A stretch of DNA of 35,488 nucleotides from a virus (Duplodnaviria > Caudoviricetes). Location: the IMG/VR virus record IMGVR_UViG_3300005805_000241, positions 1 through 35,488 of that record; one strand, written 5' to 3'. The notes beneath the pieces were generated by a model that was given only the letters and a program-made list of their open reading frames with translations, had not been told where the DNA came from and made no database searches. Of this stretch, positions 1-35,488 are shown one piece after another. The position numbers and the translations under genes were made by a program. Every line of letters begins with the position of its first letter. Position 1 is the stretch's first letter.

Positions 1-27
1 TCAGTTCACCACACCACTCCGATGAAC
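1..27 (+). repeat. Leader/start repeat, copy 1 (TCAGTTCACCACACCACTCCGATGAAC)
   Basis: Identical 27-mer at 911-937; both copies contain the ATG of a different gene. Confidence 0.95.
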
Positions 28-690
28 GTTTCCCTCACCATGGTCTCTAGCAATGCTAAGACCGGTCCTATCCCCACCACTACCTCAGAGCGTTCTACAT
101 GCTGGACAGGTTGCGCCTTTTACGATAAAGGTTGCTACGCTAAGTCCGGCCCGCAAGCGTTACATTGGCGCAAGGTATCTGAGGGCGAACGTGGTTACGT
201 ATGGTCTGAATTTATCGGTGCTATTCGTAACATTCAGCGTGGGCAAATTTGGCGCCACAATGTAAGTGGTGACCTGCCACACATTCTGGGTGACATTAAC
301 CCTAATATGCTGCAACAGTTAGTGACAGCAAACAAAGGTCGCCGTGGGTATACTTATACTCACCACCCTTTGAATGCTCACAACGTTAAGATTCTGCAGG
401 ATGCTAACACTGCAGGGTTCACCATTAACGCTAGCACTGAGAGCGTAGAAGTTGCTGATAAAGTAATGACAGAGCACGGAATTCCTGCCGTTGCTGTTGT
501 TCACTCTGACAAGACTGATAGATTCTACAAGACAGAATCAGGTCGTAAAGTGATCACATGCCCTGCAACAATCCACGATAACGTAACATGCGCCACGTGT
601 GGTTTGTGTCAGGTAGCGGATCGTGAGTTTATCATTGCATTCCCTGCACATGGCACTGCAAAGAAAACAGTTAACGCCATTGTAGGTTAA
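22..690 (+). CDS. Cys-rich putative Fe-S protein (Gp88/DUF7227-like phage protein, possibly radical-SAM-related)
   Basis: 222-aa ORF with N-terminal CWTGC-x6-CYA, central RHNVSGD and YTYTH, and C-terminal CPA-x7-CATCGLC; preceded by the repeated leader at 1-21 and followed by a terminator hairpin. Confidence 0.6.
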   Translation: MNVSLTMVSSNAKTGPIPTTTSERSTCWTGCAFYDKGCYAKSGPQALHWRKVSEGERGYVWSEFIGAIRNIQRGQIWRHNVSGDLPHILGDINPNMLQQLVTANKGRRGYTYTHHPLNAHNVKILQDANTAGFTINASTESVEVADKVMTEHGIPAVAVVHSDKTDRFYKTESGRKVITCPATIHDNVTCATCGLCQVADREFIIAFPAHGTAKKTVNAIVG

Positions 691-696
691 CACTTA

Positions 697-722
697 GGGG
701 GCACAATCCGCCCCCCTTTTTT
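697..722 (+). terminator. Intrinsic terminator
   Basis: GGGGGC-acaatcc-GCCCCC followed by CTTTTTT, 6 nt after the stop at 690. Confidence 0.75.
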
Positions 723-811
723 ATACTTTTGACGCCATTATTTTATGGCAGGTTAGGTGTCGATCATTGTCGTCTACGGTGATACCCCTCACCTCATCTG
801 ATTGTCCCCAT

Positions 812-847
812 ATTCTACAGGCCACCCTGACCCATAAAACCGCCAGA
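812..847 (-). promoter_or_regulatory. Divergent (minus-strand) promoter candidate, -10 TAGAAT
   Basis: ATTCTA at 812-817 reads TAGAAT on the minus strand, exactly 30 nt from the left edge of the 848-870 motif and mirroring the plus-strand -10; -35 poor. Confidence 0.5.
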
Positions 848-906
848 GTGGACAGTGCGCAAGGTGGCACAACCTGGTGGCATGGTTCTCCGTTTGCCCC
901 CATAAT
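848..906 (+). promoter_or_regulatory. Early-type promoter: 23-bp quasi-palindrome plus sigma70-like -35/-10
   Basis: GTGGACAG-N9-TGGCAC (848-870), 7 nt, TGGCAT (878-883), 17 nt, CATAAT (901-906). Confidence 0.75.
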
Positions 907-910
907 GGCA

Positions 911-937
911 TCAGTTCACCACACCACTCCGATGAAC
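911..937 (+). repeat. Leader/start repeat, copy 2
   Basis: Identical to 1-27. Confidence 0.95.
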
Positions 938-1192
938 CTGCATTCAATCGTTCGCGCCAACATTCGCTGCCATCTGATCAACGGTGGCGATCAGACATGC
1001 TCTGAGATCGTTCGCGCCATGGGTTTAAACCCTGCAAAGCACAAGGGCACCATTCACGCCCTGATGGTTGATATGGAACGTGAGGGCATCCTAGGCGCCA
1101 CACGTTCCGCCAACGGCAAGCGCGATCGGTGGTTCATCTGGACTAACAAGATCCGCAAGCGTGACCGTCTCATCGCCGCTCTGGCGTTCTGA
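932..1192 (+). CDS. Small winged helix-turn-helix-like DNA-binding protein (86 aa)
   Basis: Start moved from track 767 to ATG 932, which lies downstream of the promoter in the same leader as the gene at 22; TCSEIVRAMGL...GTIHALMVDMEREGIL...RWF fits a wHTH pattern. Confidence 0.6.
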   Translation: MNLHSIVRANIRCHLINGGDQTCSEIVRAMGLNPAKHKGTIHALMVDMEREGILGATRSANGKRDRWFIWTNKIRKRDRLIAALAF

Positions 1193-1239
1193 TACAATCA
1201 AAGGGGGCAGCAATGCCCCCCACCTCTCCCATCATCACC
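1190..1239 (+). promoter_or_regulatory. Extended -10 + stem-loop + C-rich leader (PeSL-like junction)
   Basis: TGA-TACAAT (1190-1198), hairpin GGGGGCA-GCAA-TGCCCCC (1203-1220), then ACCTCTCCCATCATCACC-ATG. Confidence 0.6.
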
Positions 1240-1386
1240 ATGCACCGCTTTCCCTTCCTATTCTGCCTCTTGTCTGTTCTGATCGGACTGCGCACGCTAA
1301 ATGCCATGGCAACCGTTGATCCTAGCATGGATGCCGCCGCCGATCGTATTTGTATCACCCGCCCCTCTGTTTGTGGTTTGAAATGA
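1240..1386 (+). CDS. Small membrane/secreted peptide, 48 aa (not in ORF track)
   Basis: MHRFPFLFCLLSVLIGLRTLNAMATVDPSMDAAADRICITRPSVCGLK; hydrophobic N-terminus and a C-terminal Cys pair; ATGA overlap with the next ORF. Confidence 0.6.
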   Translation: MHRFPFLFCLLSVLIGLRTLNAMATVDPSMDAAADRICITRPSVCGLK

Positions 1387-1496
1387 AAACCTTAGGAATC
1401 ATCGCCGTTTTTGTTATTTTGTGGCAACCTATGGCACCTATTAGACACGTTACAGCAACAGTGCTACATACAGTTGCAAACACAATCGAACCATAA
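1383..1496 (+). CDS. Small membrane peptide, 37 aa (not in ORF track)
   Basis: MKTLGIIAVFVILWQPMAPIRHVTATVLHTVANTIEP; 4-nt ATGA overlap suggests translational coupling. Confidence 0.55.
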   Translation: MKTLGIIAVFVILWQPMAPIRHVTATVLHTVANTIEP

Positions 1497-1497
1497 A

Positions 1498-1533
1498 ATC
1501 TAGTCGAGATGCGCATCTAGTCGAGATGCGCAT
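1498..1533. repeat. Tandem 17-bp repeat of a palindromic unit (ATCTAGTCGAGATGCGC x2)
   Basis: Copies at 1498-1514 and 1515-1531; the junction AGATGCGCATCT (1507-1518) is a perfect palindrome. Confidence 0.95.
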
Positions 1534-1552
1534 ACATCATTCAATCAATCAA

Positions 1553-1708
1553 ATGAACAAACAAATTAATTCAATTGGTTTCACGATTAAGTTTCAATCA
1601 CCATACAATAATTGTGAATGGCGCACACAATCATTCACCACAAAAGAAGAAGCAGAGAGAATGATAGCATTCTATCGTTCTTGTGGTTCACCCGCTAACT
1701 TTATCTGA
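1553..1708 (+). CDS. Hypothetical phage protein, 51 aa
   Basis: MNKQINSIGFTIKFQSPYNNCEWRTQSFTTKEEAERMIAFYRSCGSPANFI; ATG 1553 preferred because track start 1526 lies inside the tandem repeat. Confidence 0.7.
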   Translation: MNKQINSIGFTIKFQSPYNNCEWRTQSFTTKEEAERMIAFYRSCGSPANFI

Positions 1709-1717
1709 GGAAAACAA

Positions 1718-1843
1718 ATGTTCGGTCGTTGGATTCACAAAGACGGCAAATCACGCCCTGATCGTAGATTCAAAAACGTAAAATCACAAGCAAAGACTAA
1801 CGGAGCAAAGAAAGCAGCAAACACAAGAAAGAAGAAGAAATAA
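1718..1843 (+). CDS. Very basic small protein, 41 aa (not in ORF track)
   Basis: GAGG at 1707-1710, 7 nt before ATG; MFGRWIHKDGKSRPDRRFKNVKSQAKTNGAKKAANTRKKKK. Confidence 0.65.
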   Translation: MFGRWIHKDGKSRPDRRFKNVKSQAKTNGAKKAANTRKKKK

Positions 1844-1847
1844 TTCT

Positions 1848-1957
1848 TGATTCTTTATACTTACCACTGAGTATAAAGAATCACTCAGGATTGAATGTAA
1901 TTTATTGTCAGTGGTGTGGTTTATTCTTTACATTCAGTCCTGTCTAATTCTTTATAC
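1848..1957. ncRNA. Candidate structured RNA/DNA element: two long hairpins with complementary loops
   Basis: Stem1 1848-1861/1870-1883 (14 bp, perfect); stem2 1886-1900/1928-1942 (15 bp, one G-U); loop1 TACCACTG complementary to CAGTGGTG (1909-1916) in loop2. Confidence 0.55.
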
Positions 1958-1969
1958 AAACTGCCCCTT

Positions 1970-2028
1970 GTGCCAATCGGCAGACTGTCCACAACCCCCT
2001 TGTGCAATCCGCCGATCTGAGCGAATCT
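1970..2028 (+). promoter_or_regulatory. Second copy of the 23-bp motif (inverted) with promoter-like spacing
   Basis: GTGCCA-N9-CTGTCCAC (1970-1992), 7 nt, TTGTGC (2000-2005), 17 nt, weak -10 GAATCT (2023-2028). Confidence 0.6.
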
Positions 2029-2055
2029 ATGGGGGTCAACCACACACCTGACACC

Positions 2056-2265
2056 ATGACCGCCAAGACCGTCACCCTGACCTTGACCGCTGATGAGGTT
2101 GATTCGATCCGCACTGCGTTGGTAGATTCTGCCTGCGCTTGGCATCAAAACTGGCGCGATGCCACAGAAGGCGTCCGCACCGATCTCATCCCCGAAGCGT
2201 GCCGGCAGATCAACCGCCGCCAGTGGAGCCTTTATCATCAGATCGGTTCACAGATCGGCGCCTGA
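2056..2265 (+). CDS. Hypothetical protein, 69 aa
   Basis: MTAKTVTLTLTADEVDSIRTALVD...; ATG 2056 follows the C/A-rich leader CAACCACACACCTGACACC; track start 2002 overlaps the promoter. Confidence 0.7.
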   Translation: MTAKTVTLTLTADEVDSIRTALVDSACAWHQNWRDATEGVRTDLIPEACRQINRRQWSLYHQIGSQIGA

Positions 2266-2267
2266 TC

Positions 2268-2326
2268 TGGTACAATTAAGGGGCATCCGACAGGGTGCCC
2301 TGTTCACACCACACCACACCCGACCC
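2268..2326 (+). promoter_or_regulatory. Extended -10 + stem-loop + C/A-rich leader (PeSL-like junction)
   Basis: TGG-TACAAT (2268-2276), hairpin GGGCATCC-GACA-GGGTGCCC (2281-2300), then GTTCACACCACACCACACCCGACCC-ATG. Confidence 0.65.
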
Positions 2327-2671
2327 ATGGCAACCCTTTTCTCACAGCGCATCGATCTTTCTGAGGGGCACAAGGGCGTCACCCTTTACAATCGCTCCCG
2401 GAATCAGGATATCTACACTGTAGGATTCTCAAGCGTTACAATCAAACACAGTGCAAAGCGTGGCGCACCTGAGTTAATCGAATCCGATCCGATTAAAGGC
2501 AACCTTTATATTGCAGGCGACGCTTACGATACATTTGATGTATGGGCGCAAGTTAGGATTGCTGATTCTGCTGCGGGTATCTCTGGTCTTTCTAAGTGCA
2601 TTGCAGAGGATTGTGAGTCCTTTGATGAGGCAATCGTTGCTGCGTTTGCTTACCTTAGCAACGCACAGTAG
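2327..2671 (+). CDS. Hypothetical protein, 114 aa
   Basis: MATLFSQRIDLSEGHKG...AFAYLSNAQ; start set at the ATG after the leader rather than track start 2159. Confidence 0.7.
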   Translation: MATLFSQRIDLSEGHKGVTLYNRSRNQDIYTVGFSSVTIKHSAKRGAPELIESDPIKGNLYIAGDAYDTFDVWAQVRIADSAAGISGLSKCIAEDCESFDEAIVAAFAYLSNAQ

Positions 2672-2710
2672 GTTACACTTAGGGGGAGCAATCCTCCCCC
2701 TTCCTTATAC
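2668..2710 (+). repeat. Gene-end hairpin repeat, second copy of 682-726; probable terminator
   Basis: GTAGGTTACACTTAGGGGGAGCAATCCTCCCCCTTCCTTATAC versus GTAGGTTAACACTTAGGGGGCACAATCCGCCCCCCTTTTTTATAC. Confidence 0.8.
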
Positions 2711-2934
2711 ACTCTGGGTGCGTTATGGCAGGGTAACGCCGCCGTTTTATGCCGATGGCGTCGATCCATGCGGTTATAAAACGCAACACTACCCTAACCT
2801 ACAAAGTGTTACACAAGACCTCAATATATCTCATAAAAAGCAAAAAAATCCGGTGGTCATAAAAAATTCTCCCAGGGTCGTCAAAAAACGAAAAGTAATA
2901 TATAATGTGAAAAAACAAAAAGTCATATGTTAAG

Positions 2935-3114
2935 ATGAAAAAAAATTCCGGAGATAACATTACAACTGTAGAGGTTGATACAGTATCGGGCGAATATTAT
3001 GTTACACTACCCGAATGGATGACTACAGAGTTATCCTGGTATGAAGGAACAGAAGTTTCGATGGTACTTGAAGGCAATGAGATTGTAATTAAAGAGGTAA
3101 GTTATGAACGATAA
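2935..3114 (+). CDS. AbrB/MazE/SpoVT-like swapped-hairpin DNA-binding protein, 59 aa (not in ORF track)
   Basis: MKKNSGDNITTVEVDTVSGEYYVTLPEWMTTELSWYEGTEVSMVLEGNEIVIKEVSYER; VTLP-x6-L-x4-G-x-EV...G-x-EIVIK signature. Confidence 0.7.
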   Translation: MKKNSGDNITTVEVDTVSGEYYVTLPEWMTTELSWYEGTEVSMVLEGNEIVIKEVSYER

Positions 3115-3301
3115 ACTGTATCATATCTACGCAAAACAGAAGTGTTTATATCACAATTTAAGCAAGGAAGAATTTGAGAATACATGGAAGATGATTCACA
3201 ATTTTTTATCTGTCATTGATTCCGAATCAGTCACTGTAAAAAAAGAGGATCTTTCCTATGAGGAAGTAATTCTTGACAAATCAGTGATTGTTGACCATTG
3301 A
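3104..3301 (+). CDS. Hypothetical protein, 65 aa (paralog of 4123-4299)
   Basis: GAGGT SD upstream; overlaps the previous ORF; LYHIYAKQKCLYHNLSKEEF. Confidence 0.75.
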   Translation: MNDKLYHIYAKQKCLYHNLSKEEFENTWKMIHNFLSVIDSESVTVKKEDLSYEEVILDKSVIVDH

Positions 3302-3311
3302 CACGGAGAGA

Positions 3312-3340
3312 TTGACAATCACTATATAATACGTTATGAT
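3312..3340 (+). promoter_or_regulatory. Near-consensus sigma70-type promoter
   Basis: TTGACA (3312-3317), 17 nt, TATGAT (3335-3340); 22 nt before ATG 3363. Confidence 0.85.
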
Positions 3341-3362
3341 ACTGAAGTAATTCATTCAATTT

Positions 3363-4121
3363 ATGGCTAAAGGATTCACCGTAAAGGCAAAAGCGCCTGC
3401 CGTAACTAATTCTACTATTGAGTGGGATTATGATGCTGCAAAAGAAATGGTTAGGGGTAAATCAATTGTATTTTGTTTACCTGGAAGAAATGTTTCATAT
3501 ATTTTCTTGAAGAATTTTGTACAACTTTGTTTTGATCTTGTGCAAGCAGGGGCAAGTATTCAAATTTCTCAAGATTATTCATCAATGGTAAACTTTGCAC
3601 GTTGTAAGTGTTTAGGTGCCAATGTTCTTCGTGGACCAGATCAAGTACCTTGGGATGGTAAATTAAATTATGATTGGCAACTTTGGATTGATTCTGATAT
3701 TGTTTTCAATTCAAATTCATTTTGGCAATTAGTTTTAATGGAGAAGGATATTGCCGCTGGTTGGTATTGTACTGAGGATGGTCAAACAACTTCAGTAGCA
3801 CACTGGTTAGAGGAGGATGATTTTCGTAGTAATGGTGGAGTGATGAATCATGAGACCATTGAAACAATTTCAAAGCGTAAGAAACCATTTACAGTTGATT
3901 ACACTGGATTTGGTTGGTTACTAATTAAGAAAGGAGTTTTCGAACATTCTGAAATGAAGTATCCTTGGTTTGCTCCCAAGATGCAAGTATTTGAATCTGG
4001 TGATGTACAGGATATGTGCGGAGAAGATGTGAGTTTCTGTTTGGATGCAAAGGAAGCAGGTTTTGAAATTTGGTGTGATCCTCGTATTAGAGTTGGACAC
4101 GAAAAGACAAGAATTATTTGA
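3363..4121 (+). CDS. GT-A fold (GT2-like) glycosyltransferase-like conserved cyanophage protein
   Basis: 252 aa; LWIDSDIVF (DxD), DIAAGWY, VDYTGFGWLLIKKGVFE, GEDVSFC, IWCDPRIRVGHEK. Confidence 0.75.
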   Translation: MAKGFTVKAKAPAVTNSTIEWDYDAAKEMVRGKSIVFCLPGRNVSYIFLKNFVQLCFDLVQAGASIQISQDYSSMVNFARCKCLGANVLRGPDQVPWDGKLNYDWQLWIDSDIVFNSNSFWQLVLMEKDIAAGWYCTEDGQTTSVAHWLEEDDFRSNGGVMNHETIETISKRKKPFTVDYTGFGWLLIKKGVFEHSEMKYPWFAPKMQVFESGDVQDMCGEDVSFCLDAKEAGFEIWCDPRIRVGHEKTRII

Positions 4122-4122
4122 T

Positions 4123-4299
4123 ATGACGAACAAGTCTCACGAACTTTATAATATCTATTGTAAAGGACGTAAAATCTATTCATCTCTTACAGAGGAAGAA
4201 TACTTTAATATTATGGATGATCTGTCGATTGAATATTATCAGACAGGTTCTCCATCCCCTGATGAAATTTACACTGAAATGGTTGAAAATTATGGCTAA
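4123..4299 (+). CDS. Hypothetical protein, 58 aa
   Basis: ATG 1 nt after the previous stop; LYNIYCKGRKIYSSLTEEEY. Confidence 0.75.
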   Translation: MTNKSHELYNIYCKGRKIYSSLTEEEYFNIMDDLSIEYYQTGSPSPDEIYTEMVENYG

Positions 4300-4441
4300 G
4301 TCTAAATCTGTTGCAGGTAAGACCAGTTCTTATAGTCCTGGTCCGCCTAAGAAATCTCGCCAAGGACTTGGCGGGGGAACTAAATATGCGGCAACATCAC
4401 GTAATGGCGCACGTAAAAAGTATCGTGGGCAAGGAAAATAA
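4292..4441 (+). CDS. Basic Gly/Lys/Arg-rich small protein, 49 aa
   Basis: MAKSKSVAGKTSSYSPGPPKKSRQGLGGGTKYAATSRNGARKKYRGQGK; 8-nt overlap with the upstream ORF. Confidence 0.75.
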   Translation: MAKSKSVAGKTSSYSPGPPKKSRQGLGGGTKYAATSRNGARKKYRGQGK

Positions 4442-4901
4442 AATAGAAGAAGACCTTGAACAATGGATTTCTGAAATTCAACGTTCAAATCCAGACCTGG
4501 GCGGATTTTCAATCTGCCCTTTTGCAAAAAATAATACTTATAAGATCGTAAAGACTTCTATTCACGACATCAAACCTCTCTCTGAGACTTATGGTGTCGT
4601 GATTTTTGTTGTTGAGGACGATTTAGATCTCGATTTTGCTCGTCTTAAACTAAAACAACTAAATGCAAAGTATCCAAAGTATAAATTTTTTGATGATTTT
4701 AGGGATGAACCTAGTTTTATTGGAAACACTCAAACAAATAATGGAAAATATAACCTAATTTTGTATCAAGATAGTGAATTTTTATCAAAATTACGTCAAA
4801 TGTTGACAAAAACCAATTATTATGACCATTGGGACGACAAATATCTTCAACAAATACTTGAAAATGACTATGAAATGGTAAAAAAGATAAGAAATAAATA
4901 G
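4425..4901 (+). CDS. Hypothetical protein with N-terminal CPFA motif (DUF1415-like); start uncertain
   Basis: In-frame GTG at 4425 preferred over track start 4311; W...LGGFSICPFAK, C-terminal L-x2-T-x-YY-x2-W. Confidence 0.6.
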   Translation: MGKENKIEEDLEQWISEIQRSNPDLGGFSICPFAKNNTYKIVKTSIHDIKPLSETYGVVIFVVEDDLDLDFARLKLKQLNAKYPKYKFFDDFRDEPSFIGNTQTNNGKYNLILYQDSEFLSKLRQMLTKTNYYDHWDDKYLQQILENDYEMVKKIRNK

Positions 4902-4920
4902 ATTTTTTAATTTTAGGCAC

Positions 4921-5262
4921 TTGGAAAAGTTCTCAATGGGAAATCACCTTCTTTTAGAAGTGTATGATGTTGATTTTAAACTTCTAAATGATGGAATTTC
5001 CCTTCAAGAAGCAATGGAGAACGGTATAAACCGTGCCAAAATGACAATTTTAAACATTTATCAGCATTGTTTCGTTCCACAAGGAGTTACAATTGTCATT
5101 GCACTGTCAGAAAGTCATGTTTCTTGTCATACATGGCCTGAACAAGGTACAATTGCAATTGATGTTTATACCTGTGGTGATGGAAATCCAAAATTAATTG
5201 CTTTAGAACTCTTAAAGTACCTAAATTCAGAGAATTATAAACTCAGAGAAATTATTAGGTAA
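4921..5262 (+). CDS. speD: S-adenosylmethionine decarboxylase proenzyme (pyruvoyl-dependent, class 1b SpeD/SpeH-like)
   Basis: MGNHLLLEVY, F-x-PQGVT, autocleavage motif LSE/SHVSCHTWPE, IDVYTCG; start TTG 4921 or ATG 4936. Confidence 0.92.
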   Translation: MEKFSMGNHLLLEVYDVDFKLLNDGISLQEAMENGINRAKMTILNIYQHCFVPQGVTIVIALSESHVSCHTWPEQGTIAIDVYTCGDGNPKLIALELLKYLNSENYKLREIIR

Positions 5263-5270
5263 ATAGAAAC

Positions 5271-5325
5271 AAGGAGATAGCAACCTCCTTTACAAAAAAG
5301 TTCTGTTTTTAACTAAACAGGAGCT
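5271..5325 (+). promoter_or_regulatory. Two-hairpin leader; the second hairpin covers the SD
   Basis: AAGGAG-N8-CTCCTT (5271-5290); AGTTCTGTTT (5299-5308) pairs with AAACAGGAGCT (5315-5325), which contains AGGAG. Confidence 0.5.
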
Positions 5326-5328
5326 AAA

Positions 5329-5571
5329 ATGTCCAATTTACCAGTAGATAGAGATCGTGAGTACATGAGATCTATGTGGGGAACTTCAAAATTAGTCACG
5401 GACTATAATGGAAATCCTCCACAACGTGTAATTCAAGAAGTTATGCATGATCTTGCACCAAAGCATGATTTTAGAAAACAAGTTGATCTACATGAAAAGA
5501 TTCGTAATGATGATGATTATGATGATTGGAGTTATGGGACAGAACCAATTTATGGTTCTTCCTGGAAGTAA
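5329..5571 (+). CDS. Hypothetical cyanophage protein, 80 aa
   Basis: AGGAG SD; YMRSMWGTSKLVTDY motif; acidic/aromatic C-terminus. Confidence 0.8.
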   Translation: MSNLPVDRDREYMRSMWGTSKLVTDYNGNPPQRVIQEVMHDLAPKHDFRKQVDLHEKIRNDDDYDDWSYGTEPIYGSSWK

Positions 5572-5572
5572 A

Positions 5573-5580
5573 TATAAATA
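5573..5580 (+). promoter_or_regulatory. T4-type late (gp55) promoter
   Basis: Exact TATAAATA in the intergenic space before gp25. Confidence 0.85.
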
Positions 5581-5602
5581 ATGTGAGAAATATTCTTGTC
5601 CA

Positions 5603-6007
5603 ATGCCAATCATTCAAAGGACATCTAGAGCATTTAAAGATATAAGTTTATCTTTTGAACCTCATCCGGTCACAAAGGATCTTCCTGTTCTTAAGAATGA
5701 AAATGCAATTACAAGGTCTGTTCGTAATTTAGTTGAAACATCTTTAACCGAAAGATTTTTCAATTCGACTATAGGATCTGAAGTTAGACAATCTTTATTT
5801 GATTTTGTTGACTTTGGTACTGCAGCGGTAATTCAAGAACAGGTAGAAATTGTAATTAAGAACTATGAACCTAGAATTACTAACGTAAGAGTTGAAGTTG
5901 AACCTTTTCCTGATCAGAATAGTTTTGATGTTCAAGTTGTTTATGATATCATTGGACAAGAATTTCCGACACAAGAATTTTCATTCATACTAGAGGCAAC
6001 AAGATAA
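5603..6007 (+). CDS. gp25: Baseplate wedge subunit gp25
   Basis: FKDISLSF-x-PHPVTKD, AITRSVRNLV, ERFF, YEPRI; synteny with gp6. Confidence 0.93.
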   Translation: MPIIQRTSRAFKDISLSFEPHPVTKDLPVLKNENAITRSVRNLVETSLTERFFNSTIGSEVRQSLFDFVDFGTAAVIQEQVEIVIKNYEPRITNVRVEVEPFPDQNSFDVQVVYDIIGQEFPTQEFSFILEATR

Positions 6008-6008
6008 A

Positions 6009-7922
6009 ATGCCTTTTACACAGTTTACTAATCTAGATTTTGATCAGATAAGAACTTCAATTAAAGATTATCTTCGTGCAAATTCAAATTTCACGGACTT
6101 TGATTTTGAAGGTTCTAACTTTTCAGTTTTAATTGATGTTCTAGCGTATAATACGTATATAACAGCATTCAATTCAAATATGATTGTAAACGAATCTTTT
6201 CTAGATTCGGCTACAGTCAGGGACAATGTTGTTTCACTTGCGCGAAACATTGGATATGTTCCAAGGTCAAAAACATCAGCAAAAGCAAATATTTCATTTT
6301 CAGTTGAAACAAATTCAAATTCATCCAACATCACTCTTAAAGAAGGTCTTGTTTGTGTAGGACCTTTTAATGATACATCGTTTATATTTTCAATTCCACA
6401 AAACATCACTACAAGAGTTAACGCTGGAGTTGCTAATTTTGAAGACATTACAATTTACCAAGGAACTTTTTTAACTAAACAGTTTGTGGTAAATGGATCT
6501 AGAGATCAAAGATTTATTTTAGATAATCCTTCAATTGATACTTCTACTATTAATGTTTATGTTAAAGGATTAAATGATAGTGGATTAGGTAAAAAGTACT
6601 CTTTAATTGATAATATTATATCAATCAAATCAGATTCTGAAATTTATTTACTTCAAGAGATACAAGATGAAAAATACGAATTGTTATTTGGTGACGGTAT
6701 TATAGGAAAGAAATTAGATAATAATGCTGTAATTACTGTAAATTATATTGTAAGTGATGGAGTAGAAGGTAATGGTGTTACTAATTTTGCATTTGCGGGT
6801 AGTTTAGTTAACTCTACAAATCAAGTAATTACTCCATCTAATGATGTTTTAATTACAACTATTCAACCCTCTCAGAACGGATCTGATATTGAACCGATAG
6901 ACTCTGTAAAATACTTTGCTCCTAGATTATATTCTTCACAGTATCGTGCCGTAACTGCAAAGGATTATGAGGCAATTGTAAAATACATTTATCCCGATGC
7001 TGATACTATTTCAGTAATTGGGGGTGAAGAATTATCTCCCCCAGAATTTGGAACTGTTAACATCACAATTAAACCAAAGTCAGGAACTTTCGTATCTGAC
7101 TTTGATAAATCTCAAATTCTTTCAAGATTAAAGCAATATAGTATTTCTGGAATCAATCAAAAGATTATTGATCTCAAACTTCTTTATGTTGAGATTGTTT
7201 CTTCTGTTTACTATAACTCAACTCAAATTTCCTCAGCAGATACTTTAAAAACTAAAGTTGTCAAAACACTTACAGATTATTCTAAATCAGTTGATTTAAA
7301 TAAGTTTGGTGGAAGATTTAAGTATAGTAAAGTTTTGCAAATTATTGATAATACTGATGTATCAGTTACATCCAATATTACTAGAGTTAAAATTAGAAGA
7401 GATCTTGGATGCCTGATTAATCAAGCAACACAATATGAATTATGTTATGGAAACTCTTTCCATATCAATCCAAAAGGATTTAATATTAAATCAACTGGGT
7501 TTAGGATTATGGATGAACCTGATACGGTTTATATTACAGATATTCCAAATAAAGACATAAATGGAAATTTAGATGGAAGTGGAAAAGGTATTATATCAGT
7601 TGTAAAACCAATTGAAAACAATCAAAATCAAGTTATTGTGAAGTCTGCGGGTACAGTTGACTATACAAAAGGTGAAATCATCATTGGACCTGTTACTATT
7701 GTTTCTACTGATGTTCAAAATAATATTGTTGAAATTGAGGCAACTCCAGAATCAAATGATGTCATTGGATTAAAAGACTTATATCTTTCTTTTGATATCT
7801 CAAAAAGTTCAATAAATATCGTTAGAGACGTGATATCATCGGGAGATGATATTTCGGGAGTACTTTTCTCCAGAGACTATTACACTTCAAGTTACTCAAC
7901 AGAAGAATTAAAGAGGGTATAA
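6009..7922 (+). CDS. gp6: Baseplate wedge subunit gp6
   Basis: LDFDQI, FTDFDFEGSN, LAYNTY, NESFLDSA, LARNIGYVPRS, FGDG, RAVTAKDY. Confidence 0.95.
   Translation: MPFTQFTNLDFDQIRTSIKDYLRANSNFTDFDFEGSNFSVLIDVLAYNTYITAFNSNMIVNESFLDSATVRDNVVSLARNIGYVPRSKTSAKANISFSVETNSNSSNITLKEGLVCVGPFNDTSFIFSIPQNITTRVNAGVANFEDITIYQGTFLTKQFVVNGSRDQRFILDNPSIDTSTINVYVKGLNDSGLGKKYSLIDNIISIKSDSEIYLLQEIQDEKYELLFGDGIIGKKLDNNAVITVNYIVSDGVEGNGVTNFAFAGSLVNSTNQVITPSNDVLITTIQPSQNGSDIEPIDSVKYFAPRLYSSQYRAVTAKDYEAIVKYIYPDADTISVIGGEELSPPEFGTVNITIKPKSGTFVSDFDKSQILSRLKQYSISGINQKIIDLKLLYVEIVSSVYYNSTQISSADTLKTKVVKTLTDYSKSVDLNKFGGRFKYSKVLQIIDNTDVSVTSNITRVKIRRDLGCLINQATQYELCYGNSFHINPKGFNIKSTGFRIMDEPDTVYITDIPNKDINGNLDGSGKGIISVVKPIENNQNQVIVKSAGTVDYTKGEIIIGPVTIVSTDVQNNIVEIEATPESNDVIGLKDLYLSFDISKSSINIVRDVISSGDDISGVLFSRDYYTSSYSTEELKRV
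7811..7818 (+). promoter_or_regulatory. Possible internal late promoter for gp7
   Basis: AATAAATA about 105 nt upstream of the gp7 start; one mismatch to consensus in AT-rich DNA. Confidence 0.4.
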
Positions 7923-7923
7923 T

Positions 7924-10900
7924 ATGACCGCACCCGGTTTTGACACTAGAATTAAAATTCAAGAAATAATTGAAAATCAATTACCAGAATTTATTTTAGA
8001 TGAAAATCCTAAGGTTTCTGAATTTTTAAAACAATATTATGTTTCTCAGGAATATCAGGGTGGATCATATGATATTGTTGAGAACTTAGATCAATATTTA
8101 AAGTTAGATTATTTAATTCCAGAAATCATTCAAGGATCTTATACTCTTACTCAAGATATAAGTTCAGAAGACACTACAATTTCAGTAAGTTCTACAAAGG
8201 GATTTCCTGATAAGTATGGTCTTTTAAAAATTGATGATGAAATTATCACTTATACTGAGAAAACTGATACTACTTTTACGGGTTGTGTTAGAGGATTCAG
8301 TGGAGTTACTAACTATCAGAATAATTTAAATACCGAAGAACTTGTTTTTAGTACTAGTGTTGCGTCTGCTCATAGTGAAGATTCTTCTATTGAAAACTTA
8401 AGTTCTTTATTTTTAAAAGAATTTTATAAAAAAATTAAATTCTTATTGACACCAGGACTAGAAGATGTAGATTTTGTTCCTGAATTAAACGTAGGAAACT
8501 TCATCAAAGAAGTTAAATCATTTTATCAGGCTAAGGGAACTCCAGAATCTTTTAGAATTTTATTTAATGTATTATATAATGTTACTCCAAAAGTTGTAGA
8601 TCTTGAACAGTTTTTAATTAAACCCTCTGCGGCAACTTATATTAGAAGAGAGAATGTAATTGCGGAAAGAGTGTCTGGAGACCCTAGCAGACTCGTAGGA
8701 CAAACGATTATAAAGAATTCTGATCCTACTTCATTTGCTTCAGTATCTGCAGTAGAAATTTTTTCTAGATCTGGAAAAACATATTATAAATTATCTTTAT
8801 TTGTTGGATTTGATCTAACAAGTAAAGTTGAAGGTAATTTTACCATTATACCTAAAACTAAAGTATTAGACACAATATCAGTTGGGTCTGAAGTTATTTC
8901 TGTCGATTCTACTATTGGATTTGATGACTCTGGAACATTAATTTGTGGAAATAATATCGTTACATATACTGACAAAAGTATCAATCAATTTTTTGGATGT
9001 TCAGGTATTACTGAACAAATTGAAATAGCATCTGATATTACGACTGATGATTATTATTATGGATATGAGAATGGAGATATAACCAAAAAAGTAGAATTAA
9101 GAATTAGTGGTATTCTTGCCGATTTAATACCAAATGATAAAATTTATTCTTATAAAGAAAATGAAGAGATTTTTGTAAGAAGTCTTGGGAAAATAATAGA
9201 TAATCCTATTGAAAATAAAGATTACGCTCATATTTTTTCCAATTCATGGAATTATAATACAAAAACTAGATATGAAATTTTAAATTCCGATTTTGTACTT
9301 TTAAGTCCAATTGATAAATCAAGTTTAAAACCTGGAGATAAAGTTGATATTTTAATTAAAGGTAGTCAAACAATCGTATCAAATGAAAGTAATCCTCCTT
9401 TTGTTTCTGAAGATGGTGTAGATTATGAAACAAATCAAGTTTTCTTAGATAATTTAGGATCATTTGTTTATGATGAAACTAAAAAGTATGAAATAAGAAG
9501 AAGAGTTAATAAAGCATCTAGTTCAACAATTCCTATAAAATATGGAAATAATGAATTAATTTCTGATATTCAAAACTTATATGATGATAATGATGGGCAT
9601 TACTACGTTGCTAGTAACTCATTACCATCATATGAAATAACAAAACCTCTTATTGAAAAATCTATTCCAGAAGCTTCTGGTACTCCTGCTAATTTGGGAT
9701 ATATTCAAGGTTATTCCGAAAACACTGGAAAATACTCTATCATTTCTTTTGATACTCCAGTAGAATTTATTACTGGTGATAGAGTTTATTATCAACCAGA
9801 AAATGATCCTATCCCAGGTCTTACTGAAGGATTTTACTTTGTTGAGGTTGTAGAACCAAATAAAATAAGATTATATTTCTCAAACTCTTTTATCTTAGGA
9901 TTTAGATATATTGAGTTTCAACCATTAAATGATTCTTCAGGTTCTCACAATTTTATTTTAGAACCTCAAAAACCAAGATTATTATCTTCTCAAAAATTAT
10001 TAAGAAAATTTCCAAATCACCCAGTTTCTCCAGCAGAATCTAATAATGAAATTCTAGAGAATTCATCTGTTGGAATGTTAGTAAATGGTGTAGAATTAAA
10101 AAACTATAAATCTACAAGTAAAATTTATTATGGTCCGATTGAATCAGTAGATGTTTTATCCGGAGGATCTGATTATGATGTTATTAATGCACCAAAAATT
10201 GAGTTAGGTTCTCCAAATCAATCTGGAATAACTGCTCTTATTAATCCATCATTAATCGGATCTTTTAAAGAAGTTTCGATTGTTCCTACAGAAATTAATG
10301 CAAATTACAATGTCCAAATATCAGTTACTGGTGGTAATGGATCTGGAGCATCATTAATACCAATAATAGAAAATAGATATCGTTATATTTCATTTGATGC
10401 CAGAAAAGAAACTAATTCTGGAGGAGTCGATACTGCTCTTGATACAATTACATTTTTAAATAAACATGAATTAGTAACTGGTGATAGAATTATATACGAT
10501 TCAAATGGAAATCCCGAATTAGGAATTAATCCGTTTGGATCTCCAGATAACGTAGTTACAAGTCAAACTCTTAACAATAGAACAATTTATTATACAAAAG
10601 TACTTAATGATACAACTATTCAATTATATAACTCTGAATTAGATTTAAGAGTTGGTTTAAACACAGTAGGATTTAGCACAACAAACACTTTAGGTATTCA
10701 TAGATTTAGAACATCGGATAGAAGAAGAATTTTAACTGATATAAAAGTTCTTGAAGGTGGAACCTACGAAAATAAAGAGTTAATTATAAATCCAACTGGA
10801 ATTTCAACTATCAGTGATTCAATTTATTTTAAAAATCACAATTTAAAAGATAAAGATTTAATAAAGTATACTTATCAAACAAAAAGAATTTCAGGTATTA

Positions 10901-13900
10901 ATACAAATACTTTATACTCAGTCACAGTACTTGATGAAGATAATTTCAAATTATCAGAAACTGGATATCAAAATCCAAGTGAAAACTTATTACAATATAG
11001 TGAAGATTTTAGTAATTCTTATTGGACTAAAGCTAATGTAGGAATAACATCTATGGCAGCGATTGCTCCAGACGGAACAAAAACTGCTGACTTAATTACT
11101 GCAAATACTGTTAATGCACCACATAATATTGCTAGAGGTGGAATATATGAAAATGGAAAAGTATACACAATAAGTATTTTTGTTAAGAAAAATGGTAGTT
11201 ATAAGTATGTTCAGTTTTCTGGTAATGGATCTCAAGCAAATAATGAAGGCGCAATATTTGATATAGAATCTGGAATAATTTATGCTCCAACAACTAATGT
11301 AGTATATCAAGATTCCGAAATTGAATATTTTGGAAATGGTTGGTATAGATGTTCTGTTGTTTATAACACGGTTCATGTTAGTAATGCGTTTGCTTTCAAT
11401 ATTTTTAATACCATTTCATTCGGTTCAAATACTTTCGCTGGAGATAATACTGGTGTTTATATTTGGGGTGCTCAGGTAGAAGAAGGAAATAGAATTTCCT
11501 CAACATTATCCGCATATATCAAAACAACAGATTTTACAAGAGCAAGAGGTATTATTGAATCCAACAGTATTGATTATGATAGAAAAAAATATGTTAATTT
11601 AAGATCAACAGGATCTGGATACCAATATTTTAAATACCCAGAAATACAAGTATCAGTATCTTGTGTTGGATTTGGGACTGATAATTTTAAAAATCTTGAA
11701 GTATATCCAACAGTAAGTGGTAAAATTAACGGTTGTTATGTTTATGAGTCAGGGTCAAATTACGGATCTCATATTTTAAACTTACATAAAAAACCAATAG
11801 CAACAATTAAAACTGGAGAAGATGCTCAATTAAAACCAATTATTACGAATGGAACTATTGAAAGAGTACAAATTCAGTTTTCTGGATCTAATTATTACTC
11901 AACTCCAGAATTATTAATAAATGGTGATGGTGTAAATGCCAAAATAAAAGCAGTTATTTCTAATGGAAAAGTTGTAAATGTTGTTATTATTAATCCAGGA
12001 AGTGGATATACTGAAAAAAATACTTCAATAACTGTTGTTTCGGCGGGAAAAGGAGCATTATTAGATTCTTCTGTAAGATCTTTAACCGTAAATAACAATA
12101 GTAGATTTGGAAGTGAAGTTATAATTCAAGGTGAAGAAGATCTTAAGTATTCAATTTGTTCTTATAACGATAGTTTAAGAGAAAAATTCGGTGATCTTGA
12201 TTCTAACACACACTCTCCAATTATTGGTTGGTCTTATGATGGAAATCCAATTTATGGTGCATTTGGTTATTCTGACCCTGAAGATTCAAATTCATCAATT
12301 AAATTGATAACATCAAGTTATACTTTAAATGTAAATAATGTTAAAAACAGACCTGTAGATTTTCCAAGTGGATTTTTTGTTGAAGATTATGTTTTTGATG
12401 GTTCTGGAGATTTAGATGTAAGTAATGGAAGATATTGTAGAACTCCAGAGTTTCCGAATGGAGTTTATGCTTATTTCTCAACACTCAGTCCTTCAGGAAC
12501 TTCTGGAGTTTATATTCCAAGATTCCCATATTTTGTTGGTGAAAAATATAAGTCAGAATATATTTCTGATAACTCATCTTTAAGTCAGGATTTTGATTTT
12601 AATAATTCATCTTTAATTAGAAATACTCTTCCATATAAAGTTAGCGACTCTTTTGCAGGAAATGAATTCTTAATTGAATCTGGGGATATACAACGTCAAA
12701 AGGCTGTAATTGATGCTTCATCAAAAGGATCTGTTGATGGATTTAATATTATTAGAGGTGGAGACAAATATAAAGTAGCAGATCAAGTAATACTAGAGTC
12801 AAATAAAATTACTGGTAGTGAAGTACTGGCAAAGATTTCTTCTATAAAAGGAAAATCTGTAGTAAGTATTGCTAGTTCAGTAAAATCTTATAATGATGCA
12901 GTATTTACTTGGAAAGATTCTGACAGAGTTGAAGTCTTTATTTTACCAAATCATGATCTTAAAGATAAAGATAATATTGTTGTATCTGGATTTTCAACAT
13001 ACTTGAGTAAACTTAATAGAAGTTTTAGTATAGAAGTAGATACTCAGAGAGCAGTATTAACTAAAAATATTCCTTCAAATGCAGTTTCTGGAATAGTAAC
13101 TGATGTTTTTGTATCAAGTATTCCTAATAATATTTCTATTGGTTCTAGTTTTTCTATAGGAACGGAAGTTCTCCCTGTTTTAGATATCTTCCCATCCCAA
13201 AGAGTAATTAGAACAAAAAGAAATTCTCCTGCAGTAGGATATTCCACTTCAACTGAAGTATCATATTTGCCCAATTCATTTATAATTTCTGTAAGTTCTA
13301 AAAGTTTTGAGTCTAATCCAAATATTAAAGTATTGTTTAATCCTTTAGAATCTATTGGATTAGGTACTGTAACTGGAATTGCATCAACAACAACCTATAA
13401 ATTTGATAGTCAGACTTTTGATAGATCTTTACTTACTCGTTCAGTTTTCTTAAGAAATCATCCATTTGAAACCAACCAAAAAGTAACCTTTAGAAAACCA
13501 TCAGGAACAAATTCACTTGGTGTATCAACATCAAGTTCAGGACCAGTATTTTCATTACCAGTATCTGGTAATACTGAAACACTGTATGTGGTTAATAAAT
13601 CTGCCAATTATATTGGACTTAAAACATCATTATCATCAGATGAACTATTTTTCATAACTAATGGATCTAACAACTATGAGTACTCCATAGAAAGTAACTT
13701 TGATCAATATCTTGGAAATCTTGTAAGATCATTGGTAGTTGTATCTACAGCACAAACTCATGGTTTAATTGTTAATGATAAAGTAACACTTTCCGTAGAA
13801 CCTAATTTATCTGTTGGAATAGGAACATCTACTTCTGTTAATGTCCAACTGGATAAATTTGCAAATAAACTTTTAATAAATCCTATCGGATTTAGTTCTT

Positions 13901-16900
13901 CAGCAATCGATACCGGATCAGGTGTAATAACTATCAATAATCACGGATTTAAAACTGGTGATAAAGTTTATTATTATGCCAAAGATAAATTAGCATCAGG
14001 TCTCTCATCATCAACATATTTTGTTTATAAAATTGATTCTAATAGATTCAATCTTTCAGAAACTCTCACTGATAGTTTAGTATCACCACCAAATATAGTC
14101 AGTATTGGAAGTACTGGTGGAAAAAATCAAGTATTGTCATTAGTAAATCCCCAAATTGATGCTATTGAAGGAAATGACCTAATTTTTAATGTCTCAGATT
14201 CTTCTTTATTAGGTTATGAATTCGGAATTTATATTGATTCTAACTTTAAAAATAGATATCAAAAATCTTTAGATAAAAATTCTTTCATTGTAAGTGGTGT
14301 TGGGACAATTGGAGTTACAAGTACTGCATATGTATCAATAGCCCATACATCTGGAGTTCCTAATAAATTATATTATACTTTAGAGAAATCTGGAATATCT
14401 ACTTCAGTTGATTATGAAGTAGTTAATTATTCGACAATATCCTTTACTCCTAGTTTATATAATCGCACGTATTCGGTTAAAGATGTCTCATCTGATAAGT
14501 TTACACTGACAACTGATATTATTCCAGAGAATACTCCATATAATAGTACAAATACTAGTTCTTTAAAATATACTACTACATCAAAAGTAGCAAATGGTGA
14601 AATAAACGATATTGAGATTGTAGCATCATCCTCTAATTTCAAAGATATTCCATCAGTTATTAGTATTGCATCCACTCAAGGATCTGGAGCTTATATCATC
14701 CCAACATCATCCGACATCGGTAAACCAAATTCTTTGAGAATTGTAAATCAACTATTTGAATATGGATCAGATAAAACTCTTAGACCTACTGCTAAAATAC
14801 CTAAAATATTAACTTTAGAATCAAAAGATACTATAAAATCAATAACAGTTGACGATGGTGGTAAAAATTATTCATATCCACCAAAGTTAAGACTTGTTAA
14901 CTCTAGAACTAGACAATTAATAGAGGAATCTGCAATTAATCCAGTATTGTCATCCAATACAATTGTTTCTTTAGATATTTCTTATAATCCAAAAGGACTG
15001 GAAAATGTAACTCATGAGTTATATGCAATAGATAATTCTAATGGAATTAGAATTAATAAAGTTGAATCTTCAAAATCTGGTATTGTTACTTGCTATTTAA
15101 GAACTCCTATTAATGGATTGCCAGCAAATCTATTCTCCGATGGAGACAAAATATTCGTAGAAGGTATTCAAATTATTGATGGATCTGGAACAGGTCTTAA
15201 TTCAGTAGAAAATGGATACAACTTCTTTACAGTACCAGTGGGAGGATATACAAATTCAAATCCAGCAATATTAGAATATAACATATCTGGTTTTACTACT
15301 AATCCAGGTATTGCTAAAACATCACAAACTTCATTTGCGTCCGTAATAAAATATTCAGATTATCCTAAATTTACAGTAAATCAAGAAAATATTAACTTCA
15401 AACAAGGAGAACAACTTCTTGTAAGATTAAATAATAACTTCGAATTACAAGATCTTAAAGTTGTAGAATCAAAAGATACTGGAATTAGAGTTCTTGGTAC
15501 TTATAATTTAAAATCTGGAGATATAATAAAAGGCGATTCTACTGGAGTGATTGCAACTATAAACTCAATCAAAAATAGAACAGGTCAGTTTGAAGTAGAT
15601 TATTCAAATAAAAATAATTCTCAATGGGAAGATAATTCTGGATATCTTAATCAAGATGTTCAATTATTAAGCGATAATGATTATTATCAAAATCTTTCAT
15701 ATACTGTAAAAAGTCCTTTAGAATTTGAAGATTTAATAAGCAATGTCAATTCTCTTCTCCATCCAGTTGGATTGAAAAATTTTGCTGACACTGAAATTAA
15801 ATCAGTTACGAATGTTCCAGATATAATAGGAATTACTACTGAAACTATAATTAGAGATATTGTAGATGAATCATTAAGAGTTGATGATGTTAATAACTTT
15901 GATCTTGCAATTGATTTAAATCCTACAGAATTTTCATCAAAATTAATTAAATTAAAGAATAAGAGACTTTCTAGTTTTATTAAGTGTTCAACTAATAAAG
16001 TTTTAGAGATTGATGATATTGGGAGATTATTCTCAAATAATGAAGTTTCTGATGAAAATACGATTATTTCTAATTTAATTTCATATCCTTTTGCAGAATC
16101 TTTTAATAGATTTTTAATTCAGACTACATCAACATCTACTGGAGATGTGCAATTAACCGAATTAGTTGTTCTTACTGATAAAGTAGAAAATGTGTTTTCA
16201 CTGGAAAAAAATATTCTTTCTAGTTCTGATGAAAAATTATCTGATATATCCGCATATGTTACAGAAAAGAAAGAAGTTGGATTGAAATTTGATCCTGTTG
16301 ATCCTTATGATACTGATTATAATGTTAAATTTATTAAAACTACTTTTGATCAAACTTCCGGTATAGGATCAACTTCTTTTGGATTTGCAAATCTTTTATC
16401 AAATAATCAAACCATTAGTGGAATCAATACAGAGTCTATTGTAGAATTTCCTGGAGATTCTATACAGTCATTATATGCTAATGTTGAAATTTTTGATGAA
16501 ATTAATAATGATTTAGATTTTGTTGACATATACTTAACTTATAATGGAAATGATACTTACATAGCAAATTATTATTTTGATTCTGAACAATCTACTGGTA
16601 ATTTCTCATCTAATATTTCGGGTGATTTTAATGCTAAAGTAGAATCAGGTGTTTTAAAATTAGAATACTATAATAAACTTGATCGTATGATAAATTTGAG
16701 ATCTAAAATTATAGGTATAGGTTCTACAGCATCTGGTATAGGTACATATAGATTTAAAAATGTAGGTGAATTAAATGGATTTGAGAAGACTGCAAAATAT
16801 GAATCTCAATATTCAGTTATTTCAGGAATAACTACAGTTCTTTCTTTAAATAAAGAGACTTTCTCATCATACAAATCGTTCACTAAAGTTGGTGTAGGAT

Positions 16901-19900
16901 CAACTAGTGCTTTGTATGAAATCTCTGTAGTTAACTCTAATCAAAATACATCTTTAACTAGTTATCCATTCTTAACAGTAGAAGATAATATTGGAATTGG
17001 TACATTTGACACGAAATATAATGGAACTAACATAGATCTGGTATTTTATCCAGATTCTAAATTTACATCAAGTAGATTAGTTGTACAATCATTTAATGAA
17101 ATTTTCTATAGTCAATATGATTTTATTAATATACCGCCTAGTTTGGAATATGGATCATCTATAGAATCTGTTACTTCAACTAGATTTGACTCAGTTAATG
17201 GAAATAGAATTAAGGCAACATCATTTGAACTTTTCAATAAAGGATTTCCAATTTATGCTAAGAAATTTGATCCTTCAGATACTGAAGTTTTAAATCCAGT
17301 GACTGGTCAGTTTACAATTAAAAATCATTTCTTTAGTAACAAAGAAGAATTAATTTATAAAGCAGGATCAACATTTGATGGTGTAAGTGCAGTTTCTGTT
17401 GGTATAGGATCAACATTAAATTCTGTTGGGGTTGTTACAAATATATTACCAAGTCAAGTTTATGCTATCAAGATTGATAATGATAATTTTAAAATTTCAA
17501 CTAGGTTAGATTATGCTAATGCTGGAATATTTGTAACATTTACATCTCCAGGATCTGGAAATGCTCATGTTCTTGAAATGAATAAAAAACTTGAAAGATC
17601 TATTATTAGTATTGATGATGTTGTACAGTATCCATTATCTTATACTCCACTTAATTATAGACTAGTTAACAATAAAGGTTCAATTAGTTCGGGATCGACA
17701 ATATTTTCAGTTAGTGGAATTTCGTCTTTAGCACCTAAAGATATAATTAAAATTGATGATGAATTAATAAAAATTACAAGAATTGGAATAGGAACAACTA
17801 ATACCGGTCCAATTAGCGGAATTGGTACATACTTACTATTAGAAGTTGAAAGAGGATCTTTAGGATCTATTTCATCTTCACATACTGATAATACTGTTGG
17901 TAGAATTTATAGAGGATCATTTAATATTGTAGAAAATAATATTTACTTTGTTGATCCTCCTCTTGGACAACCAAATTCAAATGTAGACTCTGTTGACGAA
18001 AGTGGTCTTTTATTCCCAAGATCATCCTTCAATGGAAGAGTATTTTTAAGACAAGATTATAGTTCAAACCAATTGTATGATGATTTATCTTCACAATTTA
18101 CTGGAGTTGGACAAACTTTTAGACTAACTGTTAATGGATCAAATACTACAGGTATTGGAACTAGTGGTGGAAATGGAATAGTCTTTGTTAACAATGTATT
18201 CCAAACTCCTACAACTGAAAATAATCTGTTAAACAATTTTATTATCCTGGAAAATAAAATTGCAGGAATTTCAAGTATATCATTTACGGGAATAACCTCA
18301 TCAAATGGATCTATTATCACTAATAGTTCTGATGTAAATCAAAATCAATTACCTAGAAATGGATTAATTGTATCTTTAGGATCAACATCTGGATTGGGTT
18401 ATGCACCTTTAGTTGGAGCATCAGTTACCGCAATAGTTAATTCTGGAGTCATTATTTCTGTTGGAAGTGGTTCTAGTGATGTTAAAGGATCTGGATATTA
18501 TGGAAATGTTTCTGTTGCGGTTACAGAATCTGGACATACGGGAACTGGTGCTGTCATTACGGCCCAACCAGGTCCTGGTGGAGAATTATCCTTTACCGTT
18601 GTTAGTGGCGGTTCCGGATACGTTAGACCAACTATTAACGTATCTTCACCATCATATCAAAACTTACCAGTTATTGGTGTAAGTAGACTCGGTATAGGTA
18701 CAACAACTAGGACAGGAAATTCTTTACTTCTTGATGTAAATGTAGGTGCTAAAGCAACTACTGGAATAGGTTCTACATTATTTGAAGTCACTTCTTTCAA
18801 TATCACCAGACAAGGATATGGATTTAACATCGGAGATGTATTTACTCCAGTTGGATTAGTTACTGCTAAAGGTTTATCAAGTCCATTGAATAGATTTGAA
18901 TTAACTGTTTTAGATACTTTTACTGACAGTTTTGCAGCATGGCAATTTGGTGAATTGGATTATATTGATTCGATCAAAAATCTTCAAGATAGTGTAAGAA
19001 CAAGATTCCCATTATTCTATAATTCCCAATTATTAAGTTTTGAAATTGATCCTAATGACAACAATGCTTCTGATATTGATCTAAATTATATTCTTGTCAT
19101 TTTTATAAATGGTATTTTACAACAACCAGGGCAATCATATCAATTTGATGGAGGATCTACATTCACATTTACAGATCCTCCAAAATCTGAAGATAATATT
19201 GCAATATTCTTCTATAGAGGAAGCAGAGATATTGATAGTCAAATTGTTTCGGTAAATGAGACCTTAAAAATTGGTGATAGTGTAAGATTAACTAAAAATA
19301 ATAATATACCATCAACAATTACTCAAGAAAAAAGAGTTATTTCTTCTATAGAATCTTCAGATAGTATAGAGACTGATATTTACTTGGGTGATGGAATTGA
19401 TTCTGAAAATTATAAACCTCTTACATGGTCTAAACAAAAAGTAGATAAAAATATTGATGGAATTGATGTTTATAAATCTAGAGATTCTATAGAAACCCAA
19501 ATTTATCCAACTTCAAAATTAATTTCAAACTTAAACACAAATTCAACCGAAATTTTTGTAGATAATGCAAGATTCTTCAATTATGAAAATCCAGCAGTTG
19601 TTAAATTTGGTTCTTTAGTAATTGATTCCACTACTTATGTTTCTGGTCTTGTTACTGCCACTGTTGGTGCAGGTGGAACTATATCAAACTTAACTATTAA
19701 CAATGCTGGAAGTGGATATACTGGAGCATCTGTGATTGCAAAATTTGCCGCTCCTACCGAAGTAAGTATGGCTCTTATGAGTGAAAACTTATTTACTTTT
19801 AGTCAACAGTTTGAAACTGGTTGGACTAGAGTGAACATTACATCATTTGCTTCAAATACAGTAATTGCTCCAGATGGAACATTGACTGCTGATGTTGTTA

Positions 19901-20982
19901 GTAACACTCCAAATGCTCATTCTTATGTTGGAAAATTTACACGTATTCTCAATAATACAACATATACTGCTAGTGTATACGTAAAACCTCTTACTACAAA
20001 TAAGATTATTGCTTTTGAATGGGGAAATCCAACTCCTGCTTTTGTCAATGGAACATTTAATTTAAGTACATTAACATCTACTGGAGTTGGAGTTAGAACA
20101 ATAACTCCTTTAGATGATGGATGGTATAGAATAACACAAACATTTACAACAGGATCCATAGGAAATCCATCATTTAATGTTATTGCCTATGTTGGCGCTT
20201 ATGGTAGTACTTCCGATAGTGTATCTTTTGCTTTATGGGGAGCACAATTGGAAAGAGGTTCAGTAGCAACTGAGTACACACCTACAACAAGTGCTGCCGT
20301 TATAAGACCTGTAATGGGTGCAAGTGCAACTGCAACAGCAACCATATCCATAGTTAATGGATCTTTATCTACACCTATTAATATCACAAATGCTGGATTT
20401 GGTTACATGCATCAAAATCCACCAAGAGTTATAATTGAAACTCCAAAACCATCTTATGAAAATATTATTGATATTACAGATGTTAAAGGATTCTCTGGAA
20501 TTATAACTGGTATTTCAACTACTGCAGGTGTTAATGGAGGATCATTAGCAATTAAATTTAATCTTGATCTTACTGGAGTAACAAATCCTGAATTTTTACA
20601 AAATGGTTATCCTATTTTCGTTAATGATACTTTAGTTGGAAAAGGTGTAACATCAGTATACACAAGTAATTCTAGTGTAGTTGGACTGGGGACTACTTTT
20701 GCAAATAATATTTACATTGTTCAACAATATACATATAATACTGGAAATAATACTGGAATTATTACATCAAATATTGATTCTAGAACAAATATCGTTGGAT
20801 TAACTACTTCGGGAATTTGTGGAAAATTCTCTTGGGGTAGACTTTCTGGATTTGCAGGAAGAACTAATCCAGTTTCCATAGGAGTTACTGGAAGAGTTGT
20901 TGATGTGGGATTATCGACATTCCCAGTTGTTCAACGAAGAAATTATGGTCTTAGAGATACTGGTGCTATTACAAAACAATAA
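7924..20982 (+). CDS. gp7: Giant baseplate wedge initiator (gp7-like), 4352 aa
   Basis: Between gp6 and gp8; N-terminal IENQLPEF...FLKQYY and FYQAKGTPESFRILF; DNDYYQNLSYTVKS...LLHPVGLKNF; many G-x-G-Y beta repeats; YHYH-like segment; two CBM-like inserts. Confidence 0.85.
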   Translation: MTAPGFDTRIKIQEIIENQLPEFILDENPKVSEFLKQYYVSQEYQGGSYDIVENLDQYLKLDYLIPEIIQGSYTLTQDISSEDTTISVSSTKGFPDKYGLLKIDDEIITYTEKTDTTFTGCVRGFSGVTNYQNNLNTEELVFSTSVASAHSEDSSIENLSSLFLKEFYKKIKFLLTPGLEDVDFVPELNVGNFIKEVKSFYQAKGTPESFRILFNVLYNVTPKVVDLEQFLIKPSAATYIRRENVIAERVSGDPSRLVGQTIIKNSDPTSFASVSAVEIFSRSGKTYYKLSLFVGFDLTSKVEGNFTIIPKTKVLDTISVGSEVISVDSTIGFDDSGTLICGNNIVTYTDKSINQFFGCSGITEQIEIASDITTDDYYYGYENGDITKKVELRISGILADLIPNDKIYSYKENEEIFVRSLGKIIDNPIENKDYAHIFSNSWNYNTKTRYEILNSDFVLLSPIDKSSLKPGDKVDILIKGSQTIVSNESNPPFVSEDGVDYETNQVFLDNLGSFVYDETKKYEIRRRVNKASSSTIPIKYGNNELISDIQNLYDDNDGHYYVASNSLPSYEITKPLIEKSIPEASGTPANLGYIQGYSENTGKYSIISFDTPVEFITGDRVYYQPENDPIPGLTEGFYFVEVVEPNKIRLYFSNSFILGFRYIEFQPLNDSSGSHNFILEPQKPRLLSSQKLLRKFPNHPVSPAESNNEILENSSVGMLVNGVELKNYKSTSKIYYGPIESVDVLSGGSDYDVINAPKIELGSPNQSGITALINPSLIGSFKEVSIVPTEINANYNVQISVTGGNGSGASLIPIIENRYRYISFDARKETNSGGVDTALDTITFLNKHELVTGDRIIYDSNGNPELGINPFGSPDNVVTSQTLNNRTIYYTKVLNDTTIQLYNSELDLRVGLNTVGFSTTNTLGIHRFRTSDRRRILTDIKVLEGGTYENKELIINPTGISTISDSIYFKNHNLKDKDLIKYTYQTKRISGINTNTLYSVTVLDEDNFKLSETGYQNPSENLLQYSEDFSNSYWTKANVGITSMAAIAPDGTKTADLITANTVNAPHNIARGGIYENGKVYTISIFVKKNGSYKYVQFSGNGSQANNEGAIFDIESGIIYAPTTNVVYQDSEIEYFGNGWYRCSVVYNTVHVSNAFAFNIFNTISFGSNTFAGDNTGVYIWGAQVEEGNRISSTLSAYIKTTDFTRARGIIESNSIDYDRKKYVNLRSTGSGYQYFKYPEIQVSVSCVGFGTDNFKNLEVYPTVSGKINGCYVYESGSNYGSHILNLHKKPIATIKTGEDAQLKPIITNGTIERVQIQFSGSNYYSTPELLINGDGVNAKIKAVISNGKVVNVVIINPGSGYTEKNTSITVVSAGKGALLDSSVRSLTVNNNSRFGSEVIIQGEEDLKYSICSYNDSLREKFGDLDSNTHSPIIGWSYDGNPIYGAFGYSDPEDSNSSIKLITSSYTLNVNNVKNRPVDFPSGFFVEDYVFDGSGDLDVSNGRYCRTPEFPNGVYAYFSTLSPSGTSGVYIPRFPYFVGEKYKSEYISDNSSLSQDFDFNNSSLIRNTLPYKVSDSFAGNEFLIESGDIQRQKAVIDASSKGSVDGFNIIRGGDKYKVADQVILESNKITGSEVLAKISSIKGKSVVSIASSVKSYNDAVFTWKDSDRVEVFILPNHDLKDKDNIVVSGFSTYLSKLNRSFSIEVDTQRAVLTKNIPSNAVSGIVTDVFVSSIPNNISIGSSFSIGTEVLPVLDIFPSQRVIRTKRNSPAVGYSTSTEVSYLPNSFIISVSSKSFESNPNIKVLFNPLESIGLGTVTGIASTTTYKFDSQTFDRSLLTRSVFLRNHPFETNQKVTFRKPSGTNSLGVSTSSSGPVFSLPVSGNTETLYVVNKSANYIGLKTSLSSDELFFITNGSNNYEYSIESNFDQYLGNLVRSLVVVSTAQTHGLIVNDKVTLSVEPNLSVGIGTSTSVNVQLDKFANKLLINPIGFSSSAIDTGSGVITINNHGFKTGDKVYYYAKDKLASGLSSSTYFVYKIDSNRFNLSETLTDSLVSPPNIVSIGSTGGKNQVLSLVNPQIDAIEGNDLIFNVSDSSLLGYEFGIYIDSNFKNRYQKSLDKNSFIVSGVGTIGVTSTAYVSIAHTSGVPNKLYYTLEKSGISTSVDYEVVNYSTISFTPSLYNRTYSVKDVSSDKFTLTTDIIPENTPYNSTNTSSLKYTTTSKVANGEINDIEIVASSSNFKDIPSVISIASTQGSGAYIIPTSSDIGKPNSLRIVNQLFEYGSDKTLRPTAKIPKILTLESKDTIKSITVDDGGKNYSYPPKLRLVNSRTRQLIEESAINPVLSSNTIVSLDISYNPKGLENVTHELYAIDNSNGIRINKVESSKSGIVTCYLRTPINGLPANLFSDGDKIFVEGIQIIDGSGTGLNSVENGYNFFTVPVGGYTNSNPAILEYNISGFTTNPGIAKTSQTSFASVIKYSDYPKFTVNQENINFKQGEQLLVRLNNNFELQDLKVVESKDTGIRVLGTYNLKSGDIIKGDSTGVIATINSIKNRTGQFEVDYSNKNNSQWEDNSGYLNQDVQLLSDNDYYQNLSYTVKSPLEFEDLISNVNSLLHPVGLKNFADTEIKSVTNVPDIIGITTETIIRDIVDESLRVDDVNNFDLAIDLNPTEFSSKLIKLKNKRLSSFIKCSTNKVLEIDDIGRLFSNNEVSDENTIISNLISYPFAESFNRFLIQTTSTSTGDVQLTELVVLTDKVENVFSLEKNILSSSDEKLSDISAYVTEKKEVGLKFDPVDPYDTDYNVKFIKTTFDQTSGIGSTSFGFANLLSNNQTISGINTESIVEFPGDSIQSLYANVEIFDEINNDLDFVDIYLTYNGNDTYIANYYFDSEQSTGNFSSNISGDFNAKVESGVLKLEYYNKLDRMINLRSKIIGIGSTASGIGTYRFKNVGELNGFEKTAKYESQYSVISGITTVLSLNKETFSSYKSFTKVGVGSTSALYEISVVNSNQNTSLTSYPFLTVEDNIGIGTFDTKYNGTNIDLVFYPDSKFTSSRLVVQSFNEIFYSQYDFINIPPSLEYGSSIESVTSTRFDSVNGNRIKATSFELFNKGFPIYAKKFDPSDTEVLNPVTGQFTIKNHFFSNKEELIYKAGSTFDGVSAVSVGIGSTLNSVGVVTNILPSQVYAIKIDNDNFKISTRLDYANAGIFVTFTSPGSGNAHVLEMNKKLERSIISIDDVVQYPLSYTPLNYRLVNNKGSISSGSTIFSVSGISSLAPKDIIKIDDELIKITRIGIGTTNTGPISGIGTYLLLEVERGSLGSISSSHTDNTVGRIYRGSFNIVENNIYFVDPPLGQPNSNVDSVDESGLLFPRSSFNGRVFLRQDYSSNQLYDDLSSQFTGVGQTFRLTVNGSNTTGIGTSGGNGIVFVNNVFQTPTTENNLLNNFIILENKIAGISSISFTGITSSNGSIITNSSDVNQNQLPRNGLIVSLGSTSGLGYAPLVGASVTAIVNSGVIISVGSGSSDVKGSGYYGNVSVAVTESGHTGTGAVITAQPGPGGELSFTVVSGGSGYVRPTINVSSPSYQNLPVIGVSRLGIGTTTRTGNSLLLDVNVGAKATTGIGSTLFEVTSFNITRQGYGFNIGDVFTPVGLVTAKGLSSPLNRFELTVLDTFTDSFAAWQFGELDYIDSIKNLQDSVRTRFPLFYNSQLLSFEIDPNDNNASDIDLNYILVIFINGILQQPGQSYQFDGGSTFTFTDPPKSEDNIAIFFYRGSRDIDSQIVSVNETLKIGDSVRLTKNNNIPSTITQEKRVISSIESSDSIETDIYLGDGIDSENYKPLTWSKQKVDKNIDGIDVYKSRDSIETQIYPTSKLISNLNTNSTEIFVDNARFFNYENPAVVKFGSLVIDSTTYVSGLVTATVGAGGTISNLTINNAGSGYTGASVIAKFAAPTEVSMALMSENLFTFSQQFETGWTRVNITSFASNTVIAPDGTLTADVVSNTPNAHSYVGKFTRILNNTTYTASVYVKPLTTNKIIAFEWGNPTPAFVNGTFNLSTLTSTGVGVRTITPLDDGWYRITQTFTTGSIGNPSFNVIAYVGAYGSTSDSVSFALWGAQLERGSVATEYTPTTSAAVIRPVMGASATATATISIVNGSLSTPINITNAGFGYMHQNPPRVIIETPKPSYENIIDITDVKGFSGIITGISTTAGVNGGSLAIKFNLDLTGVTNPEFLQNGYPIFVNDTLVGKGVTSVYTSNSSVVGLGTTFANNIYIVQQYTYNTGNNTGIITSNIDSRTNIVGLTTSGICGKFSWGRLSGFAGRTNPVSIGVTGRVVDVGLSTFPVVQRRNYGLRDTGAITKQ
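10981..11529 (+). other. Inserted beta-sandwich (CBM/galactose-binding-like) module 1 in gp7
   Basis: ENLLQYSEDF..W..APDGTKTAD..YTISIFVK..GWYRCS..IWGAQVEEG..YIKTT. Confidence 0.7.
12205..12540 (+). other. YHYH-family-like domain segment in gp7
   Basis: HSPIIGWSYDGNPIYG...GDLDVSNGRYCRTPEFPNGVYAYF...FPYFVG. Confidence 0.65.
19783..20289 (+). other. Inserted beta-sandwich (CBM-like) module 2 in gp7
   Basis: ENLFTFSQQF..W..APDGTLTAD..YTASVYVK..GWYRIT..LWGAQLERG..YTPTT. Confidence 0.7.
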
Positions 20983-20991
20983 AATAGCAAA

Positions 20992-20999
20992 TATAAATA
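20992..20999 (+). promoter_or_regulatory. T4-type late promoter
   Basis: Exact TATAAATA, intergenic before gp8. Confidence 0.85.
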
Positions 21000-21020
21000 T
21001 AGAAAAAAGACTACAATAAA

Positions 21021-22607
21021 ATGGCGTCAATTGTAACAGACCAATTTAGGATATTTAATACATCTAATTTTATAGATTCAATTAATAATTCCCAAAATTC
21101 TTATTATGTGTTCTTAGGATTTTCTAATCCAACTGTTGGATTTGGAGGAACTTCAAATTGGGATTCTAATACACCCAGTCCTATTGACTCATTTGATTAT
21201 ATGAGTCATTATGAAGATACTTCAATATTTGGTAAAAAAATAACAATTGACAATGTAAGAAGAGTAATTAGAAGAATAAATTGGACTAGTGGGACAAAAT
21301 ATGAAATTTATAGACATGATTATAGTATTTCAAATCGTTCAGCATTAACACAATCTTCTAGATTGTATGATGCAAATTATTATGTAATTAATTCTGATTT
21401 TAGAGTTTATATTTGTATTGATAATGGATCATCGGAAACTAATCCTACAGGAAATGCCTCCCAAGATGAACCAAAATTTACTGATTTAGAACCATCAAAA
21501 GCCGGTGAAAGTGGAGATGGTTATGTTTGGAAGTACTTATTTACAATATCTCCAAGTGATATTATAAAATTCGATTCTACTGAATATATAACTTTACCTA
21601 ATAATTGGGAAACATCAACAGATGCTCAAATAATTTCTGTTAGGGAAAGTGGAGATTCTTCAATTAATGACAACCAAATTAAAAAAGTTTATATTGAAAA
21701 AAGAGGATCTAACTATAGAAGTGGGTCTGGACAAGTTTTTAATATCTTAGGTGATGGATCTGGAGCAACTGTTTCTGTTGATGTAAATACTTCAGGGCAA
21801 ATAGATAGTGTAAACGTAACTTCTGGTGGTAAAGGTTATACTTACGGTATTGTTGATTTGGGATCAATATCACCAACTTCAGCAAATTCTGCAGATGCTG
21901 CAAAATTAGTTACAATCATTCCACCTTCAAAAGGTCATGGTTATGATTTATATAAAGAACTTGGTGCTGATAAAGTATTAATTTATGCTAGATTTGATGA
22001 TTCTACCAAGGATTTTCCAATTGATGCTAAATTTTCTCAAATAGGAATTATTAAGAATCCAACTTCTTTTGGATCTACTGCAATCTTTACAGACCCTCAA
22101 TATTCTGCTTTAGGTTCTATTAAATTTTCTCCAGAATCAGGTGGAGTTACTGGAACTGTTTCTGTTGGTACAAAGATTAAACAAGTTGTAACAAATTCAA
22201 GTGGAGTTGCGATTGGAACTGCCTTTGGTTATGTAGCATCTTATGATACTCAAACAAAAGTTTTAAAATACTATCAAGATAGAAGATTAAATTATAATCC
22301 TTCTACAAATGATCAAACTGATTATGCTACAGTTTCTAACTTGGGTAATAGATTAAGTTTTCAATCATCAGCAAATCCAGTAAAGAGTGATGATGATTCA
22401 TTTACAGGTACTATTGATACTGGATATACTGGTATTACTACTACAATTAATGGTGCTATTATAAATCTTGGATCACAATTTGTCCAAGGTATCTCTAATC
22501 CAGAGATAAATAAAACATCTGGAGACATAATTTATATTAGCAACAGACCTCTTGTTTCAAGAAACTCTAGACAAAAAGAAGACGTTAAAATTATCCTGGA
22601 ATTCTAA
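21021..22607 (+). CDS. gp8: Baseplate wedge subunit gp8
   Basis: RRINW, YYVINSDFRVYICIDN, GDGYVWKYLFTI, SGDIIYISNR...QKEDVKIILEF. Confidence 0.93.
   Translation: MASIVTDQFRIFNTSNFIDSINNSQNSYYVFLGFSNPTVGFGGTSNWDSNTPSPIDSFDYMSHYEDTSIFGKKITIDNVRRVIRRINWTSGTKYEIYRHDYSISNRSALTQSSRLYDANYYVINSDFRVYICIDNGSSETNPTGNASQDEPKFTDLEPSKAGESGDGYVWKYLFTISPSDIIKFDSTEYITLPNNWETSTDAQIISVRESGDSSINDNQIKKVYIEKRGSNYRSGSGQVFNILGDGSGATVSVDVNTSGQIDSVNVTSGGKGYTYGIVDLGSISPTSANSADAAKLVTIIPPSKGHGYDLYKELGADKVLIYARFDDSTKDFPIDAKFSQIGIIKNPTSFGSTAIFTDPQYSALGSIKFSPESGGVTGTVSVGTKIKQVVTNSSGVAIGTAFGYVASYDTQTKVLKYYQDRRLNYNPSTNDQTDYATVSNLGNRLSFQSSANPVKSDDDSFTGTIDTGYTGITTTINGAIINLGSQFVQGISNPEINKTSGDIIYISNRPLVSRNSRQKEDVKIILEF
22505..22512 (+). 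promoter_or_regulatory. Possible internal late promoter for the VrlC-like gene
   Basis: GATAAATA about 100 nt upstream of 22611. Confidence 0.4.
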
Positions 22608-22610
22608 AAA

Positions 22611-25600
22611 ATGGCGCAAAAAACAGATCTTAATGTTAGTCCATATTTTGACGATTTTAGTTCAGATAAGAACTTTTATAAAGTCTTATTTAATCCAGGC
22701 CGTCCAATTCAGGCAAGAGAACTTACAACATTACAATCAATATTACAAAATCAATTAGAATCTTTTGGTAGTAATATTTTCCAAGAGGGATCTGTAGTAG
22801 TTCCCGGAAATATAGTTTATGATTCTAATTTCAATTCTATAAAATTAAATCCATTAAATTTTGGAATTGATGTTTCTTTATACGTAGATCAACTAGTTGG
22901 TAAAACTGTTGTTGGTGAAACTTCTGGAGTTACTGCAGTTGTTCAATTTGTTGCACTTCCAGATAATAAAGATGTAACTGACATAACAATATATGTAAAG
23001 TATTCTAATTCGGATACTGATTTTAATATCACTCCGTTTTTGGATGGAGAATCCTTAACTTGTCTTGAAGATATTACTTATGGATTAACAACAATTACTG
23101 CAGGTACAGTATTTGCATCGTTAATAAGTTTAAATGCTTCTTCAGTAGGTTCTTCCGCATCAATCGGAGATGGAATTTACTTTATAAGAGGTTATTTTGT
23201 AAAAGTAAATAAGCAAACAATTATTTTAGATTACTATACAAATACACCTTCATATAGAGTAGGATTAAGAGTTACCGAAGACATTGTAACTCCTAATGAT
23301 GATCCCAGTCTATTTGATAATGCAAAAGGATTTAATAATTTTTCAGCACCTGGTGCGGATAGATTTAAAATAAGTTTAACTTTATCTAAAAAATCTATTG
23401 ATGATATTAATGATGTAGATTTCGTTGAAATTTTAAGAGTAGAAGATGGTAGAATTAAAAAACTTGAAGAAAAGTCAAATTATTCAATTGTTAGAGATTA
23501 TTTGGCACAAAGAACATATGATGAATCCGGAGATTATGCAGTAGAAAAATTTAACATATCACTGCATGATTCTTTAAATGATAGACTTGGTAATGATGGT
23601 CTATTTTTTGATACTGAAACTACAAGTTTTGGAAATGAACCTTCAGATGATTTATTGTGTGTTAAAATATCTCCAGGAAAAGCTTATGTTAGGGGATATG
23701 ATATAAACAAGTTAGGTACAACAATACTTGACGTAGAAAAACCAAGAGATACTAGGTTTGTACCTTTCTCTAATGTTTTCTTTGAGATGGGAAATCTCAT
23801 CAAAGTTAACAATGTTTATGGAACCGCAAGAGAAAAAGCGACTATAGGTCTTTATAGTCAAAGAAGAGACGGAACTACTACTCCTCAAGGAACAAAAATA
23901 GGAGATGCTAGGGTATATAAATTTTCATTAACTGACGAAAGTTATATTAGTGCCATTACCGATTTTAATCTGTATTTGTATGATGTTCAAACTTATACTA
24001 CGTTAACATTAGATCAAAATTTATCAAATACTCAACTACCAGCAACTTCATTTGTTAAAGGAAAAAGTAGTGGTGCTACTGGATATGCAGTTTCTGCTGG
24101 AAATGATACCACAACAGTAACATTAAGACAAACATCAGGTTCATTTCTTAATGGAGAATCAATTATAATAAATGGTGTTGAAATATATCCAAGATCTATT
24201 AATGGTATTGTAGTTTATAGTACTAAGGACATAAAATCGGCATATCAAGCAGCAGCAGCAGGGTTTACTGATTTTATTTGTGATGTAACATTAGAAAATA
24301 CTTCAATAGGAGATGAAATTACTATACGCTCAGATGGAAATGCGTTTTCACCAGTTCCTTTATCAGGAGTTAAAGTAAATGATATTATTAGATATAATAT
24401 ACCTGGAATTTCGACAGTAACTTATAATAGAGTTGCAGGTATTAATGTTAATTCTACGGTATTGACATTAAATACCGTAACTTCAGTTCCAGGTCTTTGT
24501 TTAGGAGACTATCCAACGGGAGAAATACAAACCAATTTTACCGTTGTTGGAACAGAAATTAGCAACCAGGAAAAGGGATATCTTTATTCAGAATTAGTAG
24601 ATTCTTACATAGAATCTTTAAATTTAAGTAATTCTACTGTATTAATTTCATCACAAATAACAGGAAAGAATGTATCTTCTAATAGTTTAACTTTAAGTTT
24701 GTCAGATGTTTCTGGAATAACAAGTGCATTTTTCCAACCATATATTAATCAAAGATATTCGGTTCATTATTCGGATGGGACTATTGATAAACTAACTTCC
24801 GATCAAGTCGTTGTTACTGGAAGTCAAGTTCAATTAAATAATTTAGATAAAGCAAGTGATTCCAATGTAGTAGTAAATGTTACTTTGGCAAAAAATGGAC
24901 TTCAAAGTAAAATAAAACAGTTTAACAGAAGTAGAACCCTATCTATTTCTTTATCAAAAAATCCAGAATCTGGAAGTAATCTAGGATCATCGATAAATGA
25001 TGGTTTAACATACAATCAATATTATGGTTTAAGAGTTCAAGATGAAGAAATTTGTTTAAATTATCCAGATGTTTCTGAAGTTATTTCAGTATATGAATCT
25101 TTAGATTCTTCTGATCCAGTTTTGGATAAAATAACATTTAATACAAATGAAAATGTTACTCAAAATGCTATAATTGGAGAAAACTTTGTAGGTCAAACAA
25201 GTAAAGCAATAGGTAGAGTAGTATCAAAACCATCAGGAGAATTAGATACTCTTAGTGTAGTTTATTTAAGTTCTGCAAGATTTTTAGAGAACGAATTTGT
25301 AATATTCAAAGATTCTAACATAGTTTCCGATATCAAGTCTATTACAGCGGGAAGATATAAAGATATTACAAACAATTTTGCTTTGGATAAAGGACAAAGA
25401 GATCAATATTATGATTATTCCAGACTTGTAAGAGGGCAAAACTATCCAGAACCTGCCAGAAAATTATTTGTCGTATTTGATTATTATTCGGTCCCTTCAA
25501 ATGATAGGGGTGACGTATTTACTGTTTTAAGTTATGATAAGGATAGATATACTAAGGATATTCCATTAATAGGTAGTAGAAATTATAGATCTTCTGATGT

Positions 25601-28600
25601 TCTCGATTTTAGACCTCAAGTACCAGTATTTACAGGATCTTCTTCTTCACCATTCGACTTTTCATCAAGAAATTTTGGAACAAATCCTAAATTTATATTA
25701 GCACCAGATGAAAGTTCTACTGTTTCATATTCACATTATTTACCAAGAATTGATAAAGTTTATCTTGACAAATCTGGAGATTTTATTATTGAAAAGGGAG
25801 TTCCATCAGTTAGACCAAGGGAACCAGTAAACACTGGAGAAGTTTTAGAACTCGCTACAATATCTCTTCCACCATATTTGTTTAAACCATCAGATGGTTT
25901 AGTGTTTATTAAAGATAATCAACGTTTTACTATGAGGGATATTGGTGATATTAAAAATAAAGTAGATAATTTAGAAAAATTAACCTCTTTATCTTTACTA
26001 GAACTCAGTACACAAACTTTACAAGTTCAAGATGCTCAAGGATTTGATAGATTTAAAACTGGATTTTTTGTAGATGATTTTAAAAATTATGATTTAATTG
26101 ACCTTAGTTTATCCACTCTTGAAATTGATCCTGTTGCCGGAGAATTAGTACCTTTTACAACAAGAAATACTTTAGAATCTCAAATTGTAGGAGCAGTTAG
26201 TACTACCGATGAAACTTTAGATTTATCAACTAACTTTGAACTCTTAGATTCAAACGTAGTAAAGAGTGGGAATTTACTTACTTTGAATTATGAACAAGTT
26301 CAGTGGATTCGTCAACCATTAGCAACAAAAGTTGAAAATGTAAACCCATTTAATGTTATTGCATATATTGGAACAATTAATTTATCACCTGAAAGTGATA
26401 GTTGGGTAAGAACAGTCACATTACCTACAATATCATCAGGTTCTTCTAATACCGTTAGAGTTAATCAATTACCTCAATTCACACGTGGTAATGAACAACA
26501 AAGAAATGCTCTTGTAAATCAATTAAGAGGAACTTCGCAAACTACTACGTCAGTTTCAACTTCTGTAGTAGAGACTGCAGAAGTTTTCATGAGATCTAGA
26601 AACACTCAATTTACTGCTTCTAATCTCAAACCTCTTACAAGATATTATCAATTCTTTGATAATAACAGTGAGGTTGATTTTGTACCAAAACTTCTTGAAA
26701 TTTCTCCAGATGCTAGTCTTCAAGAATATGGATCAGTAAATTCATTTATTGTTGGAGAGACTGTTATTGGTTTCACAGACTCTATTGATGCTGCAAGTAG
26801 AACTACAATTAGATTTAGAGTTGCAAATTCCAATCATAAATTTGGACCTTATAATAATCCAACAAGAACCTACAATATAAATCCATACGCAAGAGATGAG
26901 GATCTTCCAACAGCATATAGTCCATCATCAAAAGTATTAAATATTGATACTGAATCTTTATCATCTCAAGCACAAGGATTATATGGTGGATTTATAATAC
27001 CGGCAACAAGATTGGTTGGACAAACAAGTGGTGCTGTTGCTTATGTAAAAGATATTCGTCTTATTACCGACAATTATGGAGATTTAATAGGAACATTCTT
27101 CTTAAGAGATCCAAATACTTCTCCACCACCACCAATAAGAATAAACACTGGTACTAAAACTTATAGATTAACTTCAAGTTCATCTAATGCATTACCACTC
27201 CCAGGAAGTACTTTAATTTCTTTCGGAGAAACTACATATCGTTCAGAAGGAACTTTAAGAACTGTTCAATCATTTGTATCTTCTTCAACAACTAATTTTA
27301 TAGATCCTCTTGCACAATCATTTACCGTAGGTGGTAATGTAGATACAACAGATCAAAATGCATTTAGTGAAGATAGAAATGGTGCTTTTATAACATCACT
27401 TGATTTATATTTTGCATCTAAGGATACTCAAAATAATCCAGTTACAGTTCAAATAAGAACTGTAGAACTTTCTACACCAACTAGAAATGTCTTGGGTAGA
27501 GGAAAAGTTTTATATCCAGATGAAATTCAAACTTCACCAGATGCTTCTGTACCAACAAGAGTAACATTTGATTTCCCAATTTACTTAGCACCTGGGCAGC
27601 AATATGCCATAGTATTACTTGCACCACAAAGTGATGAGTATGAAGTTTGGGTCGCTGAAATGGGTCAAAGAGTTGTTAATTCTGAATTATTGCCATTTGG
27701 AAATGAAGTTATCTATTCAAGACAGTTTTCATTAGGTAGACTTTATAAGTCTCAAAATGGAGCAGAATGGACTGGAGATGATTTCTTAGATCTTAAATTT
27801 ACTCTTTATAAAGCAAGATTTACATCTCAAAATGGAACTGCTTATTTCCAAAATCCATCTCTAGACTCTAGTAATGATTATGTTAGATTATTGGGATCTA
27901 ATCCAATTCTAACTATACCTAAATCAGTAAGACTTTCTATTGACCCTATAACAGATGGTGGTTTAATTGGTTTATTATCTAATGGTAGAAAAATATCTGA
28001 AAGTACAAAAACTTCAAACTTTGGATTTATATCAGGAAAAGGTGGTACTCCAGATGCTACGGTAAATGTTTTATCAGGAGGATCTAATTATGCATTTGGC
28101 GGTGCTCCATATGTCGTAAGTACTTATCCAATAACTGGATCTGGATCTGGATTAACTCTTACTATCGCCCCAGTTGATGGAGTTTTAGTTGGAGGGGGAG
28201 GAGTTGTTATTGACAATCCAGGATCTGGATATGATGTTGGTGATGTTGTAGGAATTGTAACATCTTCTGTTACTTCTTTAAGTGGAAGTGGAGCTAGAAT
28301 AGGTATTACTTCAATTACCAATATAACTACTATTACTTTAGACAATGTTCAAGGAGGATCTTTTACTAATGGATCATCATTAGTATATGTTAATAATTCA
28401 AATCAAAGAGTTACTCTTGGATCGACTACAATTACAGCATCATCTGATATTAGATCTGGAGGTAGATTTAGAGTATCACACTTTAATCATGGCATGTATG
28501 CCAAAAATAATAAGGTAGAAATATCTAATGTTTTACCAAATTATCCTCCTATAAGCATAACTGCAGAAGTAACTTCAAGTGATTCTTTAATCAAAGTTGC

Positions 28601-29816
28601 TGCAGGTGACACATCAAGTTTTGGAACATTTGAAGGTCTTCCAGTAAGTGCCACTAATCCAGGTTATATTTTGGTTGGTGGCAGTGATGGCGAAATAATT
28701 TCTTATCAATCTGTTGGAGTAGACGGAACTATTACTGTTATTTCTAGAGGAGAAGACTCAACCATTCCATTGGATTATAATATTGGAACCTTAATTTATA
28801 AGTATGAGTTAAATGGAATATCTCTAAGAAGAATTAATACAACTCATGATCTTGCTGACGATTTTATTACATATGATGGATATTCTATTGATGTTGATTT
28901 AACTAAAAATGGAGTTAATAGAAGTGCTGATAATATATCAATACCAAACTCACCAAAATTATGTTTTAATTCTTTAGAATCTATTGGAGGTAATGGAGTT
29001 AGGGCAAGTGAAAATATTCACTATGATTCATTAATTCCAAGATACGATGTAATTACTCCAGGATCTTTAACATCAGCAACCGTTACTGTCAGGACAGTAA
29101 GTGGAACTTCTATAGATGGTCAAGAAGTATCATTTGTAGATCAAGGATTTGAACCTGTACAATTAAATCAGATTAATAAATTATCTTCTACTAGAATTGT
29201 ATGTTCTCGTATAAATGAAACTACTTATTTAACAGGATTACCTAGAAATAAATCTTTCACAACTGCTATTACTTTAGAGACAGCAGATTCTAATTTATCC
29301 CCAGCAATAATATTTAATACTGGAACAACAGAATTTAGAAGTAATATTATAAACAGACCTGTTTTGGATTATATTACTGATGGAACAACGAATACTAGAA
29401 ATGGAGATTTACATGCGGCAGTTTATGTATCTAACGTAGTAAGACTTCAGCAACAGGCAAAAGGATTGAAAGTTATTTTAACTGCTTGCAGACCTCCTTC
29501 TGCAGATTTGAGAGTTCTTTACTCATTGATAAGACCAGATTCAAGTGAAATTGATCAAAGTTTTGAATTATTCCCAGGATATAGAAACTTAACTACAAAT
29601 ATAAATGGTGAATTGGTTCCAATTGATTCCAATAGAAATGATGGAACTCCAGATTCTATTGTACCAGCAAGTCTTAATGATCAATTCTTGGAATATGAAT
29701 ATACTGCAGATAATTTAGACTTCTTTACTGGTTATCAAATCAAAGTAGTTCTTTCTGGAACTGATCAAGCGAATCCTCCAAGATTAAGAGACATTAGGAC
29801 AATTGCATTAAGATGA
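22611..29816 (+). CDS. Large virion structural protein, VrlC/DUF4815-like, 2401 aa
   Basis: LNVSPYFDDF, KVLFNPGRPIQARELTTLQSILQNQ, APGADRF, RTYDESGDY, RFKTGFFVDDF, DPLAQSF, LYKSQNG; usual position after gp8 in T4-like cyanophages. Confidence 0.85.
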   Translation: MAQKTDLNVSPYFDDFSSDKNFYKVLFNPGRPIQARELTTLQSILQNQLESFGSNIFQEGSVVVPGNIVYDSNFNSIKLNPLNFGIDVSLYVDQLVGKTVVGETSGVTAVVQFVALPDNKDVTDITIYVKYSNSDTDFNITPFLDGESLTCLEDITYGLTTITAGTVFASLISLNASSVGSSASIGDGIYFIRGYFVKVNKQTIILDYYTNTPSYRVGLRVTEDIVTPNDDPSLFDNAKGFNNFSAPGADRFKISLTLSKKSIDDINDVDFVEILRVEDGRIKKLEEKSNYSIVRDYLAQRTYDESGDYAVEKFNISLHDSLNDRLGNDGLFFDTETTSFGNEPSDDLLCVKISPGKAYVRGYDINKLGTTILDVEKPRDTRFVPFSNVFFEMGNLIKVNNVYGTAREKATIGLYSQRRDGTTTPQGTKIGDARVYKFSLTDESYISAITDFNLYLYDVQTYTTLTLDQNLSNTQLPATSFVKGKSSGATGYAVSAGNDTTTVTLRQTSGSFLNGESIIINGVEIYPRSINGIVVYSTKDIKSAYQAAAAGFTDFICDVTLENTSIGDEITIRSDGNAFSPVPLSGVKVNDIIRYNIPGISTVTYNRVAGINVNSTVLTLNTVTSVPGLCLGDYPTGEIQTNFTVVGTEISNQEKGYLYSELVDSYIESLNLSNSTVLISSQITGKNVSSNSLTLSLSDVSGITSAFFQPYINQRYSVHYSDGTIDKLTSDQVVVTGSQVQLNNLDKASDSNVVVNVTLAKNGLQSKIKQFNRSRTLSISLSKNPESGSNLGSSINDGLTYNQYYGLRVQDEEICLNYPDVSEVISVYESLDSSDPVLDKITFNTNENVTQNAIIGENFVGQTSKAIGRVVSKPSGELDTLSVVYLSSARFLENEFVIFKDSNIVSDIKSITAGRYKDITNNFALDKGQRDQYYDYSRLVRGQNYPEPARKLFVVFDYYSVPSNDRGDVFTVLSYDKDRYTKDIPLIGSRNYRSSDVLDFRPQVPVFTGSSSSPFDFSSRNFGTNPKFILAPDESSTVSYSHYLPRIDKVYLDKSGDFIIEKGVPSVRPREPVNTGEVLELATISLPPYLFKPSDGLVFIKDNQRFTMRDIGDIKNKVDNLEKLTSLSLLELSTQTLQVQDAQGFDRFKTGFFVDDFKNYDLIDLSLSTLEIDPVAGELVPFTTRNTLESQIVGAVSTTDETLDLSTNFELLDSNVVKSGNLLTLNYEQVQWIRQPLATKVENVNPFNVIAYIGTINLSPESDSWVRTVTLPTISSGSSNTVRVNQLPQFTRGNEQQRNALVNQLRGTSQTTTSVSTSVVETAEVFMRSRNTQFTASNLKPLTRYYQFFDNNSEVDFVPKLLEISPDASLQEYGSVNSFIVGETVIGFTDSIDAASRTTIRFRVANSNHKFGPYNNPTRTYNINPYARDEDLPTAYSPSSKVLNIDTESLSSQAQGLYGGFIIPATRLVGQTSGAVAYVKDIRLITDNYGDLIGTFFLRDPNTSPPPPIRINTGTKTYRLTSSSSNALPLPGSTLISFGETTYRSEGTLRTVQSFVSSSTTNFIDPLAQSFTVGGNVDTTDQNAFSEDRNGAFITSLDLYFASKDTQNNPVTVQIRTVELSTPTRNVLGRGKVLYPDEIQTSPDASVPTRVTFDFPIYLAPGQQYAIVLLAPQSDEYEVWVAEMGQRVVNSELLPFGNEVIYSRQFSLGRLYKSQNGAEWTGDDFLDLKFTLYKARFTSQNGTAYFQNPSLDSSNDYVRLLGSNPILTIPKSVRLSIDPITDGGLIGLLSNGRKISESTKTSNFGFISGKGGTPDATVNVLSGGSNYAFGGAPYVVSTYPITGSGSGLTLTIAPVDGVLVGGGGVVIDNPGSGYDVGDVVGIVTSSVTSLSGSGARIGITSITNITTITLDNVQGGSFTNGSSLVYVNNSNQRVTLGSTTITASSDIRSGGRFRVSHFNHGMYAKNNKVEISNVLPNYPPISITAEVTSSDSLIKVAAGDTSSFGTFEGLPVSATNPGYILVGGSDGEIISYQSVGVDGTITVISRGEDSTIPLDYNIGTLIYKYELNGISLRRINTTHDLADDFITYDGYSIDVDLTKNGVNRSADNISIPNSPKLCFNSLESIGGNGVRASENIHYDSLIPRYDVITPGSLTSATVTVRTVSGTSIDGQEVSFVDQGFEPVQLNQINKLSSTRIVCSRINETTYLTGLPRNKSFTTAITLETADSNLSPAIIFNTGTTEFRSNIINRPVLDYITDGTTNTRNGDLHAAVYVSNVVRLQQQAKGLKVILTACRPPSADLRVLYSLIRPDSSEIDQSFELFPGYRNLTTNINGELVPIDSNRNDGTPDSIVPASLNDQFLEYEYTADNLDFFTGYQIKVVLSGTDQANPPRLRDIRTIALR

Positions 29817-30025
29817 TGATACCAGTAGAAGGATTTCCAAATCTGTATAGAGACGAACAGACAGGAGCAATAATAAACTGTGATAATAATGGTTACAACC
29901 AATATCTTTCATCTGTAAAAAGAAGAAGGAATCAATTAGTAGAAATTGATTCCTTAAAAAAAGAGGTGAAAGAACTAAGATCTCTAGTAATGGAACTATT
30001 AAACAATGAATCCAGACAAAATTAA
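29813..30025 (+). CDS. Conserved small phage protein with C-terminal coiled coil, 70 aa
   Basis: IPVEGFPNLYRDEQTGAIINCD; ATGA overlap with the upstream gene. Confidence 0.8.
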   Translation: MMIPVEGFPNLYRDEQTGAIINCDNNGYNQYLSSVKRRRNQLVEIDSLKKEVKELRSLVMELLNNESRQN

Positions 30026-30176
30026 ACTAGATTCTATTGATAAACTTTTCGAATATGAAAAACATGTTCGTCTAATTGATGAAATGAATGATGAAGAATT
30101 AAAAATTTTTGCCAAATTATATTGCAAACTTTATTTGAAGCAACAAGAAGTTATTAGTGATCTGGCAAATATATAA
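30006..30176 (+). CDS. Small helical protein, NblA-like, 56 aa (not in ORF track)
   Basis: MNPDKIKLDSIDKLFEYEKHVRLIDEMNDEELKIFAKLYCKLYLKQQEVISDLANI fills the gap exactly; the ORF is likely real, the NblA assignment is tentative. Confidence 0.6.
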   Translation: MNPDKIKLDSIDKLFEYEKHVRLIDEMNDEELKIFAKLYCKLYLKQQEVISDLANI

Positions 30177-30179
30177 ATA
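30172..30179 (+). promoter_or_regulatory. T4-type late promoter
   Basis: Exact TATAAATA overlapping the stop of 30006-30176. Confidence 0.85.
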
Positions 30180-30202
30180 TAATTAAAGATACTGATTGAA
30201 AA

Positions 30203-30553
30203 ATGGCAGTATATGTCTCAAACATTGTTATTGAGCAAGGAGCTAATTTTTCAACTACTTTTGAGTTGGAAGACACAATTACCAATTTACCATTGAGTTT
30301 GGTTGGTTTTGGAGTTACTGCTCAAATAAGAAAAAGTTACACTAGTTCTTCTTCAGTTTCATTTGCATCATCTATAGTTACTGCAAGTGAAGGAACCCTA
30401 TCAATTTCACTCACTCCAGAACAAACAAGTTCCTTGAAGTCTGGAAGGTATGTTTATGATGTTGTTCTTCAACAAACTTTGTTAAATGGTAACATAGCAA
30501 AAACCAGAGCAGTTGAAGGTATGGCATTAGTAAGGGGAGGTGTAACTCGATAA
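30203..30553 (+). CDS. Putative virion structural protein (Ig-like beta fold), 116 aa
   Basis: NIVIEQGANF, AQIRKSY, ISLTPEQTSSLKSGRYVYDV, RAVEG. Confidence 0.75.
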   Translation: MAVYVSNIVIEQGANFSTTFELEDTITNLPLSLVGFGVTAQIRKSYTSSSSVSFASSIVTASEGTLSISLTPEQTSSLKSGRYVYDVVLQQTLLNGNIAKTRAVEGMALVRGGVTR

Positions 30554-30858
30554 TGTCAAACGTAAAAGTAAAAGTAAATCAGTCACCTCAAATAAATGTA
30601 AGAGTAGGGCAACAACCTGCTGTTAAAATTATTTCTAACGCAAATGCTCCATTAAGAAGATATGTAGATTTAATAGATGTTAATACTACAAATTTACAAA
30701 ATGGAGATATTGCAGTTTATGATAGTATAACTGAAAAATTTGTTAGTCAGTCAAATTTAACTTTATCAAACTTAATTGTTAATCAAACTGCAACTTTTAA
30801 TGGTCCAGTAAATCTTGGAGATACTGTTCATATAGAATTAGATGGGGGTATTTACTGA
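30553..30858 (+). CDS. Hypothetical virion-associated protein, 101 aa
   Basis: 1-nt overlaps on both sides; DLIDVNTTNLQNGDIAVYD fibre-like motif; C-terminal LDGGIY. Confidence 0.75.
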   Translation: MSNVKVKVNQSPQINVRVGQQPAVKIISNANAPLRRYVDLIDVNTTNLQNGDIAVYDSITEKFVSQSNLTLSNLIVNQTATFNGPVNLGDTVHIELDGGIY

Positions 30859-31694
30859 TGAAACCGTCCAGTAGACAAGAACTAATCGATTATTCTTTAA
30901 GAAAATTGGGGGCACCAGTTTTAGAAATTAATCTTGACGATGATCAAATTGATGACTGCGTAGATGATGCTCTTCAATATTTCCATGAAAGACACTTTGA
31001 TGGTGTCGAAAGAATGTATTTGAAATATAAAATTAGTCAAGATGATTTAGATAGAGGAACAGCAGGTGGAACTAATGGAGTTGGGATAGTTACCACAACT
31101 GCAACATCTACTATTAATGGATCTTCTAAAACATTCAATTTTTATGAAAATTCTAATTACATTCAAATACCAGATTCTGTAATAGGTATAGAAAAAGTAT
31201 TTAAATTTGATACTAGTGACATTTCTGGTGGTATGTTTAGTATTAAATATCAATTATTTTTGAATGATTTGTATTATTTTAATTCCGTAGAATTACTTCA
31301 ATATACTATGGTGAAAACTTATTTGGAAGATATTGATTTTTTACTTAAAACTGATAAACAAATTAGATTTAACAAAAGACAAAATAGATTATATTTAGAT
31401 ATTGACTGGAAGGCAAAATCTAAAGATACTTTTTTAGTGATTGAATGTTATAGAATTTTAGATCCTAACGATTTCACTAAAGTTTATAATGATAGTTTTT
31501 TGAAAAAATATTTGACTGCTCTGATGAAGAAACAATGGGGTCAAAATTTAATTAAATTTAGGGGTGTGAAGTTACCTGGAGGTGTTGAATTAAATGGAAG
31601 AGAAATATATGAAGATGGAGAAAGAGAACTGCAAGAATTAAAAGATAAGATGATGCTTGAGTACGAATTACCTCCATTGGATATGATTGGATAA
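30858..31694 (+). CDS. gp13: Neck protein gp13
   Basis: LRKLGAPVLEINLDDDQ, YFHERHFDG, KKQWGQNLIKF-x-GVKLPGGVELNG. Confidence 0.96.
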   Translation: MKPSSRQELIDYSLRKLGAPVLEINLDDDQIDDCVDDALQYFHERHFDGVERMYLKYKISQDDLDRGTAGGTNGVGIVTTTATSTINGSSKTFNFYENSNYIQIPDSVIGIEKVFKFDTSDISGGMFSIKYQLFLNDLYYFNSVELLQYTMVKTYLEDIDFLLKTDKQIRFNKRQNRLYLDIDWKAKSKDTFLVIECYRILDPNDFTKVYNDSFLKKYLTALMKKQWGQNLIKFRGVKLPGGVELNGREIYEDGERELQELKDKMMLEYELPPLDMIG

Positions 31695-33148
31695 TGGCAC
31701 TTAATCCGTATTTTCTCCAAGGATCTCCAGGAGAACAAAATTTAGTTCAAGATTTAATAAATGAACATCTAAGGATGTTTGGAATAGAAGTTTATTATAT
31801 TCCAAGAAAACAATTAAAAACTGACAACATAATTAGAGAAGTTTTATCATCTAAATTTGATGATAATTTTTCTATAGAAGTTTATTTGAATAATTACGAA
31901 GGTTATTCAAATAATAGTGATATTATGACTAAGTTTGGATTGACATTAAAAAATGAGTTATCTTTAATTTTATCCGTAGAAAGATTTGAAGAATTCATTA
32001 CACCATTCTTAAACCCAATTTTAGAAACTCAAAAAGAAAATCCTCAATTTAAAAATGAGGTAGATGGTGGAGCAGATCTTGTTATTTCAACAAGACCAAA
32101 AGAGGGAGATTTAATATATTTTCCTCTTGGACAAAGAATTTTTGAGATTAAAAGAGTTGAATTTGAAAGTCCTTTTTATCAATTAGGAAAAAATTATATT
32201 TACGAATTAAAATGTGAATTATTCGAATATGAGGATGAGATTATTGACACTGATATTGAAATAATTCAAGAAACTGTAAAAGAATCTGGTTATATCACTA
32301 CATTAATTTTATCAGGTATTGGAGTTTCGGCAATTGCAACCCCAAACTTAACTTATGACACATACACTACTGAAGTAACTAGTTCTGTAAGAAAAATTTA
32401 CTTAACTAATGATGGTTATGATTATATTTCACCACCAACAGTAACTATTGATCCTCCTCCGATTGGAGGACAAAGAGCAACTGCTGTAGCAATTACAACA
32501 TCTATCAACGGTGCAAATTCTATAAAAGAAATATTATTGATAAATTGTGGATATGGATATACAACAGTACCAAAAATAACAATAACTGGTGGTGGTGGAT
32601 CGGGTGCTGCTGCAACTGTTGGATTAACAACTAGCGGAATTTATGGATTTAATATTTCAAATACAGGATCTAAGTATTTTACAACTCCAAGTATAACAAT
32701 TGAAAGTCCAAATGTAATTGGAATTGGAACTACAGTAGCAGTGGGAGTTGCATCAATAACTTCCAATTCTTTAACTCACATATACATTCGCGATGCTGGT
32801 GTAGGATATACTACCTCCCCATCAATTGGAATTTCTTCACCATCACAACTAGGAATCGGAACTTATATTAGAAATGAAAAGATAATAGGATCTTCAAGTA
32901 ATACATCCGCATACATTAAAGATTGGATGTTTACTCAAAATAATGATCTTTTATTAAAAGTTTCTATAAATAATGGTATCTTTAGAGTCGGTGAAACCGT
33001 CGTCGGTTCTTCATCATCTGCAATTTATACTGTAAAATCATTTACTCAAGATGATTTATATGATACTTATGCAGAAAATATTCAAATTGAAGAAAGTGCA
33101 GATTCTATTTTAGATTTTTCAGAATTAAATCCATTCGGTAATTATTAA
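31694..33148 (+). CDS. gp14: Neck protein gp14 with a large internal insertion
   Basis: EQNLVQDLINE, YYIPR, KFG, RPKEGDLIYFP, PFYQLGK, C-terminal LDFSELNPFG. Confidence 0.93.
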   Translation: MALNPYFLQGSPGEQNLVQDLINEHLRMFGIEVYYIPRKQLKTDNIIREVLSSKFDDNFSIEVYLNNYEGYSNNSDIMTKFGLTLKNELSLILSVERFEEFITPFLNPILETQKENPQFKNEVDGGADLVISTRPKEGDLIYFPLGQRIFEIKRVEFESPFYQLGKNYIYELKCELFEYEDEIIDTDIEIIQETVKESGYITTLILSGIGVSAIATPNLTYDTYTTEVTSSVRKIYLTNDGYDYISPPTVTIDPPPIGGQRATAVAITTSINGANSIKEILLINCGYGYTTVPKITITGGGGSGAAATVGLTTSGIYGFNISNTGSKYFTTPSITIESPNVIGIGTTVAVGVASITSNSLTHIYIRDAGVGYTTSPSIGISSPSQLGIGTYIRNEKIIGSSSNTSAYIKDWMFTQNNDLLLKVSINNGIFRVGETVVGSSSSAIYTVKSFTQDDLYDTYAENIQIEESADSILDFSELNPFGNY

Positions 33149-33945
33149 TGCTAGGAACATATTACTATCACCAAATTATTAGAAAGACCATTATTTCGTT
33201 TGGTACTTTATTTAATGATATACACATTAAACATGAGGGAGTGAATGGGTCCGAATATTCTGATATTAAGGTTCCTCTTGCATACGGTCCAATGCAAAAG
33301 TTTCTTGCAAAAATACAACAGCAGGAAAAATTAGCAAAACCAATTGCAATTACATTACCTAGAATGTCATTTGAAATGGTTTCTATTCAATATGATAATA
33401 CAAGGAAATCTGGTGTTACCCAAACTTTTAAAGCAATTGATGGAAATAATTTGAAAAAAGTTTTTATGCCAGTTCCTTATAATATTGGATTTGAATTAAA
33501 AATTCTTTCAAAGTTAAATGATGATGCATTACAAATTGTAGAGCAAATTTTACCTTACTTCCAACCATCATTTAATTTAACCATAGACTTAGTAGATTCT
33601 ATTGGTGAAAAAAGAGATGTGCCAATTGTTTTAGATAGCGTTACATTTGAAGATGATTATGAAGGAGATTTTACAACCAGAAGAGCATTAATATACACAT
33701 TAGGATTTACTGCAAAAACTTACTTATTTGGACCAATAGCTGAATCTACAGAAGGTCTGATTCGTAAGGTTCAAGTTGATTACTATACGGGAACTGACAC
33801 ACAATCTGCTAAGAGAGAACTGAGATATACAGTTACTCCAGATCCAATTGATGCTGAACCAGATGATGATTTTGGATTCTCCGAAACAATAGAAAACTTC
33901 TCTGATTCAAGATCTTATAGTCCAACACAACAAACAGACATTTGA
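33148..33945 (+). CDS. gp15: Tail sheath stabilizer/completion protein gp15
   Basis: FGTLFNDI, VPLAYGP, LPRMSFE, QIVEQILPYFQP. Confidence 0.95.
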   Translation: MLGTYYYHQIIRKTIISFGTLFNDIHIKHEGVNGSEYSDIKVPLAYGPMQKFLAKIQQQEKLAKPIAITLPRMSFEMVSIQYDNTRKSGVTQTFKAIDGNNLKKVFMPVPYNIGFELKILSKLNDDALQIVEQILPYFQPSFNLTIDLVDSIGEKRDVPIVLDSVTFEDDYEGDFTTRRALIYTLGFTAKTYLFGPIAESTEGLIRKVQVDYYTGTDTQSAKRELRYTVTPDPIDAEPDDDFGFSETIENFSDSRSYSPTQQTDI

Positions 33946-33954
33946 GAGTAAATT

Positions 33955-34377
33955 ATGTCTAAAAACTTTGACAAACTTGCAGAAACTTTTAATGTTGATA
34001 ATAATATTATTGATGTTAATTTAAAATCATCTGATATAGAATTAGTTAAAAATGAAACAGATGACATTAAAAAAGATTACGAATATACCAGAGCAAATCT
34101 TTATTCATTGATTGAAAAAGGTCAAGAAGCAATTAATGGAATTATGGAACTTGCTTCGGAAAGTGATCAACCGAGAGCATATGAAGTTGCCGGTCAATTA
34201 ATTAAAAGTGTTGGTGATGTTACAGATAAACTTATAGATCTTCAGAAAAAACTTAAGGATGTTGAAGATACTAACACTAAAACTACTAATAATGTTACAA
34301 ATAATGCTTTATTTGTAGGATCTACGTCTGAACTTTCTAAATTACTCAAACAAGGTTTTCTAAATAATAAAGAGTAG
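33955..34377 (+). CDS. gp16: Terminase small subunit gp16
   Basis: DYEYTRANL, PRAYEVAGQLIK, ALFVGSTSEL. Confidence 0.95.
   Translation: MSKNFDKLAETFNVDNNIIDVNLKSSDIELVKNETDDIKKDYEYTRANLYSLIEKGQEAINGIMELASESDQPRAYEVAGQLIKSVGDVTDKLIDLQKKLKDVEDTNTKTTNNVTNNALFVGSTSELSKLLKQGFLNNKE
34359..34366 (+). promoter_or_regulatory. Probable late promoter variant
   Basis: TCTAAATA 22 nt upstream of GTG 34389. Confidence 0.55.
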
Positions 34378-34388
34378 AAATTATAAAC

Positions 34389-35488
34389 GTGCCAAGGATT
34401 AAACCTCATTTATCAGTAGAACAAATTGCAAAGAAGCATCGGGTAGATCCTTCGTTTATTGAAGTTCAATTAAAAATAGGTGAAAAAATTGAGCACGAAC
34501 ATACTAAAGATCATAATCTTGCCAAATATATCGCTCTGCAACATTTGGGCGAAATCCCAGACTATTATACAAGGTTAATAAAGATGGAAAAATCTTCAAA
34601 AAAGTCCCAAAAAGGTAACAAAGTTGTTACCGAAGAGAAAAAAGGTCTTTGGGCAAATATTCACGCACGAAGAAAAAAAGGACTTCCACCAAAAAAACCA
34701 GGACAAAAGGGATATCCAGAAACTTTGAATATTAAAGAAGGTATAAAACAAGCACGTAAAAATGTTGGTGCTAGTAAGTGTTGGACTGGTAAAAAACTTG
34801 GAAACCCACCAACAAAAATGAAAGGTGGTACAGAAGTTCCAAACTGCGTGGCAAAAGAAGAGTTATCTTCAGGTCTAAATTATGACTGGGATACTCCAAT
34901 TCGTGAAAGACCAGATAGATATTGCCCAAAATGTCAAAAACTTGAAACAAGAAGTGAGTGTAAATATGGACCAAGATACTGGGATATGTTTTCTATTCCG
35001 GCAGAAATAATTTCAAGTAAAAAAGACTATAATGTAACTATGCCACATCCTGGAAATTTTCCAGAGTCATATGATCACGAATATTCTATGGCAAGGTCAG
35101 AAATTTCCACAATTATTTCTGCGGCAAAAAGATTAAAGAAAAAAATGAAGGGTGAGGGAAATATTGAAGCGTGGGTACAATCAAAGATTACCAAAGCAGC
35201 AGATTATCTAGATGCTGCAGCAGATTATGTAGATAGTGGTGAAATGAAAGAAGAATCTGAGAGTCTTGTTCTACAAGATTTGAATGGTAATGATTTTGTA
35301 GAAATTATAGATGTAATTAAACCACACCCAATTAGAGTTAAAAAAGAACAGTTTTCTAACTGGAGAGAAGAACTTGAAGAAGATTGGCAATCAGCAAATC
35401 GTAAAGATAGAACTGATGGAATGAGTCGTGAAACAGTTAAAAAATATCGTGATGAAAATCCAGGATCTAAATTACAAACTGCAGTAAC
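34389..35488 (+). CDS. Partial modular protein (at least 366 aa, runs off the window) with N-terminal DUF5661-like domain
   Basis: Hand-translated open frame from GTG 34389 to the window end; EHEHTKDHNLAKYIALQHLGEIPDYYTRL motif followed by several short modules. Confidence 0.8.
   Translation, partial: MPRIKPHLSVEQIAKKHRVDPSFIEVQLKIGEKIEHEHTKDHNLAKYIALQHLGEIPDYYTRLIKMEKSSKKSQKGNKVVTEEKKGLWANIHARRKKGLPPKKPGQKGYPETLNIKEGIKQARKNVGASKCWTGKKLGNPPTKMKGGTEVPNCVAKEELSSGLNYDWDTPIRERPDRYCPKCQKLETRSECKYGPRYWDMFSIPAEIISSKKDYNVTMPHPGNFPESYDHEYSMARSEISTIISAAKRLKKKMKGEGNIEAWVQSKITKAADYLDAAADYVDSGEMKEESESLVLQDLNGNDFVEIIDVIKPHPIRVKKEQFSNWREELEEDWQSANRKDRTDGMSRETVKKYRDENPGSKLQTAV

Follow-up and report, generated by a model that had tools for sequence, protein, structure and literature searches.

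A conserved, uncatalogued hairpin of T4-like cyanophages with a loop complementary to the leaders of neighboring genes

The window, a virus record of 35,488 nucleotides (35.5 kb; IMGVR_UViG_3300005805_000241) from a T4-like cyanophage, contains a long hairpin that belongs to an uncatalogued family, probably of RNAs, with good covariation and suitable for Rfam. The conserved partner of the large loop of this hairpin is an element outside of the hairpin itself, in the leaders of neighboring genes, a relationship that was absent from an earlier note on the same DNA. Based on the sequence comparisons described below, we give about even chances to the hypothesis that the long hairpin is a trans-acting antisense RNA that would use its loop as a seed to pair with these leaders and would thereby block translation of what are probably early mRNAs. 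If true, this would provide a concrete mechanism, with named seed and target bases, for ending early gene expression. In the literature that was searched, we found no description of this hairpin, nor of a lytic phage that regulates several of its own genes through a small RNA.

Bases 1–2900 of the window form a GC-rich island (45–49% GC versus about 30%) that is filled with small genes of uncharacterized function with sigma-70-like -10 boxes, and baseplate wedge genes are encoded downstream of this region. The gene at position 3363 exhibits 86.5% identity to its counterpart in Synechococcus phage S-SRM01. The anatomy of the island suggests that its small genes are probably early genes. The hairpin occupies an AT-rich patch inside the island and begins a few bases past a stop codon. 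Neither of the two small open reading frames (ORFs) directly upstream has a PHROG family, and the second of these is missing from many homologous loci. The window opens with one copy of a 27-nt exact repeat (1–27 and 911–937) that comprises a leader and a start codon, possibly because the assembly broke there or because two cassettes recombined.

The earlier note described adjacent stems of 14 and 15 bp, a first loop complementary to part of the second loop, and a downstream repeat copy that competes with stem 1 for a pairing partner, yielding two mutually exclusive folds. Each of these features was recovered at its reported position in the window (Table 1). The suggestion that the element is structured on the + strand, and probably is an RNA, was likewise upheld. 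The + strand fold has a predicted energy of -42.1 kcal/mol (z = -5.7), with none of 200 shuffled sequences equally stable, and the z value for the - strand fold is -3.65. In addition, 18 distinct inner stems comprise 253 Watson-Crick (WC) pairs, 13 G-U pairs, no A-C pairs, and 4 other combinations (the misaligned row of locus L205 excluded), while the whole structure of the close variants features 8 G-U and 3 A-C types, with the latter in the outer stem. Because G-U pairs outnumber A-C pairs, a single-stranded form of the + strand, either RNA or DNA, is favored. The combination of stem 1 and stem 2 is predicted to be slightly more stable in the window (-35.0 kcal/mol) than that of the outer stem and stem 2 (-31.9 kcal/mol). 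An A-rich repeat precedes the stem and a U-rich repeat comes after it; the latter (1947–1957) resembles the tails behind terminator-like hairpins at about 715–727 and 2701–2711.

Table 1. Coordinates of the hairpin, its component parts, and its predicted target leaders in the window.
Feature	Position	Strand	Description
Predicted target, leader of ORF 22–690	8–18	+	11 perfect pairs, -23.9 kcal/mol
Predicted target, leader of ORF 932–1192	918–928	+	11 perfect pairs (-23.9 kcal/mol); 0.4 kcal/mol to open
Two small ORFs	1553–1708, 1718–1843	+	Directly upstream of hairpin
Stem 1 5' arm and loop 1	1848–1869	+	Found in 20 of 33 contexts, 7 of them with a complementary loop
Stem 1	1848–1861 with 1870–1883	+	14 WC pairs
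TAnnnT hexamer, putative -10 box	1856–1861	+	Within stem 1 5' arm; AT-rich DNA
Loop 1	1862–1869	+	8 nt; pairs with 1909–1916 by 7 WC and 1 U-G
Conserved long hairpin, family core	1871–1957	+	Outer and inner stem with a small internal loop between them, capped by a 27-nt loop
Stem 2 (inner stem)	1886–1900 (5' arm) with 1928–1942 (3' arm)	+	14 WC and 1 U-G; covaries across subfamilies
Loop 2	1901–1927	+	27 nt; G/U-rich near-invariant core at about 1907–1921 is the predicted seed, antisense to gene leaders
U-rich 3' repeat copy	1947–1957	+	Pairs with 1871–1881 by 11 WC; mutually exclusive with stem 1
Predicted target, leader of ORF 2056–2265	2038–2053	+	8 perfect pairs and further ones (-24.8 kcal/mol); 5.4 kcal/mol to open
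Predicted target, leader of ORF 2327–2671	2308–2317	+	10 perfect pairs, -20.2 kcal/mol

Homologs of the element were identified using patterns that were blind to one or both loops. A pattern for stem 1 that ignored the loop identified 27 stretches, 19 of which were true homologs; all 19 kept the loop 2 core, and loop 1 differed in 10. A pattern for the 5' arm of stem 2 that was blind to both loops returned 66 matches, including 48 true homologs from 33 distinct contexts. The loop 2 core was retained in 46 of these 48 homologs. Among the 33 contexts, 13 were without the 5' arm of stem 1, 13 had stem 1 with a non-complementary loop, and only 7 had the loop match, including two loop variants that still pair. 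The TAnnnT hexamer was identified at its position in 17 of the 20 contexts with stem 1. Loop 1 varies freely, whereas loop 2 does not. These observations do not bear out a kissing loop as the defining feature of the element, as had been proposed, and no two-sided change indicative of loop-loop covariation was seen. Across the family, the loop complementarity is not conserved, an outcome that the earlier note had itself named as refuting its model, although it is kept in a subgroup that includes the window. Of the two mutually exclusive folds, the long hairpin that had been considered the alternative is the conserved one, and stem 1 with its kissing match is a side feature of one subgroup, where at most it might mask the seed.

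The conserved long hairpin was evaluated in close and in diverse variants. In 29 close variants, 97.3% of alignment cells were paired and 5 of 29 pairs exhibited two-sided changes. In 30 diverse variants, 97.1% were paired and 9 of 17 inner pairs exhibited two-sided changes, compared to 31–43% paired in slid controls; a shuffle test for these variants was inflated by relatedness, a problem that does not affect the slide control. Searching with the leaders brought in subfamilies with different stem sequences, and the loop core was held in subfamilies with changed stems, including locus L205 with its wholly different stem. Overall, about 53 hairpin variants were identified (54 distinct members of 97 nt passed the filter, one of which is probably false), supporting a conserved element, which the earlier note took to be undescribed. 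Each locus has one antisense copy, beside the leader cluster, and two large contigs each have a single hairpin locus. The number of flanking repeats ranges from 1 to 9 or more, and the A-rich 5' arm is absent in one subfamily. Tandem arrays of the U-rich repeat, with up to 9 copies within 400 nt, were observed downstream of the hairpin in several homologs (e.g., L012 and L033).

A repeat finder identified complementarity between 1889–1921 and three segments of the window (8–18, 918–949, and 2038–2053). Near-matches to the complement of a 10-mer from the loop were counted in all loci; of 113 distinct ones, 100 lie no more than 25 nt upstream of a start codon, as a rule with a -10-like box on one side and the ATG on the other. 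Leaders of this kind also made up most of the strongest predicted duplexes of the loop, and in most loci the duplex ends at or covers the start codon. In 24 distinct loci that were identified solely through the hairpin, 66 perfect antisense 9-mers were at starts and 14 elsewhere, with start regions accounting for 18% of the positions counted. In comparison, 300 shuffled loops in the same loci yielded 1.2 (maximum of 5) at starts and 4.6 (maximum of 13) elsewhere. Same-sense 9-mer matches numbered 0 at starts and 3 elsewhere, and each of the 24 loci had at least one antisense 9-mer. In the window, four of the eight small-gene starts are predicted to pair with the loop at -20 to -25 kcal/mol and the other four at -11 to -13 kcal/mol. 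The 18 downstream starts, mostly in the structural region, are predicted to pair at -5 to -14 kcal/mol, and -20 kcal/mol was reached by 1% of background windows. The predicted cost of opening the seed is about 2 kcal/mol. Several leaders (e.g., 2031–2055 in the window) form small stem-loops that show the C/A-rich motif in their loop, and loop-loop initiation of pairing would therefore be possible.

The association also held when searching with the leaders alone. Of the 28 loci with two or more leaders at start codons and 4 kb of downstream sequence, 27 carry the hairpin. This search returned 45 distinct contexts, and the 17 that were left out represented chance matches or were too short, 5 of these having the hairpin. 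Loops paired no better with the leaders of their own locus than did foreign loops (p = 0.13; 40 leader sets and 19 loops), a comparison with little power given the near-invariant core. Counts of leaders in two whole-genome contigs were not above the control; the reversed control pattern is nearly the same motif, and the comparison is hence uninformative.

The sole exception among the 28 loci (L191) and the genome of cultured phage S-SRM01 carry leaders without the hairpin; the leaders of S-SRM01 are similar to those described here, and it has no match to the hairpin models. Because of these two relatives, we consider the hairpin to be dispensable and the leader to have a job of its own. In both, a reverse-oriented HNH endonuclease gene occupies the place of the hairpin (about 1.6–2.0 kb after the first leader in L191; L080:21022–21459 in S-SRM01). 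As a post hoc observation, the loop's 8-mer core is still found on the antisense (+) strand of the HNH gene, where it falls in codons for L-I-T-P-Q; this could be due to chance or could represent a retained seed.

No Rfam model matched the window at gathering score, and a search of 1400–2400 gave only weak sub-gathering matches of a hairpin type. This agrees with the earlier note, which did not recognize the element as a glnA, wcaG, manA, or PhotoRC RNA; none of the Rfam models of these RNAs matched it. The model of the c4 antisense RNA was absent at gathering score as well as among Rfam matches with E ≤ 10. A BLAST search of 1700–2000 against cultured phages returned no record that covers the hairpin, and hairpin models detected no credible member in eight cultured cyanophages (S-SRM01, P-SSM2, S-SM2, DSL-LC03, S-SKS1, B23, ACG-2014f, and S-T4). 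The best model match (B23, E = 0.014) was a terminator-like hairpin with a short loop and was rejected as a member. A de novo search of the syntenic regions of these eight genomes for long hairpins with anti-leader loops also detected none. Phages ACG-2014f and S-SKS1 have repeated leaders of their own without an exact antisense copy. In ACG-2014f, a different leader of 12 nt occurs 13 times in a small-gene island (37014–55222), with no exact antisense copy genome-wide. A search of a genome collection with the phage speD gene kept 80 loci, none of them from a cyanobacterial host. In the available part of the material accompanying Fremin et al. (2023; PMC10690425), supplementary files 3–6 did not yield a match to the hairpin, although the family may be among the alignment candidates of that study.

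Nine runs recorded as RNA hold part of the stretch. Contigs from RNA runs (8 of the 20 listed runs were examined) covered the hairpin in most cases and ran on into its flanks, carrying no information on strand, ends, or level. RNA-library contigs with the hairpin were identified in three of four runs of one set, and depth at the bin containing the hairpin was recorded in four of four runs of another; one RNA run (X6) had no contig. The bias toward G-U pairs favors the + strand as the one that would be expressed.

According to the proposed mechanism, the hairpin would be transcribed as the 3' end of the transcript of the two upstream small ORFs or from the putative -10 box within stem 1. The long stem would stabilize the RNA and lead to its delayed build-up. 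The unpaired G/U-rich loop would then pair in the cell with the C/A-rich leaders that adjoin start codons, which would block ribosome loading and turn down the probably early genes together. In function, such an RNA would stand in for RegB of phage T4, by which early mRNAs are inactivated in the regions where translation initiates. Co-transcription from an early promoter would need an extra assumption on timing, and pairing could stabilize mRNAs instead of repressing them. A further-reaching version of this hypothesis is that a lytic T4-like phage ends its own early regulon with one RNA, in which the loop of a stable hairpin reads a leader barcode shared by early mRNAs and which constitutes both an RNA-only replacement of RegB and the early-to-middle switch that cyanophages are missing. 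In this version, one subgroup would also mask the seed until processing, through a kissing loop with an upstream hairpin that imitates the target. We advance this version tentatively and consider it more doubtful than not.

Several bacterial small RNAs provide a precedent for pairing of this type. In RNAIII and RsaE of Staphylococcus aureus and RepG of Helicobacter pylori, an unpaired C/U-rich loop pairs with the G-rich 5' leaders of several mRNAs. As in those RNAs, an unpaired loop motif faces a motif common to several mRNA leaders, but the polarity is reversed here (G/U-rich loop and C/A-rich leader) and the targets are genes of the encoding virus itself. The c4 RNA of phages P1 and P7 is described, in the available text of PMC12197685, as a separately located antisense RNA whose loop complementarity near a ribosome-binding site blocks translation. 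Both c4 and the hairpin are phage-encoded with complementary loop sequences, and the action proposed for the hairpin is similar. However, as far as that text describes it, c4 acts on one antirepressor mRNA in a temperate phage, while the hairpin has one loop that matches a leader common to several genes of a T4-like phage. The hairpin belongs to no Rfam family and yet, if it acts at all, would work like c4 and the loop-seeded small RNAs.

Phage T4 itself uses proteins for a comparable task. RegB inactivates early mRNAs at initiation regions by cutting GGAG, and RegA binds AU-rich operators (from the portion of PMC3014915 available). Like the role proposed for the hairpin, each involves one trans-acting factor and a short motif in many early mRNA initiation regions; in contrast, RegB and RegA are proteins, and the candidate described here is an RNA with a C/A-rich motif as its target. 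A search of four related records for RegB gave no match, nor did the controls. T4-like cyanophages feature early, middle, and late phases without the middle-promoter machinery of T4, according to the accessible part of PMC5780444. The repeated promoter-plus-leader units of the small-gene island resemble the promoter-early stem-loops (PeSL) of T4-type phages, which are characterized in excerpts of PMC2839356 as multi-copy promoter/terminator cassettes. The hairpin differs from PeSL so described in that it occurs once and bears the complement of what is repeated. Catalogued cyanophage RNAs include wcaG, manA, glnA, PhotoRC-II, abiF, and CfrI (PMC2864571 and PMC12197685, as available in part). 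As proposed for the hairpin, these are non-coding RNAs from T4-like cyanophages that are either structured or antisense, but in the text available they comprise 5' UTR motifs or a cis-antisense RNA at psbA, and the hairpin has no match in Rfam.

Other explanations of the hairpin and its loop were also considered. An unlikely one, in our estimate, is that the hairpin is a cis element that ends the small-gene operon, as a two-way terminator or as an RNase III-type processing or stability stem, with its loop derived from an inverted copy of a leader cassette and kept for another reason, for example to bind a protein that recognizes the leaders as well (a minus-strand or DNA decoy). This would be in keeping with the A-rich repeat that precedes the stem and the U-rich repeat that follows it and resembles the tails of terminator-like hairpins in the window, with the position just past a stop codon, with leaders that occur without the hairpin, and with the lack of a loop-leader co-evolution signal. 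However, intrinsic terminators have a short GC-rich stem, a loop of 3–8 nt, and a U tract, whereas the loop here is 27 nt (27–30 nt in the family), though the tail is U-rich. A terminator scan detected none on the + strand for the long hairpin and scored only stem 1, on the - strand, and a terminator would give no reason for an invariant loop. A decoy is opposed by the excess of G-U over A-C pairs, which favors the antisense (+) strand and not the decoy strand. The same complementarity data could also be read as protection or activation, with pairing keeping nucleases away from mRNA 5' ends or unfolding stem-loops in the leaders. Some leaders fold on themselves (note the opening cost for the ORF 2056 leader), such that pairing could remodel them. 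Yet pairing at a start codon normally blocks binding of the 30S subunit, and in most loci the strongest duplexes reach or overlap the start codon; we consider this reading quite unlikely.

Very unlikely, in our view, is that the element functions as single-stranded DNA, forming a hairpin or a cruciform where replication starts or recombination takes place, with the repeats serving as iterons that bind a protein while the loop anneals to leader DNA or to early transcripts that act as primers. Inward-facing repeat arrays in some homologs, the single copy per genome in two large contigs, the AT-rich patch within a GC-rich island, and the replacement by an HNH gene in two relatives would all suit such an element, as would G-T wobble, which is also compatible with single-stranded DNA. 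On the other hand, the repeat number is variable, one subfamily does without the A-rich arm, the complementarity is confined to transcribed leaders beside start codons, and relatives manage without the hairpin. That the function lies in a kissing-loop or pseudoknot switch between the two-stem fold and the long hairpin, as the earlier note had it, is highly improbable. The loop match is real and unlikely to have arisen by chance (the frequency with which random 8-mers pair as completely with loop 2 is 0.0024), the two-stem fold is the more stable in the window, and the seven contexts that keep the match include two with pairing loop variants. Nevertheless, stem 1 or the match is absent in 26 of 33 contexts, the variation is on the side of loop 1 and not loop 2, and the resemblance of loop 1 to the leader motif common nearby is a simple source of the match. 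Finally, the loop could be a sponge for the host small RNA Yfr1, which has an ultraconserved, unpaired C/A-rich 11-mer (PMC2190773, available in part) and thus a motif similar in composition to the leaders and partially complementary to the loop. Pairing with Yfr1 would involve 6–7 WC pairs at -10.6 to -11.8 kcal/mol (based on eight distinct trxA-linked copies, seven of them low-GC and none from the true host), versus 8–11 pairs at -20 to -25 kcal/mol with the phage leaders, and we regard a sponge as hardly probable at all.

Several minor features of the region were also observed. The A-rich repeat was considered as a T4 late promoter, but it differs from the consensus of such promoters, whereas consensus boxes precede structural genes. 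Repeats similar to the U-rich one are present in DSL-LC03 in reverse orientation, without this hairpin. A near-palindromic 17-nt repeat occurs in two tandem copies at 1498–1531, and S-SRM01, P-SSM2, and other relatives have a cluster of related repeats at the corresponding location; these are possible protein-binding sites or a possible origin. ORF-poor units behind terminator-like hairpins at about 720–900 and 2700–2800 resemble units in S-SRM01 and DSL-LC03. Lastly, the 86-amino acid protein encoded by ORF 932–1192, which has no PHROG family, is conserved across most loci, where its gene invariably follows a strong leader match, and resembles a helix-turn-helix regulator as judged by eye only.
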